In this document: positions 1 through 64,000 of the stretch, in pieces | How positions within the stretch are numbered: position 1 is the stretch's first letter | Layout: every line of letters begins with the position of its first letter | Origin: an uncultured candidate division Zixibacteria bacterium | GTDB lineage: Bacteria; Zixibacteria; MSB-5A5; GN15; FEB-12 | DNA: 64,000 nucleotides | Assembly (NCBI GenBank): GCA_963735035.1 | Contig: CAVTJJ010000006.1 | Coordinates: 639,700-703,699 of the forward strand | Direction: 5' to 3' | Translations under genes and position numbers: made by a program | The notes under the pieces: generated by a model | The model's input: the letters and a program-made list of their open reading frames with translations, nothing else | Databases searched by the model: none | Told to the model about the DNA's origin: nothing

Positions 1-399
1 TACCGCTCCGAAGGCGAGGCGGTCACAATAGTCTCCTGTGGCCCGGAGACAGCCGAGGCGCTCCGGGCGGCCTATATCCTACGCACTGACCTTGACCTTC
101 AGGCCCGCGTGTTGCATCTTCATACTTTGAAGCCGCTAGACAAGGCGGCGGTCGCCAGAGCGGCCTTGGAAACCGGAGCGGTCATAACCGCCGAAGAACA
201 CCAGATTGGTGGTCTCGGAAATCTAGTAGTGGCCGTGCTGGCGGAGCAGTCCGGAAAGACCAGAAAGCCGTGCCGTTTCGCCATGATCGGCGTTCCGGAT
301 CGGTTTGGCGAGTCCGGACGGCCGTGGCAACTGATGAAACGGTTCGGCCTGACAGCTGAGTACATAGCGAAGCAAGTTAAAGTGTTACTTGAAGCATAA
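1..399 (+). CDS. Transketolase C-terminal domain (5'-truncated by window)
   Basis: Frame open from base 1 (YRSEGEAVTIVSCGPETAEALRAA...HTLKPLD...VITAEEHQIGGLG...IGVPDRFGESG), typical transketolase C-terminal motifs. Confidence 0.85.
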   Translation, partial: YRSEGEAVTIVSCGPETAEALRAAYILRTDLDLQARVLHLHTLKPLDKAAVARAALETGAVITAEEHQIGGLGNLVVAVLAEQSGKTRKPCRFAMIGVPDRFGESGRPWQLMKRFGLTAEYIAKQVKVLLEA

Positions 400-420
400 T
401 CTCGCGATAAAGGTTGGAAA

Positions 421-1590
421 ATGAGATACGCTGACAACATAACCCGGCTGGAATCGGAAGGGGCTTTCGAAGTCCTCGCCAAGGCACGACGGATGGAACA
501 GGAAGGTCGCAAGATCATCCATATGCAGATCGGCGAACCCGATTTCGATACCCCGCGCAATATCACCGAGGCCGCCTACCAGGCAATCTTGAGAGGTCAG
601 ACCCACTACGCGCCGTCGGGGGGCATCCCGGAAGGCCGCGAAGTCGTGGCCCAGTATATGTCTCGCACCCGGGGGGTGACCTGGGGAGCCGAGAACTCGA
701 TAATCATGCCCGGCTGCAAGCCGCTCATCTACTGCTCGATGATGGCGCTCATCAACCCTGGGGACGAGATAATCGTGCCCAATCCGGGGTATCCGACCTA
801 TCGGTCGGTTACCAAATATCTCGGCGCGACTCCGATATCAGTGAAATTGCGTGAAGAGAACGACTTTCGTTTCCTGGTGAGCGATTTCGAGAAATTGATT
901 ACGCCCAAGACTCGCATGATCATTCTCAATTCGCCGGAGAATCCGACCGGCGGACAACTTACCTGGGAAGACCTTGAGGCCATCTATGCCCTGGCCAAGA
1001 AGCACGATCTCTGGATTCTGTCGGACGAAATTTATTCGCGCATTGTATATGACACCCAATTCAAGTCGATCGCGGCCATACCCGGCGCTCTCGATCGGAC
1101 AGTCGCCATAGATGGTCTCTCGAAAACGTATGCCATGACAGGCTGGCGACTTGGTTTTGCCTGCATGCCTAAGCGGCTGGCAGATTATCTCTTCACCATA
1201 GCGATTAACGCCTTCTCCTCAACTGCCACATTCACGCAGTATGCCATGATCGAGGCGCTTACCGGCCCTCAGACCGAAATCGACCAGATGGTCGCCGAGT
1301 TCCGTCGTCGGCGCGATGTAATCGTCGATGGCCTCAACAGCATGGAAGGGGTACACTGTAAGAAGCCGGAAGGGGCGTTCTACGTCTTTCCCAACATCAC
1401 CGGCACAGGGCTGAATTCGAAACAGTTCGCCGACATGTCGCTGGAGCAGGCGGGCGTGGCGTGTCTGGCCGGATCCGCCTTCGGTGAACATGGCGAAGGG
1501 TATGCCCGGTTTTCTTACGCCAACTCGATTGACAACATCAGGGCGGCGCTAAAACAGATCAAGGAAGTGCTTGCCACGGCAAAACGCTAG
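421..1590 (+). CDS. PLP-dependent class I/II aminotransferase (aspartate aminotransferase-like)
   Basis: GEPDF, NSPENPTG, SDEIY and SKTYAMTGWRLG (PLP lysine) motifs. Confidence 0.92.
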   Translation: MRYADNITRLESEGAFEVLAKARRMEQEGRKIIHMQIGEPDFDTPRNITEAAYQAILRGQTHYAPSGGIPEGREVVAQYMSRTRGVTWGAENSIIMPGCKPLIYCSMMALINPGDEIIVPNPGYPTYRSVTKYLGATPISVKLREENDFRFLVSDFEKLITPKTRMIILNSPENPTGGQLTWEDLEAIYALAKKHDLWILSDEIYSRIVYDTQFKSIAAIPGALDRTVAIDGLSKTYAMTGWRLGFACMPKRLADYLFTIAINAFSSTATFTQYAMIEALTGPQTEIDQMVAEFRRRRDVIVDGLNSMEGVHCKKPEGAFYVFPNITGTGLNSKQFADMSLEQAGVACLAGSAFGEHGEGYARFSYANSIDNIRAALKQIKEVLATAKR

Positions 1591-1613
1591 ACATCTAACG
1601 GTTTGGATATTGG

Positions 1614-1639
1614 AAACCGGGCCCCTTGGCCCGGTTTTT
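1614..1639 (+). terminator. Rho-independent terminator
   Basis: AAACCGGGCC-cctt-GGCCCGGTTT-TT hairpin with U tract after the aminotransferase stop. Confidence 0.8.
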
Positions 1640-1676
1640 AATTGATCCCCATCGACATAGTCGCTACGGTAGTAAG

Positions 1677-2468
1677 GTGAAGCAGGCGTTTGTCATCACC
1701 AATCTGCTCGATCTTCGGTGCGAGCCGAAGTTCTCCGCCGAACGGGCCAGCCAGTTGTTTTTTGGCGAACCTGTCTATGTCGGGATTGTTCGTAAAGGAT
1801 ATGTCCGAGTCATTCAACCTGATGGCTATGCCGGCTGGGTGGACCGACGATTCTTATGCGAAGCGTCCAATCGGGCGGTCGCCGTGTACAAGAAGGCGGC
1901 TGAATTCGTTGTGGTGAAAGAGAAGGTCAAAGTCATCAACGTGGACAAACGATCCTCTGAATCGCCTCATTTTCTATTTTATGGCACCCGGATCAGGGTG
2001 GCGTCGCATCGACAGGGTTGGGCGACTTGCCTGCGGATGGATGGAAGTAAGTTCCTAGTCACGAGCAACGGTCTCGTTCCCGTCCCGAAACATCCCGAAG
2101 CTTCTGGGGCTGATATAGTGAGAGAAGCGCGCCGCTTCCTGGGAGTGCCTTATCTCTGGGGCGGAATTTCTCCCGCCGGATTTGACTGTTCCGGTATAGT
2201 AAGAACCGTTTTGAGCCGATTCGGTATCTATGTACCACGAGATACCAAGGACCAGATCAAAGTCGGAAAACCGGTGGAGCGGGAAACCGTAAGAACCGGA
2301 GACCTGTTGTTTTTCAAACGTCATGTCGGATTTGCCCTGGGACGAGATAAGATCATTCACGCTTCAATGGGCGGCTCCGGAGTCAGAATTAACTCATTGC
2401 GGCCGGGTACCGATGACTACCGGCCCGATCTGGACAGGGATTTTGCAACCGCGAGGAGGATTTTGTGA
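1677..2468 (+). CDS. SH3b + NlpC/P60 gamma-D-glutamyl-diamino acid endopeptidase (YkfC-like)
   Basis: PYLWGG..GFDCSG, HVG and IHAS catalytic motifs; N-terminal SQLFFGE/DGYAGWV SH3b. GTG start chosen because the longer ORF start lies inside the terminator. Confidence 0.85.
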   Translation: MKQAFVITNLLDLRCEPKFSAERASQLFFGEPVYVGIVRKGYVRVIQPDGYAGWVDRRFLCEASNRAVAVYKKAAEFVVVKEKVKVINVDKRSSESPHFLFYGTRIRVASHRQGWATCLRMDGSKFLVTSNGLVPVPKHPEASGADIVREARRFLGVPYLWGGISPAGFDCSGIVRTVLSRFGIYVPRDTKDQIKVGKPVERETVRTGDLLFFKRHVGFALGRDKIIHASMGGSGVRINSLRPGTDDYRPDLDRDFATARRIL

Positions 2469-3496
2469 TCCAGATTGAGACCATAAAAGTCTCTCTGCCA
2501 TTGAAGAAGAAGTTTTCCATCTCCGGCGGAGGGGCCGGAGAGAAGATCAATCTCATCGCCATTCTCAACAATCGATATTCGGGTGAGGCGGCCGCCTCGG
2601 TCAAGTACGGACCGACTGTCGAAAGAATGGTCACCGATCTGCACCGGGGAGTTGAACTCCTGAGTAAGCTGAAGGTGCTGGACTTCGAGGCGTTGCAGGC
2701 TATCGGCCAGTATGACCTGCATCCAACAGTACGCTCGGCTCTTTCCGGAATGGTGCTGAATTTTCTGTCGGGTGAGACAGAGCGTTACCCCTGGGAGGTG
2801 CTCTCGCTCGGAGCCCCGGTAGGCATCAAGAATTCCCTTACCATCAGTATTGATGACCCCGCGCGCGTCATCGAAGAGATCAACGCTTGCGACATGCCCA
2901 TCGTGAAGATCAAGATGGGAAGCGAGCATGACCCCGAATTGATCCTCGCGCTCGGCAAGGTCAAGGGGAAGGAACTTCGGGTTGATGCCAACGGTGGCTG
3001 GACGCCCGAGCAGGCCGAAGAGATGATTCATCATCTGGCGGAGATAGGCATACGCATTATCGAGCAGCCGACCGACACCAAGTACATTGGCGACTGGCCT
3101 CTCATGAAGGGCAAGCATCAGGACGTCGAATTGATAGTCGACGAAGGAATGAGCAACTTTGAGGATTACCAGAAGCTGGCCCCGAACTGCGACGGCGTGA
3201 ATATCAAGATGGAGAAGACCGGCGGAATTATCGAGGCCATGCAGATCGCCCGTCAGGCGCGCCAGGATAAGAAAAAGGTGATGCTCGGCTGCATGGTGGA
3301 ATCATCGGTCGGAATCGCTCAGTCGGTCTATATGTCGTCGCTGGCCGACTACCACGATCTCGATTCACCGCAGTTGCTCGAAGTCGACATCGCCCAGGGA
3401 ATCATATACAATAAAGAAACGATCCAGGTCGACCGTGAAATAATCGGCGGCCCGGCTCTAAAACGTGATGTGGTCGAGAAGTACATTCGCGACTAA
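2465..3496 (+). CDS. L-Ala-D/L-Glu dipeptide epimerase (enolase superfamily, YkfB/YcjG-like)
   Basis: KIK, RVDAN, IEQP, DE, NIKMEK, MLGCMVES and DLD motifs; overlaps the NlpC/P60 gene. Confidence 0.88.
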   Translation: MIQIETIKVSLPLKKKFSISGGGAGEKINLIAILNNRYSGEAAASVKYGPTVERMVTDLHRGVELLSKLKVLDFEALQAIGQYDLHPTVRSALSGMVLNFLSGETERYPWEVLSLGAPVGIKNSLTISIDDPARVIEEINACDMPIVKIKMGSEHDPELILALGKVKGKELRVDANGGWTPEQAEEMIHHLAEIGIRIIEQPTDTKYIGDWPLMKGKHQDVELIVDEGMSNFEDYQKLAPNCDGVNIKMEKTGGIIEAMQIARQARQDKKKVMLGCMVESSVGIAQSVYMSSLADYHDLDSPQLLEVDIAQGIIYNKETIQVDREIIGGPALKRDVVEKYIRD

Positions 3497-5447
3497 TCGG
3501 AAACGGCTGTCCTGGCGTTTGTTGGGATGGGTATTTCCCTGTCTGCTGGCGGCGCTCATCCCCCTGACGGCTCACGCCGGTGTGTCGATGAAAGTCGTGT
3601 ATCCCAAGCCGGGGCAGAACATTGCGGCAGTCGATTCCACTTTCATATTCGGCTCTATCACCGGCGATTTCAAGAGCGCCACCGATCATCTGGAGATAAA
3701 TGGCCAGACCATACCAGTTCACCAAGCGGGTGGCTTCCTGGCGTTTCTTCCGGTTGCTCCGGGGGAGTTCGTCTTTCATCTCCGGGTTCTGCGGAAGACG
3801 GAACTTCCTCTCAAGGGATCAGAGCTGGAGCGCGCATTGTTGCTGTGTGAAGACAGCGTGAAAGTCTCAATACCTTCGCCACGCCGATCGCTCCCCGAAG
3901 ACAGCCTTGCCATCGCCGGAGACTATAATCCTCCTGGCGGTGATCTGACTCTTTCAACCGGGGATATCTTGAATGTCATGTTCCAGGGGACGCCCCGGAT
4001 GTACGCCTGGTTCTCGATCCCGGGCGTAGTCGATTCGGTTCCGATGAGCGAGACCGACCCGGCCCAGCAACCCTATTGGGGCGAGACGGTGTTCGGAGTC
4101 GGGGCTGTGCCGGATACTTTGTTGATCGAAGGTGTGTACTCGGGCATTTACAGCGTGCCCGAATCTGTCTCGGTGACGAATGTGCCGGTGACTTATCATC
4201 TGGCGACCCCGCCTGAACGATACATCCATCCGCCTGCGGACGATTCGACGGCGACTGCTGAAACCGAGCACCAGACGAAACTGGTGGCCGCGCCGGACTC
4301 GATCACGAAAGAATCCAGCTACAAGATCAGCCTCAACAATCCGGCGTATCCATTTACCGTGCGGTTCCTCGATTCAGTGCAAACGCTCCGTTATGGACCC
4401 CGTCTCGGTTATTTCGCGATATACCAGCCTGCCGGAGTCGAGGCCCTGGTAGTCGGCTCGGAGGGTGACTGGTATCGCGCCCGTCTTTCACGCACTCAGT
4501 ATGCATGGATTGAGAAGATTGCCGTCGTACCGCTCGCACAAGGCATTCTACCACCGCAGTCACGTCCCACTACGGTGCGAACGTACAGCCATAAAGATGA
4601 CGTGCTTGTCGAAATCGCCCTGAGCGGCCGACATCCTTTTCGAGTTTACGAAGACGATGCCCGCACGTTGCGCCTGCAGTTGTTCGGTCTGACGAGCAAC
4701 ACCGACTGGATCAGGTATGACTTTGCCGACTCATTAATCGACATGGCCTCATGGTCGCAGCCGGAAGAGGGGCTGTACGAAGTGAAACTCGTACTCTCCA
4801 AAGACCTCTGGGGGTATGACACATGTTACGAGGGCAATACCTTCTATCTCAAGATCATCCGGCCGCCAGTTCCTGTCGGAGACATTCGGGGGAAGACGGT
4901 CGTACTCGATCCGGGCCACGCGTCGGATCCCGGCGCTATCGGCCCCACCGGACTTACCGAGGCTGAGGCAAATCTGAATATTGCCAAAGCGCTTCGCGAC
5001 GAGCTCACCAAACGCGGCGCAAAGGTAGTAATGACTCGCGAGGATATGCATCACGTAGCATTGAACGATCGCCCGGCTATCGCCAAGCTCGCGCATGCCG
5101 ACTTGTTTGTTTCAATTCATAACAACGCCTTGCCCGATGGTGTAAACCCGTTTACCAACAACGGGGTGTCGGCCTATTACTATCACCCGCATTCGGCACT
5201 ATTGGCCAAAGAGATTCACAAGGAAATGCTCGCAGCTACCGGGATGCCCGATTTTGGACTCTATCACGGCAATCTGGCGGTTGACCGTCCGACACAATAT
5301 CCTGCCGTGCTGGTAGAATGTGCTTTCATCATGATACCTGAGCAGGAAGCGATGCTTCGGACGGATCAATACTGTCGCAAGGTTGCGCGCGCCGTAGCCA
5401 AAGGTATCGAAGATTTCCTGGGCGAATATGATCACCGAAACCATTGA
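3468..5447 (+). CDS. Secreted N-acetylmuramoyl-L-alanine amidase (Amidase_3), long N-terminal region
   Basis: Signal peptide (AHA); VLDPGH, E, SIHNNA and VLVE zinc-amidase motifs; start uncertain. Confidence 0.88.
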   Translation: MWSRSTFATNRKRLSWRLLGWVFPCLLAALIPLTAHAGVSMKVVYPKPGQNIAAVDSTFIFGSITGDFKSATDHLEINGQTIPVHQAGGFLAFLPVAPGEFVFHLRVLRKTELPLKGSELERALLLCEDSVKVSIPSPRRSLPEDSLAIAGDYNPPGGDLTLSTGDILNVMFQGTPRMYAWFSIPGVVDSVPMSETDPAQQPYWGETVFGVGAVPDTLLIEGVYSGIYSVPESVSVTNVPVTYHLATPPERYIHPPADDSTATAETEHQTKLVAAPDSITKESSYKISLNNPAYPFTVRFLDSVQTLRYGPRLGYFAIYQPAGVEALVVGSEGDWYRARLSRTQYAWIEKIAVVPLAQGILPPQSRPTTVRTYSHKDDVLVEIALSGRHPFRVYEDDARTLRLQLFGLTSNTDWIRYDFADSLIDMASWSQPEEGLYEVKLVLSKDLWGYDTCYEGNTFYLKIIRPPVPVGDIRGKTVVLDPGHASDPGAIGPTGLTEAEANLNIAKALRDELTKRGAKVVMTREDMHHVALNDRPAIAKLAHADLFVSIHNNALPDGVNPFTNNGVSAYYYHPHSALLAKEIHKEMLAATGMPDFGLYHGNLAVDRPTQYPAVLVECAFIMIPEQEAMLRTDQYCRKVARAVAKGIEDFLGEYDHRNH

Positions 5448-5491
5448 TAGGTGTCGGGCGCTCAGAATGATATAGGAGCAGGTGAAGAAAG

Positions 5492-5746
5492 ATGGCTAAG
5501 GATTCAAGCGGAACAGCGGCCGCCAAGAACCAATATTACTGGCTGATCTATCTGGCCGCCCTGTTGGCCGGTCTGCTGCTCATTGCCCACGCAATCAATT
5601 ATCGCCCCTTTACCAAGATTCCCGCCCGCTTAGGAATCGCCTTATTGTATTCGGCTTTCGCCTTCATGGTCGGCGGTTCCAAAGCACCGGCGATTATCGG
5701 GACAATTCTGGTCTGGTTAGCGGTACTCCTGATGTTCTTTGTGTAA
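5492..5746 (+). CDS. Small three-TM hypothetical membrane protein
   Basis: 84 aa, three hydrophobic segments, purine-rich RBS. Confidence 0.7.
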   Translation: MAKDSSGTAAAKNQYYWLIYLAALLAGLLLIAHAINYRPFTKIPARLGIALLYSAFAFMVGGSKAPAIIGTILVWLAVLLMFFV

Positions 5747-5776
5747 GAATTCAGCTCTTACGGTATCTCGTAAAGT

Positions 5777-5805
5777 CGGCAGATGTGGACATCTGCCGGG
5801 CACTA
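5777..5805 (-). repeat. REP-like palindrome family A, copy 1
   Basis: Reverse complement TAGTGCCCGGCAGATGTCCACATCTGCCG is identical over 29 bp to 49933-49961. Confidence 0.85.
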
Positions 5806-5862
5806 GAGTTTAACGGCGACTGCAGATGTGGGTCCGCCGCGGCGGACCGGGCACGTGAACAA

Positions 5863-5913
5863 TGCGGCAGGTCACACGCCCCGCCTTGGCGGGTCGCAGG
5901 ACCAGCCGCAACC
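5863..5913 (-). repeat. REP-like palindrome family B, copy 1
   Basis: Reverse complement GGTTGCGGCTGGTCCTGCG...GGCGGGGCGTGTGACCTGCCGC resembles 5944-5993 and 46335-46380. Confidence 0.75.
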
Positions 5914-5943
5914 CGATTAGGACCTCTATATAGAGTGTTTCAA

Positions 5944-5993
5944 GGTTGCGTCAGGTCCTGCACCGCCCCTTGGGCGGGGTGTGACCTGACGCT
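5944..5993 (+). repeat. REP-like palindrome family B, copy 2
   Basis: GGTTGCGTCAGGTCCTGCAC...GGCGGGGTGTGACCTGACGCT with outer stem GCGTCAGGTC/GACCTGACGC. Confidence 0.85.
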
Positions 5994-6026
5994 TGAAGAC
6001 TTTACCGTCAGGCCACTGGCAAATCC

Positions 6027-6452
6027 TCACACCAGCTTAGCGTCGAGCGTAATTTTGACCCCGGTCAAGGCCTTGGAGACCGGGCAGCCTTTTTTGGCAC
6101 CCTCGGCGTACTCTTTGAATTTTGCCTCATCAATACCGGGGACTTCGCCGCGTGTCGTGAGATGAATCGTCTCAATCCGGAATCCGTCGGCTCCCTTGAC
6201 CAGCGTGAGCTCGGCCGATGTCTTCACACTCTTGGGCTTGTGACCGGCCTCGGCGATCCCGTGTGAAAGCGCCATCGAAAAACACCCGGCGTGAGCAGCA
6301 GCGATCAATTCTTCAGGGTTGGTGCCGGCCCCGTCTTCGAAACGAGATTTGAATGTATACGGGCCTTCGTAGGCGCCGCTGCCGAGCTTCATCGTGCCGT
6401 GGCCCTGGATCAGGTTTCCTTCCCATACGGCTGAAGCGTGTCTTGTAGCCAT
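6027..6452 (-). CDS. osmC: OsmC family peroxiredoxin
   Basis: A.WEG.L..G.G, GTNPEELIAAAHAGCFSMAL and CPVSKAL motifs; AGGAG RBS before ATG at 6452. Confidence 0.93.
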   Translation of the reverse strand: MATRHASAVWEGNLIQGHGTMKLGSGAYEGPYTFKSRFEDGAGTNPEELIAAAHAGCFSMALSHGIAEAGHKPKSVKTSAELTLVKGADGFRIETIHLTTRGEVPGIDEAKFKEYAEGAKKGCPVSKALTGVKITLDAKLV

Positions 6453-6691
6453 AATCCGCACTCCTTCTACATATATTCCGTGTGCCGGTCGCATACCCGG
6501 CTATGGGCGCAACTATTACCAGTATACTGAAACAATAGCAGAAGAAGATGGTTCTTCCAAGCTCAGATTGGATTATATCTGCGAAGTGTGGAGCGTTGCG
6601 GAAGCTTGGGGGAGTTGCCTATTGAAACGTTTGCACGGGCTGCCGGTTAGATTGTATCCCGTGAGGCAACTGAAGAGTCGCCGGTTCTGAC

Positions 6692-8362
6692 TTATAGGCA
6701 AACAGGCAGACCCTTCGAAGATCCTGTAATGAACAAGTAGTCTATCAACGTCGAAACGTCGCCGATCGTCACGTCATCGCACGTGGGATTGAAGCCGCCC
6801 GACTGATTGACGTCGGCTTCAGATAAGCAGCCCAGAAGTCCGACGCACGTACCCGTAATGAACTTCGCGTCGATCAAGACTGAGACGTCGCCAATCGTTG
6901 GCTCATCGCCACCCGCGCTATTAGCGTCGCCGACTCGTCCGACACAACACCCGTCGCAGGCATCACCAAGACCGTCAAGATCGCGATCTTCCTGACCGGG
7001 GTTGGAAACGAAAGGGCAATTGTCGCATTCGTCGCCAACACCATCGTGGTCAATGTCGGTCTGAGCCGTGTTCTCAATCGAGGGACAGTTGTCGAGAGCG
7101 CAGGTATTCGCCGGGAATCCTGGATTGCCGAAACCGTCAAAGTCGGCGTCGGTGCAGTCATCACAAACATCTCCGACGCCGTCCCAATCAGCATCACTCT
7201 GATCGGGATTGTAGGCCAGGAAGCAGTTGTCGGTCGGCCAAAGGATTCCGTCCACGTCCGGGTCTTTGTCGGCCGGTCCAAGCACTCCCCAGATACGAAC
7301 CGTGCGGTCCCAACTGGCACTGGCAATCATTTTCCCGTCGGGGCTGAACGCCACCCTGATCGCCGGTTGGGTGTGCCCGGTCAGATTTCGCAGAAGGATA
7401 CCGGTACTGACCTCCCACAGCCGCACCGATCCATTATGCCCGGTGGAGGCAAGCACACGACCATCGGGGCTGAAAGCCAGACCGTTGACCCAGTTCTGCT
7501 CCGCTTGATTGACACGGATCGATTGGCCGTCGGCAACATTCCAAAAGCGGATCGTGTAGTCATCGGCCGACGAAGCCAGCATGGTCCCATCGGGACTGAA
7601 AGTGACAAACCCGATGTTGTTAGTGTGCCCGGTCAGGGTGCGTACCAGCTCTCCGGTGTCAGCGTTCCATATCTTCACGGTCTGATCAATGCTTGACGTC
7701 GCTATCAAGTTTTGGGTCGGACTGTAACTGACACACAGGACCCAGGCGGTATGACCAATGAGGGTGTCGAGCACGAGCCCGGTGGTCGCGTCCCAGAGCA
7801 TAACCAGATTGTCGATGCCGGCTGACGCCAGAACGTTGGTGCCGTTTCGATAGGCCAGGCTCCAAACCCCGCCAAGATGGCTGCCCCATTGACGGGTCAC
7901 GCTGCCGTCGGCTGGGTTCCAAATTCTGATTTGATTGTGGACCGCGAAGTTCTGGGTGGCTTCTCCGGAGGCGATAGTTTGGCCGTCCGGGCTGAAGGTG
8001 AGGCCGGTTACTCTGCCGGCGTGGCCGGAAAGCGTTCGGGCCAGTGAGAAAGTGCTGAGATCCCAGAGACGCACGGTACGGTCATCGCCGCTCGAGGCCA
8101 GCAAGTTTCCATCGGGACTGAATGCGACCGACCAAACGTTGCCGGTGTGTCCTGTAAGCACTTTGTAGGACGAAACCGAACCCGCCAGCTCGGGCGTGAT
8201 CACTTGCAGTACCGAGTCTGCCTCTGCTGAACTCTCCCCGGGGACCGGATTTGAAGCGGTGGCGGTCGAAACTCCGATCGCGGCTGAGATTAGGCAAAAC
8301 AGGACTAACAGAATATTAGTGGGCGCTTGACGGTCGCAATTCGTGAACATATATGGTTTCAT
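6692..8362 (-). CDS. Secreted 7-repeat WD40 protein with thrombospondin type 3 repeats and C-terminal Cys-rich dockerin-like domain
   Basis: Hydrophobic signal peptide; seven GH...WD-type repeats; DNC..NP.Q.D.D.DG.GD.CD repeats; tail CCVGRVGDAN..IGDVS.LID..EADVNQSGG..TIGDVSTLIDYLF. Confidence 0.85.
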   Translation of the reverse strand: MKPYMFTNCDRQAPTNILLVLFCLISAAIGVSTATASNPVPGESSAEADSVLQVITPELAGSVSSYKVLTGHTGNVWSVAFSPDGNLLASSGDDRTVRLWDLSTFSLARTLSGHAGRVTGLTFSPDGQTIASGEATQNFAVHNQIRIWNPADGSVTRQWGSHLGGVWSLAYRNGTNVLASAGIDNLVMLWDATTGLVLDTLIGHTAWVLCVSYSPTQNLIATSSIDQTVKIWNADTGELVRTLTGHTNNIGFVTFSPDGTMLASSADDYTIRFWNVADGQSIRVNQAEQNWVNGLAFSPDGRVLASTGHNGSVRLWEVSTGILLRNLTGHTQPAIRVAFSPDGKMIASASWDRTVRIWGVLGPADKDPDVDGILWPTDNCFLAYNPDQSDADWDGVGDVCDDCTDADFDGFGNPGFPANTCALDNCPSIENTAQTDIDHDGVGDECDNCPFVSNPGQEDRDLDGLGDACDGCCVGRVGDANSAGGDEPTIGDVSVLIDAKFITGTCVGLLGCLSEADVNQSGGFNPTCDDVTIGDVSTLIDYLFITGSSKGLPVCL

Positions 8363-8619
8363 CCTTTTTCAAGCATTCGGGTTGTGTCGGTTCTTGGTTG
8401 CTGCCTGTAAAATGGACGTGGGATGCGCGAGGTTTATTCAATTCTGGAATGTTATGTAATGTTAAAGTTTGGAGCGCCCCGATGACAGAATAGGATGGGG
8501 GCTAATTCACAAACTTGAGTTGTAATATGTAAATCGTTGACGTGCTGACGAAAGCCCGGCCGGGTCGGCTATGCACGTACTGTTCGGAATACTTTCGAAG
8601 AAATGTCTGACTTGATATA

Positions 8620-8703
8620 TGCCGGAGGCCGGAATCGAACCGGCATGGTATTGCTACCGGAGGATTTTGAGTCCTCTGCGTCTACCAATTTCACCACTCC
8701 GGC
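8620..8703 (-). tRNA. tRNA-Leu(CAA), CCA not encoded
   Basis: GCCGGAG acceptor stem, anticodon arm GAGGA-CTCAAAA-TCCTC, long variable arm, GGTTCGATTCC T arm. Confidence 0.96.
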
Positions 8704-8809
8704 AAAAGCCGAATCCCTGCCAACCACCTAAAGATAGTCAGGCCGGACGTACGAAAGTAAGTTGTCCGTCCCCGCCTGTCAACCCCGACTTTCACTCTGA
8801 AAACCCCGC

Positions 8810-10978
8810 CTAGAAATGGGTCCGGTCATCGGCCGTATCGGGTGCATCCTGCCTGAGAAGCATCTGGTGGTCACCCCGGTGCAACCCGGTCGACGGGTGC
8901 AGGTGGCAAGTTACAGTCGGCTGGTTCCCCTCGATAAAGATCTCATCACGAACGTCCAGACAGCGATCAGTGGCAATCTCGCCCGATTCGGCACAGACGT
9001 CCAGATGGACGATGCCTTCCGGTTCTTCAAAATCCATAATGGGCAGGGAATCATGGGCCGCGATCATATACTCTGTCCACACCGGCACGGCATTGGTAGC
9101 GCCGTCGGCTCCACCGCCGATGGCCAGCTTGGTGTCGAACCCGATCCAGACACCCGACGTGATCTGCGGCGTAAAACCTATAAACCAGTTGTCACAGAAG
9201 TTGTTGGTCGTGCCGGTCTTGCCTCCGGCGGGACGAGTGAACCCCATCCAGCGCGCCCGCGCCGCGGTACCACCTGGTTCCATCACCGATTGCAGCAGAC
9301 TGGTCATTATGTACGCCGTCGGCGCCGACAGGACTTCGTCCTTCTGAATGGCCGTATTGTTTTCGAGCACCCGGCCGTATCGGTCGACGATTTTATGAAT
9401 GTAGCGATACGGGATGTGAATACCCCGGTTGGGGAAAGTCGAAATGGCGGAGACCATTTCCACGACTTTAACTTCACAGGCGCCGATCGCCAGAGATGGC
9501 ACCGGCTCCAGAGGCGTGGTAATACCCATCCGCCGGGCGTAGAAAATCGCTTCCTCGGGGCCGACTCTGAGAATTAACCGGACCGCCACCAGGTTGCGAG
9601 ACATCTTGATCGCGTCTCTGATGGTCAGGGGACCTTTGAACTCGTTGTCGTAATTGTGCGGCCGATACTGCTCGGCTCCCGGGATGTCGAGCACAATCGG
9701 GTTATCATCCATGATGTCAGTCGTGTTAATGCCGTTGTCAATCGCCGCCGTGTAGATAAACGGCTTGAATGAAGAACCCGGCTGACGGTTCGCCTGTACC
9801 GCGCGGTTCCACTCGGACTGGTTGAACGAGCGACCGCCAACCATGGCGAGAACATCGCCGTTTGAATTGTCGATTGAAACGAACGCCGCCTGCACCTTCC
9901 GATAGACGCGGATAGAATCGCCCCGCTCGTCGACCGTGTCCGGCTGGAACATGGTGTAGTTCTTGTCAAAGCGGCCGTAGCTCCGCTCGATATCGGCCTG
10001 TATCGAATCGACCTTCTTGAACACCGCGGCTTCGGCCACCTGCTGCAGTCGGGCGTCCAGCGATGTGAAAACTTTCAACCCACCGGAATAGAGAACGTCC
10101 TCACCGTACTTGGCGAGAATTTCGCGTCGGATTGTCTCCGTAAAATAGGGGGCTATACCTGGGTCTTCGACCGGCGGAGTAGCCTCGATCGGCGCCTGAC
10201 GAAGCGAATCGTACTGCTGCTGGGTGATCCCGCCAAAATGATAGTATGAAGTGAGTACCCGGTTTCTGGCGAGTCGAGCCTTCTCGGCGTCTTTCAGGGG
10301 AGAGTTGATGTTGGGGCCGGGGAGCATCCCGATCAGGATAGCGCAGTCGTTGATATTCAGATCGGAGACCTGTTTGTTGAAAATAAGTCGTGCTGCGGCC
10401 GCTACGCCATACGCGCCACGGCTGAAATAGTGCTGGTTGAGATACATCTCGAGGATTTCATCCTTCGAGTAAGTCCGCTCCAGTTTGACCGCGGTCATGG
10501 CCTCTTTGATTTTGCGCTCAAGTGTCTGGCTCTGGGTGAGGAAGAGCATCCGGGACAACTGCTGGGTAATGGTCGACGCGCCCCCGCGGATATCCCAGGT
10601 TACCAGATTGCCGATGGCCACGATTACGAGCCGGCGAAGGTCCACGCCCCAGTGGTCGTAGAATTTCTGATCTTCCGACGCGATCAGCATCTTTTTCAAA
10701 GCGGTCGGCATCTCTTCCAGCGGCACCAGAACGCGGTTTTCTGAGTAGAATTCCTTGAGAAGGGCGCCGTTGCGATCGTAAATGCGCGTGTTAATGCTCG
10801 GCTCAATATTGTGTAGTTTTTCGAACGAAGGGAGCTGTTCCTGATAGACGGTATAGGTGTGGGCTGCGATCACGGCCACGAGAACAACCGCCAGGCCGAC
10901 CAAAATTATGATCGAATTGCGCAGGCGGTTGCGGCCGCCCTTTTCTGCGAATACTTGTTTGCGAGCTCGGAACGACAT
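8810..10978 (-). CDS. mrcA: Class A penicillin-binding protein 1A
   Basis: N-terminal TM; EDQKFYDHWG, GASTITQQL transglycosylase motifs; SSFK, SRN and KTG transpeptidase motifs. Confidence 0.92.
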   Translation of the reverse strand: MSFRARKQVFAEKGGRNRLRNSIIILVGLAVVLVAVIAAHTYTVYQEQLPSFEKLHNIEPSINTRIYDRNGALLKEFYSENRVLVPLEEMPTALKKMLIASEDQKFYDHWGVDLRRLVIVAIGNLVTWDIRGGASTITQQLSRMLFLTQSQTLERKIKEAMTAVKLERTYSKDEILEMYLNQHYFSRGAYGVAAAARLIFNKQVSDLNINDCAILIGMLPGPNINSPLKDAEKARLARNRVLTSYYHFGGITQQQYDSLRQAPIEATPPVEDPGIAPYFTETIRREILAKYGEDVLYSGGLKVFTSLDARLQQVAEAAVFKKVDSIQADIERSYGRFDKNYTMFQPDTVDERGDSIRVYRKVQAAFVSIDNSNGDVLAMVGGRSFNQSEWNRAVQANRQPGSSFKPFIYTAAIDNGINTTDIMDDNPIVLDIPGAEQYRPHNYDNEFKGPLTIRDAIKMSRNLVAVRLILRVGPEEAIFYARRMGITTPLEPVPSLAIGACEVKVVEMVSAISTFPNRGIHIPYRYIHKIVDRYGRVLENNTAIQKDEVLSAPTAYIMTSLLQSVMEPGGTAARARWMGFTRPAGGKTGTTNNFCDNWFIGFTPQITSGVWIGFDTKLAIGGGADGATNAVPVWTEYMIAAHDSLPIMDFEEPEGIVHLDVCAESGEIATDRCLDVRDEIFIEGNQPTVTCHLHPSTGLHRGDHQMLLRQDAPDTADDRTHF

Positions 10979-11148
10979 AGTCTTGTATTTTCCCGCTTGG
11001 AGCAGGTCGGGTCAACTTAAAATACCCTTTCTCGGCGCCACTTTGATTCTTGCCCGACCGGCCACCGAAAAGTTATACTCCTCAATCCCGCTGGTGATCG
11101 GCTACTTAAATCCCTTTGAACGCCAAGCCGATATAGCGGAGATGGAGC

Positions 11149-12429
11149 ATGAGAGGCAGGTGCATGTTGAGTCAGTCTGAATTCAGCCCGTCGGTTCTGA
11201 AAGAAGTCGAACGTCAATTGGAAGTAATCGGCCGCGGTACGGTGGATATTCTCCCTCTTGACGAGATGAAAGCCAAGCTGGCCCGCTCAATTCGGGACAA
11301 CAAGCCCTTGAGGGTCAAACAGGGGTTTGATCCTACTGCACCTGATATCCATCTGGGCCATGCGGTCTGCATACGTAAGCTCAAGCAGTTCCAAGAGTTA
11401 GGCCATCAGGTCGTTCTCATCGTGGGTGACTATACCGGACTCGTAGGGGATCCATCGGGGCGTTCCGCCACCCGCCCGCAACTTGAATACGAAGTCATTT
11501 TGGAGAACGCTAAAACTTACCAGGAGCAGTTCTTCAAGATTCTGGACGCCTCCAAGACCGAAGTGGTCCGCAACGGCGACTGGTTCAAGAAGATGCAGTT
11601 CTCCGAGGTAATGCGCCTGGCCGCCAAATACACGGTCGCAAGAGTGCTCGAACGGGACGATTTCGCGATCAGGTTCAAGGAGGGGAGTCCCATTTCCGTC
11701 CATGAATTGATGTATCCTCTGATGCAGGCCTACGATTCCGTGGCGATCCGGTCAGACATCGAAATCGGCGCCACCGAGCAGAAGTTCAATCTCCTGGCGG
11801 GGCGGACCATTCAGGAAGCCTACGGTCTCGAACCCCAGTGCATTCTGACCATGCCGGTTCTGGTCGGTACCGACGGTGAACGCCGGATGTCCAAATCACT
11901 CGGGAATTACATCGGTATCGATGAAGCCCCGCGCGAGATGTTCGGCAAGGTCATGTCGATCCCTGATCGGTTGATCTACGATTATTTCCTGTACACCACG
12001 GACGCTTCGTCGAGTAAGCTGGAAGAAGTGAAACGAAAACTGTCTGATGGCGAAACCAACCCGATGGAGCTCAAACGGGAACTGGGGATAGCTATTGTTG
12101 ATGGCTACCATCCGGCTGGTTCAGGAAAAGAAGCGAGTGACGAATTTACCCGGATGTTCTCAGAGAAGGAACTTCCGGACGAGATGCCGGAGATGACTGC
12201 GAAAGACCTGAAGAAACTGGAAATCGACCCAGCGAAGATATACCTGGTGCATTTGATGACCAGGGCGGGGCTGGCGAAATCCAACAGCGAAGCCCGTCAG
12301 TTGATAGAGTCCGGCTCGGTAAAATTGGACGGCCAGAAGGTCGGCGATGTCGGCTTTGAGTTTGCCCTGGGTTCTGAAATTGTGCTCAAAGTGGGCAAAC
12401 GCAGGTACCTTCGGCTCAAGCCGAGATAG
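11149..12429 (+). CDS. tyrS: Tyrosyl-tRNA synthetase
   Basis: GFDPTAPDIHLGH, YPLMQAYD, RMSKS and C-terminal S4 domain; start may be the ATG at 11164. Confidence 0.96.
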   Translation: MRGRCMLSQSEFSPSVLKEVERQLEVIGRGTVDILPLDEMKAKLARSIRDNKPLRVKQGFDPTAPDIHLGHAVCIRKLKQFQELGHQVVLIVGDYTGLVGDPSGRSATRPQLEYEVILENAKTYQEQFFKILDASKTEVVRNGDWFKKMQFSEVMRLAAKYTVARVLERDDFAIRFKEGSPISVHELMYPLMQAYDSVAIRSDIEIGATEQKFNLLAGRTIQEAYGLEPQCILTMPVLVGTDGERRMSKSLGNYIGIDEAPREMFGKVMSIPDRLIYDYFLYTTDASSSKLEEVKRKLSDGETNPMELKRELGIAIVDGYHPAGSGKEASDEFTRMFSEKELPDEMPEMTAKDLKKLEIDPAKIYLVHLMTRAGLAKSNSEARQLIESGSVKLDGQKVGDVGFEFALGSEIVLKVGKRRYLRLKPR

Positions 12430-12484
12430 CCTGCAACTTTAGGGCGGTCCGGACATTAAACGATATGGAAGACCGACTTACTGA

Positions 12485-14131
12485 ATGAAGAAATGCAGAG
12501 TGACCCGACTGAATACAAATATACGAACGATATTAGTTCTTCTGGTAATGACCTCCGGCGTCTTGGCGGTATCCGGACGGCACGAGGCACCTCGCAAGGT
12601 AGCGGCCGACAAACAGAAAGCGGCTGAACCGGTCGCCAGGCCAAAGCCGGCCCAGCTTCCGCAGCGGGCTCTCGATTTCTATTTGGCCGGGCTGGTAGCC
12701 GAGGGGAGCGGCGATATCCCAGCCGCTACGTTGTTCTACGATTCCGCCTGGCAGTACTACCCCCAATCGGTCGAAATAGGCATAGCCTATGCCCAGGCGC
12801 TGCTATATGACCGCAAGATTCGCGAAGCACTGGAAGCGCTTCAGCGGATATCCCCGCCGGTGGCTGAGCAGCTCGGTCTCATCGCATTTTGCTATCGCCA
12901 GTTGAGCAACGACGATCTGGCCCGCGAGGCTTATCTACAGATGCTGACTCTCGATTCGAGCCGGAACGTCGGATACATGTTTCTCGCCAACTACTATCAG
13001 CAGAAGGGTAACAGCGACTCGGCGCTCTGGGCCCTCCGAAACCTGGCGCGGACCATGCCGGAAAATTATCAGGTGCTCAACGAACTGGGCAAAGCGTATA
13101 TCGTCAAGTCCGATTGGAAAGCTGCTAAGGACGCTTTCCGTCGTTCGCTCGAACTCGCCCCGCTCTCTACCAATATGGATGCCTTGCTGAATCTGGCGGA
13201 TATTTACCAGCGGAACCAACAGGCCGACTCAGTGGAACGACTCTTTGAGACGGCCGCTCAGGATCAGCCAGACAATGCTTTTCTACAGCGAGAGATCTCG
13301 CGACTGTTATTGGAGAAGGACTCGGTCAATCAAGCGCTGCCGCATTTGTGGGCGGCCGCGCGTCTGGAACCTAACGACTATTCGGCTCAGCGCCGTTTGG
13401 CAATTGTGTTGATTTCGACCGATTCTCTGGCCACCGCCGATTCCATTCTAACTTCGCTGGTGCAGGCGGGTGATTCCGAACCCGCCAACCACTACTATCT
13501 CGGACGTGTAGCCGCACTGAAGAACGACAACTACCGTGCTCGAGATGAATTTCAACTGGTGACACAGGCGGCCCCGTCGATATCCGACGGCTGGCTCTCG
13601 CTGGCCTTTGTGTACCGTCGCCTCGGGCAACCGGAAAACGAGATCGATACTTACCGGAACGCGCTAATCAAAATGACCGAGGAGAAGAACGCCGTTCAGG
13701 TTTACTTTGCGCTTGGGGCGGCGTTCGAGCAGCAAGGTCAGGTCGACTCCGCGGTCGCTACTCTCGAAACCCTTCTGCAGAACAGTCCCGACCACGCACC
13801 GTCACTCAACTACCTCGGGTACCTGTTGGCCGATCGGGGTCTGCGCCTTGAATATGCTCGTGATCTGATCGCTCGGGCGCTCAAGCAGGAACCTAAGAAT
13901 CCCGCTTATCTCGACAGTTACGGCTGGGTCTACTATCGTCTCGGTAACTTCAAGGAAGCGGTGAAGTACCTCAAGATGGCGGTCGAGCTTGACAGTGACC
14001 CGGTGATATACGATCATCTCGGCGACGCTTATCAATCTACTGGAAAAACCAAACAGGCGCGTGAATGGTGGCAGAAAGCTCTCGACCAACAGCCCGACAA
14101 CGCAACCATCAAACAGAAATTGCAGCGCTGA
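12485..14131 (+). CDS. Exported tetratricopeptide repeat protein
   Basis: Signal or anchor sequence; many TPR units; conserved C-terminal NYLGY..A.RG...AYLDSYGW.YY...IYDHLGD. Confidence 0.85.
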   Translation: MKKCRVTRLNTNIRTILVLLVMTSGVLAVSGRHEAPRKVAADKQKAAEPVARPKPAQLPQRALDFYLAGLVAEGSGDIPAATLFYDSAWQYYPQSVEIGIAYAQALLYDRKIREALEALQRISPPVAEQLGLIAFCYRQLSNDDLAREAYLQMLTLDSSRNVGYMFLANYYQQKGNSDSALWALRNLARTMPENYQVLNELGKAYIVKSDWKAAKDAFRRSLELAPLSTNMDALLNLADIYQRNQQADSVERLFETAAQDQPDNAFLQREISRLLLEKDSVNQALPHLWAAARLEPNDYSAQRRLAIVLISTDSLATADSILTSLVQAGDSEPANHYYLGRVAALKNDNYRARDEFQLVTQAAPSISDGWLSLAFVYRRLGQPENEIDTYRNALIKMTEEKNAVQVYFALGAAFEQQGQVDSAVATLETLLQNSPDHAPSLNYLGYLLADRGLRLEYARDLIARALKQEPKNPAYLDSYGWVYYRLGNFKEAVKYLKMAVELDSDPVIYDHLGDAYQSTGKTKQAREWWQKALDQQPDNATIKQKLQR

Positions 14132-15861
14132 TGCCGCACCATCGGGCGATTCGATGCACTGCGTTTATCGGCTTGCTATCAGTCGCAGTTTGGCTACTGT
14201 TTATAGGCGGCTGTGCCGAAGTCGGCCCCCCACCCGGCGGTGAGCGTGATGTGACCGGACCGCACATCGTGGAATCGTACCCGGCGAACGGCGCTTTGGG
14301 AGTAGTTCCCGACAGTTACATCCGGCTCAACTTCTCCGAAGCAGTGACGAGACCTGATAAAGGGTCGGTAGTGTTCATTTCGCCCCGCCCGATCCGTCCG
14401 CCGGAACTCAAATGGAAGTCAAGCGAACTGCTGATTAAGCTGCCGGAATTGTTTCGCGCCAACCAGACTTATGTTGTATCGATCAGTTCCAACGTTACCG
14501 ATCTGCGTCGCAACCGACTCGACAGTGCCGCCACTATCGCGTTTTCGACCGGCTCGAGCCTCGATAGCGGTCTGGTCGCCGGTCAGGTGTGGACGCCCGA
14601 ATCCAAAACAGCGGTCGGATGGATAGTCGGTCTTTATCCTTCCGGCATATTTGACACCTATCAATTTGCCGATTCGGTTTATCCGCCCTATATGACTACA
14701 GTTGGCAGCGACGGCAAATTCAGTCTGCGCCACCTGCCCAACGGGTCATTCAGTCTCCTGGCGTTTGAAGACCGGAACCGTGACGAACTGTTCAATCCAG
14801 CCACCGAGGCCTTTGCCGTATCGGACCGCAACATTGTGGTCGGTGGTCCGCTGAAGCTGGATCGTCTTAATTTGCCTGGGACGCAATTCGACTCGCTCGC
14901 GCCCGGAATCATCTCGGTCGTTCCGAACAAAGACCGACTGCTTCGAATCCGGTTGAGTCGAAAGATCAATCCGAGCTTCCTGGCTCTGAATAGCCGCTTG
15001 ACCACTCTCAAACCGATCTCGGATTCGACCGCCCCTGAGCTGCAATGCGCCGGATTCGCCGAGACCGGAGCGGAACCGTCTGATGTGGTCACACTTTACT
15101 TCCCGGACATGAATGAGGCCATCTATCGCCTCACGCTCTCGTACAGTGCCGAGGCCCCAGCTTTGGTTCGTGATTCAGTTGTGGTCAAAGCACCGAATGA
15201 TGACGCCCCGCCGGAAGTCGTGGCCTTTCTGCCGGGTGAAAAAGCGTTGTTCGTGGATCAGATCAAGTTGGGATTGACTATGTCCGAGCCGCTCAAGCAA
15301 GAGATGGTTACTGATCAATCTATCCTGCTCTGGGAGGGCGAGAAGAGAGTGGGATGCAAGCCGATCTGGGATGACGTCTTTCATCTCACCCTGAAGCCGG
15401 ATCGATTGTTGGCCGGGAAGAAATATCGTTTGGATGTGGCCGAGTCGGACTTCCGCGACCTCAGCAATAACCCCCTGGGCGATTCGCTACGCTCTTACAA
15501 GTTCTCCACTCTGGACGACGACTCCGTTGGATCGGTTACGGGCGTGCTGCTGGTCAAGATTACCGGTAAGGAAGGTCAGACAGCGATCCTGACGCTTCAA
15601 GAGCCGGCAGGCAAACAGAGCTTCGTTACGAAAGTACCCGCGTTGGGTGCAGGACATGCATCCGATCAACGGATGTTCGAATTCAAGGTCCCGCCCGGCA
15701 AGTATCTTTTGTCGGGATTCCTTGACGCCGACGGGGACGGTCGCCCCACCCCGGGCTCTATTCGTCCGTTTCGCCCGGCCGAGACCCAGGCCAACTACGC
15801 CGACACTATCGCCGTGCGGGCGCGCTTCGAGTCGGCCGGTACTCAATTTATCATAGAATAG
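14131..15861 (+). CDS. Ig-like (Big_5) domain lipoprotein
   Basis: Lipobox IGGC followed by CAEVGPPPGGERD..P; two Big_5-like segments; TGATG overlap with the TPR gene. Confidence 0.75.
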   Translation: MPHHRAIRCTAFIGLLSVAVWLLFIGGCAEVGPPPGGERDVTGPHIVESYPANGALGVVPDSYIRLNFSEAVTRPDKGSVVFISPRPIRPPELKWKSSELLIKLPELFRANQTYVVSISSNVTDLRRNRLDSAATIAFSTGSSLDSGLVAGQVWTPESKTAVGWIVGLYPSGIFDTYQFADSVYPPYMTTVGSDGKFSLRHLPNGSFSLLAFEDRNRDELFNPATEAFAVSDRNIVVGGPLKLDRLNLPGTQFDSLAPGIISVVPNKDRLLRIRLSRKINPSFLALNSRLTTLKPISDSTAPELQCAGFAETGAEPSDVVTLYFPDMNEAIYRLTLSYSAEAPALVRDSVVVKAPNDDAPPEVVAFLPGEKALFVDQIKLGLTMSEPLKQEMVTDQSILLWEGEKRVGCKPIWDDVFHLTLKPDRLLAGKKYRLDVAESDFRDLSNNPLGDSLRSYKFSTLDDDSVGSVTGVLLVKITGKEGQTAILTLQEPAGKQSFVTKVPALGAGHASDQRMFEFKVPPGKYLLSGFLDADGDGRPTPGSIRPFRPAETQANYADTIAVRARFESAGTQFIIE

Positions 15862-15894
15862 CGTTCCAACTTCACGAGTCTGAAGCTGGAGTTG

Positions 15895-15931
15895 AAAACA
15901 AGAAAGGCGGACCGGAATTGGCCCGCCTTCG
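15895..15931 (-). terminator. Rho-independent terminator of the OmpA-family gene
   Basis: Minus strand GAAGGCGGGCC-aattcc-GGTCCGCCTTTCTTGTTTT, between convergent genes. Confidence 0.7.
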
Positions 15932-15951
15932 AATCTAACCAAGACAATATC

Positions 15952-16551
15952 TTACTGTGCCTGCGGCAGGCCCCAGATAGTCAGCATCACCCGACGATTC
16001 TTCGACGCGGCATTCTTTTGATCGGGAAGAGCGACCGGCTTCTCCGCACCGTACGAGTTGATAAACATCCGGAAGAGTGACACGCCGAACTTCTCGGCGA
16101 GGTATCTCCGAGCGGCGTTGGAGCGCTTCTCACCCAGCGTGAGATTGTACCCGGCGCTGCCGGTCTTGTCGGTGTGGCCGACAATTTCAACCAGGGCGTA
16201 GGGAACCTGTTCCAGCTTGGCGCCGGCCTGATCCAATACGGACGCAGCCAGCCCGTCGATCTCGTAGCTGTCGAATCCGAACCTAATTTCGCCGGTCCAG
16301 ATGACCTGGTATTTCTCGAAACCGGAGGCCTTGTTGATGGCCATATCGGTCTTTTCGCCAAGTTGCAGCGCCAATTGTTGAAGCTTCGCCACCTCGGCGG
16401 CGTTGGCATCGGTCTTTTCCTGAAGCGCCTTCACGTCGAGGGCGGTCTTGGCTTCAGAAGTGGCTATCTGCTCTGAAACATATTGTTTATTGACCCCGCA
16501 AGCGCCGAGTAAGAGCAGGGCACACACGCTGAGTATGGTAAGACTTCTCAT
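15952..16551 (-). CDS. OmpA-family peptidoglycan-binding lipoprotein with N-terminal coiled coil
   Basis: Lipobox LGAC; F.FDS, GHTD..G...YN..LG.KR, SYG and NRRV OmpA motifs. Confidence 0.9.
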   Translation of the reverse strand: MRSLTILSVCALLLLGACGVNKQYVSEQIATSEAKTALDVKALQEKTDANAAEVAKLQQLALQLGEKTDMAINKASGFEKYQVIWTGEIRFGFDSYEIDGLAASVLDQAGAKLEQVPYALVEIVGHTDKTGSAGYNLTLGEKRSNAARRYLAEKFGVSLFRMFINSYGAEKPVALPDQKNAASKNRRVMLTIWGLPQAQ

Positions 16552-16657
16552 GATGTTCCTTCCTTTCCTTTGGAAAGCAACGGCTTCCTGATATTCGCCG
16601 CTTTATGCTATCGGCCGGTTGAACCCGACGCAAGAGAAAAGTTCACCCTGCCGGACC

Positions 16658-17485
16658 CTATTGTTTGACCGCTCCGGCCGTAATACCCGAAACAATCTGC
16701 CTTTGCATGAACAAAAAGACGATCAATATCGGCACCACCGCGACTGTCGATCCCGCCATAAGATGCGGCCAATCGATGGCCTGATGGCCCTGATAGAGCG
16801 AAAGAGCCACCGGGAGGGTGCGAAGAGACGCGCGCGACGTCAGGATGAACGGAAACAGGAATGAATTCCAGTTAGTGAAGAACACCTGAATTGCCAGCAC
16901 GCCCAAGGCCGGTTTGCAGAGGGGCATGACAATGCGGAAGACTATCCGCAACTCGCCGGCTCCATCTACCCGGGCGGCTTCTTCCATCGAAGGCGGCAAC
17001 GCCTCGATGTACTGCTTGACGAGAAATATGCCTATCGGATTGACCAGCCAAGGGAGAATCAGCGCCCAATAGCTGTCGTAGATGCCGGCTTTGAGGCAGA
17101 TCAGATAGAGCGGGATGATTACGATATGAATCGGGATCATCAGCACGAACAGAGCGGCCCCAAACAGCAATTTGTGTGTCAGAGTCCGGTAGCGCGCCAG
17201 TCCATACGCGGCCAGGAAACAGAAGACAATATTGCCGAGCGTTACAACACCGCCGACCAATATAGAATTGAACAGCGCCCTTCCAATATCCGCTTGTGTG
17301 AACAGGTCGCGAAAGTTCTGGAACGTCCAGGTCGATGAAACCAGGGCGCTCAGATCGGTTCCGTCCGACGGCAACATGAACGACACACGAAACATCCAGA
17401 GTAGCGGAAAGAGCATCGTCAGCGCCACCAGGCCCAGTGCGACGTACCGCAACGTCAGAGAGATGGTGCCTTCCCGACCTACCAT
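16658..17485 (-). CDS. Carbohydrate ABC transporter permease (MalG-type)
   Basis: EEAARVDGA (EAA loop), WNSFLFP, GITAGAVK. Confidence 0.92.
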   Translation of the reverse strand: MVGREGTISLTLRYVALGLVALTMLFPLLWMFRVSFMLPSDGTDLSALVSSTWTFQNFRDLFTQADIGRALFNSILVGGVVTLGNIVFCFLAAYGLARYRTLTHKLLFGAALFVLMIPIHIVIIPLYLICLKAGIYDSYWALILPWLVNPIGIFLVKQYIEALPPSMEEAARVDGAGELRIVFRIVMPLCKPALGVLAIQVFFTNWNSFLFPFILTSRASLRTLPVALSLYQGHQAIDWPHLMAGSTVAVVPILIVFLFMQRQIVSGITAGAVKQ

Positions 17486-18351
17486 AAGGGTCTCTTTCTC
17501 CGCAGCAATAAGAATTGAACTATAGAGAAGATTCCAATTATCATAAAGAGGATGTAGGCCGCGGCAGACGCGTACCCCATCCGGAACGCCGTAGTCAACC
17601 CTTGTTCATAAATGTAATAGACACCCGTGGCAGTGTTGAATTTCCCTTTGGTCATTATGAAGATTTCTACGAACACCTGAAATGATTTAATCGAATTGAT
17701 CACAACTACAAAAAGCATGACCGGTCGCAAGAGCGGCAGAGTAATTGAAGAGAACGTCCTTGCCCGAGAGGCCCCTGCTATTTCCGCAGTCTCGTACAGC
17801 TCGTCCGGAATACTCTGCAGGCCCGCGAGGAAGATCAGCATGTAATAGCCGAGGGACATCCAGACATCCATCGCCATTATCGCATACAGAGCTGTACCAC
17901 TATCGTAAAGATACCCGTTGACCGGTGCCTGCAACCCGATCATCTCGGCCAGGAAGGCAATGTAGCCGCCCCGAGAATACAGGTTCGTGAAGATCAGCGA
18001 AATTACTACGAGAGAGGTAATCGACGGCAGGAAGAACGCCGAGCGAAAGAAGGCTCGTCCCCTAAACTGGCGATTGACCAACAAAGCCATGGCCAAGGAC
18101 AAGACAGTCGTAATCGGGATTGTCCAAAGGACGAATACAAAAGTATTCCAGAGTGATGACAGAAAGGCCGGGTCAATCAGGAGTTGACGATAGTTGTCCC
18201 AACCCACCCATTGGTAGTCAGCCGCAAGGAGGCGGTAGTCGGTGAAACCGATCACGAACGAATAGACTACGGGGAAGGCCCAGAACAAGACGAAAGTGAG
18301 CGTCCACGGTGAAGAGAGACTCAAACCGAGCGACGATCGGGATGACGTCAT
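17479..18351 (-). CDS. Carbohydrate ABC transporter permease (MalF-type)
   Basis: LAGLQSIPDELYETAEIAGA, ITLPLLRP, MGYASAAA. Confidence 0.92.
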   Translation of the reverse strand: MTSSRSSLGLSLSSPWTLTFVLFWAFPVVYSFVIGFTDYRLLAADYQWVGWDNYRQLLIDPAFLSSLWNTFVFVLWTIPITTVLSLAMALLVNRQFRGRAFFRSAFFLPSITSLVVISLIFTNLYSRGGYIAFLAEMIGLQAPVNGYLYDSGTALYAIMAMDVWMSLGYYMLIFLAGLQSIPDELYETAEIAGASRARTFSSITLPLLRPVMLFVVVINSIKSFQVFVEIFIMTKGKFNTATGVYYIYEQGLTTAFRMGYASAAAYILFMIIGIFSIVQFLLLRRKRPLW

Positions 18352-19628
18352 TTCCTGTGGATGTCCGTGATGGTTTTCTGCAATATGCGCAGCGTCTCAC
18401 CTGGGAGCGCGTTCTCGAAAAGCACTTTCTCGACCGCTTTTTCGATCTCGGCTTCGATCAGCACCCAGTCAGGATCGACCGGCGGATGCTCGGAAAGATT
18501 CAACTGCATTACAAAAGTCTGCAGATTCGGGTTTGACTGGAAATACTTGTCCTGCTGAGCGGTGCGACTCGACGGATTCGCCGACCGATTGGCTTTGCAG
18601 AATCGCAGTTGGTTCTCAGGTGAAGTAATAAAATCTATCAGCTTTTGAGCCGCTGCCTGTTGGGCAGACTTGGCGCTAACGGCCAGGAACTCGCCTCCCT
18701 CGAAAGACTTTCCGGGATAGACTGCGGATTGCAACCCGGATACGAATGGGCGACCGGTGCCAAAAGTCGGATCAGGTCCCGGCATTAGACTGGTCGCGAA
18801 ATCGATCTTACGATTCTCCAATTCGATCCGTTTGAGAAGCCAATCGCCCGACATTATGACACCAATCTTCCCATCCAGGAAGGCATCTTCGATACCGCGC
18901 TGATCGGCCACGTAGCCACAGCAATCGTGCAACTTCTTGTAGAATTTGAGGGTCTCGACCGCTTTTTGCGACGCGATCACGCAGTACTTGTTGTCATCGG
19001 AGAAGATATGGCATTTCGCCGACCAGAAGAACGGCATGAATTTCTTGTAAAGCCGATGAGTCTCGGCGGTATTGGAGCCCCAGCCGTAGGTGTTCTTTCC
19101 CAGAGCGGTTACCCTCTGGATAGCGGTATCAAGATCGTCCCAGGAAAGGGGCATGAAATCGCGGGCGTACCCAGCGCGGCCCAACAAGGTGCGATTAAGG
19201 AAGAGGACACGGGTCCCAAGGATCCAGGGTTTGGCATAGATCCTCTCGTTATAGCGGGCCATTGACCAGCCCTGATATTCCAGCTTCTGCGTGGCGACCT
19301 GGTCGGTCAGGTCGGCCAGTTGACCGGTCGCGGCGAATTGGGCAATCCAGTCAGAGCCGAGCTCGACCACGTCTGGAGCCGTCCCCGAAGCGAAAGCGAT
19401 AGCAATCTTCTCATTGCCGTTGGCCCAGGTCAGATCGGTCACGTTGACACGAATGCCCGGATTTTGCTTCTGGAATTCTTCGACCATGGACGTAATGGTC
19501 GGTCTGATTTCCGGATCGGTCCAAAATTGCCACCATTCGAGAGTGGTCTGAGCCGAAAGAGCCGGTGCCAGAACGAGACAAATCAGGAACAATATCAAGC
19601 TGCATTGACGCATATTTACATTCTCCAC
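18348..19628 (-). CDS. Sugar ABC transporter solute-binding protein (family 1)
   Basis: Signal peptide; FQKQNPGI.V, APDV, F.DGKIG.I.SG.W; precedes two permeases. Confidence 0.88.
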   Translation of the reverse strand: MENVNMRQCSLILFLICLVLAPALSAQTTLEWWQFWTDPEIRPTITSMVEEFQKQNPGIRVNVTDLTWANGNEKIAIAFASGTAPDVVELGSDWIAQFAATGQLADLTDQVATQKLEYQGWSMARYNERIYAKPWILGTRVLFLNRTLLGRAGYARDFMPLSWDDLDTAIQRVTALGKNTYGWGSNTAETHRLYKKFMPFFWSAKCHIFSDDNKYCVIASQKAVETLKFYKKLHDCCGYVADQRGIEDAFLDGKIGVIMSGDWLLKRIELENRKIDFATSLMPGPDPTFGTGRPFVSGLQSAVYPGKSFEGGEFLAVSAKSAQQAAAQKLIDFITSPENQLRFCKANRSANPSSRTAQQDKYFQSNPNLQTFVMQLNLSEHPPVDPDWVLIEAEIEKAVEKVLFENALPGETLRILQKTITDIHRK

Positions 19629-19731
19629 ATAGATGGCTCAAGAAGGACCTAACAGTCGCATTGGTCAATTAAAATATCTTTTAGTTGATCGACCCGCTCC
19701 CGGTCTAATCTCTTACAGGGTGGTACATTTG

Positions 19732-20532
19732 ATGCCTGGTGTCATAGTAACGGCCTCCGATCCGGCCTGGATCGATGTTTCCCGGTTGCCGGTTTTGATC
19801 GGGACGGTTCTGGCGGTCGTCATAGTTCTTTATACCACTTATTATCTCCAGGGACGCCGGACCTTCAAGATTCGCGAGATCGCCGGTCTCAAGGCGATTG
19901 AGGAAGCTATCGGCCGGGCCACTGAGATGAACCGCCCCCTGCTATTTACACCGGGGTGGGGGGGCGACATACAGCGACCCACGACATTAGCCTCTATGAA
20001 CATCCTTAGCCATGTCGCCGAAACCACGGCTCGCTACGACTGCCCGCTGGTCTATCCGACTCACGACCCGGTCATCATGTCTGTCGCGCAGGAGGTAATT
20101 CGCGAGAGTTACACCCGGGCGGGCTACCCGGATCGAGTCAGAATGGATCGAACGATGTATGTCTCGTCGTCCCAGTTCGGTTACGCAGCGGCGGTCGAGG
20201 GAATGATCAGCCGCATGCGGCCGGCGTCGGTCTTTCTGCTTGGGACTTTCGAAGCCGAATCTCTGATCCTGGCCGAGACCGGGAATTCGGTGGGTGCGAT
20301 ACAAATCGCCGGTACCGATTCGACTATCCAGCTGGCGTTTTTTATAGTTGCCTGCGATTACACCCTGATCGGTGAGGAGTTGTTTGCCGCCTCCGGATAT
20401 CTGTCAGGCGATCAATCAATAGTAGCCTCGGTAAGGGCGCAGGATATTCTCAAAATGGCCATCGCCGCCATCCTGATCATCGCGACCGTCTGGGTCACGG
20501 CTGAACCTGCCTCAACCTGGTGGAATTTCTAA
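19732..20532 (+). CDS. DUF6754-type membrane protein, function unknown
   Basis: IREIAGLKAIEEAIGRATEM.RP, QFGYAA, GAIQIAG and FFIVACDYTLIGEELFAASGYLS match my recollection of DUF6754; TM-soluble domain-TM layout. Confidence 0.8.
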   Translation: MPGVIVTASDPAWIDVSRLPVLIGTVLAVVIVLYTTYYLQGRRTFKIREIAGLKAIEEAIGRATEMNRPLLFTPGWGGDIQRPTTLASMNILSHVAETTARYDCPLVYPTHDPVIMSVAQEVIRESYTRAGYPDRVRMDRTMYVSSSQFGYAAAVEGMISRMRPASVFLLGTFEAESLILAETGNSVGAIQIAGTDSTIQLAFFIVACDYTLIGEELFAASGYLSGDQSIVASVRAQDILKMAIAAILIIATVWVTAEPASTWWNF

Positions 20533-21155
20533 TGGGGCGGAAACTGCCTCAAATCGTCTGCGGTTTCTTTGGGATTGCTCTGCTGGTCCTGTACTTTTCG
20601 AGCCATCCGACAGCGCGCGCAATCAATCTCGCCGTAATCGAGGACTACTATCAAATCATTTTCGCTTTCACACTGCTGGTCGGGGTGGCCAGTTTTGTCA
20701 AAGTAAACGCCCAGGCCGTTGAACGAGGGGAAGAGCGCCCCTACCGGATAGTCGCGCTGGCCGGTCTGGTAGCAATGCCGACAGTCGCCCTGATCTGGGG
20801 TATCAAAGGTGACTCTCCGTTTATGTGGCTATTTGATAATGTCCAGGTGCCGCTTCAGGCAACAGTCTTCGCACTCCTGGCTTTCTTTGTGGCCTCGGCT
20901 TCTTTCCGGGGATTTCGCGCTCGTTCTACTGCGGCCGGCGTTCTGTTGGTGGCGGCCGTCCTGACACTCCTGAGTCGCTCCGATCTCGGAATTTTCGGTT
21001 CAGACTATGTTACACCCGTGGCCGATTGGCTGCGGAATAACCCGTCGATGGCGGCCCGCCGGGCCATTCTGATAGGCATCGGTCTGGGGTCACTGACAAC
21101 CTCCTTGAGAGTAATTCTGGGCATTGAGCGAACGTGGCAGGGAGGCGGAAGATGA
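20532..21155 (+). CDS. Hypothetical multi-TM membrane protein (DUF6754 operon gene 2)
   Basis: About six TM segments; PLQATVFALLAFFVASASFRGFRARS, AARRAILIG, LRVILGIER; TAATG overlap. Confidence 0.8.
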   Translation: MGRKLPQIVCGFFGIALLVLYFSSHPTARAINLAVIEDYYQIIFAFTLLVGVASFVKVNAQAVERGEERPYRIVALAGLVAMPTVALIWGIKGDSPFMWLFDNVQVPLQATVFALLAFFVASASFRGFRARSTAAGVLLVAAVLTLLSRSDLGIFGSDYVTPVADWLRNNPSMAARRAILIGIGLGSLTTSLRVILGIERTWQGGGR

Positions 21156-21961
21156 ACCTCGACAGCCGCCACTATTGCTTTCTCGGTCTAGGGATTGTGG
21201 TCGTGGTCGCGATGCTGCTTAACGTGCAACCGGTGCAGCAGATATCCGACGAAACCCAGCGCATGTTCAACTATATCGATTCGCTTCCTGAAGGCTCGAC
21301 CCTCATTGTCTCGTTCGATCACGAAGCGTCGGCCCTGCCGGAAATTCGTCCTCTCGCGCTGGCTTTCTTGCGTCAGGCGTTTGCCCGCAATCACCGCCTG
21401 ATAGGAATTGCCCTGTTGGCGGAAGGCACTGGTATCGGCTACGGTCTGATGCACCAGGTGGCGGGCGAACATGGGAGGGAATACGGTCGCGATTATGTCT
21501 ATTTGGGCTTCGCCCCACAGTATATAGCGGCGATCCTCTCCATGGGAGAATCGATCAAGCACACCTTTCCGCAAGACTACACCGGGCGGCCCTGGGATAG
21601 TCTTCCCATGTTGCGAAACATCACCAACTACGCCGACGTCGCGGGCGTGGTTTCGATCACCGACGGTTCCATGGTGATGCACTGGGTGGAGTACGGACAC
21701 GGTCGTTTCGGGGTAACTATTTCGGCATTTGTCGCCGCGGCAATGGCAACGACCTACGATCCATATCTGGCTTCAGGTCAGATGCGGGCGATGGTCAGCG
21801 GACTTCGCGGCGCCGCCGAGTACGAGCAGTTGATCGGCATCGGCGGTTCCGGAGCGCGGGGGATGCTGGCTCAATCCGCGATGCATCTGTATGTTATCGC
21901 CCTGATCGTGATCGGCAACGTGATCTATTTCAAGAGACGGCGGCAGGGAAGGGGAGCCTGA
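21152..21961 (+). CDS. Hypothetical membrane-anchored protein (DUF6754 operon gene 3)
   Basis: TM, alpha/beta domain (IDSLPEGS.LIVSFD, YGRDYVYLG, PYLASGQ...GLRGAAEYE), TM; ATGA overlap. Confidence 0.8.
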   Translation: MNLDSRHYCFLGLGIVVVVAMLLNVQPVQQISDETQRMFNYIDSLPEGSTLIVSFDHEASALPEIRPLALAFLRQAFARNHRLIGIALLAEGTGIGYGLMHQVAGEHGREYGRDYVYLGFAPQYIAAILSMGESIKHTFPQDYTGRPWDSLPMLRNITNYADVAGVVSITDGSMVMHWVEYGHGRFGVTISAFVAAAMATTYDPYLASGQMRAMVSGLRGAAEYEQLIGIGGSGARGMLAQSAMHLYVIALIVIGNVIYFKRRRQGRGA

Positions 21962-22572
21962 TGGACCTGACTACGGTTCTGGGGGCGATTCTCACTCTGG
22001 CGGTGCTATCTTTCCTGTACCGCGATAATCCGTTCTACAAAGTAGCGGAGTCGTTACTTATCGGACTCTCTATCGGCTACGTGCTGGTAATGACCTGGAC
22101 TAACACGCTGATGGCGCGATTAATCGTACCGCTGTTCGAAGATGCCCGACTGGCGTTGATTATTCCGTTCGCGCTCGGGCTGCTGATGTTCGGTCGGTTC
22201 CACTCCAGGACCGCTATCTGGTCGCGAATTCCGATTGGACTGCTAATCGGTTCCGGCGCCGGTGTAGCCATTCCGGCGATGCTTGGTGCCCGAACCATGA
22301 CCCAAATGTCATCGACAGTTCAGCCGCTTTGGGGCGAGGGCGTATTCAACTTCTCAGCGGTTGTCGTCCTGTGCGGCGTGCTCTGTACGCTCGCCTATTT
22401 CTACTTCACTCGGGAACACCGGGGGGCGTTTGGTCGGGTGGCCAGGACCGGCACCTGGTTTCTGATGATCTTCTTTGGCACCACTTTTGGCTACACGGTT
22501 ATGTCAAGAATGTCCACTTTGATCGGCCGGGTGGAGTTCCTTCTGGGCGACCTTTTACACCTCCTGCGATAA
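21961..22572 (+). CDS. Hypothetical multi-TM membrane protein (DUF6754 operon gene 4)
   Basis: SFLYRDNPFYKVAE, YFYFTREH and FLMIFFGTTFGYTVMSR; about six TM segments; TGATG overlap. Confidence 0.8.
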   Translation: MDLTTVLGAILTLAVLSFLYRDNPFYKVAESLLIGLSIGYVLVMTWTNTLMARLIVPLFEDARLALIIPFALGLLMFGRFHSRTAIWSRIPIGLLIGSGAGVAIPAMLGARTMTQMSSTVQPLWGEGVFNFSAVVVLCGVLCTLAYFYFTREHRGAFGRVARTGTWFLMIFFGTTFGYTVMSRMSTLIGRVEFLLGDLLHLLR

Positions 22573-22575
22573 ACT

Positions 22576-22704
22576 ATGGCCCTGATTTGCCCCAAGTGCC
22601 GTTGCGCGATGAAAGAGCAGAAGCGGGTCTTTCATAAACGCCGCAAATGGATTTGTCCCCGTTGCGGCCGCGTCCGATTTCAAGTACCTACGAAACCACG
22701 GTAG
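22576..22704 (+). CDS. 42-aa basic zinc-ribbon microprotein (below ORF-track cutoff)
   Basis: MALICPKCRCAMKEQKRVFHKRRKWICPRCGRVRFQVPTKPR; two CPxC knuckles; ATG 3 nt after the previous stop. Confidence 0.7.
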   Translation: MALICPKCRCAMKEQKRVFHKRRKWICPRCGRVRFQVPTKPR

Positions 22705-22850
22705 CCTGAAACTCTCCGGCGCAATTTTCCGTACTATACCTCGAATTTCGGTACTAAGCTCAAGTAGTAACTTCGATGAACAACTGGGGGCTTTTGCCCT
22801 GTTTTTAGGCTGGGAGTCGCGTGAAAATCCGGTTCCGGCCCCGATTTTGG

Positions 22851-22878
22851 TTGACGCTACTCGCTTGTTTAGTAAACT
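22851..22878 (+). promoter_or_regulatory. Putative sigma70 promoter of the ABC-2 operon
   Basis: TTGACG-N16-TAAACT upstream of AGGAG RBS. Confidence 0.45.
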
Positions 22879-22903
22879 ACTCAACTTATATGCAGGAGTG
22901 CCA

Positions 22904-23833
22904 ATGCATTTGAAGCTGGAAAATATCAGCAAGCAGTACGACGGCAAAATAGCCGTGGAAGACCTCTGCCTGGAAGTCCCGAAAGGGGTTATCTACGGCA
23001 TGATCGGTCCCAACGGCGCCGGTAAGACCACGACCATCAGAATGGTCATGGATATCGTCCCGCCCGACTCGGGACGGGTCCTCATTGAGGGGCGCGAAGC
23101 CGACGGCCCGGCTCGCGACCGAATCGGCTACTTGCCCGAAGAGCGGGGCCTCTACAAGAAATTCACCCTCCGTGAAGTCATCACTTATCTGGCCGAACTA
23201 AAGGGATGCCCCAAAGCGGAAATCAGTCGGCGCATCGGTCCCTGGCTGGAACGCATGAATCTCAAGGAATATGAACTGAAGAAGGTAGAAGAGCTGTCCA
23301 AGGGGATGGCCCAGAAACTCCAGTTCATCACCACTGTTCTGCACGAACCCGACATTGTCATACTTGACGAAATCTTCTCCGGCCTCGATCCGATCAACAT
23401 CGAAGTCGTGAAAGATGTCTTGCTGGAGCTGAAGCGTAAAGGCACGACCATCCTGTTTTCGACACACGTCATGGAGCAGGCCGAGAAGTTGTGTGACCAC
23501 ATTTGCATGATCTCGCGCGGGCACAAGGTTCTCGACGGCCGCATCGGCGATATCAAGACACGATTCGGACGTAATTCGGTACAGATGTCATTTGAAGGTG
23601 ATGGCCACTTTATAAAGACCCTCCCGGGTGTCAAAGAGGTTAGGGAGTTCAACACTTACGTGGAACTTCAACTGACCGGCGAAGTGCCGCCTCACGAACT
23701 ACTGAAAGCCGCGGTAGAGCGGCTCAAGGTGAGCCGGTTCGAAGTCATGGCGCCGTCGCTGTACGACATCTTCATTGAGCAGGCCAAGGTCGATCCGGCT
23801 GAGCTCAATCAGAAGGGAGAACACCATGCGTAA
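22904..23833 (+). CDS. ABC-2 type ATP-binding protein (NatA/YhaQ-like)
   Basis: GPNGAGKTT, IGYLPEERGLY, LSKGM, ILDE, STH; AGGAG RBS. Confidence 0.92.
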   Translation: MHLKLENISKQYDGKIAVEDLCLEVPKGVIYGMIGPNGAGKTTTIRMVMDIVPPDSGRVLIEGREADGPARDRIGYLPEERGLYKKFTLREVITYLAELKGCPKAEISRRIGPWLERMNLKEYELKKVEELSKGMAQKLQFITTVLHEPDIVILDEIFSGLDPINIEVVKDVLLELKRKGTTILFSTHVMEQAEKLCDHICMISRGHKVLDGRIGDIKTRFGRNSVQMSFEGDGHFIKTLPGVKEVREFNTYVELQLTGEVPPHELLKAAVERLKVSRFEVMAPSLYDIFIEQAKVDPAELNQKGEHHA

Positions 23834-25148
23834 ATTCTGGGTGATTCTCCAGCGCGAGTACGCACAGCTCGTACACAAGAAGTCGTTCTTGTTTACCACA
23901 CTCCTGACACCCGTACTCATGGTCGTTATGATGTTCCTGCCTGCGTTCCTGATGCAGAAGGGTTCGAATACCACCGAAGTGTACTCGGTCATCGATCTGG
24001 ACGGCCATGGCCTCGGTCGCGAACTCACGAACGGCGTTGCAAGCTACAAGCTTAGCGATACCTCCAAAGCGGCGTTTCGGCTCGACCGCCTGGAAGAGAT
24101 TCCCGCGTCAGATACGGCTCGGTTTGGCGAAACCTACCGCCACCTGGTGCAGTGCATCCGGGACAGCGGCCTTACTTATCTCTTCGTGATCAAGCCGAAT
24201 GCGTACCTTGCGGATTCCAACCTGCTGCTGGTGACGAACTCGGACAATATTCGCGCTATAGGCCGGTTTGAATCTCAACTCGGCCAGGTGCTGTCGCGCC
24301 GACGAGTCGAAGTCAGTGGGATCAACATTCCCATCGATTCGATCATGGCGCTCACTCGGAGCGTAGACCTGCCCCGTCAGGACACGAAGGGTGAATCGGT
24401 CAGCCCTGAGATCAAGTTCATGTTCGGCATGGTCCTGATGATGTTGATCTATATGCTAATTTTGATCAACGGACAATGGATGATGCAGGCGGTGATCGAG
24501 GAGAAGTCGGCGCGAATCATGGAAGTGTTGGTTTCTTCGGCTACGCCATTCCAAATTATGGCCGGCAAGATTTTCGGAAGCGGCCTGGCCGCTCTCACCC
24601 AGGTAGCTATCTGGATCGCCGGCGGCGCGGCCATGATGGCATTCGCATCGTCGACCGGAACCCAGATCGATCCGTCGATCACAAAGGTCGTGTTCAATCC
24701 GGCTACGATCATCTGTTTCGCCGCTTTCCTTGTCCTGGGCTACCTGCTGTTCTCGACTATCTTCGCCTTTGTCGGCTCCCTGGTTAACAGCACCAAAGAT
24801 GCTCAGCCTCTGATGATGCCGATTATTGTAGTCTTCTTCATTCCGGGTATGATGATCGGCATGGCAGCGTTGCAGATGCCCGACGAGGGATGGATTCGAA
24901 TAGTGTCGTTCATCCCGACTTACGCACCTCTGGTGATGATGATAAGAGTGGCGATACTGGCGCCCAGTTTTGAGGGCAATCCGCTGCTGTCACCCATCAT
25001 GCTGGAAGCTGTCATTAGCATGATCGGCATCGTGATAGCATTGGTAGGGGCGGTATGGGTTACGGGACGCGTGTTCCGGATAGGGATTCTCATGTACGGC
25101 AAGCGACCGACGCTACCGGAAATCATGCGCTGGATAAGGCACAGTTAA
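23826..25148 (+). CDS. ABC-2 type permease (NatB/YhaP-like)
   Basis: VIEEKSARIMEVLVSS, IMAGKIFG and FRIGILMYGK motifs. Confidence 0.9.
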   Translation: MRKFWVILQREYAQLVHKKSFLFTTLLTPVLMVVMMFLPAFLMQKGSNTTEVYSVIDLDGHGLGRELTNGVASYKLSDTSKAAFRLDRLEEIPASDTARFGETYRHLVQCIRDSGLTYLFVIKPNAYLADSNLLLVTNSDNIRAIGRFESQLGQVLSRRRVEVSGINIPIDSIMALTRSVDLPRQDTKGESVSPEIKFMFGMVLMMLIYMLILINGQWMMQAVIEEKSARIMEVLVSSATPFQIMAGKIFGSGLAALTQVAIWIAGGAAMMAFASSTGTQIDPSITKVVFNPATIICFAAFLVLGYLLFSTIFAFVGSLVNSTKDAQPLMMPIIVVFFIPGMMIGMAALQMPDEGWIRIVSFIPTYAPLVMMIRVAILAPSFEGNPLLSPIMLEAVISMIGIVIALVGAVWVTGRVFRIGILMYGKRPTLPEIMRWIRHS

Positions 25149-25156
25149 GGATTGTC

Positions 25157-26071
25157 ATGCTGTCTTTTCGAGACATGCGAAATCGTTACGGCAAATTAGT
25201 GTTGCTGTTGGCCGGGTTGGTATTCTTCTCGGCCAACGGTCTCTACTTCCTGGAGATATCCACCAATGAGGTTCAGGCCGCCGGCGAGAAGACCCTGGCC
25301 TTCGATTTCGAAAACCTTCCCAGCACTCCACGTCTCAACATAAGCGCCCAATCGGCGCTGCTAGTGAATTACGACAACGGCCAGGTGCTTTACGCCAAAA
25401 ACGTAGACGCCCCCAGACCGATCGCCTCGATTACCAAGCTGGTAACGGCTATGGTGGTACTGGATAAGAAAGTTGATCTGGCGACATCGGCAACGATCAG
25501 TGAGGAAGACGCCCGCAATTCGTCACGCTCGCGTCTGAGAACCGGTTACAAGCTAAGTGTGCAGGATCTGCTTTACGCCGCCCTGCTCAATTCTGATAAC
25601 CGGGCGGCGCGAGCCCTGGCACGAACTACTAGCGGCACATATGAGGCTTTCGCCGAAGAAATGAACGCGAAGGTGAAGAAGCTCGGCTTGAAAAACACGA
25701 TCTTCTTCGAACCGTCCGGGCTGGACTCGCGAAACGTCTCGACCGCTCAGGAAGTAGCCAAGATTTTGCACTATGCCTACGACTACCCGTTGATCAGGGT
25801 AATCACATCCCAGAAGACCTGGCGGTGCCGACTGCTGAACCGCAAGAATAAGTATGTCCAGATGGCCAACACCAACATGATCATCAATTCAAAATACCGG
25901 GTGTTGAGCGGCAAGACGGGTCACATAAATGAATCGGGCTACTGTCTGACCACGCTCGTGCAAAATGGAAAAGGGGAGAGGTTGACCTGTGTGGTGCTTG
26001 GGGTTCCCGGCGACCACCTTCGCTTCAAAGAGGCCCGCCGTCTGGTTGACTGGGGCTTTGGACGGCGATAA
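25157..26071 (+). CDS. Peptidase S11 D-Ala-D-Ala endo/carboxypeptidase (PbpG-like)
   Basis: SITK, SDN and KTG motifs; signal peptide; start uncertain (25157 or 25175). Confidence 0.88.
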   Translation: MLSFRDMRNRYGKLVLLLAGLVFFSANGLYFLEISTNEVQAAGEKTLAFDFENLPSTPRLNISAQSALLVNYDNGQVLYAKNVDAPRPIASITKLVTAMVVLDKKVDLATSATISEEDARNSSRSRLRTGYKLSVQDLLYAALLNSDNRAARALARTTSGTYEAFAEEMNAKVKKLGLKNTIFFEPSGLDSRNVSTAQEVAKILHYAYDYPLIRVITSQKTWRCRLLNRKNKYVQMANTNMIINSKYRVLSGKTGHINESGYCLTTLVQNGKGERLTCVVLGVPGDHLRFKEARRLVDWGFGRR

Positions 26072-26077
26072 GAATCT

Positions 26078-27565
26078 TCAGGGTGTGGGGACGCCGCCCA
26101 ATTCGGCCGCTTTTTTGGCGGCATCTCTTCTGACCAACGCGTAGTTCACCGAATTGATCTGATATGCTTGCGCCAGATCGCGGTACGTGTCTGCCGCTTT
26201 AGTGAGCTCACCTTTGCCCTCGTAGGTTTTCGCGAGAAAGTACCTCGTGAAAGGCTCATTGGGGTCGGCCTGTTCCAATTCCGCAATCGCCCGGTCGAAA
26301 TCCTTTTCGCCCACGGAAATCATGCCCATTATCAAATATGCGTTGCGTATCCGCGCGGCATTGGTGGCGGGTTCGACCTCGGACAGAAAGGCATCGGTCT
26401 TCTGACGAGCCTCGGCGAAATTTCCCTGCCAGAGCAGAGTCACGGCCTGCCAGAGATAGGCATCCAGATGGGCATTCTTCTTTATCCGAGCGAACAACTG
26501 CGAGTTGTCAACTATCTCCAACGATTGAGCGAGACGGCTTTCCAACTCCTGAAATCTACCAAGACGCGTCAGAACCGGAACCATTTGAGCCAGGTCATTC
26601 GCCGCGGTAGCCGGATCTGGAACAGACGAATCAAATTGGAAAAGCTCATCGAGCTTGCCCAGCCCCTGTTCCAAATTGCCTTCATCGATGTAGCTTACGG
26701 CCGTTCCCAAGATGGCGGCGCGTCGCTGACCACTGTCGACGGCGGAATCGTACAGGATTTGAAGTTCCCGGCGGGCGTCATCGTAGCGACCCAGATAGAC
26801 CAGGTTGGATGCGATCCCGATCCGGGAGGCACCAAAGTCCCGGTCCTGCTTAAGGGCCAGACGATACTGCTCGATCGCCTTGTCGAACTGGCCTTCGTGC
26901 ATCAACAACTCGGCATAGGAATCGTAAGGGTTGGGATCATTGGGAGTCAGCCTGATGTATTCCTGAAACGCTCTGCCGGCTGCCTCATTATTGTTCAGAA
27001 AGCGATACGAATAACCCAGGATGTTGTACGGCGGCGGGTAGTTGGGAACTATCTTAACAACGCGTTCGCATACCGTGACGGCTGAGTCAAATTGCTGCTG
27101 GGCGAAATACTGTGAGGCCAGGAACATGAGCACGCACTCATCACGAGGATAGAGTCCGGCCAGTTTCAAGAGTAGTTCCTTCTGCTTGTTCGGCTCGCCG
27201 TTACCGCCGGCCAGCATGGCGTCAATCAGGAGGCGCTCACCCTCCGACGCTTTCAAGGCGAGTTTACTGGCCGTTTGAATGTTATCGAAGAAACCCTTGG
27301 CGCTGGGATTCGAGAGCGCCAGGTAGAGATAGGCCTGGGCAAATTCGGGATCCAGTTTGGCCGCTCGTTCAAAATGTCTTTGAGCTTCATGGAAGCGGAT
27401 ATTATTGAACATCTGAACGCCGGTTTCAAATTCCCGCCGGGCCTCATCCGAAGACGTCGTTATCTCGAGCTTGTCGTTGCGCGTACCACTGCAGCCCCAG
27501 AGGCCGGTGACGGCTATCAATCCGATGAAAAGTATCGCTACAAATCTATTGGGAGCTGTTCTCAT
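26078..27565 (-). CDS. TPR lipoprotein
   Basis: Lipobox LWGC; ITTSSDEA; multiple TPR units. Confidence 0.85.
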   Translation of the reverse strand: MRTAPNRFVAILFIGLIAVTGLWGCSGTRNDKLEITTSSDEARREFETGVQMFNNIRFHEAQRHFERAAKLDPEFAQAYLYLALSNPSAKGFFDNIQTASKLALKASEGERLLIDAMLAGGNGEPNKQKELLLKLAGLYPRDECVLMFLASQYFAQQQFDSAVTVCERVVKIVPNYPPPYNILGYSYRFLNNNEAAGRAFQEYIRLTPNDPNPYDSYAELLMHEGQFDKAIEQYRLALKQDRDFGASRIGIASNLVYLGRYDDARRELQILYDSAVDSGQRRAAILGTAVSYIDEGNLEQGLGKLDELFQFDSSVPDPATAANDLAQMVPVLTRLGRFQELESRLAQSLEIVDNSQLFARIKKNAHLDAYLWQAVTLLWQGNFAEARQKTDAFLSEVEPATNAARIRNAYLIMGMISVGEKDFDRAIAELEQADPNEPFTRYFLAKTYEGKGELTKAADTYRDLAQAYQINSVNYALVRRDAAKKAAELGGVPTP

Positions 27566-27708
27566 GATCTGTCCTCACACGAGTAGAGGGCGGCAGACTT
27601 GTCGCACCGGGCCGAAGTCACAACAGCCTACGCCACATGTCCACAAGATGTCTAACGTCTAAGAAAGCAATCAGGCCTGTTGAAACAAGCGATTTATCAG
27701 GGAGCGGC

Positions 27709-29253
27709 TTACAGGTCACCGGCCAGAGGCTTGCGTGCAGACTGACCTCGTCCCGGCTCACGAAGAAGCACCAGCATGGCGCTAACCTTGTCGCGGGTCC
27801 GGCGCTGAACGAGAGCGTGAAAGAGCGGATCGTACTGATCGTAGTCCAAGGCCTGACCGTAGTATTTCAGAGCCTGCGTATAGTTTCCCGACATTTCGTA
27901 GGCCCGTGCCATGTAATACTCACTGCAGGTCCGGGTAAAGTCGGTCTGAGAAAGCTGCCTGATAGCCTCCTGGGGCCGACCGGCAGCCAACTCAACCAAT
28001 CCACTGGTTTCGTGAGCCAACTGCATTAGGGCGGGATCATCGGATTGTGCGGCCAACTCTACAAACCTGTCGGCGCAAGCCGAGGCCGATTCGATATTGC
28101 CACGGACCAGCCACACCAAAACCATACGTTGCTGATGCTCTAATTCAGCCGTCTGGGCAGCTCCCTCGGGCAGAGACGCGGCGTTGGACTGAATCACCTG
28201 AAGAGATTGTATAAATGCCTGAGCCGCCTCGTCCGGCTGACCGACTTCCAGGCGAATTTTTCCCAGACAGTCGAGGTCGGCCGCGAAAGAGACCGGATCG
28301 CCGTCTTCCCGCGCAAGTTTGGCCGCATTATTGAACTGCCTGGCGGCTTCTTTCAGGTTTCCTTCGAACACGTAGGAAATAGCCAAACCTACCAGAGCGC
28401 GGTGACGATCATCAGGTACCGTAGCGCTGTCAAGGAGATAGTTGAGTTGATCACGAGCTTTAGCGAACTCGCCTAACATATTGTAGTTAGTGGCGATACC
28501 GAGATGCGATGCCGGAAACCCGGGATTGATATCGAGCGCCCTTCGATAGAACGAAATCGCCTCGGCATGGCGATTCATCTCGGTCAGCAAATCGGCATAG
28601 GAATCATAAGGATTAGGGTCATCGGGGTTAAGGCCGAGATACTTCAGGAAGTAGCGTTCAGCGCTCGGTATATTTCCCTGATAACGATAGCTGTATCCCA
28701 ACCCATTGTAGGGCTCGCTGAAGGTAGAATCCAGCTGGTTCGCGATTAGATACTGCTCAATCGCCGCGGCCCAGTCTTTTTGCAAATAGAAGTAATTGCC
28801 TAAGTCGTTGTGGGTTCTGGGGTCATTTGGGTACTTCTCAACGAGTTCTCGAAGCAACCAGCCGGCCGGGGCGACGTGTCGGCTTTGTAGTGCATCCGTG
28901 GCCGCGATTTCAAGCCTTTCGCCCTCAGACACCGTGTTCGTCAAGGCGAGAGCATGCGCTATCGCATCCGTACGATCCGCGGAATTTGTCAATAGACGGG
29001 AGATCTGCAGGTAGGCCATAGCAAACGAGCTGTCAAGCTCGATAGCCCTTTCGAACTTGGCCAGAGCTTCATCACGGCGATGTCGCTCGGCCAAGCCCCG
29101 CCCTTGAAGATACAAATCGCGAACGGCTTCGGAGCTGGTAGTGATGGGGACCAGGGTTGGGGAATGACGTCCACCAGAATAATGGAAGCTGGCAAATGCC
29201 GCGATTCCGACTAATACGGCTGCAACTAAGTACTGGAGCACTTTGGTAAACAT
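27709..29253 (-). CDS. Exported TPR protein, paralog of adjacent gene
   Basis: N-terminal hydrophobic segment; ITTSSEA, GERL, PYNGLGYSYR and NPYDSYA shared with 26078-27565. Confidence 0.85.
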   Translation of the reverse strand: MFTKVLQYLVAAVLVGIAAFASFHYSGGRHSPTLVPITTSSEAVRDLYLQGRGLAERHRRDEALAKFERAIELDSSFAMAYLQISRLLTNSADRTDAIAHALALTNTVSEGERLEIAATDALQSRHVAPAGWLLRELVEKYPNDPRTHNDLGNYFYLQKDWAAAIEQYLIANQLDSTFSEPYNGLGYSYRYQGNIPSAERYFLKYLGLNPDDPNPYDSYADLLTEMNRHAEAISFYRRALDINPGFPASHLGIATNYNMLGEFAKARDQLNYLLDSATVPDDRHRALVGLAISYVFEGNLKEAARQFNNAAKLAREDGDPVSFAADLDCLGKIRLEVGQPDEAAQAFIQSLQVIQSNAASLPEGAAQTAELEHQQRMVLVWLVRGNIESASACADRFVELAAQSDDPALMQLAHETSGLVELAAGRPQEAIRQLSQTDFTRTCSEYYMARAYEMSGNYTQALKYYGQALDYDQYDPLFHALVQRRTRDKVSAMLVLLREPGRGQSARKPLAGDL

Positions 29254-29489
29254 TCCATGGCCGATCTCTCAAGTTGAAGAATAACTCTATAATAGTTATT
29301 CGGCACTCACTGGATAGACCTTGAATCACCGGTTGGGCCTCGGAGTGGGGGCATGTCGAGGGAGGTAAAGAACCCGGGCTACAATGGCCGCTGGAATGGG
29401 CTACTTTCGAAGCTGGCGCGTCCTATAATATATATTATGTTTACTCATACAACCGCAAACCATTGTCTTCGATCGCTCGAAACCGCCCC

Positions 29490-31991
29490 TTACCCTTTGA
29501 CCACAATACTCAGCAGTCTTCCCGGCACATAGATCTTCTTAACGATCTGTTTGTCGGCCGTATGAGCCTTCACCCTTGGATCGCCAAAGGCCGCTTCGAA
29601 AGCAGTCGCCTCATCACAGCCGACCGGAACCATGACCGAACCGCGCAGCTTGCCGTTGATTTGAACTGCAATTTCGACCGAATCACCGACTACCGCCGCC
29701 TGATCGTATTTGGGCCATGCCGATTTGAAGATCGATTCGTTGAATCCGGCCAGTTGCCAGACTTCTTCAGCCAGATGCGGCGCCAGCGGCGCGATCGCCT
29801 GAATCGTCTTGAGAATTATCTGATCGTTCAATTCGTCGTTCTTGATCTGATCCGCCTGGTAATCCCGGACCAATTCCATGAGCGCCGCAATGGCCGTATT
29901 GAACTGCAATCGCTCGAAACTGTCATCGACTCGTTTAAGCGTCTGGTTCAACTTGATATAGATATTGCGCTCAGCCTCGGTCAATTCGGCGGTCTTAAAG
30001 TATCGCTTTAAGTCGACCTGAGCTCCCCGCAAATGCGAAACCATGGGGTAGAGCTTGCCCGTTACGAACTTGTGCGGGCCTGTCAGGAACTCCTCGGTAT
30101 TCCAGGCGACCGGTTTCTCCGATGGACCTACGAAAAACATCGCCAGCCGGGAGACATCCACCCCGTAATTGGCCATCAACTCAATCGGGGAGACGACATT
30201 GCCGCGCGATTTAGACATAACCTGGCCCTGTGAGTCCGAAACCATCCCGTGGTTAAACAGGCGCAGGGCAGGCTCTTCGCAATTCAACCAGCCGATGTCG
30301 TGCAGGAACTTCGTGAAGAACCGGAAATATATAAGGTGTCCGGTAGCGTGGGTGATTCCACCAATGTATAGATCGATCGGCATCCACCGGTTGGCTTTCT
30401 CACGGCTGTACGGTTCCCGGTCGTTAGTCGGGTCGAGATACCGCAGGAAGTACCAGGACGAGCAAACAAACGTATCCTGAGTGTCCGGATCCCGCTCGGC
30501 CTCTCCCCCGCACTTAGGGCATTTTACCTTCACGTACGAAGCAACGTCGGCCAGAGGCGACCGCCCTTTGGGCATGTAATTCTCGACATCCGGCAGAAGC
30601 ACCGGCAGGTCGGCTTCGTCAACCGGCACCTCGCCGCATTTCTGGCAATGGATGATCGGAATCGGACAACCCCAATAGCGCTGGCGTGAGATCGACCAGT
30701 CCTTGAGCTTGTAATTGACTTTGCGACGGCCGATCTGCTTTTGCTCGGCGTAATCACTGACTGAGGCAATCGCCTTGTCGCCCGAGAGGCCATTGAATCG
30801 GTCGGAATTGACCATCGGCCCGTAATCAACGTAGGCTTGATCCATATGTGCAGCATCCAGAGTCGTTTGCGTGTCGGAATGAATCACCACCCGAATCGGG
30901 ATGCCGTATTTCTTTGCGAAAGCGAAATCGCGAGTGTCGTGCGCCGGAACCGCCATGACCGCGCCGGTGCCATAGCCTGCAAGAACGTAATCGGCCACCC
31001 AGAGTTGTACTCGCTCACCGTTGAACGGGTTAATGGCATACTTCCCGGTGAAGATGCCGTCTTTGTCGTCGGTCTGAGCGGCTCGTTCAATATCAGTTCG
31101 AGCGGCGGTCTTCTTCTGATATTCCACAACTTTCGCCGCGAACTCCGGCGTCATTTTCAAATGAGACAGAATTTCCGACTCGGGCGAAATCGCCATGAAT
31201 GTCACACCATAGATAGTATCCGGGCGGGTAGTGAAAATCGGCAGCTTCTCGCCCGTATCTTCAATAGTGAAATCAACTTCGAGGCCGTGCGAACGGCCGA
31301 TCCACTCCCGCTGCATCGCCTTGACATTGTCCGGCCAGCCGGGGAGTTTGTCCAGGTCGTCAATCAGACGGTCGGCATAGTCGGTAATCTTGAAGTACCA
31401 CTGGATTTGCTCTTTCTTCTCGACCAGAGTGTCGCACCGTTCGCAGCGACCGTTCACCACCTGTTCATTGGCCAGGACCGTCTTGTCTTCGGGACACCAG
31501 TTGACAAACCCGCGACGCCTATAGGCCAGCCCCTTCTTAAAGAGTTGGATGAACATCCACTGCGTAAACTTATAGTACTCAGGGTCGCACGAGGCCACTT
31601 CGCGGGACCAGTCGAATGACACACCCACTTTCTGTAGGGTGCTTCGGCTGACCGCAATGTTCTGTTTGGTCCATACGGCCGGGTGAATCCCGCGCTGGAT
31701 GGCGGCTCTCTCGGCTGGCAACCCGAACGCGTCCCAGCCAAACGGGTGCAGGACGGCATTACCTTTCATCATTTGCTGGCGCGCGACCGCGTCCCCGATG
31801 ATATAATTACGGAAATGGCCCATGTGGATGTCGCCGGACGGATAAGCGAACATTACCAGCATATAGAATTTGTTGGCAGGGTCCGGCAAGTCCGGAGCGC
31901 GGAATAGTTTCTGTTCCTCCCAGCGCTTCTGCCATTTTGCTTCGATCTCTGCGAAGTTGTATTCGGGAATCGTCATAACTTTCTGAGCCAT
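29490..31991 (-). CDS. leuS: Leucyl-tRNA synthetase
   Basis: HMGH, GWDAFGLPAE, editing domain FTTRPDT/GTGAVMAVPAHD, SRQRYWG, MSKS. Confidence 0.96.
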   Translation of the reverse strand: MAQKVMTIPEYNFAEIEAKWQKRWEEQKLFRAPDLPDPANKFYMLVMFAYPSGDIHMGHFRNYIIGDAVARQQMMKGNAVLHPFGWDAFGLPAERAAIQRGIHPAVWTKQNIAVSRSTLQKVGVSFDWSREVASCDPEYYKFTQWMFIQLFKKGLAYRRRGFVNWCPEDKTVLANEQVVNGRCERCDTLVEKKEQIQWYFKITDYADRLIDDLDKLPGWPDNVKAMQREWIGRSHGLEVDFTIEDTGEKLPIFTTRPDTIYGVTFMAISPESEILSHLKMTPEFAAKVVEYQKKTAARTDIERAAQTDDKDGIFTGKYAINPFNGERVQLWVADYVLAGYGTGAVMAVPAHDTRDFAFAKKYGIPIRVVIHSDTQTTLDAAHMDQAYVDYGPMVNSDRFNGLSGDKAIASVSDYAEQKQIGRRKVNYKLKDWSISRQRYWGCPIPIIHCQKCGEVPVDEADLPVLLPDVENYMPKGRSPLADVASYVKVKCPKCGGEAERDPDTQDTFVCSSWYFLRYLDPTNDREPYSREKANRWMPIDLYIGGITHATGHLIYFRFFTKFLHDIGWLNCEEPALRLFNHGMVSDSQGQVMSKSRGNVVSPIELMANYGVDVSRLAMFFVGPSEKPVAWNTEEFLTGPHKFVTGKLYPMVSHLRGAQVDLKRYFKTAELTEAERNIYIKLNQTLKRVDDSFERLQFNTAIAALMELVRDYQADQIKNDELNDQIILKTIQAIAPLAPHLAEEVWQLAGFNESIFKSAWPKYDQAAVVGDSVEIAVQINGKLRGSVMVPVGCDEATAFEAAFGDPRVKAHTADKQIVKKIYVPGRLLSIVVKG

Positions 31992-32023
31992 AATACTATG
32001 TCCTGCCAGTAATTAATGGCCGG

Positions 32024-32052
32024 ATAGTATTATGTTATCGACGCTTTGGCAA
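32024..32052 (-). promoter_or_regulatory. Putative leuS promoter
   Basis: Minus strand TTGCCA-N17-TACTAT. Confidence 0.55.
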
Positions 32053-32082
32053 CTGATTTCAATCTGACCCAGATTGGGGCAA

Positions 32083-32835
32083 TCAGCCGCGAATCCGGTT
32101 CAGCCAGACCGTTCCACCGGACAGTAGACTGACTACGCGTGACTTGGCGCGTTCAATACATGCCATAGGCCCGTGGCCGAGCTTCGCGCTGACACTCATC
32201 GGTGTGTCGAAACCGTAAACCGGCACCCGTCCGCGAGACAGATCATCGTCTTCGGCTTTCGGGAATTCCATCGTATAGCCAAAGCGATATCCGGCTGCGG
32301 CGGCGGCATCGCGGACACGACGGTTCCATCGACCAAACGGGTAGCTTACCGTATCGACACTTTGTCCGGTCCAGTCCTGGAGTCTCTTGCGCGAATCAGA
32401 CAGTTCACGCTTCAACTCTAAGTTGTCGCAATTCGTGAGATCGCAATGAGAGGTGCCGTGTGATCCGAAGATAACCCCCTGGTCAGCCAGCTTCTTGATC
32501 TGATCTGGAGAGAGATGTCGGAACGCCCGAACAAAATGACTGTAGTCCCAATGATTAGACTGGCCGGCAAGGTCAGTCGGAACAAAGACAATGGGACGAA
32601 AATGATGACTTTGCATCAGCTCCGGCAGATGATCAACCAGATGCTCGTAGCCGTCGTCGAAGCCAAACTGGAGTGCCCCTCTCCCCTCCTCGCCAAATTT
32701 CGATCCACCTGCTGTCAGAGACCGCAGGAGCGAATAGAATCTCCCCGGCGAATAATTCGTAACACCAAATGTAAAATCGGAAGTCAGCTTGTGGAAAACG
32801 AGCATGGTCGGACGAGTATCAGGAACACCCGGCAT
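32083..32835 (-). CDS. Polysaccharide deacetylase (CE4)
   Basis: FDDGY, GSHGTSH and SYPFG motifs. Confidence 0.85.
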   Translation of the reverse strand: MPGVPDTRPTMLVFHKLTSDFTFGVTNYSPGRFYSLLRSLTAGGSKFGEEGRGALQFGFDDGYEHLVDHLPELMQSHHFRPIVFVPTDLAGQSNHWDYSHFVRAFRHLSPDQIKKLADQGVIFGSHGTSHCDLTNCDNLELKRELSDSRKRLQDWTGQSVDTVSYPFGRWNRRVRDAAAAAGYRFGYTMEFPKAEDDDLSRGRVPVYGFDTPMSVSAKLGHGPMACIERAKSRVVSLLSGGTVWLNRIRG

Positions 32836-32850
32836 AACCCGGCCTCGCGT

Positions 32851-34149
32851 CTATCCAATTCCGGCAAAATGCGACGGATCAGACGGTCCCAGAGCGACCA
32901 GTGTGATCCGTGATTCGTCCAGCACCAACTTGGCCACCCGTTGGATGTCGGCCGCCTTCACGCGATCCAAATCGCGGAGCTGCTCGTTTATCGATTGATA
33001 CCTTCCGAGCAACAGTTCCAGACGGCCCAAACGATGCATGTGCGAGCTGGTTGATTCCATCGACAGGGTAATGTGACCCTTGACTTGCGCACGGACATCG
33101 TCAATTGCCGTTTGCGAAAGCGGGCGTTTCTTGACTTTACCGAACTCCGCCATTATGACATCGTAAGCCTTGCGCAAGTGCTTTCGGTCGGTACCAAGAT
33201 AAACCTCGAACACACCGGTATCGGTGAACGAGTCATGGTAGGCGAAGACCGAATACGCCAATCCACGGTCCTCGCGTATCTTCTGAAACAGCACCGATGA
33301 CATCCCGCCGCCCAGATACGACGACAACAAGATCATAGCCATCCGATCGGGGTGTTTGAACGGAATGCCGGGAAAGCCAATGCAGAACTGGGTCTGGGAG
33401 TTGTCTTCAGGCCTAAAGCAGATGTGTGGTCCTGGGCGCGCTTCAACCGGCAACGGCGCCGGAGCTTCGCCATCGGGAAGATGAAGCTTCTTGCGTATAA
33501 GCCCGACCAGCTTCTCGTGAGAAAGCGAACCGGAGGCTGTCACGACGACCGATCCCGTGCGGTAATGGCGTTCCCGATAATTCTTAAGCACCGGGCGCGT
33601 TACCGATTTGATCGTCTTCTGCGTCCCCATCACCGGGCGTCCTATCGGATGTCCGCCAAAATGGGTTTCAGCAAACAAATCGTGAACGTAGTCGGTTGGG
33701 TCGTCCAGCGATTCCTTGATCTCTTCGCAGATGACCTGGCGCTCGCGATCCATGTGAATCTGAGTCAGGGTCGGATTGCAGACGAGATCGGTGACAACGT
33801 CGACCGCCTGAACCAGGTGTTCGTCGAGGACGCGGGCCGTGAAACAGGTGTGTTCGCGGGTAGTGAAGGCGTTCAAAGAGCCGCCCAGTGATTCCAGCGA
33901 CTCGGCGATTTGCTTCACATTGCGATTGCGGGTACCTTTGAAGACCAGATGCTCGAGAAAATGCGAAAGCCCACTCTCCCGCGCATCTTCGCAGCGAGAG
34001 CCGACATTGACCCACACGCCGAGGGAAATAGAACGAACTCCGGGGATTCGTTCGGTGATCACCCGGAGTCCGTTTTTCAAAACAGTCTTGCGATAGACGC
34101 CGCTGTCGTGTCGGCGCGCTGAGGTCCTTCTCACGCTGGGTCCTGACAT
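32851..34149 (-). CDS. M16 family zinc peptidase (MlpA/processing protease-like)
   Basis: HFLEH inverted zinc motif, LNAFT, LFQKIREDRGLAYSV. Confidence 0.92.
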   Translation of the reverse strand: MSGPSVRRTSARRHDSGVYRKTVLKNGLRVITERIPGVRSISLGVWVNVGSRCEDARESGLSHFLEHLVFKGTRNRNVKQIAESLESLGGSLNAFTTREHTCFTARVLDEHLVQAVDVVTDLVCNPTLTQIHMDRERQVICEEIKESLDDPTDYVHDLFAETHFGGHPIGRPVMGTQKTIKSVTRPVLKNYRERHYRTGSVVVTASGSLSHEKLVGLIRKKLHLPDGEAPAPLPVEARPGPHICFRPEDNSQTQFCIGFPGIPFKHPDRMAMILLSSYLGGGMSSVLFQKIREDRGLAYSVFAYHDSFTDTGVFEVYLGTDRKHLRKAYDVIMAEFGKVKKRPLSQTAIDDVRAQVKGHITLSMESTSSHMHRLGRLELLLGRYQSINEQLRDLDRVKAADIQRVAKLVLDESRITLVALGPSDPSHFAGIG

Positions 34150-34158
34150 TATTTCGCC

Positions 34159-36318
34159 CTACCGGCGAGACCTCTGTCTTGGACGGGGGCCGCCAGGACC
34201 AGCTCGGCGCGGCGGGGGCGGCATCGGCGGACGATCCTGCCCACCTTCGAGCAGAACGCGACGGGACAGACGGACACGGCCATCAGGTTCGATATTGATG
34301 ACCTTGACTTCCATCCGATCACCCACGTTGCAGATGTCTTCGACCCGGTTGACACGCTCGACTGCCAGCTCGGAGATGTGAACCAGACCATCAGTGCCGG
34401 GGATGATCTCGACGAAGGCCCCGAAATCGGTCACGCGGCGGACGATGCCGTTGTAGACCCGGTCCATTTCCGGTTCTTCCACGAGCGCTTCGACCCGTGC
34501 CAGAGCAGCCTTGCCGGCTTCGCCGTCGACCGACGAAATCAGCACGGTGCCATCATCTTCGATATCAATCTTGGCGCCGGTTTCTTCAACAATCGCCCGG
34601 ATGGTCTTGCCACCTGGGCCGATGACGTCGCCGATCTTGGACGGATTGATATGAATGGTAATGATTCGCGGTGCGTACTCGGACAGCTCCTCGCGGTGTT
34701 TCGATAGCGCGGCATTCATGATACCCAGAATGTGCAGGCGGGCGTCGCGAGCACGCGACAAAGCCTGACGCATGATCTCAATATCAAGTCCGGCGATTTT
34801 GATGTCCATCTGGATCGAGGTGATACCGTCATTCGTGCCGGCAACCTTGAAATCCATATCTCCAAAATGATCTTCGTCACCGAGGATGTCGGTGAGAATA
34901 ATCACTTTGTCGTTTTCCTTGATCAAACCCATGGCAATTCCGGCCACGGCCGTTTTGGTTGGCACACCGGCGTCCATCAGAGCCAGCGACCCACCGCACA
35001 CGGAAGCCATCGACGAGGAGCCGTTGGATTCCATCACATCGGAAACCACGCGAACCGTATACGGGAAGCTGGTTTCCTGCGGGATGACCGGCTGCAGGGC
35101 GCGTTCGGCCAAAGCCCCGTGACCAACCTCGCGGCGACTGGTGCCGCGGATCGGTTTCGTCTCGCCGGTACAGAACGGCGGGAAATTGTAGTGCAGCATG
35201 TAGCTCTTGGTGGATTCGCCCTCGAGTTCGTCGAGCCGCTGCTCGTCCATCTTGGTACCGAGTGTGACCGTCGCCAGTGCCTGAGTCTGACCGCGCGTAA
35301 AGAGCGCCGAGCCGTGAGCGCGCGGCAGAATGCCGGTCTCGCAGGTAATCGGACGAACTTCATCCATCCGGCGGTTGTCGATGCGTCGATTCTCCTTGAG
35401 AATCATGTCGCGCATCGTCTGAGCGTCGATTCCCTCAAGGATAGCGGCAATAGCACCGCCGCTGTCCGGGAATTCTTCCGCGAGCGATTCGACAAGTCCC
35501 TTCCGGAAGCTCTTCTTGGCCTTGTTGCGCTTTTCCTTGTCGGGTTCGTTATTGAACTCCGCCAGTTTGGAAGCTGCCTGGGCGGTGACTTTCGCCACCA
35601 GCTCTTTGATCGGGGCCACCGGCGTATAGATGAACTTAGCCTTGCCGCAGATAGACTTTAGTTCTTCGATCTTGGCGATGATCTGCTTGATGTATTCATG
35701 ACCGAATTGCAGCGCCCCGATGATGTCGTCTTCGGAGGTTTCGCTCGCACTGCCTTCGACCATGGCGATGCTGTCCGCGGTCCCGACCATGGTGATGAGC
35801 ATATCGCTCTGGTCATAGGTGTCGATCTGCGGATTGATCACATACTGGCCGTCGATACGACCTACTTTAACGGCGGCAACGGTCTTCTTGATCGGCACGT
35901 CCGAGATGGCGATAGCCGCGGAAGTTCCGGTGACGGCAAGAATGTCGGTGTCGTTCTTCTGATCGTGACTGACCACGAACGTAATGCACTGCGTCTCACC
36001 CTTGAAATCATCCGGGAACAGCGGCCGCAGCGGGCGGTCGATCATGCGGGCGCAGAGAATTTCTTTCTCCGAAGGCCGGGCTTCACGCTTGAAAAATCCG
36101 CCCGGGATCTTGCCGGCGGCGTAGGTTTTCTCGCGGTACTCGACGGTCAGCGGGAAGAAGTCCTGCCCCATCTTGGGTTCGGTTTCGGCGCAGACGGTGC
36201 ATATCACCATCGAATCGGCGTACCGAACCGTGACGGCGCCGTTGCTCTGTTTGGCCATTTTGCCGGTCTCGATCACGAGCGTACGGCCGCCAATTTCCAA
36301 TTCTACCTTGTGTATCAT
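34159..36318 (-). CDS. pnp: Polyribonucleotide nucleotidyltransferase
   Basis: [39 protein letters not shown] and S1 domains. Confidence 0.97.
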
Positions 36319-36338
36319 TACACTCCTAGTTCCATGTT

Positions 36339-36614
36339 CTATCGTCTGAGACCCAGACGATCAATTACCTCGCGATAGCTGGCAATATCCCTATCCTTGA
36401 GATAATCCAGCATACGGCGACGTTTTCCTACCAACTTAAGCAGGCCGTGACGGGTGTGAAAATCCTTGAGATGCGTTTTCATGTGCTCCGTCAAATGATC
36501 GATGCGCTCCGAAAACAACGCGATCTGCACTTCCGGCGAACCGGTGTCGCCCTCATGCAATTGGTGCTGCGTAACGATCTGAGCCGCTTTTTCTTTAGGG
36601 ATGCCTATCGACAT
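36339..36614 (-). CDS. rpsO: 30S ribosomal protein S15
   Basis: DTGSPEVQIAL, HLKDFH...GLLKLVGKRRR. Confidence 0.97.
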   Translation of the reverse strand: MSIGIPKEKAAQIVTQHQLHEGDTGSPEVQIALFSERIDHLTEHMKTHLKDFHTRHGLLKLVGKRRRMLDYLKDRDIASYREVIDRLGLRR

Positions 36615-37561
36615 GTCCTTTCTCCTTGTTTCTCTAAAATATCCAGAATGTTCTTTTTGTCTTGTTCAATCTGAGCCACCAGAGCCTCAGAATTCGGGAA
36701 GCGGCGATTCGCCCGCACGTAGTCGATCGGGTAAACCACCATCTCTTCTCCGTATATTTCTCTATCAAAATCGAACAGATTCACTTCCACCGTCAACCGG
36801 GCGACCGGATTGAAGTGATTCTGCCCGACAAACATCATGCCCGGTCGTTCATCGCCGCCAACTTTCGCCCAGCAGGCATAAACGCCTTCGGGGGGCAATA
36901 GCTTCAGTGGGCTGTAGCCCACATTGGCGGTCGGGTAGCCGAGCTTCTTGCCGAGTCCAATCCCGCGCTCAATCACGCCGAAAATGGCGTAGTCGTGGCC
37001 GAGCTGACCCACCGCTGCGTCGTATCGACCGTGTGTCAGAGCTTGACGGATTCGGGTCGATGATATCGGGGCGTCGTTCCAAATAACGGGCTTCACGACT
37101 TCAAGTCCAAAGCCTAATTCGCGACCTATTCGTTCAAGCGATTCGGTATTGCCACTTCGATCTTTTCCCAGACCGTGATCGTATCCAACAACGAGTTGTT
37201 TCACTCCGACCAGGTCGACTAATACTTGCCTGACAAACTGTTCGGCAGTCAAATTACGTATGGACTCGTCAAACTTGATAACCAACACTGTACCTTCGAA
37301 GAAACAGGGGACAAACATCCGCTTCTCTTCGATGGTAGTCAGGAGCATCGGGACTTCGGAAGGTGTTACAACGGTGCGCGGGTGCGGATCGAAAGTAATC
37401 AAAACCGGAGTGAGATTGTCTGATTGTGCGACTTCTTTGACGCGTCTGAATATCTCCTGATGACCGCGATGAATACCATCAAACGTGCCAAGGGTCACGA
37501 CTGACGACCCCGCAGGCAGCTTGGCGAAATTCTCCAAACCGTACACGAAAGTGGTCTTCAT
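36605..37561 (-). CDS. ribF: Bifunctional riboflavin kinase/FAD synthetase
   Basis: GTFDGIHRGH, TFDPHP, ISSTRIR, LGYPTAN. Confidence 0.95.
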   Translation of the reverse strand: MKTTFVYGLENFAKLPAGSSVVTLGTFDGIHRGHQEIFRRVKEVAQSDNLTPVLITFDPHPRTVVTPSEVPMLLTTIEEKRMFVPCFFEGTVLVIKFDESIRNLTAEQFVRQVLVDLVGVKQLVVGYDHGLGKDRSGNTESLERIGRELGFGLEVVKPVIWNDAPISSTRIRQALTHGRYDAAVGQLGHDYAIFGVIERGIGLGKKLGYPTANVGYSPLKLLPPEGVYACWAKVGGDERPGMMFVGQNHFNPVARLTVEVNLFDFDREIYGEEMVVYPIDYVRANRRFPNSEALVAQIEQDKKNILDILEKQGERTCR

Positions 37562-38508
37562 GCCAGTACCCTTTCGTAGGTCAGGATTTCGCGTCGAGAA
37601 TCCGCCTTCAAGCCAGTGGATGCAATCGTCGCGGTCGCAATAGCCAGCAGCGAGCCGTGAGCATCTTTCAATAGCACGTGGTCACCCGACTGGAACTCGC
37701 CCTGAACTTCCGAAATATCCGAGGCGGTAGGACGGCGACCGAAATGTACGAGTGGGCCAAATTCACTGCCGACTGTCAGACAACTAAAGCCCAGGGCCTG
37801 ATCGATCGGAAGGACCACACTCGCCAGGTTATTCTCTGTCTTCAGCGTCTCAAGTTGCTCGACCGTATGAGCCTGTTCAAGGGCGAATCGACCGGTGCGG
37901 GTGCGAGTCAGTGATGACAAATACCCCCCGCAACCCAGGACTTTTCCCAGATCGTTGGCGAGACTTCGGATATAGGTGCCCTTACCGCAGGTGACTCGTA
38001 TTCGAAGTTTGCCATGGTCACACTCAAGTATGTCAATGGCGTCGATCCGAACCGTGCGCTCGGGCAGAGTTACTTCTTCGCCACGTCTAGATTTTTCATA
38101 TAGACGCTCGCCGTCAACATGCACTGCCGAAAAAGCCGGCACCTGCTGGGTAATCTCACCGATGAAACCCTGAAGCGCTGTTTCTATCGCAGTGCGATCG
38201 GGGAGTGACGCCATATCTATGACAGCCGTGGGTGACACACCTTCGCTGTCGTATGTAGTTGATTCCGCGCCAAACGTAATTTCCGCCAGGTATTCTTTAT
38301 CGAGATCGCTGAAGAATCGCGCCGCTTTGGTGCCCTGCCCTACGATGAGCAATAGGAGTCCGTCGGCGGCCGGATCCAGCGTGCCGGCATGCCCGACCCC
38401 GCGCTGGACGAGAATACGCCGCACCCGATCAACCGCATCGTGGCTGGTTATCCCCTTCGGCTTGTTCAAAAGCAGAAGGCCGTGGAATTTGTCCGGAGTG
38501 CGTCTCAC
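37558..38508 (-). CDS. truB: tRNA pseudouridine(55) synthase
   Basis: KPKGITSHD, GHAGTLDP and GTYIRSLA; GTG start after AGGAGG. Confidence 0.95.
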   Translation of the reverse strand: MRRTPDKFHGLLLLNKPKGITSHDAVDRVRRILVQRGVGHAGTLDPAADGLLLLIVGQGTKAARFFSDLDKEYLAEITFGAESTTYDSEGVSPTAVIDMASLPDRTAIETALQGFIGEITQQVPAFSAVHVDGERLYEKSRRGEEVTLPERTVRIDAIDILECDHGKLRIRVTCGKGTYIRSLANDLGKVLGCGGYLSSLTRTRTGRFALEQAHTVEQLETLKTENNLASVVLPIDQALGFSCLTVGSEFGPLVHFGRRPTASDISEVQGEFQSGDHVLLKDAHGSLLAIATATIASTGLKADSRREILTYERVLA

Positions 38509-39500
38509 AATACCTCCTGCAACTGCCGGACGATTTCCTGCTTGGCCTGCTCCAACGGTAGTTGTATTAGACAACCAGCCGCATTGGGGTGTCCACCACC
38601 ACCATAACGAGCAGCAATGGCAGCCACGTTCATACCGTTGCGCGAACGCAAGGAGACTTTGGTAGTTCCGTTCTCGAGTTCGCGACACAAGGCGCCCGCC
38701 TCGACACCGCGAGAGAAAATCGAGTAGTCAACCAGACCTTCGGTATTTACCACAGAGGCGCCGGTATCGGCCAGCATCTGAAGTGTCAGCGGCATTATAC
38801 AGATGCGACCGTCGGCGTAGTATTCGATGGCGCTGAGCACGCGGCCGGTCAGCTTGACCACGGCCGGGTCCATATCGAAATAGACGTGATCACAAATTGT
38901 ACGTGGATCAGCGCCGGCGCGAACCAATTCACCCGCAATAGCAAATGTGCGTGGAGTTGTGGAACCGAAGCGGAACCGGCCAGTATCCGTAAGAATGGCT
39001 GCATACAATTGAGTGGCTGTAGCCGGGTCCAGAACAAATCCAACCTGGGTGAAATATTCGAAGGCCATTTCACCGACCGACGATGCGGTCACATCCAGCC
39101 AAGAGACGGCCGCTTCCAAAGCGTTGTCGGGATGGTGATCGATATTAACGACTGACGTCTGCGGTCCAATAAAATTAGCGATCGAGCCTACCCGCCGGAG
39201 TTGCGGGCATTCGAGCACGAGCGCAACATCGAATGGTACAGAGGTATCGGCTTCCTCCGAACGGACAATCTTCTCTACGCCCGACAGGAACGAATACTTC
39301 GAGGGTATTTCCGAGTCACGAAGTAATACGCATTTCTTCCCCCGGCTCTCGAGATAATTGCCGAAGGCCAACTGCGTTCCGATAGCGTCGCCGTCGGGAT
39401 CGACATGGGAGACCACCAGGGGACGCCGAGAGTTCTCAAGCATCTCACGAATCCGCTCAATGCGGTCGATGGCGAGATTGTCACTCAGCCGGGTCGTCAC
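38505..39500 (-). CDS. nrnA: DHH/DHHA1 phosphoesterase (NrnA nanoRNase/pAp phosphatase)
   Basis: HVDPDGD, IDHH, TDTG.F, SLRS and GGGHPNAAG. Confidence 0.9.
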   Translation of the reverse strand: MTTRLSDNLAIDRIERIREMLENSRRPLVVSHVDPDGDAIGTQLAFGNYLESRGKKCVLLRDSEIPSKYSFLSGVEKIVRSEEADTSVPFDVALVLECPQLRRVGSIANFIGPQTSVVNIDHHPDNALEAAVSWLDVTASSVGEMAFEYFTQVGFVLDPATATQLYAAILTDTGRFRFGSTTPRTFAIAGELVRAGADPRTICDHVYFDMDPAVVKLTGRVLSAIEYYADGRICIMPLTLQMLADTGASVVNTEGLVDYSIFSRGVEAGALCRELENGTTKVSLRSRNGMNVAAIAARYGGGGHPNAAGCLIQLPLEQAKQEIVRQLQEVL

Positions 39501-39849
39501 GATGCTCCTTCTTGATCTCTTCCAGCAACTGCTCAATATGGGCGCCATACTCTACTGACGGATCGTACTTGAACGAAAACTCTGGGATGTGTCGCATGTG
39601 CAGGTTGCGACCGACCATCGACCGGATATGTCTGTTCTCGCGCATGAAAAATTGGTCTACCAGGGTCAGGTCTTCCGGGCGGCCCAGATATGAATAGAAA
39701 CACCGGGCGTATCTCAAATCGTCCGACAGCTTCACGTGGGTCAACGTCACCATACCGGGGACAAGACCCGAAAATTCGTTCTGAAGCAGGATCGAGATGT
39801 CGCGTTGTATCTGCACACCGAGTCTCTGTGATCTCTTGAATTGTCTCAT
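39481..39849 (-). CDS. rbfA: Ribosome-binding factor A
   Basis: VTLTHVKLSDDL.YA, MRHIPEF.F.YD.S. Confidence 0.93.
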   Translation of the reverse strand: MRQFKRSQRLGVQIQRDISILLQNEFSGLVPGMVTLTHVKLSDDLRYARCFYSYLGRPEDLTLVDQFFMRENRHIRSMVGRNLHMRHIPEFSFKYDPSVEYGAHIEQLLEEIKKEHRDDPAE

Positions 39850-39941
39850 CTGATTTTCCGCCTCTCCGGCCTTCACACCGCTCGCCGAACCGAAATCGGC
39901 CCGACGGCCCGCAAGATCGGGGCGGTTTGCCATCATCTCGG

Positions 39942-42334
39942 TTACCCCAGGGTTCTTGCGGTTTCGACCACCTCAAGGGCTTCGATGAGATCCCCTACCT
40001 TGATGTCGTTGTAGTTTTCGATACCAATGCCGCACTCGAAGCCTTGATTGACCTCGCGTGCGTCATCCTTGAAGCGCCGCAGTGAGGAGATGTTGCCACT
40101 GTAAACCTGTTTGCCGTCGCGCGTGAGGCGAACTTTATCTTTGCGTGAAACACGACCCTCACGGACATAACAACCGGCGATAACACCCGCCTTGGGGACC
40201 CGGAATACTTCGCGAACTTCAGCCAGACCGACAAATTGCTCGGAAATAGTCGGGGCGAGGAGACCTTCGAGCGCCTTCTTGACGTCTTCCTCGGCCTCGT
40301 AAATTACGTCGTACCGACGGATATCAACTTTTTCCTTGGCCGCCAGTTCACGAGCACGGGAATCCGGGCCAACCTGGAAGCCGATAATGATGGCTTCAGA
40401 GGCCGCCGCGAGAAGCACGTCGGACTCGGTGATCGAACCGACACCGCGCCGAATGATGCTGGTCTTAACTTCGGAAGTAGATATTTTGCTAAGCGTCTCG
40501 GAAAGCACCTCAGCGGAACCGTCAACATCCGCCTTGATAATAAGCCGGACTTCCTGAATCTGACCTTCCTTGATGCGGCTGAAAACTTTTTCGAGGCTGA
40601 TCGCACCCTGAGGCCGACGGGCATCATATTCCCGCTTCACCTGGCCGCGGCGGGCCGTGATTTCGCGGGCTTCCTGGTCATCTTTAACCACGAGGAAGGT
40701 GTCACCCGCCTGAGGGACGCCGCCCAATCCGGTGATTTGCGCCGGAGTAGCGGGACCTATGAAATCAATGCGCTGATCGCGATCATTGTGAATGGTGCGT
40801 ACGTGGCCGGAGAACGTTCCAGCGACAATCGGGTCGCCCACCCGACAGGTACCGCGCTGAATGAGCACCGTCGCCACCGCGCCGCGACCTTTTTCGAGTT
40901 TGGCGTCAACCACCACACCCTGACCACGAATAACCGGGTCGGCCTTCAGGTCGAGCATTTCCGCCTGAAGCAGAATCATTTCGAGGAGCTTATCGATTCC
41001 TTCGCCGGTCTTCGATGAGATTGGAACCGCGATGGTCTTGCCGCCCCATTCTTCAACCAACAGTCCCTGTTTGGACAGTTGCGTGCGGACATCGTCAAGA
41101 TTGGCTCCGGGCTTATCGATCTTTGACATGGCGACTACAATCGGTGCGCTGGCCGCACGGGCGTGGTCGATAGCTTCAACGGTCTGAGGTCGAACGCCCT
41201 CGTCCGCCGCCACGAGCAACACTACAATGTCGGTAATCTGTGTCCCGCGAGAGCGCATCGCCGTGAAGGCTTCGTGACCGGGAGTATCGAGAAAGACAAT
41301 CCGATGTCCGTTGTGCTGGACTTCGTACGCGCCAATATGCTGGGTAATCGCGCCCGCTTCACCGGCGACAACGTTGGTCTTGCGGATATAGTCAAGCAGC
41401 GAGGTTTTGCCGTGATCGACGTGCCCCATGACCGTTACGATCGGCGCCCGGAGGATCAATTGGGCTTCCTGTTCTTCCTCGCGCGCTTCCTCACCGATTT
41501 CCGCCTGGAGCTTGATGCTGAATCCGAATTCGCCGGCGACCATCTCGATCGTATCCATGTCAAGGCGCTGATTGATAGTGGCAAGCATGCCCATTTCCAT
41601 CAGCTTGGCCACGACTTCGGCCGGTTTGTGATCCATCAGCTTGGCGACTTCGGCCACGGACATATACTCGTTGACTTCGATGACATTGAGATCTTCGGCT
41701 TCGACCTCTCCCTCACCGGCGGCCTTGCGATACTTGCGTTTCGGCTTGCCGGTGCTGAGATCCGCCATAGTGGCGCGGAAGCTCTTGGCAACTTCCACCT
41801 GGTCGACCACCCGGCGCTCTTTCTTCTTCTTCCGGTCTTTCCGCTTTTTCTTCTGCTCCGCCTTCTTGAGCATGGCCGCGAGATTGTCATCTTCCGGCGT
41901 CTCAATCTTGGGAATGACCAGAACCGGCGCAGCGCCTACTTCCACCGGCGCAGCCTTCGGTTTTTCCTTTACGATCTCTTTGGGCGGTGCGGCTTTGATC
42001 AGCTTGCCTCGGGTCAGACCGTCAATTCGGGCGAGCGGGCTCAATTGGGACGAGGCCCGTGAGCAGCCTCGGCATCGGCTTTGGCTTTGACCTCGATTTC
42101 GGTCTTTTGGCGCTCGGCTTCCATGGTTGCCTTGCGCTTTTGGTCCATTTCCAGCTTGGCCTGACGGCGTTCCTGGGCGAATTTCAGACTGACAGCATTG
42201 ACGACATCGGGCGTCGCCACCGACATATGGGACTTGATCGGAAATCCCATATCCTGAATAATCTTCAGCATGGCATGAGCTGAGACCTTGTATTCCTTGG
42301 CCAAGTCATGAATCTTTTTCGTTACAACTGCCAT
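39942..42334 (-). CDS. infB: Translation initiation factor IF-2, split by a frameshift near 42060
   Basis: 42041-42334 encodes the IF2 N-domain (KIHDLAKE...IKSHMS); 39942-42044 encodes GHVDHGKT, DTPGHEAF and C-terminal domains. Confidence 0.92.
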
Positions 42335-42391
42335 GCTTCTTCCTCTTGCGACGTCCTGTTATTCGGGGCGGTCCATCGGCTTCCATGCGCC

Positions 42392-43861
42392 CTATTCGTC
42401 AACTTCCTCGTCGTCCGCCGAAATGCTTCGCTTTGTTTCCTCTTCGTCGTCCTCGATTTCGTCAAGGTCGGGCGCACCGGCTTCCCTCACATCGTCGATC
42501 TCGGAAACATAGTCGGGGGAATCCTCGAAGAGGTCAGCCTCGCTGAGTTTCGGCTCGGCCGATTCGACCGCAGCCGCTTTCTCTTCCGCGTGGCGCTTCT
42601 TGTACTCGGCTTCGAGTTGAACCACCATCTCCTGGGCGCGCTGGATCAACTTCTCAGCCGTCTTTTCGCCGATACCTTCGATCTTGCTCAACGACGCTAC
42701 GGTCGCGCTGGCCAAACGTTGCACCGAACTGATGTCGGCTTCGATCAAACGATCACGGATCTTCGCGCCGATACCTTCCACCTGGCCAACCGGCACGAGC
42801 ATTTCGGCTTCGCGCTTCTTGTTCTCGTTGTGCTGGCTCTCGGAGAGAATGTTGACTTTCCAGCCGGTCAGTTTCGACGCCAGTCGGGCGTTCTGGCCGT
42901 TGCGGCCGATCGCCAACGACAACTTCTCGTCTTCGACCACCACGGTCATCTTCTTTTCGAGATCGAAGACCTCGATATGGACAACCTTGGCCGGGGCCAG
43001 AGCCCGGGTGACGAAGACTTCCGGCGATGACGTAAACGGGACGATATCGATGCGCTCGTTATTCAGCTCGCGAACAATCGCCTGAACCCGGACGCCTTTG
43101 ATGCCCACGCAGGCGCCGACCGGATCGATTCGATCATCGGATGAATAGACGGCTATCTTGGCGCGTTCACCGGGTTCGCGGGCAATCGCTTTGATTTCGA
43201 TTACCCTCTCGAAAATTTCCGGCACTTCCATAGCGAACAGCGCCTTCAGGAATTCATTGTTCACGCGGGACAGAATGATCTGCGGGCCGCGGGGAGTCAG
43301 TTGTACGTCCTGGATGTAAGCGCGAATGCGGTCGCCCTGGCGGAATTTCTCGCGGGGAATCTGCTCTTTGAGCGGCAGCAGACCTTCGCCCCGACCCAGA
43401 TTGACGATTACGTTGCCCTTGTCGATCTGCTGCACGACGCCGCTGATCAGGGTGCTGACCTTGTCGATGTACTCGGCGTAGATGCGCTCGTGCTCGACGT
43501 CGCGTATCTTCTGAATCAGAATCTGTTTCGCCGAGGCAATCGCGTTGCGGCCGAATTCCGCCTCGTAGTCCAGGTAGATTTCCAGTTCGTCACCCAGTTC
43601 GGCGGCATCGTCGATCTTCTTGGCCTCATCGAGACTGACTTCGAGGTCGCGCTCGTTGACCCGGTCGACCACCTTCTTGGTGACAATCATGAACAGCTCG
43701 TTCGATTTCCGGTCGAAACGGAACGAAATGTTGTCGGTCTGGGTGTACTTCTTCCTGGCCGCCGCGAGTAGACTGGCCTCCAGTGTCTGAACGACCGAGT
43801 CGAGATCGATATTCTTCTCCCGGGCGATCAGCGTCATGGCTTCAAGCATGTCAAACGGCAT
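42392..43861 (-). CDS. nusA: Transcription factor NusA
   Basis: FGR.A..AKQ, EVPEI, DPVGACVG.KG.RV, AIGRNGQNARLA. Confidence 0.97.
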   Translation of the reverse strand: MPFDMLEAMTLIAREKNIDLDSVVQTLEASLLAAARKKYTQTDNISFRFDRKSNELFMIVTKKVVDRVNERDLEVSLDEAKKIDDAAELGDELEIYLDYEAEFGRNAIASAKQILIQKIRDVEHERIYAEYIDKVSTLISGVVQQIDKGNVIVNLGRGEGLLPLKEQIPREKFRQGDRIRAYIQDVQLTPRGPQIILSRVNNEFLKALFAMEVPEIFERVIEIKAIAREPGERAKIAVYSSDDRIDPVGACVGIKGVRVQAIVRELNNERIDIVPFTSSPEVFVTRALAPAKVVHIEVFDLEKKMTVVVEDEKLSLAIGRNGQNARLASKLTGWKVNILSESQHNENKKREAEMLVPVGQVEGIGAKIRDRLIEADISSVQRLASATVASLSKIEGIGEKTAEKLIQRAQEMVVQLEAEYKKRHAEEKAAAVESAEPKLSEADLFEDSPDYVSEIDDVREAGAPDLDEIEDDEEETKRSISADDEEVDE

Positions 43862-43875
43862 TTTACGAATCTCCG

Positions 43876-44316
43876 TCAGAAAACAATCTTGGCCTGTTTT
43901 ATCTCGGCCAGACTGATTCCGAAAACCTCATCATTTACTCTAAACTCCACTCGGTCGTCACCGACCGAGACAATTTCAGCGGTCAGCCGCTTGCGGGTCT
44001 GATCTACGAAATCGATCCGCACGGTCTCTCCGACTCGGTACTTGTAATCGCGCAGGGTTAGCAACGGCCGGTCGAGGCCCGGCGATGACACTTCGAGAGT
44101 GTAACCGTGCTCGAACAGCTCGGTTCCATCGATCAATTCGCCGACCAATTTCGACAGGCGAGCGCATTCACCAATCGAGACGCCGTTCTGACCATAAACA
44201 AACAGCCGGATGGTTGTAGCGGTCTTATATCGTGAGACCACGACATCAGCCAACTCATATCCTTCGGCTTGTAACGGTTGTTCGACTAGCTCGCTAACTG
44301 TCTGCTTCACTTCCAC
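43876..44316 (-). CDS. rimP: Ribosome maturation factor RimP
   Basis: YTLEVSSPGLDRPL. Confidence 0.95.
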   Translation of the reverse strand: MEVKQTVSELVEQPLQAEGYELADVVVSRYKTATTIRLFVYGQNGVSIGECARLSKLVGELIDGTELFEHGYTLEVSSPGLDRPLLTLRDYKYRVGETVRIDFVDQTRKRLTAEIVSVGDDRVEFRVNDEVFGISLAEIKQAKIVF

Positions 44317-44334
44317 TTTACTATGCCTGCAACA

Positions 44335-44362
44335 CCAAAAGAGTGGGACTCAGCCCACTCTT
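44335..44362 (-). terminator. rimP-leader-like terminator/attenuator hairpin
   Basis: Minus strand AAGAGTGGG-ctgagt-CCCACTCTT-TTGG just upstream of rimP, downstream of a TATTAT -10-like hexamer. Confidence 0.75.
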
Positions 44363-44414
44363 AGAACTCGCTATAATAAGGAAATACCCTAAGGGACGCA
44401 ACAACTTTAATGGC

Positions 44415-46136
44415 CTAGTTGAGCCCTTTGGCCATATTTCGAACCGCCTCAACAACCCCCTCAAGCGGGATCAATTCCATCTCGGCCCGGCAGCGGGCTT
44501 TCAGCTCTACCTTGCCGTCTTTCAACGACTTATCGCCAATAGTCAGCCGAATCGGCAGACCGATCAGGTCGGCGTCATTGAATTTGACCCCCGGGCGTTC
44601 GTCCCGGTCGTCCATGAGAGTCTCAATACCGGCTTCCCAAAGATCGGCGTAGATTTTATCCGCGGCCGCCTTTTGTGTCTCAGAACTCACAGAAACCAGC
44701 ACGATCTCAACAAGGTAGGGAGCCAGGCTCTTGGGCCAGATAATACCCTTGTCGTCGTGATACTTCTCCAGCGCCGCCTGCGGTGTGCGGGTGATCCCGA
44801 TACCGTACGAGCCCATAATGCACGGCGTCTCGTTTCCTTCGGCGTCGAGGAATTTTGCCCCCAGCGTATCCGAATACTTGGTGCCAAGCTGGAACGTATT
44901 GCCGACTTCGATACCGTCCTTGACTACCATCACGCCACCACAGAGCGGACAGAGATCGCCCGCCTTGGCGTTTGACAGATCGACCACTTTGGTGGCCTCG
45001 AAATCACGACCAAGGTTCACATTCAGAGTGTGCTTTTCTTTCTGGTTGGCGCCCACAATGAAATTCTTAAGCGCTGCGACCAATGGATCGACCAGAATCG
45101 GCACGTCTTTCTTCAGTCCGACCGGCCCCGCGAACCCGACCGGGGCTCCGGTGACCTGTTCGACTATGGCGGCATCGGCCATCTGGAGGTCGATTGCGCC
45201 GAGAGCGTTCTTCAGCTTGATCTCATTCAAGTCCCGATCACCGCGCACCAGCGCTGCGGCCGGCTTGCCGTCGGCCATATACAAAAGCGTCTTGACCAGA
45301 CGAGTGGCATCTACTTTCAAGAAAGCGGTCACTTCTTCGATTGTAGCCGCACCCGGTGTATCAACTGTCTGCATCGGTTTCATGTCAGCGTCAATATTCA
45401 ATGCCGCGCCATCCTTGAACGTCGCTTTCTCGACATTAGCGGCGTAGTCACACTTCTGGCAGGACGCTATCTTCTCTTCACCGGCATCAGTGTCTACCAG
45501 CAGCATGAATTCGTGGGCGGCCTTGCCCCCCATGGCGCCGGTGTCCGATTCGACTTTGAGCACGTCCAGACCGGCCCGCCTGAAAGTGGCGTAATAGGCA
45601 TCAACCATGCCCTGATAGGTCTTGGCGAATGATGCTTCATCGGCGTCGAATGTGTAGGCATCCTTCATGATAAATTCACGCCCGCGCATCAGGCCGAATC
45701 GGGGGCGGATCTCATCGCGAAACTTCACCTGAATCTGATACAGGTTGACCGGCAACTGGCGATAGCTGCGGATTTCGCCCGCGACCAGATTCGTGACCGT
45801 CTCTTCATGTGTACCGCACAGAACCATGTCGTGCTGATGGCGGTCTTTGAGCCGCATCTGCTCCGGCCCGACTGTCAGGTAGCGCCCGGATTTCTGCCAG
45901 AGTTCGGCGGGACAGAGAACTGACATGGTGATTTCGAGCGCTCCGGCCTTGTTCATTTCCTCGCGGACGATATTCGAGAACTTGTCGATCACACGCTGCA
46001 TGAGCGGCAGGTAGATGTATACCCCGGCGGCGAGTTTGCGGATATAGCCGCCACGAAGTAAGAGTTGATGGGAGATCAGTTCGGCTTCGGACTGATTCTG
46101 TCTAAGGGTGGGGATGTAACACTGGCTCCAGCGCAT
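44415..46136 (-). CDS. proS: Prolyl-tRNA synthetase (bacterial type with editing insertion)
   Basis: FRDEIRPRFGLMRGREFIMKDAY, GIEVG..F.LGTKYS, MGSYGIG. Confidence 0.97.
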   Translation of the reverse strand: MRWSQCYIPTLRQNQSEAELISHQLLLRGGYIRKLAAGVYIYLPLMQRVIDKFSNIVREEMNKAGALEITMSVLCPAELWQKSGRYLTVGPEQMRLKDRHQHDMVLCGTHEETVTNLVAGEIRSYRQLPVNLYQIQVKFRDEIRPRFGLMRGREFIMKDAYTFDADEASFAKTYQGMVDAYYATFRRAGLDVLKVESDTGAMGGKAAHEFMLLVDTDAGEEKIASCQKCDYAANVEKATFKDGAALNIDADMKPMQTVDTPGAATIEEVTAFLKVDATRLVKTLLYMADGKPAAALVRGDRDLNEIKLKNALGAIDLQMADAAIVEQVTGAPVGFAGPVGLKKDVPILVDPLVAALKNFIVGANQKEKHTLNVNLGRDFEATKVVDLSNAKAGDLCPLCGGVMVVKDGIEVGNTFQLGTKYSDTLGAKFLDAEGNETPCIMGSYGIGITRTPQAALEKYHDDKGIIWPKSLAPYLVEIVLVSVSSETQKAAADKIYADLWEAGIETLMDDRDERPGVKFNDADLIGLPIRLTIGDKSLKDGKVELKARCRAEMELIPLEGVVEAVRNMAKGLN

Positions 46137-46274
46137 GAATTAAGTCCTTACAAGTCGGTCGGTTATCGGCGGGGTCTGATTTGTGATCGGCAGTCCCGCA
46201 AAAGGTTTCAAGATATGGATTTGATTGCGGGGCGCAATTCTAAACTGGGATAATCCTCGACTGGCTGAGACTTC

Positions 46275-46320
46275 GTTGCGTCAGGTCTTGCCCCCGACTT
46301 GATCAGGGTCTTGACCTCGC
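46275..46320 (+). repeat. REP-like family B, degenerate copy
   Basis: GTTGCGTCAGGTCTTG...TTGACCTCGC. Confidence 0.55.
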
Positions 46321-46334
46321 GGGAGGTTGTACTC

Positions 46335-46380
46335 GGTTGCGTCAGGTCCTGCACGCCGAAGGCGGGTGTGACCTGACGCT
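46335..46380 (+). repeat. REP-like palindrome family B, copy 3
   Basis: GGTTGCGTCAGGTCCTGCACGCCGAAGGCGGGTGTGACCTGACGCT; ends identical to 5944-5993. Confidence 0.85.
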
Positions 46381-46500
46381 TTGATTCGATATTCTGACCT
46401 GCCAGACAAGTTTGACAGGCGGCGCAAAAACTATTGCCAGGGTTTGGGGATTGTGGTATGTATGGTCCGCCTGTGCCGATTTAGACTGGCAACTACTTCT

Positions 46501-46572
46501 GCCCCCGTAGTGTAACGGATAACGCATCGGCCTCCGAAGCCGGTAATTCAGGTTCGATTCCTGACGGGGGTA
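46501..46572 (+). tRNA. tRNA-Arg(CCG), CCA not encoded
   Basis: GCCCCCG/CGGGGGT acceptor stem, anticodon arm TCGGC-CTCCGAA-GCCGG, GGTTCGATTCC T arm. Confidence 0.95.
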
Positions 46573-46612
46573 CTTTTTTGAGCATCCCGCTCATGTCCGG
46601 CCCTCATCACCA

Positions 46613-46641
46613 TTGACACAATCGTCCATTTGAGTTATAAT
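46613..46641 (+). promoter_or_regulatory. Perfect-consensus sigma70 promoter
   Basis: TTGACA-N17-TATAAT ending 39 nt upstream of ATG 46681. Confidence 0.85.
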
Positions 46642-46680
46642 GGTGTCAGAGTATTTACAACGATTCATCTGGGAGCCTAT

Positions 46681-48996
46681 ATGCTTCGTCGTGTCGCTCT
46701 ATTTGTCATTTTGACGGTGTGTTCTGTCCAGGCGCAACAAGATCCGAACGACCAGGGGAATGCGGATTCGGTCTTTTTGACAGTTTACCCCGAGGACTCA
46801 CTGGTTGTGGCCGATCTATACATCTACAACGATTCGCAGATAGTTCTATACGCCAGCATAGGTTTTTCTTGGGATAACCGAGACCTGACTCTTGTGTCAG
46901 CCACGCTTTCTGAAAAGGCTAATTCCAGCTTCAATTGGGATCGTCAGGTCTTCTACGGGGGCAGTGTTGACTCCAGCAACTACTATCATCTGTTTCAGTT
47001 CATAGGGCAGGGCAAGGTATTCGCTGGTCTGGCGGCCAGTGACACACCAACATTGGTCGCGACCTACAAGTTTCGCCCTACAGATTGGAATAGCGGCAGC
47101 ACGTTTTGTATACACAAAGACAACTGGGTGACGTGCTTCTTTATCAGCCAGGGTGAACAGAAGATTTACGTACCGGCATGGCGTGGCCAAACCTGTCTCT
47201 TGGGCGAGGACCTGCCCGATGCCGATGGTGACGGTCTTTATGAATTCGAAGACAACTGTCCCTTTGTTTTCAATCCTGACCAGGCTGACGTTGATGGCGA
47301 TAACATAGGCGATGCGTGTGATCTCACTCATTGGTACGTTGACAACACCAACACCGCCGGTCCGTGGAATGGTTCACCCGAGTACCCCTTTCTTACCATA
47401 CAGGAAGCCATCTACTTTGGCCAGGATAGCGACACCGTTGAAGTGGCTGCCGGCATTTACAGCGGCGACGGCAACCGGGATATTGACTTTGGTGGCCGTA
47501 ATATATACCTCACATCAGCGGAAGGCCCAGAGGTTACGATCATTGACTGCGGCGGCAGCTACGATGATCCTCATCGAGGGATATACCTCCACAGCGGAGA
47601 AGATTCCACTGCAACTATTAACGGATTCAGTATCGTAAACGGGTACAATTACTTTGGTTCAGCGATTAGCTGTAATGAGGCCGGTGCGACTATTAGCAAC
47701 AATATCATCGAGCTAAACGCCTTTCACGAACCCGATGCCGCGATCAACGTCAGAAACGGGGGCCAGACTGCGATCATAGTCGATAACGTGATCAGGAACA
47801 ACCTGTGCGGGGCGGTAACCTACCAACCCTACCCCCCGCAACACCACAACATCCGGATCGAACGAAACTCGATTGTCGGCAACAACTCTGGAATACTGTT
47901 CACGTGGGCTCAATTCGGAATCGTCCAAAACAACACCATCAGCGGCAATTCAGGAAACGGCGTTAAGATAGAGTCGTCCGGCGGGTTCGTCGCCATCGAA
48001 GGCAACGTGATTTCGAATAACACCGGTTCCGGGATAGTCTGTTTCTACAGCTACGCTAACATTCTACGTAACACGATAGAAGGAAATCAAGAAAGCGGAA
48101 TCTACCTTGAGGACGCTTCCCCCGACATAACTGACAATGACATTCGGGGCAACCGCTCGAATTATGGAGGCGGTGTTCTCTGTTTGTATGATTCGGATCC
48201 GGTGATTCGGTCGAACCGCATCATAAACAACTCCGCTCAATGGGGCGGTGGTATTTTTTGCATCAACAACCCGAATCCTTTGATAGTGGGGAACATTATT
48301 AGCGGTAACACCGCACAGTTCGGCGGAGCAATAAGTTGCGAAGGAGCCAGCGCGCACATAGTTTCAAATACGATTATGCAAAACTCAGCCGCAAACGGTG
48401 CTTTTCTCTGCGTAACGTCCGATCCGTGTGATGTTACTGTGGACAGTACGATCGTAGCGTTCAACACTGAAGGAGCGGCCGTTTACTATAGTCCCCATGA
48501 CTACCGCACGCTCACGATAGCCAAGAGTGACATTTTCGGCAACCCTGGTGGCGACTGGGTGGGTGGCATTGCTTCTCAGGCCGGTCAGAACGGCAATATG
48601 TCGGTCGATCCGTTGTTTTGTGACACCGCCAACGGCGACTATCACATTTCAGCATTTTCACCCTGTGCGCCGGGAGTTCAGCCAAATCTATACTTGATCG
48701 GCGCTCTGCCGGCCAATTGCCACATGTATGTCATAGGCGATGTCGACGGCGATGGTACGGTCGGGCTAATGGACATGAAGGCGCTCGCCGATTTCTATTT
48801 TGGATTCAACGACATTTGGCCACTCCCATTGGGGTCCGGTGACATGAACTGCGACGGCGTGATCAGCATCAACGATCTGGCGATTCTCGCCGGTTACATA
48901 AGCGGCACCGGCCCGGCCCCATGCACAGCGCCCCCGCCAAAGAAATTTGACCAGCCCCATCAAGGGAGCGACAACTCCCTGGGCGGCGACTTATAG
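46681..48996 (+). CDS. Secreted multidomain protein: cohesin-like N-terminus, TSP3 repeats, right-handed beta-helix, dockerin type I
   Basis: Signal peptide (VQA); DADGDG..DNCP..FNPDQ.D.DGD..GDACD; repeated N.I..N/GGGI.C units; GDVDGDGTVGLMD...GDMNCDGVISIND; GGGAG RBS. Confidence 0.82.
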   Translation: MLRRVALFVILTVCSVQAQQDPNDQGNADSVFLTVYPEDSLVVADLYIYNDSQIVLYASIGFSWDNRDLTLVSATLSEKANSSFNWDRQVFYGGSVDSSNYYHLFQFIGQGKVFAGLAASDTPTLVATYKFRPTDWNSGSTFCIHKDNWVTCFFISQGEQKIYVPAWRGQTCLLGEDLPDADGDGLYEFEDNCPFVFNPDQADVDGDNIGDACDLTHWYVDNTNTAGPWNGSPEYPFLTIQEAIYFGQDSDTVEVAAGIYSGDGNRDIDFGGRNIYLTSAEGPEVTIIDCGGSYDDPHRGIYLHSGEDSTATINGFSIVNGYNYFGSAISCNEAGATISNNIIELNAFHEPDAAINVRNGGQTAIIVDNVIRNNLCGAVTYQPYPPQHHNIRIERNSIVGNNSGILFTWAQFGIVQNNTISGNSGNGVKIESSGGFVAIEGNVISNNTGSGIVCFYSYANILRNTIEGNQESGIYLEDASPDITDNDIRGNRSNYGGGVLCLYDSDPVIRSNRIINNSAQWGGGIFCINNPNPLIVGNIISGNTAQFGGAISCEGASAHIVSNTIMQNSAANGAFLCVTSDPCDVTVDSTIVAFNTEGAAVYYSPHDYRTLTIAKSDIFGNPGGDWVGGIASQAGQNGNMSVDPLFCDTANGDYHISAFSPCAPGVQPNLYLIGALPANCHMYVIGDVDGDGTVGLMDMKALADFYFGFNDIWPLPLGSGDMNCDGVISINDLAILAGYISGTGPAPCTAPPPKKFDQPHQGSDNSLGGDL

Positions 48997-49217
48997 AGCT
49001 TGTCGGGGGGTAGCCCAATCGTTACCCCCTCGCGGGTGTCCTTGACCCGCCAGTCCTTGTTCGCAAGCGAACCCAGGGTCATCCATTGGCCCGTCTGACT
49101 ATCCCCTCCGAAATTCTGTGCGCCCAACGCTATTTGCCCTGAAACCTGTTGCCCATCTTCTCGTATCTAATTATCGAGACTTGGATTCATCGGCCAATAA
49201 ACAAGGGCAAAACTGCC

Positions 49218-49844
49218 ATGAAAACCATTACTGCCATCGCGGCCGCCGTCCTGGCGGTCATCGGACTGACCGGCAATGCTTTCGCCGGCCACCGCCACAA
49301 TAGTCACTCCTCGACCACCCAGCACAACCACACCTGCTCAGTCGGACTCAACCACAATCACATCATGGACTGGGATGACAACACGTCGCTGGAAATAGAC
49401 GACGGGTCGGTCATTATCAAACACGAAGAGCGCGGGGCAAAGGACTCGAAGGTCGAGATTACCGAAGAGCATGAGCTCTTCATCGACGGCGCTCTTGTCA
49501 AACTGGACCCCGAGCAAAGAGTTCTCGTCGGCCAATTCCACGACGACTGCTTCGCCCTAACGGAACAGGCCAAGGAGATCGGCGTTGAGGGGGCGAAAAT
49601 CGGCCTTCAGGGAGCTAAGCTGGGCGTACATGCGGTCGCCTGTGTCTTCAAGCTCCTAAGTGACGATTATGATTCTGATGATCTCGATGCCGAGATGGAG
49701 CGGGAATCCTCGAAAATCGAGGCCAAAGCGTCGGTTCTTGAAGATCGAGCTAAAGAGATCGAAGACATGGCCGATGAACTTCAGGATCAAGCCGACGAGC
49801 TTCGTGACCGCATCCCCGCGTTGAACGACCTCTACTGGTTCTGA
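49218..49844 (+). CDS. Exported DUF2884/YggN-like protein with His-rich N-terminus
   Basis: Signal peptide (AFA); VEITEEHELFIDG..V.L..EQ and long acidic helices ending in IPALN. Confidence 0.65.
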   Translation: MKTITAIAAAVLAVIGLTGNAFAGHRHNSHSSTTQHNHTCSVGLNHNHIMDWDDNTSLEIDDGSVIIKHEERGAKDSKVEITEEHELFIDGALVKLDPEQRVLVGQFHDDCFALTEQAKEIGVEGAKIGLQGAKLGVHAVACVFKLLSDDYDSDDLDAEMERESSKIEAKASVLEDRAKEIEDMADELQDQADELRDRIPALNDLYWF

Positions 49845-49931
49845 GGCTATTCCATAGGCGGCAGACCTACCGAGGCTGCTCCCTGAGACGGGTCACATGA
49901 GGATCCGCTGCTATAGACCGCCCACTTCAGT

Positions 49932-50000
49932 GTAGTGCCCGGCAGATGTCCACATCTGCCGCCTCGCATAAATGTCGCCGAATCGAGATTGCCGCACTAC
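49932..50000. repeat. REP-like family A copy 2 with an inverted degenerate partner (REPIN-like doublet)
   Basis: GTAGTGCCCGGCAGATGTCCACATCTGCCG at 49932-49961; inverted end GCACTAC at 49994-50000. Confidence 0.75.
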
Positions 50001-50146
50001 GATGACACGTCGTTCGGCGAGCCATCTCCGCTCGCAAAGACGCGCGGCGGGGCCAATTCCCCCCTATTTATGAATCCAACCACTCGCACTTGCTCAACAC
50101 GTTTGATCCGCGTATCTTAAGCCGAAAATACTCTGGATACTCGCCA

Positions 50147-52282
50147 ATGATAGATAAACACGTTGCCACCATCGCCGCCGAACTAGGCATCCGCACCCAG
50201 CAGGTAACCGCTACGGTCAGGCTCCTTGATGAGGACGCCACGGTTCCCTTTATCGCCCGCTACCGTAAAGAAGCGACCGGCTCACTAGACGAAGTTGCTA
50301 TTACCGGTATTCGCGACGCATCGGCCAGCTTCGTGAGTTGGACAAACGCCGCGAAGCTATCCTGAAGTCACTGGACGAGCGGGGCCTTCTGACCGACGAA
50401 CTCCGGGCTGCGGTCGAGGCGGCTCCGAGCCTGGCCGTTCTGGAAGACGTCTATCTTCCCTATCGCCCGAAGCGACGTACGCGTGCTATGATTGCCCGCG
50501 AGCGTGGTCTCGAACCGCTGGCGGAATTGATTCTTCAGCAAGGGAACATCGATCCCTACAAGGAAGCCCAGGCTTTCATCAATGCCGAACTCCAAGTAAC
50601 GACAATCGACGAGGCCCTCGCCGGTGCGCGGGATATCATTGCTGAGTGGATCAACGAGGATATCGACCTTCGCGCTCGAATGCGGCAACTATTTGCTTCA
50701 ACCGGTCTGGTAAGTTGCCGGATTATCCCGGGGAAAGAAACCGAAGCGGCGAAATACCAGGACTACTTTGACTGGCAGGAGTTGATATCGCAGGCCCCCT
50801 CGCACCGGATTCTGGCCATGCGCCGTGGTGAAGCCGAGGGCTTCCTGCATATGACCATAGCCCCCGAAGAGGCTGAGGCTCTATCGATTGTAGAGGATGC
50901 CTGGGTGGATGGTCAGGGGCCGGCCTCAGAACAGGTTCGACTATCGTGCGAGGACAGCTACAAGCGTCTTCTTGGCCCGGCGCTTGAAACAGAGATTCGC
51001 CTGGATTCAAAGACGCGGGCCGATCTCGAAGCAATTCGCGTCTTCTCGCAGAACCTTCGCCAGTTGTTCATGGCCTCGCCGGTCGGACGCAAGAATGTGC
51101 TGGCCATCGATCCCGGTTTCCGCACCGGTTGTAAAGTGGTCTGTCTCGACCGTCAGGGGAAGCTGATGTCGCACACCGCCATCTTCCCTCATACGGGAGA
51201 CAAGGGACGTCGGGACGCCGCAGTCGAATTGAAAGCCCTCAGCGAGCAATATCAAATACAGATTGTGGCCATTGGAAACGGTACGGCCGGACGTGAAACC
51301 GAATCTTTTGTGCGGGAACTTGAACTTCCCGGTCATCCGATTATCGAGATCGTCAATGAATCGGGAGCATCGGTGTACTCCGCCTCCGATGTCGCCCGCG
51401 AAGAATTCCCCGACTACGACATTACCGTGCGAGGGGCAGTATCCATCGGTCGTCGTCTGATGGACCCGCTCGCCGAATTGGTAAAGATCGACCCTCGTTC
51501 CATCGGCGTTGGCCAGTACCAGCACGATGTCGACCAGACCTCCCTTCGTCAGAGTCTCGACGATACCGTAATGAGCTGTGTCAATCAGGTCGGTGTCGAA
51601 GTGAACACTGCCAGTAAACAGCTTCTGACCTATGTCTCCGGTATCGGCCCGGTATTGGCTGAGAATGTCGTCAAGCATCGCAGTGAGTATGGTCCCTTCA
51701 AGTCCCGAAAAGAACTCCAGAAAGTGCCGCGTCTCGGTCCGAAGGCGTTCGAGCAGGCGGCCGGCTTCTTGCGCATCGCCGACTCCCCGAACGTGCTCGA
51801 CCGAAGCGCCGTCCATCCGGAAAGCTACCATGTTGTCGAGGCGATGGCCGCCGAATCGGCCTGTACTGTGGCCCAACTGATACAAGCCGAGGATGTCCGC
51901 AGGACAGATCGATCTGGACCGGTACGTGACCGACAAAGTAGGGCTTCCCACCCTGCTTGATATTATTGATGAACTGGCTCGCCCCGGGCGTGACCCGCGC
52001 CAGGAATACACTCCGTTTAGTTTTGATCCTTCAGTCAAGACCCTCGAGGATCTCAAAGCCGGCATGCAACTGCCGGGAGTCATCACGAACGTGACGGCGT
52101 TTGGGGCGTTTGTTGATATGGGGGTGCACCAGGATGGATTGATTCATATCAGTGAATTGGCCGACCGATTCGTGAAGGATCCGGCCGAAGTAGTCCGGGT
52201 GCAGCAGCGAGTAACAGTGCGAATACTAGAAGTGGACCTTGCGCGCCGTCGCATCTCCCTCTCTCTGCGACAGCCGCGTTGA
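50147..52282 (+). CDS. tex: Tex transcription accessory protein, two frameshifts (about 50320 and 51905)
   Basis: TVPFIARYRKE.TG.LDE, EDVYLPYRPKRRT, IDPGFRTGCK, IGVGQYQHD and S1 domain FGAFVD.GVHQDGL.HIS, spread over three ORFs. Confidence 0.9.
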
Positions 52283-52302
52283 CGAAGACAATTTCGCGAG
52301 GC

Positions 52303-53347
52303 CTATTTCGTAAAGCTGAACTTTATCGCATCCGACGGGCAACTGCCGATACATTCACCACAACTGGTGCAATCAGGCGCGACCTTCGTTTTCTCATCGA
52401 TCAACTTGCCTATAGTCGGGCACGGGCTCTTAATCACACACACGCCGCAGCCGTTGCACTTGCTGTGATCGACTCGTATACGACCCGGAGCGATTCGTTC
52501 CAAAAGCCAGCTTAGAGCGCCAATCGGACAGGCGAGGTAACAAAACGGGCGGTAGAGCAAATAGCTCGAAGACAGCAAGACGAGAAACATTACCACCCAC
52601 TTCGTATCGATGGCCGCCCATTCCCAATGCAGGAGCTCGAAGAAGTTGATCGGATCGTAAACGCTGTACGCGGCGAACGCCCGCCACATCGGTTCCTGTG
52701 AATTGGCGCCGACCTGGTCGGCCAGCATGCCGATCTGTTCCTTCACCAGGAAGAATGTCAGGACAAACATCACCAGCAATCCCATGCGGATGGAATTGAA
52801 GGCTGTAAAGTTGAATTTCTTGAAACGAAGTTTCGACGGAATCTTATTGACGATCTCCTGCAACGCCCCCAGAGGACAGACCCAGCCGCAGAACAGTTTA
52901 CGTCCGATCAAGCTTGGAATAAAGATCGCCAGGAATATGACCACGAAGACCGGGAAGAATTCTCCCTGAGTGAACTTGAACATGAACAGCTTGGTAACAC
53001 CGCACATTGGGCTGGGATGTACCGGAACGAAGTAATCCAGTCCGAACACCACGAACATGACCACGATCCCGACGATCCGGACCCACAGATTTATCCACTT
53101 CCCCAGAAGCAGTACCAGGCCTACCGCCGCGAAGACAAAGAACAGGACATATTTCCACGTAAACAGGAAAGTCGAGCAGTCCGGGGGCGGTATCAGCCTC
53201 CCGCATCGGCTCGGCCGATGGAGCCCCGACCTGACCCTCGGACGGAGCCTGGGCAGTCTCTGCAGAATTGCTTTGCGCCAGTGCAGCGGTACAAACCGCC
53301 ATAAGGCACAGTACGATCAAGACCAAGATTCTGGATGAATACGACAA
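52303..53347 (-). CDS. Membrane polyferredoxin (NapH/RdxA/NosR C-terminal-like 4Fe-4S binding protein), frameshift near 53169
   Basis: FCGWVCPLG, FCYLACPIG, CNGCGVC..PCP, CTSCGECIGSCP; removing one T at GAC TTT C restores DFLFTWKYVLFF... Confidence 0.8.
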
Positions 53348-53555
53348 TTCGATTTTCTCCTGTCCGAGGCTAACCAATCATCTCAGGTACCAAAATGCAC
53401 CGATCCGGCCGAAAGTCAAGATGATTGAGAGGACCCCGGTTGGACAAAGACTTGCCAACTCGAAGACAATCTATTAGCCTGTTGCAGGTTAAGGGATTCT
53501 ACGAAATCGACCAGCCTGCCTTCAATCCCTTTCCTGATCCGTAACAGGAGGAAAG

Positions 53556-54560
53556 ATGAGTGTCCAAGGATTTGCGGCCAAAGGTCCGCGCGAAAAGCTG
53601 GTCCCGTTCGTGTATGATCTCGAACCACTCGGTCCCCACGATGTGGTTGTAGCTATCACGCACTGCGGGATATGTCATTCCGACATTCACTTGATCAACA
53701 ACGACTGGGGTATCACTCAATTTCCAATTGTTCCAGGACACGAAATCGTTGGTGTAGTTGAAGAAGTCGGGGCGGAAGTCACCAACCTGAGTGTCGGAAG
53801 CCGGGTCGGTATAGGCTGGCAATGTGGAGCCTGTCTCGACTGCGAATGGTGCTCCGGAGGAAACGATCACCTCTGCCCGGAAAGTCGTGCCACCTGTGTG
53901 GGGCGATTCGGTGGTTTCGCCGATACAGTCATCGCCGACAGCCGCTATACTTTCCCGATCCCCAACGGGATGGCTTCGGAAAACGCGGCCCCTCTTCTTT
54001 GCGGCGGGATTACTGTTTATTCGCCACTAGTACAAAACAACGTCCGCCCGCACATGAAGGTCGGTGTCATCGGCATCGGCGGGCTGGGACACTTGGCCCT
54101 GCAGTTCGCCAATGCTTTTGGTTGCGAAGTTACAGCGTTCTCATCAAGCGCCGCCAAAGAAGCCGAGGCGCGGGTTCTTGGAGCCGATCATTTCATTAGT
54201 ACTGCTGACCCGGAGCAGTTTGAAAGCGCCGTCGGCACCCAGGATTTCATCATAGTGACGGCCAATGTCGATCTCGATTGGCAGGCTCACGTCAATCTTC
54301 TCCGTCCGCGCGGACACCTGTGCTTTGTGGGCGCCGTCCCTAACCCCATCCAGATCCATGTCATGTCTCTGATCGTTGGCGGCAAGTCTATATCCGGCAG
54401 CCCGATTGGTAGCCGCAAGACCATTGCCGAGATGCTCGAATTCGCCGCCCGGCATGGGATCGAGGCGCAGGTGGAACTTATGCCGATGTATCAAGTCAAT
54501 GAAGCGATAGACCGGATCAGAGCCAACCAGGCCCGTTATCGTATAGTATTGAGAAACTAG
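53556..54560 (+). CDS. Zinc-dependent NAD(P)H aldehyde reductase/alcohol dehydrogenase (CAD family, Ahr/YahK-like)
   Basis: CGICHSD, PGHEIVG, C..C..C structural zinc site, APLLCGGITVY, GIGGLGH. Confidence 0.93.
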   Translation: MSVQGFAAKGPREKLVPFVYDLEPLGPHDVVVAITHCGICHSDIHLINNDWGITQFPIVPGHEIVGVVEEVGAEVTNLSVGSRVGIGWQCGACLDCEWCSGGNDHLCPESRATCVGRFGGFADTVIADSRYTFPIPNGMASENAAPLLCGGITVYSPLVQNNVRPHMKVGVIGIGGLGHLALQFANAFGCEVTAFSSSAAKEAEARVLGADHFISTADPEQFESAVGTQDFIIVTANVDLDWQAHVNLLRPRGHLCFVGAVPNPIQIHVMSLIVGGKSISGSPIGSRKTIAEMLEFAARHGIEAQVELMPMYQVNEAIDRIRANQARYRIVLRN

Positions 54561-54641
54561 CGTTCAGGATGAACAGAGACTTCTTCAATTGTAAAATTAT
54601 CGCAACAAATCCTTGACGGGGGACGTCTACTCACTTATTAG

Positions 54642-54659
54642 ATACCTACCGGTAGGTAT
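54642..54659. promoter_or_regulatory. Putative TetR operator
   Basis: Perfect 18-bp palindrome ATACCTACCGGTAGGTAT downstream of TTGACG (54613) and upstream of the TetR gene. Confidence 0.75.
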
Positions 54660-54690
54660 GTGCAATACTGGCCGGAGCGGAGAGATTAAT

Positions 54691-55308
54691 TTGGCCGCAA
54701 AGAAGTTGGCGAGGATAAAACAAAGCCCCAAACGACCTGCCGAGCAACGCCGCCGTGAGTTGCTCGACGCCGCTCGATTGCTGTTCATGAAGAACGGGTA
54801 TCGTGAAACTTCCATGGATCATATCGCCCGCGAAGCCGGTTTGACCAAAGGCGCCCTCTACTTTCACTTTACGAGCAAAGAGGATATCCTTTCTCAACTG
54901 GTCCAGTCACTGCATCATGAAGTGATTTCGAAGATTCTGGAATTGCCCCGGCGAAAGGCTAGCCCGGTTGACGTGTTGCGAATATTGCTGCAGGCTCAGA
55001 GTGACCTCGGCTCGGCACCGTTCGACCGTTTTCTCGACTTCTGGCTCCAGGCGGCCAAGATATCGCGCATTAAGAAATCTTTTTGCACGAGCTTTGATGA
55101 CTTCCACAAGGCTTTTACCGAGGTCCTCGATCCGCGCTATGCCGCGTCTCGTCGCGATCGCCACGACCTGGGCGTTATCGTGCTCGTAACGGCTGAAGGT
55201 TTGGCGGCGCGCAAAATGATGGGCGATCCCAGCATCAACTTTCCGCGGCAACTGAAGCTGTTTGCCGCGCTATTTGGTGACAAGAAGACAGCAACCAAGA
55301 GAGACTGA
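54691..55308 (+). CDS. TetR/AcrR family transcriptional regulator
   Basis: LF...GY..TS...IA..AGLTKGALYFHF.SKE HTH; TTG start after GGAGAG. Confidence 0.92.
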   Translation: MAAKKLARIKQSPKRPAEQRRRELLDAARLLFMKNGYRETSMDHIAREAGLTKGALYFHFTSKEDILSQLVQSLHHEVISKILELPRRKASPVDVLRILLQAQSDLGSAPFDRFLDFWLQAAKISRIKKSFCTSFDDFHKAFTEVLDPRYAASRRDRHDLGVIVLVTAEGLAARKMMGDPSINFPRQLKLFAALFGDKKTATKRD

Positions 55309-55311
55309 TCG

Positions 55312-56670
55312 ATGAAACCAATCTCTACCATTTTAGTTCGTATTGGGGTAGCCGGCTTTGGAGCATGGCTCTTCCTCATGCCGGCGCCCAGCGCCCGGAC
55401 TTTGACCGTTGAAGAAGCGCGTCAGATCGCCCTTCAATTCAACCGCGGCTACCTGCAGGCTCAGGAAGCTGTGCACATTGCGGACGCCCGAGTCATCTCG
55501 GCGCGGGCGGGCGCACTGCCGACGGTCAACATCAACGGTTCATATAACCGGAGCTTCAAGATACCGACGATATTCTTCCAGACGACCGATGCCGAGGGCG
55601 TGACCAGCACGATGGCGATCAAGACCGGTTTCGACAACAGCTACTCAGCGGGTGTGTCTTTGAGGCAACCGCTTTGGCAGGGTGGTAAAGTATTCGGAGC
55701 CTTGTCCATTGCCAAGGATTTCCACAAATATACGATTGCCGGTCAGGAGCAGGCCGAGGCTCAGGTTCTCTATAATTGTGACGTTCTCTTCTGGGGGGCC
55801 ATTCTACAAAGAGCCCGACTGGACGTATTACAGAAATCATACGAGGCCGCTACACATAGCTTAGAAGTGGTCGAAAAGCAACGCTCACAGGGGATGGTTT
55901 CTGAATTCGAAGTGCTTCGTGCCAAGGTCGAGAAATCTAATCTCGAACCTCAGATTCTGCAGGCTAAGTCCGACCAGAAGCTGGCCGACCAAAGGCTGAA
56001 ATCATTTCTCGGCTTCCCCCTCGCCGACGACCTGGAACTGCTGGAAGGAACATTGAACCCCTCTACTGACGGCCTACCGGCGCTCGATCAACTAACGACC
56101 CTCGCCCTCGACAAGAGACCAGAGATGCGGCAGGCCAATTTCGTGCGTGAGATGAGCCGCAAAGCGGTAGGCGTCGCCCGGGCGGATTACTGGCCGTCGT
56201 TTGATGCGGTCGCCGGATACGACTGGTCCGCGCAATCGGATCGTTTCACTCTGAAAGAGAATACCAGTCGCTCACTTTCAGCCGGGCTTATGATATCGTT
56301 TCCGATATTCCAGGGCGGTCAGACACGCGGTGCGGTCACTACCGCGGTCGCCGAGCATAATCAGGCCGTGCTGGGCGCGAAGCAAACCGAGGACGATATC
56401 CGCCTGGACGTCGAGCAGGCGTACGATCGGATGCTGCAGGCGAAGGAATCACTCGAGACTCAGAAGAACACGATTGCTCTGGCTGAGGAAGGTCTTCGCA
56501 TAGCCAACCTTCGCTACGAATCCGGAGTCGGAACCCTTTTGGAAGTACTCTCGGCGCAAGCGGCTCTTACGCAGGCGCGTGAAATTTTGGCCCAGGCGGC
56601 CTTTGCATTCCGTACCGCCAAGGCGGGACTTAAACTGGCAACAACTATTGATCTGGATAATTTGAAATGA
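55312..56670 (+). CDS. TolC family outer membrane efflux protein
   Basis: Signal peptide; two OEP repeats; RYESGVGTLLEVL.AQ. Confidence 0.92.
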   Translation: MKPISTILVRIGVAGFGAWLFLMPAPSARTLTVEEARQIALQFNRGYLQAQEAVHIADARVISARAGALPTVNINGSYNRSFKIPTIFFQTTDAEGVTSTMAIKTGFDNSYSAGVSLRQPLWQGGKVFGALSIAKDFHKYTIAGQEQAEAQVLYNCDVLFWGAILQRARLDVLQKSYEAATHSLEVVEKQRSQGMVSEFEVLRAKVEKSNLEPQILQAKSDQKLADQRLKSFLGFPLADDLELLEGTLNPSTDGLPALDQLTTLALDKRPEMRQANFVREMSRKAVGVARADYWPSFDAVAGYDWSAQSDRFTLKENTSRSLSAGLMISFPIFQGGQTRGAVTTAVAEHNQAVLGAKQTEDDIRLDVEQAYDRMLQAKESLETQKNTIALAEEGLRIANLRYESGVGTLLEVLSAQAALTQAREILAQAAFAFRTAKAGLKLATTIDLDNLK

Positions 56671-57719
56671 TGAGACAAAACTTGCTCTCTTTGGGAGCGC
56701 GGCTCGCGATGGGCCTGGTAATCGTCTTGCTGCTGAGTTCATGCAGCAAGCAACAAGCACAAACCAACAACGTGGAACGGGTCGTGGCTGTCAAGGCGAT
56801 GATCGTGCAATCGTCCGACCGTCAAGTAACCCGTACCTACACCGGCTCGCTGGAAGGCGAGCAGCAGGCGGTGTTGTACGCCCGGCTGCCTGAAGCCGTA
56901 AGAGAGATCGTATCGCACACGGGAAGTCGGGTCAAGGCTGACGATATCATTCTCACGCTGGACAAGTTCGGTCCGAGTTCGTCGTACTCGCAGGCGTATT
57001 CGGTGTACGAGAACGCACGCAAGAACTACGACAAGATGAAATTCCTCTTCGGTCAGGGCGCTATTTCGGAATCGCAAAACGACGGCGCCAAAACCGAATT
57101 CGAGGTTGCCGAGGCCCAATTTGAATCGGTTCGCCGCATGATCGAGATTCACACGCCGATTGCGGGAATCGTGACCTCGGTTAATGTCTCCCCCGGCGAT
57201 CTTGCGCAAGTGGGTCAGGCGCTGGCCACAGTCGCTACCACCGACAAATTGCGCGTAAAGATCCCGGTCAATTCCGATGATGTCGCTCTGGTCAAAGTGG
57301 GTGACAACGTCACGGTACGCACCGATGCGACTGGCGCTACTGCTGACGGTCGCGTGGTAAGAGTAGCGTCCTCCGCCGATCCGGTTACCCGCGCGTTCAC
57401 CGTGGAGGCTCTGATTGAAAACGGTGAAGGCTCCTTCAATCCCGGCATGTTCGTACATGTCGATTACATATTGCAGCAGTTGACCGGTGTACTGGCCGTG
57501 CCTCGCGAGGCGGTGCTCACCCTCGACGGTCAGCCTACCGTATTTGCCTCAGTAGGCGGCAAAGCAGAACAGAAACGCGTCGTCCTGGGACCAGAGATCT
57601 CCGGTTACGTGGTGGTCACTTCGGGACTCAAAGCGGGTGACACACTGATTACTCTGGGACAGGATTATCTGGAAAACGGACTGTCTCTCAACGTAACGGA
57701 ACTGAGCGCGAGCAAGTAG
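56667..57719 (+). CDS. RND efflux membrane fusion lipoprotein
   Basis: Lipobox LSSC; I.TPIAGIV, DPVTRAF.V, PGMF, GLKAGD. Confidence 0.92.
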   Translation: MMRQNLLSLGARLAMGLVIVLLLSSCSKQQAQTNNVERVVAVKAMIVQSSDRQVTRTYTGSLEGEQQAVLYARLPEAVREIVSHTGSRVKADDIILTLDKFGPSSSYSQAYSVYENARKNYDKMKFLFGQGAISESQNDGAKTEFEVAEAQFESVRRMIEIHTPIAGIVTSVNVSPGDLAQVGQALATVATTDKLRVKIPVNSDDVALVKVGDNVTVRTDATGATADGRVVRVASSADPVTRAFTVEALIENGEGSFNPGMFVHVDYILQQLTGVLAVPREAVLTLDGQPTVFASVGGKAEQKRVVLGPEISGYVVVTSGLKAGDTLITLGQDYLENGLSLNVTELSASK

Positions 57720-60700
57720 ATGAAGATATCAGACATATCCATACGTCGCCCGGTATTCGCGACCATGATGATTTCGGCCCTGCTGGTGCTGGGCTGGTTC
57801 TCGTACAATTCGCTCTCCGTCGAGATGTTCCCGAAGATGGACTTCCCCTTTGTGGTGGTTCAGACAGTCTACCCCGGAGCATCCGCCGAGACAATTGAAA
57901 CCGACGTGACTCGGAAGATTGAAGAAGCCATCAACCAGGTCTCGGGCATTCGCAATATGCAATCGACGGCCCAGGAAGGGTACACCCTGACGTTCATCGA
58001 GTTCAATCTCGAGGTGGACGGAAAGTTGGCGGCTCAGGACGTACGAGAAAAGGTCGCCGGCATTCGCGGTGACCTTCCAGAAGACATAGAAGATCCGATC
58101 ATCAGTCAGTTCGACGTCATGGGCAACTCCATGATGTCGATCACGGTGTCGGGTCGTCGCACCGAACGCCAGATCACACAACTGGTGAAGGACTACATCA
58201 AGCCGCGACTTGAAGCGGTTTCGGGGGTCGGATCCGTTGAAGTAATCGGCGGCAAAGAGCGCGAGATTCTGGTTTCGCTCAATCCGCAGTCGATGGAAAA
58301 CTACGAAGTCGCTGTGGACGATGTCCGTGGCGCTCTGATGATGTCGAATCTGGAAATCCCCGGAGGGCGAGTCAACGAATCCGAGCGAGAATATGTAGTC
58401 CGAGTGAAGGGGAAGCTGACTTCGGTCGATCAATTCAATTCTCTCGTAGTAAAGAACAATAAGGGTACCCCGGTCTTCCTCTCGGATATCGGCCGCGTGA
58501 TCGATACTATAGTCGAGCAGCGCTCCCTCGCCCGGTATAACGGCTCCGCCGCAGTGGCTATCGGCATCAAGAAACAGTCGGGCGCCAACGTAGTCGACGT
58601 GGCTCGGGACATCCGCACGACCCTCGATGCCCTTCGGAAAGAAGTACCGCCGGATGTCAAGCTGGATATCGTCAATGACGATTCGATATTCATCCAGGAC
58701 TCGATTCACGAAATCATTTTCAATATCGAATTCGGTACGATTCTGGCCGTACTGGTGATCTTCCTCTTCCTGCTCGATGTCAGGCCGACGATCATAACGG
58801 GGTTGTCAATTCCAATATCCGTAATCGCCACTTTTACGGCCATGAAGTTTCTTGGATTCACAATTAACTTCATGACCCTGCTGGGCCTGTCGCTCGCTGT
58901 AGGAATTTTGATCGATGACTCCATCGTGGTGGTGGAGAACATCTACCGTAAGATCGAAGAGGGTCAAACCCCGTGGGAGGCCGCGTTCTCCGGCACGCAG
59001 GAAATCGGGCTGGCCGTAATGGCAACTACGTTTTCTATCGTGGCGGTCTTCCTTCCGGTGGCATTCATGGCCGGTATTGTCGGACGCTTCTTCTTCCAGT
59101 TTGGTATGACGGTTTCGTTCGCCGTCTTGATTTCGTTGTTCGTGGCATTCACTTTAGTACCGATGCTCGCCTCGCGGACCCAAAGACCGCGCGAGGACGC
59201 CGACTATCTCGACCCGGAAAAGGCTCGGGGGTTGTGGCGGCTGTGGCTGCGGATTCGCAAACCGCTTAGCATCTGGGAACGGGCTTTTGAAGCCATCAAG
59301 CCGTTCTATATCGCCCTGCTGACGCGATCATTGAAACATCGAATCGTGGTGGCAGTGGTCGCCACTCTGGCTTTTGTCGTGGCCATCGGCATGGTCGCGG
59401 CCGGATTTCTCGGCACCGAGTTCATGTCCAGCGCCGATGAAGGCAAGATCTACCTAAGCGTGAAAACCCCGCCGGGGACAACGCTGCAGCAGACTTCCGA
59501 CCGCGTCGCTGAACTCGAAGGTATTCTCAAAGGATTGGTCGAAGTCAGAGCCACCTACGTTACCGTCGGCGGCACCAACACTCCGGTCACCGATGCGTCT
59601 GTGCTGGTCCTCCTGACCAGTACTCAAGAGCGATCCATTTCATCACAGAATCTGGTCGACTCCGTTCGCGTCCTTCTTTCTCATGTGCCGGGCGTCAAGC
59701 TGGCTGTATCCACCCAGCAGGGTGAAGGTGGCGGCAGCAAACCGGTAGAGCTCTCCATCCGAGGCGAAAATCGCGAGGAATTGGTCAAGCTCACTCACCA
59801 GGTCCAGAAGATCATGGCCGGCACACCAGGTTCCGCCGATGTCGACAACTCGCTCGAAGAAGGCAAGCCGGAGTTTCAGATCACCGTTGACCGCCAGGCC
59901 GCCGATGACCTTGGTGTGAATGTAATGAGCATTTCTCAGACGATTCGCAACCTGGTCGAAGGCGACGTCGTGACTCGATATAAAGAAGGTGATCAGGACT
60001 ATGATGTTCGCATCCGATTGGACGAACAATTCCGCAATTCGGAAGATGCAGTTGGCCGTATCATGGTGGCCAGCGGCAAAGACGTGGTCGGACGAAACAA
60101 ATTCCTGCTCCCGCTGAATCGGGTAACCAAGATCGAACGCGGTGTCTCGATCGGCCAATACGCCCGCTTCAATCGTCTGCCGGAAGTTCGCGTTAACTGC
60201 AACATCCGATCCGGGTACTTCTCCGGCACCATGACGGATGCAGTGCGGCTGCAAATTGACAGCCTTGTTCAGTTGCCCCCCGGATATTCCATCACACCGG
60301 TCGGCGAATATGAGATCATGGCTGAGTCTTTCTCGAATATTACCGCGGCGCTCGCTTTGGCGGTGATATTTATTTACCTATTACTCGCCTCTCAATATGA
60401 GTCGTTCTTCGACCCCATTTCAATTATGTTGTCGCTGCCGCTGTCGCTAATCGGCGCCATACTTGCGCTGGCGGCCTGGCGGTCATCGATCAATATCATG
60501 ACCCTGGTCGGTATCGTAATGTTGATGGGGCTGGTGACGAAAAACGCCATCTTGCTGATTGACTTTGTCAAACAAAGGCGTGAAGCCGGCATGGACCGGA
60601 CTGAAGCTATCTTGCATGCCGGCCCGATCCGACTTCGCCCGATCATGATGACCACGTTCGCCACGGTGTTCGGTATGCTGCCGCTCGCGCTCGGTCTTGG

Positions 60701-60884
60701 CCCCGGCGCCGAAATGCGCGCTCCGATGGCCCGTGCCGCCATCGGCGGTATCGTTTCTTCTACGCTACTCACGCTGGTGGTGGTACCGGTGGTTTATACG
60801 ATCATTGATGACTTCGTAGGTTTCTTCCGCCGCAAGAAGGCGACAGTAGTAACTGAGGCGGAAACGGTAAAGCCGATGGTCTAA
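57720..60884 (+). CDS. AcrB/AcrD/AcrF family RND transporter
   Basis: SIRRPVFA, GILIDDSIVVVENI, KNAILLIDF, RLRPIMMT. Confidence 0.95.
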   Translation: MKISDISIRRPVFATMMISALLVLGWFSYNSLSVEMFPKMDFPFVVVQTVYPGASAETIETDVTRKIEEAINQVSGIRNMQSTAQEGYTLTFIEFNLEVDGKLAAQDVREKVAGIRGDLPEDIEDPIISQFDVMGNSMMSITVSGRRTERQITQLVKDYIKPRLEAVSGVGSVEVIGGKEREILVSLNPQSMENYEVAVDDVRGALMMSNLEIPGGRVNESEREYVVRVKGKLTSVDQFNSLVVKNNKGTPVFLSDIGRVIDTIVEQRSLARYNGSAAVAIGIKKQSGANVVDVARDIRTTLDALRKEVPPDVKLDIVNDDSIFIQDSIHEIIFNIEFGTILAVLVIFLFLLDVRPTIITGLSIPISVIATFTAMKFLGFTINFMTLLGLSLAVGILIDDSIVVVENIYRKIEEGQTPWEAAFSGTQEIGLAVMATTFSIVAVFLPVAFMAGIVGRFFFQFGMTVSFAVLISLFVAFTLVPMLASRTQRPREDADYLDPEKARGLWRLWLRIRKPLSIWERAFEAIKPFYIALLTRSLKHRIVVAVVATLAFVVAIGMVAAGFLGTEFMSSADEGKIYLSVKTPPGTTLQQTSDRVAELEGILKGLVEVRATYVTVGGTNTPVTDASVLVLLTSTQERSISSQNLVDSVRVLLSHVPGVKLAVSTQQGEGGGSKPVELSIRGENREELVKLTHQVQKIMAGTPGSADVDNSLEEGKPEFQITVDRQAADDLGVNVMSISQTIRNLVEGDVVTRYKEGDQDYDVRIRLDEQFRNSEDAVGRIMVASGKDVVGRNKFLLPLNRVTKIERGVSIGQYARFNRLPEVRVNCNIRSGYFSGTMTDAVRLQIDSLVQLPPGYSITPVGEYEIMAESFSNITAALALAVIFIYLLLASQYESFFDPISIMLSLPLSLIGAILALAAWRSSINIMTLVGIVMLMGLVTKNAILLIDFVKQRREAGMDRTEAILHAGPIRLRPIMMTTFATVFGMLPLALGLGPGAEMRAPMARAAIGGIVSSTLLTLVVVPVVYTIIDDFVGFFRRKKATVVTEAETVKPMV

Positions 60885-60905
60885 AATTAGCAATCATAGT
60901 CCTAT

Positions 60906-60940
60906 GTCCAGGGCGAGTCGCTACAACGACTCGCCTTGAC
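60906..60940 (+). terminator. Stem-loop after the RND operon
   Basis: GGCGAGTCG-ctacaa-CGACTCGCC hairpin; weak U tract. Confidence 0.5.
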
Positions 60941-61026
60941 TTTGTCTGATAATCCGGTATATTGCTTGCTATGTGGCAAGGCATCGACGCCACATCGCAA
61001 ACGTAGTACTCGCATAGGTTTACTTC

Positions 61027-63960
61027 GTGAATTGGCGCAATACTCTTCTCGGTCTGATCTTAACAGTTGTACTTGGCTTGTCAGCCATTCCACTGCTGGC
61101 CGCCGACCACGGTGAGTTCTACTTCAAATTCAAATCCCCCTCGCGACCTCAGCTTGATAAGATATCGCGTCTGATCTCGATTGACCAAGTCTCTGCCAAC
61201 GAAGTGCACGCTTACGCCAACAGCGCCGAACTGGCCCGGTTTCGGGAATTGGGCATCGCGTATGAGCTTCTCCCCCATCCAGGCACGCTGATAAATCCCA
61301 GGATGTCCTCCGCCAAAGGGGTCAAGGCCGCCTGGGACGCTTATCCAACTTACGATGCCTATGTATCAATGATGTATCAATTCCAGACCGACTTCCCCAC
61401 CCTCTGTCAGATAGTCAACGTTGGATCAAGTACGGATGGTCGAGCGATACTCTTCGCGCGCATTTCCGGCAACGTTGGGATCGAAGAGGACGAGCCAGAA
61501 GTCATGTATACGAGCTCGATGCACGGCGACGAGACCACCGGGTATATTCTCTCCCTCCGGCTGATCGATTCCCTGCTTCACGGCTACGGCAGCAATGCGT
61601 ATGTTACCCGGCTGGTTGACAGCATGGAGATATGGATCAACCCACTGGCCAACCCTGATGGGACCTACTTTTCGGGGAACAACGATATATACGGGGCGCG
61701 GCGGTATAACACTAACGGCGTCGATCTTAACCGCAATTACCCCGATCCGGCGGCGGGCGATCATCCCGATGGCCATGCGTGGCAGCAGGAAACACAAGTA
61801 ATGACGGCATTTGCCGAGGCCCATTCGATATCCATATCTGCGAATTTCCACGGGGGGGCCGAAGTCATCAACTACCCCTGGGATACATGGGCTCGCTCCC
61901 ACCCCGACGAAAACTGGTATCGATCGGCATGTCTGGCGTGGGCGCTATCGGCTCAGAATGCCAGCCCCTACAATTACATGGAGAGCTATCAATTTCCCGA
62001 CGGTACCACCAATGGTTACGACTGGTACCGGGTCACGGGCGGGCGTCAGGACTATATGATCTACTGGCGCGGCGGTCGCGAGATCACAGCCGAACTTTCC
62101 AATGTCAAACTACTTTCTGAGACTGAGCTCCCTGACCACTGGAATTACAACCGTCAGGCCCTGATGACCTACCTCGAAAACGCGCTTTATGGCATCAGAG
62201 GCGTGGTCACCGATGCTTCATCTTTGACTCCGGTGGCGGCGACAATAAAAGTACTCGGCCTCGATGTCGACAACAGCCAGGTCTTCACCGATCCGGATGT
62301 CGGTGACTACCATCGCATGATCTACCGAGGCACTTACGATTTGGTATTTTCCGCGCTGGGATACCAGCCCGATACAGTAACCGGGATAGTGGTAACCGAT
62401 GGAACCTCTACGCGTGTTGATGTCGCGCTGCAGCCGCTGGCGGGTGTGCCCGATCTGGCGCTCGTTTCCCACGATATCGATTTGATCAGCCGTAATGACA
62501 ACGTCTCGATGGCGATCACGCTCGTCAATAATGGCGGCGGCAATGCAACAGCGATAACATCGACCCTTCAGACATCTGATCCGTACATCCAGATCACACA
62601 AGCCAACTCTGGATATGCCACGATTTCTGGCCTGGGTGGTACGGGAACCTCGACCTCGGACTATGTTTTCCAGGTATCGGGTTCATGTCCTCTCAACTAC
62701 CTAGGCACAAATGCAGCTACAGGTTAGTGCCTCTGAGGGCTACAACGTGACCATTCCCGTCAAGGTGCTAATTGAACCGGTCAGGGACAATTTCGAATCT
62801 GGCACGTTCTCAACGCTTCCGTGGACATATGGCGAATTTCCCTGGGGCATTGAACTTACCGATGTTGGCGAGGGCATTTTCTCGGCCCGATCGGGAGTAA
62901 TTGCCGACAATGAGACGTCCCAGGCTCGACGTTCAAGTCGATGTCGCTGAGTCAGGGCGGCTATGGTTTGATCTCAATGTATCGTCCGAGCCGGGGTATG
63001 ACTTTCTTCGCTTTCTGATAGATGGTTCGGAAGTCCGATCATGGTCGGGTGAAGTTGCCTGGACCCGCGTGTCGTTCGAAATTCCGTCGGGCGCCCACAC
63101 TCTTACCTGGGAATATTCCAAAGATGCGTGGTCGACATCAGGACGTGACCTGGCGGCTATCGACCGCGTTATCTTCCCCGCCCTGGTCAGCAGTCTTCAG
63201 ATATACGCAGAAAGTCCTTCGACCATCTACCGTAGGTCGGCCGTACGAAGATCAATTGTCTGCCTTCCGGCCGACTTGGTCAGGCAACCTGGTCGGACAA
63301 GAACGGTGATCTGACTGGGACATGGTTGAGCCTGTCTGCTGATGGTTTCATCAGCGGGACTCCCACCTCGGCCGGTACCACTACATTTACCGCCCGTGTG
63401 GAAGACGCCGCTGGATCACCCGACGAAGCTTTGCTGACCGTGACGATAAACCCTCTGCCGGAAATTGCCACCCTTTCGCTCCCTGAAGCGAGATAGAAAC
63501 GACTTCTACTCGGTTCAACTTGAGTCTGCCCACGGTACACCCGCAATGACCTGGACAGAAACTTCGGGCGTTCTCGCCGGGACCGGTTTGTCATTGACAT
63601 CAAGTGGTGAACTCTCCGGGAATCCGACCGTCAGTGGCGTTCTGGAGCTTCACATCGCTCTGACTGACTATGCCGGCGCTCAAGCATCGGCCATACTTCC
63701 ATTGACCATCACCGGGGGATGTTGTTTCGGAACGGTAGGTGACGCCAATCATTCAGGGGGCGATCCCACAATCGGCGATATCTCCGTCATGATCGACATG
63801 CTCTTTGTCAGCGGACAGCCCGTGGTCCTGCCTGGCCGAGGCCGATGTCAACCAGTCGGGAGGGGTCGATCCCACCGCCGAAGACATTACGATTGGTGAT
63901 ATCTCAAAATTGATAGAACACCTGTTCATATCAGGTGTCGCTCTGCCAAACTGCCTGTAA
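61027..63960 (+). CDS. Secreted M14 zinc carboxypeptidase with Ig-like repeats and C-terminal Cys-rich dockerin-like domain; multiple frameshifts after about 62700
   Basis: HGDE, NPDG, DLNRN, NFHGG, YPWD and GGRQD motifs; downstream fragments give SSEPGYDFL.F.IDG, G.ISGTPT Ig repeats and CCFGTVGDAN...CLAEADVNQSGG...TIGDISKLIEHLF...NCL* (stop at 63958-63960). Confidence 0.85.
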
Positions 63961-64000
63961 ACCTGGGGGAAATGCCCTATGAGGCTTCCAGCCGGAGCCG

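Follow-up and report, generated by a model that had tools for sequence, protein, structure and literature searches.

ECF transporters share an energizing module, and CUT1 ABC importers share one MsiK-type ATPase. In type VII ABC systems (MacB, LolCDE, FtsEX) force is passed to periplasmic domains, and in the PilM-PilN-PilO and GspL-GspM platforms an actin-fold protein docks on membrane proteins from the cytoplasmic side. Two further proteins of the actin/Hsp70 (ASKHA) fold, GlmL/MutL and Or-4, serve as accessory proteins of the B12-dependent glutamate mutase and ornithine aminomutase, respectively; GlmL has been proposed as a chaperone for glutamate mutase, and relatives of GlmL accompany Rossmann-like B12-binding subunits. 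DUF6754 (PF20539) is a catalogued Pfam family to which no function is assigned, and its entry covers only the first gene of the locus described here; we found no literature naming either DUF6754 or PF20539.

The DUF6754 locus we analyzed comes from an uncultured candidate division Zixibacteria bacterium (GTDB lineage Bacteria; Zixibacteria; MSB-5A5; GN15; FEB-12; assembly GCA_963735035.1). The window, i.e., the whole stretch of DNA that was analyzed, comprises 64,000 nt of the forward strand of contig CAVTJJ010000006.1 (639,700-703,699), and all positions given below are those of the window. The feature under study (19732-22704, + strand) contains five real genes, of which four encode membrane proteins (g1-g4) and the fifth a tiny zinc-ribbon protein (g5; Table 1). 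An earlier note on this DNA had described g1-g4 as chained by stop/start overlaps, and these are indeed present in the sequence (TAATG at 20530-20534, ATGA at 21152-21155 and TGATG at 21959-21963), as is the CPxC...CPxC ORF that the note had placed 3 nt past the g4 stop. This four-gene set is widespread, and no solved structure found by sequence, no specific fold match and no paper explains it. With moderate confidence, we propose that g1-g4 form a four-subunit inner-membrane complex whose g1 subunit docks on a shared ASKHA ATPase, driving transport or force transmission.

Table 1. Features of the DUF6754 locus, in window positions.
Feature	Position	Strand	Evidence
Spacer separating g1 from the divergent sugar-binding-protein gene, presumed divergent promoters	19629..19731	.	
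g1, 266 aa, DUF6754	19732..20532	+	Pfam PF20539, AF2 model, hydropathy
g2, 207 aa, ~6 TM segments, no curated family	20532..21155	+	hydropathy; Pfam/NCBIfam null
g3, 269 aa, TM / alpha-beta domain / TM	21152..21961	+	AF2 pLDDT 92.6; hydropathy
g4, 203 aa, ~6 TM segments, YxDNPxY...E motif, no curated family	21961..22572	+	hydropathy; Pfam/NCBIfam null
g5, 42-aa basic C4 zinc-ribbon microprotein	22576..22704	+	invariant cysteines; weak Pfam zinc-ribbon matches
Terminator-like hairpin with T run	22785..22808	+	consensus scan alone

The assignment of g1 to DUF6754 in the earlier note was confirmed by Pfam (E = 5.4e-94; 314.5 bits against a gathering cut-off of 27 bits), with a match that spans profile positions 3-249 of 257, and the remaining four g1 paralogs of the same genome match this family as well. 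The locus and the Pfam family have this whole-model g1 match in common; the partners g2, g3 and g4 are without a curated model. An alternative g1 start is possible at 19633, but it would leave just 4 nt to the start codon of the divergently oriented binding-protein gene, and alignments of g1 orthologs start near 19732.

Hydropathy placed transmembrane (TM) segments at residues 12-41 and 230-262 of g1 and at residues 5-32 and 236-261 of g3 and, together with the AlphaFold2 models (pLDDT 83.5 for g1), bore out the description of both subunits as a six-stranded alpha/beta domain between two TM segments; about six hydrophobic segments were found in g2 and again in g4, as had been stated. The topology we infer for g1 consists of an outside N-terminus, TM1 (directly followed by basic residues), a cytoplasmic Rossmann-like domain (residues ~43-229), TM2 and an outside C-terminus, and that for g3 of an inside N-terminus, TM1, a periplasmic Rossmann-like domain, TM2 and a basic cytoplasmic tail (KRRRQGR). 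Both termini of g2 are probably cytoplasmic and its loop near residues 94-102 periplasmic. In longer g2 relatives this loop contains FG-GAP/VCBS-type inserts or, in 3/9 long g2 forms, a g3-like domain, and g1 paralogs have signal peptides and are extended outward at the N-terminus by fn3 or propeller-like domains. Among 36 long g4 relatives, 25 contain inserts of 330-380 aa and seven are g3+g4 fusions, and in all seven the linker contains an additional TM segment, which is needed if the g3 domain lies outside, as proposed.

The order g1-g2-g3-g4 is kept in all five paralogous cassettes of the genome, and of 80 orthologous loci, 61 contain the full set while a contig end truncates the remaining 19. 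Across these 80 loci, junction overlaps were detected in 76/79 (g1/g2), 74/77 (g2/g3) and 56/68 (g3/g4) scorable cases, with start codons picked by a nearest-start heuristic, and the chaining of the cassette is far beyond chance. Synteny extends to diverse metagenome loci, whose g1 is mostly just 41-57% identical to any of the genome's own paralogs: g2, g3 and g4 follow DUF6754 in order in 53/53 testable genes (those with at least 2300 nt downstream). This strict synteny, along with the g3+g4 fusions and the g3-like domain inserted in g2, supports the suggestion of the earlier note that the subunits form an obligate heteromeric membrane complex. The partner motifs it had named also turned out to be family invariants in the ortholog alignments, with invariant columns at G197, E199 and R200 of g2, at G217, G220, A221, A222, E223 and E225 of g3, and at Y20, D22, N23, P24, Y26 and E30 of g4. 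PF20539 was present in 151/151 genomes of the phylum, typically with about five matches each, and neither it nor PF13941 (the GlmL/MutL family, see below) exceeded the cut-off in 14 control genomes. Look-alike clusters were found beyond the phylum, in Bacillota, Planctomycetota, Chloroflexota and archaea; g4, with 2700 representatives at 50% identity (E <= 0.001), has look-alike clusters in Bacillota, Chloroflexota and Bathyarchaeota. The neighboring genes across diverse loci showed no consistent functional theme.

Searches for described relatives of the four subunits gave little. For g2, g3 and g4 there was no significant Pfam match, no NCBIfam match, no match to TRAP, TTT or mannose-type PTS models at E up to 1, and nothing in PDB profile searches; Pfam also found nothing in seven long g4 relatives with fusions or inserts, and g1 has no relative in PDB sequence or profile searches. 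Models for ABC_tran, BPD_transp, ABC2 and FtsX did not match the cassette at E up to 1, and none of g1-g5 matched a PADLOC anti-phage defence model at E up to 0.1. As the earlier note had it, a pattern scan detected no Walker A or CxxCH motif, with CxxC confined to g5. Foldseek and VIA-align comparisons of the g1 and g3 models returned flat, generic lists of Rossmann-like folds with no specific relative, the scores of the two soluble domains declining from Z 9.3 to 7.8 and from Z 10.2 to 8.8. An internal duplication of the type A-B-A'-B' was considered and rejected by BLASTP and profile-profile comparison (probability 2% for g1 vs g3 and 0.8% for g2 vs g4); g1 and g3 resemble each other in their general TM / six-strand alpha-beta / TM layout alone.

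A candidate energy source is encoded elsewhere in the genome. A single PF13941 gene (G000:C4:1201040-1202899), on a contig other than that of the window cassette, encodes a 619-aa protein with an end-to-end PF13941 match (427.9 bits) and is followed by a 260-aa and a 373-aa gene. The gene is divergent from a tandem DUF6754 array, and flanked by genes for a signal-peptide/TM protein and for the 373-aa protein, which has a weak lipoyl-like match. Its nearest named relatives are GlmL/MutL and Or-4 (PF13941; NF040745, NF040744), but with 237 and 223 bits it falls below the respective equivalog cut-offs of 475 and 600, its C-terminus is extended by about 130 aa, and around it lie tol genes and genes for membrane or unknown proteins but none for a mutase subunit, so that it is not GlmL/MutL proper. 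Motifs that we take to be the phosphate and adenosine motifs of ASKHA proteins are invariant in 25 aligned ATPases. A PDB sequence search found no relative of the ATPase or of the 373-aa partner, and literature searches for PF13941, GlmL, glutamate mutase, MutL and ASKHA returned nothing relevant, as judged from the listings.

PF13941 occurs in 41/41 sampled genomes of the phylum, nearly always as one copy; among genomes with coordinates for both families, at least 18 have the ATPase and a DUF6754 match 1-4 kb apart. Since both families are universal in the phylum, which is what the whole-genome searches covered, their co-occurrence there is uninformative. Loci labelled Acidoferrum, Ignavibacterium and FCB group resemble those of this phylum, and their genomes all contain the ATPase. 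In just 7 of 79 metagenome loci was the ATPase present within the 7-kb flanks, and there it stood with its partner beside the cassette in one of three arrangements: divergent (L120, L133 and L137) or on the same strand, either upstream (L121 and L126) or downstream (L105 and L134).

Modeling of the ATPase together with g1 residues 43-229 predicted a complex with an ipSAE of 0.65 (0.66, 0.65 and 0.65 in the individual runs), as compared with 0.00 for the best of three controls. In the calibration of the tool, the ipSAE mark was reached by 116/157 solved complexes and by 2/215 mismatched pairs, counts that are only rough for this docking because we supplied our own alignments. The runs share at least 90% of their contacts, with partner pLDDT of at least 81, and neither chain has a solved-structure relative by sequence, so memorization of a known complex is an unlikely source of the result. 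The predicted interface includes the invariant g1 residues A59, G61, R62, T64, E65, M66, Y102, C208 and D209, and the g1 motif found there is invariant in all five paralogs. The interface held 16/25 conserved positions (12.7 expected, p = 0.11) and 10/25 invariant positions (6.3 expected, p = 0.06), neither of which is a significant enrichment. The model predicts that the cytoplasmic domain of g1 binds the GlmL-like ATPase.

Under the mechanism we propose, the cassette, which has no energy source of its own, docks through the cytoplasmic Rossmann-like domain of g1 onto the genome's single GlmL/MutL-like ATPase. ATP-driven movement would be relayed through the membrane helices, to which g2 and g4 would add about twelve, to the outward-facing domains, such as the Rossmann-like domain that g3 is predicted to expose to the periplasm. 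One motor may in this way power several interchangeable membrane heads, much as in ECF or MsiK-type ABC systems. We infer both the energy coupling and the function of the cassette: the work done is most likely transport, and probably uptake, and force could alternatively be transmitted to the envelope.

The resemblance to ECF and MsiK-type systems would lie in one ATPase gene accompanied by five scattered cassettes with differing outward parts, but the motor has the actin/Hsp70 and not the ABC fold, the coupling is a predicted one, and no subunit of the cassette matched an ABC, EcfT or S-component family. The proposed machine would resemble the type VII ABC systems in combining an ATPase on the cytoplasmic side with membrane helices and periplasmic domains of considerable size; it differs from them in its motor fold and its four distinct membrane subunits, and g1-g4 show no FtsX or MacB_PCD match. 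The parallel to the PilM-PilN-PilO and GspL-GspM platforms would be the docking of an actin-fold protein on membrane partners with alpha/beta periplasmic domains, although genes for pili or secretion do not accompany the cassette, its g2 and g4 subunits are polytopic, and the sequences are not related.

The earlier note had suggested an ATP-independent transporter, and a self-contained secondary transporter or channel that uses an ion gradient, with soluble domains that bind substrate or regulate, would suit the lack of a nucleotide-binding motif in the cassette, the polar invariant residues inside membrane helices (e.g., Q241, H245 and N256 of g3) and the RCK/TrkA-type regulatory domains among the generic fold matches to g1. 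No ATPase is encoded near the window copy or in the flanks of 72/79 metagenome loci. However, the presence of the ATPase in all sampled genomes of the phylum, its location next to a cassette array, and the model in which g1 is predicted to dock on it through a motif common to all paralogs, with controls at zero, make ATP independence doubtful; since the subunits also bear no sequence likeness to any known transporter family, we regard this explanation as rather unlikely. An envelope machine or sensor that moves no solute but connects cytoplasm and periplasm by passing on information or force (e.g., in Tol-Pal-linked envelope maintenance) appears to us distinctly unlikely. Its appeal comes from the domains on both membrane faces, from the outward domains of varying type (fn3, FG-GAP and propeller-like), which look better suited to binding macromolecules than small solutes, and from the ATPase operon, which in this phylum adjoins tolQ-tolR-tolA/tonB-like-tolB-pal. 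That adjacency, however, was seen solely in loci resembling this phylum (ATPase 85-88% identical), and look-alike clusters of g1 and g4 extend to Bacillota and archaea, which to our knowledge lack Tol-Pal. Furthermore, none of the subunits has a kinase, cyclase or DNA-binding output domain, and a diversity of substrates would account for 5-10 copies per genome better than one structural role would.

We consider it very unlikely that the cassette encodes a membrane-bound enzyme, glycosyltransferase-like or otherwise nucleotide-using, in which the Rossmann-like domain of g1, g3 or both is catalytic and the ATPase serves as a chaperone. The pairing of GlmL relatives with Rossmann-like subunits is in keeping with such a role, as are the GT-B halves, sirtuin-like and SDR folds among the structural matches and the many invariant acidic or polar residues of g1 (including E176, E182, Q191, T195, D209, E215 and E216). 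Against it, the fold lists are flat and generic and there is no cofactor motif, GxGxxG-type patterns occurring only in g3 and at no invariant position; no B12 mutase gene was found among the neighbors of the ATPase; and the g1 and g3 domains, facing opposite sides of the membrane, cannot build one GT-B-like cleft.

Extending the preferred reading of an ATPase-driven membrane complex, we tentatively suggest, as a possibility well short of likely, that DUF6754 cassettes are the membrane heads of an unrecognised class of primary active machines, powered by an actin/Hsp70-fold motor and distinct from the ABC, P-type and rotary classes, in which the motor and its lipoyl-like partner would be shared, the motor being extremely conserved, and the outward domains would set the target. 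The window copy, whose g1 has no outward N-terminal extension and which includes the zinc-ribbon microprotein, may represent a minimal head that owes its specificity to this microprotein or to the divergent binding protein. If true, a membrane system of every sampled genome in a whole phylum has escaped study, an actin-fold ATPase joins the short list of motors that power membrane transport or force transmission, and an explanation is at hand for hundreds of proteins of uncultured anaerobes that are annotated as "hypothetical membrane protein". The fixed gene order, the natural fusions and the predicted docking surface, with its invariant g1 GRATEM motif, make the hypothesis directly testable.

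The microprotein g5 was found in 49/57 orthologous loci whose g4 is complete and followed by 300 nt or more of sequence, and its cysteines C5, C8, C27 and C30 are invariant in 22 aligned copies. Pfam gave weak zinc-ribbon matches for g5 and no more. Among the five cassettes of the genome it occurs once, and it is specific to the paralog group of the window's copy.

A binding-protein gene is always encoded divergently beside cassettes of the window type. A functional link between the cassette and the adjacent CUT1-type importer, in case the latter were without any ABC ATPase, was considered and dropped: no OB_MalK domain was found in the genome, but an ordinary orphan ATPase is available, marked by one TOBE_2-bearing frame (C4:53033-53239). 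Divergent promoters are presumed between the binding-protein gene and g1, where a consensus scan found no convincing sigma-70 site, and Rfam had no match in 19400-23000 at E up to 1. Downstream of g5, the terminator-like hairpin is the probable end of the transcription unit, and a promoter-like site for the next operon was located by consensus scan at 22851-22878.

The feature comprises five close-packed genes on the plus strand (window 19732-22704), of which four encode membrane proteins (g1-g4) and the last a small zinc-ribbon protein (g5). Reading the sequence at the junctions confirmed the stop/start overlaps proposed in the earlier note (TAATG at 20530-20534, ATGA at 21152-21155 and TGATG at 21959-21963), as well as the start of g5 3 nt downstream of the g4 stop. 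Pfam assigned the g1 product over its full length to DUF6754 (PF20539; E = 5.4e-94; 314.5 bits, with a cut-off of 27), in agreement with the note. Neither Pfam nor NCBIfam contained a match to g2, g3 or g4, and weak zinc-ribbon matches were all that g5 gave in these collections. By hydropathy, g1 and g3 have two transmembrane (TM) segments apiece and g2 and g4 about six, again in line with the first reading. A motif scan detected no CxxCH motif in g1-g5, and CxxC is confined to g5 among the cassette proteins. Downstream of g5, a terminator-like hairpin and a promoter-like site, both consensus matches, suggest that the transcription unit may end after this gene.

Coordinates of the cassette, its copies, neighbours and relatives (plain positions, window; G000, the window's own genome; C4, another contig of G000; L, DNA loci; P, relatives' proteins)
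Feature	Location	Strand	Remarks
g1	19732-20532	+	266 aa
g2	20532-21155	+	207 aa
g3	21152-21961	+	269 aa
g4	21961-22572	+	203 aa
g5	22576-22704	+	42 aa
Terminator-like hairpin	22785-22801		consensus match only
Promoter-like site	22851-22878		consensus match only
CUT1-type ABC importer operon	16658-19628	-	sugar-binding protein and two permeases
Cassettes of the own genome	window copy; C4 ~446.2-449.2 kb; three head to tail, C4 ~1203.4-1214.8 kb		tblastn
Tandem array (L006, L007)	G000:C4:1203395-1214807		three DUF6754 cassettes head to tail, twelve genes
ATPase, 260-aa and 373-aa protein operon	L006:6121-9900 = G000:C4:1199120-1202899	- (of L006)	
ATPase and partner divergent from cassette	L120, L133, L137		
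ATPase and partner upstream of cassette	L121, L126		same strand
ATPase and partner downstream of cassette	L105, L134		same strand
Inserts of 330-390 aa, one loop	P0129, P0131-P0139, P0142-P0156; P0159-P0161, P0163, P0164		g4 and g2 relatives

Of the 80 orthologous loci examined in species genomes, whose g1 is 66-78% identical, 61 contained the complete g1-g4 set, the remaining 19 ending at contig edges, and the three junction overlaps were retained in 76/79, 74/77 and 56/68 scorable cases (nearest-start heuristic). A profile built from orthologs and paralogs also retrieved 79 metagenome loci; identity to any of the five paralogs in the window's own genome is just 41-57% for most of their g1 proteins, and these loci therefore represent a broad sample of the family. 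Genes of the g2, g3 and g4 types followed DUF6754 in this order in all 53 metagenome genes with at least 2300 nt downstream, and two or more tandem units occurred in 8/79 loci. A single locus (L095:6635-12803) kept the order but had ~1 kb of other DNA between g2 and g3 and ~1.8 kb between g3 and g4. PF20539 was found in every sampled Zixibacteria genome (151/151), where about five matches are typical, and in 0/14 control genomes. Clusters resembling g1 in their features were commonest in Zixibacteria, Bacillota and Planctomycetota, and those resembling g4 in Bacillota, Chloroflexota and Bathyarchaeota. At E <= 0.001 the g4 profile matched 2700 representatives at 50% identity, 601 of them with E <= 1e-30; the g2-g4 partner families, although large, thus have no catalogue entry or curated model.

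Five DUF6754 matches occur in the window's own genome, which is 3.6 Mb in size and 97% complete; each of them heads a g1-g2-g3-g4 set in identical order (tblastn), and in the tandem array the g4 stop overlaps the start of the next cassette's g1. Signal peptides are present in the four other g1 paralogs, which are also extended N-terminally by up to ~270 aa (roughly 150-270 aa in the tandem array), with one weak fn3 match. The window's g1 has no N-terminal extension, so that its cassette, with nothing added to g1 on the outward side, is the minimal form.

In relatives, gene fusions tie g3 to both g4 and g2, which speaks for contact between these subunits. Among 36 longer g4 relatives, seven are g3+g4 fusions, 25 bear a 330-380 aa insert near g4 position 125-130 and four have an N-terminal part lacking assignment; Pfam gave zero matches in the seven of these proteins that were scanned (two fusions, three insert-bearing and two with the N-terminal part). 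In three of the nine longer g2 relatives, an alpha/beta domain resembling g3 interrupts g2 at about positions 88-100; five have other inserts at this same site, two of them annotated as FG-GAP/VCBS repeats, and one has an N-terminal extension. FG-GAP repeats are typically extracellular, and the predicted position of the insert-bearing loop of g2 is likewise on the outer side.

The g1 protein should have both termini outside and its domain in the cytoplasm, because basic residues follow TM1 and the paralogs have signal peptides with outward extensions, and g3 should have both termini inside and a periplasmic domain, because its C-terminal end is KRRRQGR. This topology agrees with the presence of a g3-like domain in the g2 loop that holds FG-GAP repeats in other relatives, and with g2 and g4, whose basic loops by reading fall on the predicted cytoplasmic side. 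It also agrees with the linker of the g3+g4 fusions, which in 7/7 cases contains exactly one extra hydrophobic segment, as would be needed to connect a cytoplasmic g3 end with an outward g4 start.

AlphaFold2 models built from 35-row alignments (pLDDT 83.5 and pTM 0.76 for g1; 92.6 and 0.87 for g3) reproduced the architecture first proposed for both proteins, an alpha/beta domain between two TM helices, and gave this domain six strands. Searches with these models in Foldseek and VIA-align returned flat lists of generic Rossmann-like matches only, including SDRs, RCK/TrkA domains, GT-B halves, sirtuins and lobes of sugar-binding proteins, among which no specific structural relative stood out for g1 (best Z 10.2, 3u31, rmsd 3.9, 144 aligned; Z 8.8 at rank 50) or g3 (best Z 9.3, 1kjn, rmsd 4.0, 139 aligned; Z 7.8 at rank 50). 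In profile-profile comparisons g1 was unrelated to g3 and g2 to g4, and sequence searches found no relative of solved structure for any subunit.

Divergent from the tandem array lies the only PF13941 gene of the genome, encoding a 619-aa protein ('MutL', GlmL-like) of the ASKHA/actin-fold type, hereafter the ATPase. It scored far below the equivalog cut-offs for GlmL (237 vs 475 bits) and Or-4 (223 vs 600 bits), and no mutase genes occur near it. The ATPase gene is followed by two more genes. The first encodes 260 aa, including a signal peptide and a TM segment at the C-terminus, and the second a soluble protein of 373 aa that matches Biotin_lipoyl weakly (E = 0.0017); 3' of these the operon adjoins tolQ-tolR-tolA/tonB-like-tolB-pal-ybgF. 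The 373-aa partner was found 3' of the ATPase in 22/24 short loci around this gene, and both were present in 7/79 metagenome loci, in three arrangements. All 41 Zixibacteria genomes sampled for PF13941 contain it, nearly always once, and it lay 1-4 kb from a DUF6754 match in at least 18 genomes having coordinates in both searches, a count based on the 150 of 729 DUF6754 matches that were listed. The ATPase is unusually conserved (mean column identity 81%, n = 25 sequences), being 63-88% identical across all 31 compared loci and 63-67% identical to the own one in the four same-strand metagenome loci; the 25 sequences do not differ in the ASKHA phosphate-1, phosphate-2 and adenosine motifs.

When the ATPase (alignment A5) was modelled with residues 43-229 of g1 (alignment A1), three runs gave ipSAE values of 0.66, 0.65 and 0.65, the best of three controls reaching 0.00; the runs shared at least 90% of contacts, with partner pLDDT of at least 81. 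The same mark is reached by 116/157 solved complexes and 2/215 mismatched pairs, a calibration that is rough here since custom alignments were used. As a prediction, these models support binding of the g1 cytoplasmic domain to the ATPase, and the result is unlikely to reflect recall of a known complex, because sequence searches gave no solved relative of either chain. The modelled g1 interface (residues 51, 57-59, 61-62, 64-68, 101-103, 185, 188-190 and 205-211) includes the invariant residues A59, G61, R62, T64, E65, M66, Y102, C208 and D209, and the ATPase side includes a glycine-rich stretch (161-170). The overlap of the g1 interface with conserved positions was not significant (16/25 vs 12.7 expected; p = 0.11), because half of the g1 domain is conserved. 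Across the five own paralogs the g1 docking motif does not vary, which fits a common motor.

We consider it very likely that g1-g4 encode a heteromeric inner-membrane complex, and the window's cassette is probably one of five such heads using one common actin-fold ATPase. The g1 docking domain would lie in the cytoplasm, opposite periplasmic domains consisting of g3 and, in relatives, variable fn3, propeller-like, FG-GAP and uncharacterised inserts. Because of this arrangement, and because the system is multi-copy and universal in the phylum, it most likely serves ATP-driven transport, probably taking up substrates that differ from head to head; the second candidate is that it transmits force to the envelope. 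The earlier note had instead suggested an ATP-independent transporter, and Walker A is indeed absent from the cassette proteins by motif scan. For the window's copy an ATP-independent transporter has become the less likely reading given the predicted docking of g1 on the ATPase and the invariance of the docking motif in the five paralogs. We found no paper on DUF6754/PF20539, PF13941 or the GlmL-glutamate mutase ATPase in the literature searched, which omits most subscription journals, and within it the DUF6754 system is not described; broader queries gave only papers that appeared unrelated.

The g5 microprotein, a single-copy gene in the own genome, is unique to the window's copy among the own cassettes; its four cysteines are invariant, and it was present in 49/57 orthologous loci with room for it. 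On the other side of the cassette, the CUT1-type importer operon is divergent from g1 in 80/80 orthologous loci and is without its own ATPase gene. We set aside a joint function of importer and cassette and regard the neighbourhood as conserved gene order, because the permeases have ordinary EAA loops (by reading) and a candidate orphan ABC ATPase is encoded elsewhere: no OB_MalK domain was found in the own genome, and one TOBE_2-bearing frame was (G000:C4:53033-53239).

Beside the cassette at C4 446-449 kb, a PTS enzyme I gene is located ~3.4 kb away (L008:14664-16748, minus strand; G000:C4:452660-454748), next to an 89-aa ORF that by reading only resembles HPr; the inspected DNA around this cassette showed no gene for a PTS permease. 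In the window, the two genes of an ABC-2 exporter, its ATPase at 22847-23833 and its permease at 23775-25148, lie 3' of the cassette, as in many orthologous loci. The spacing between g5 and the ABC-2 ATPase is 143 nt in the window vs ~1 kb in most of those loci, and in one of them a 278-aa ORF (L009:9004-9840) lies in this space.
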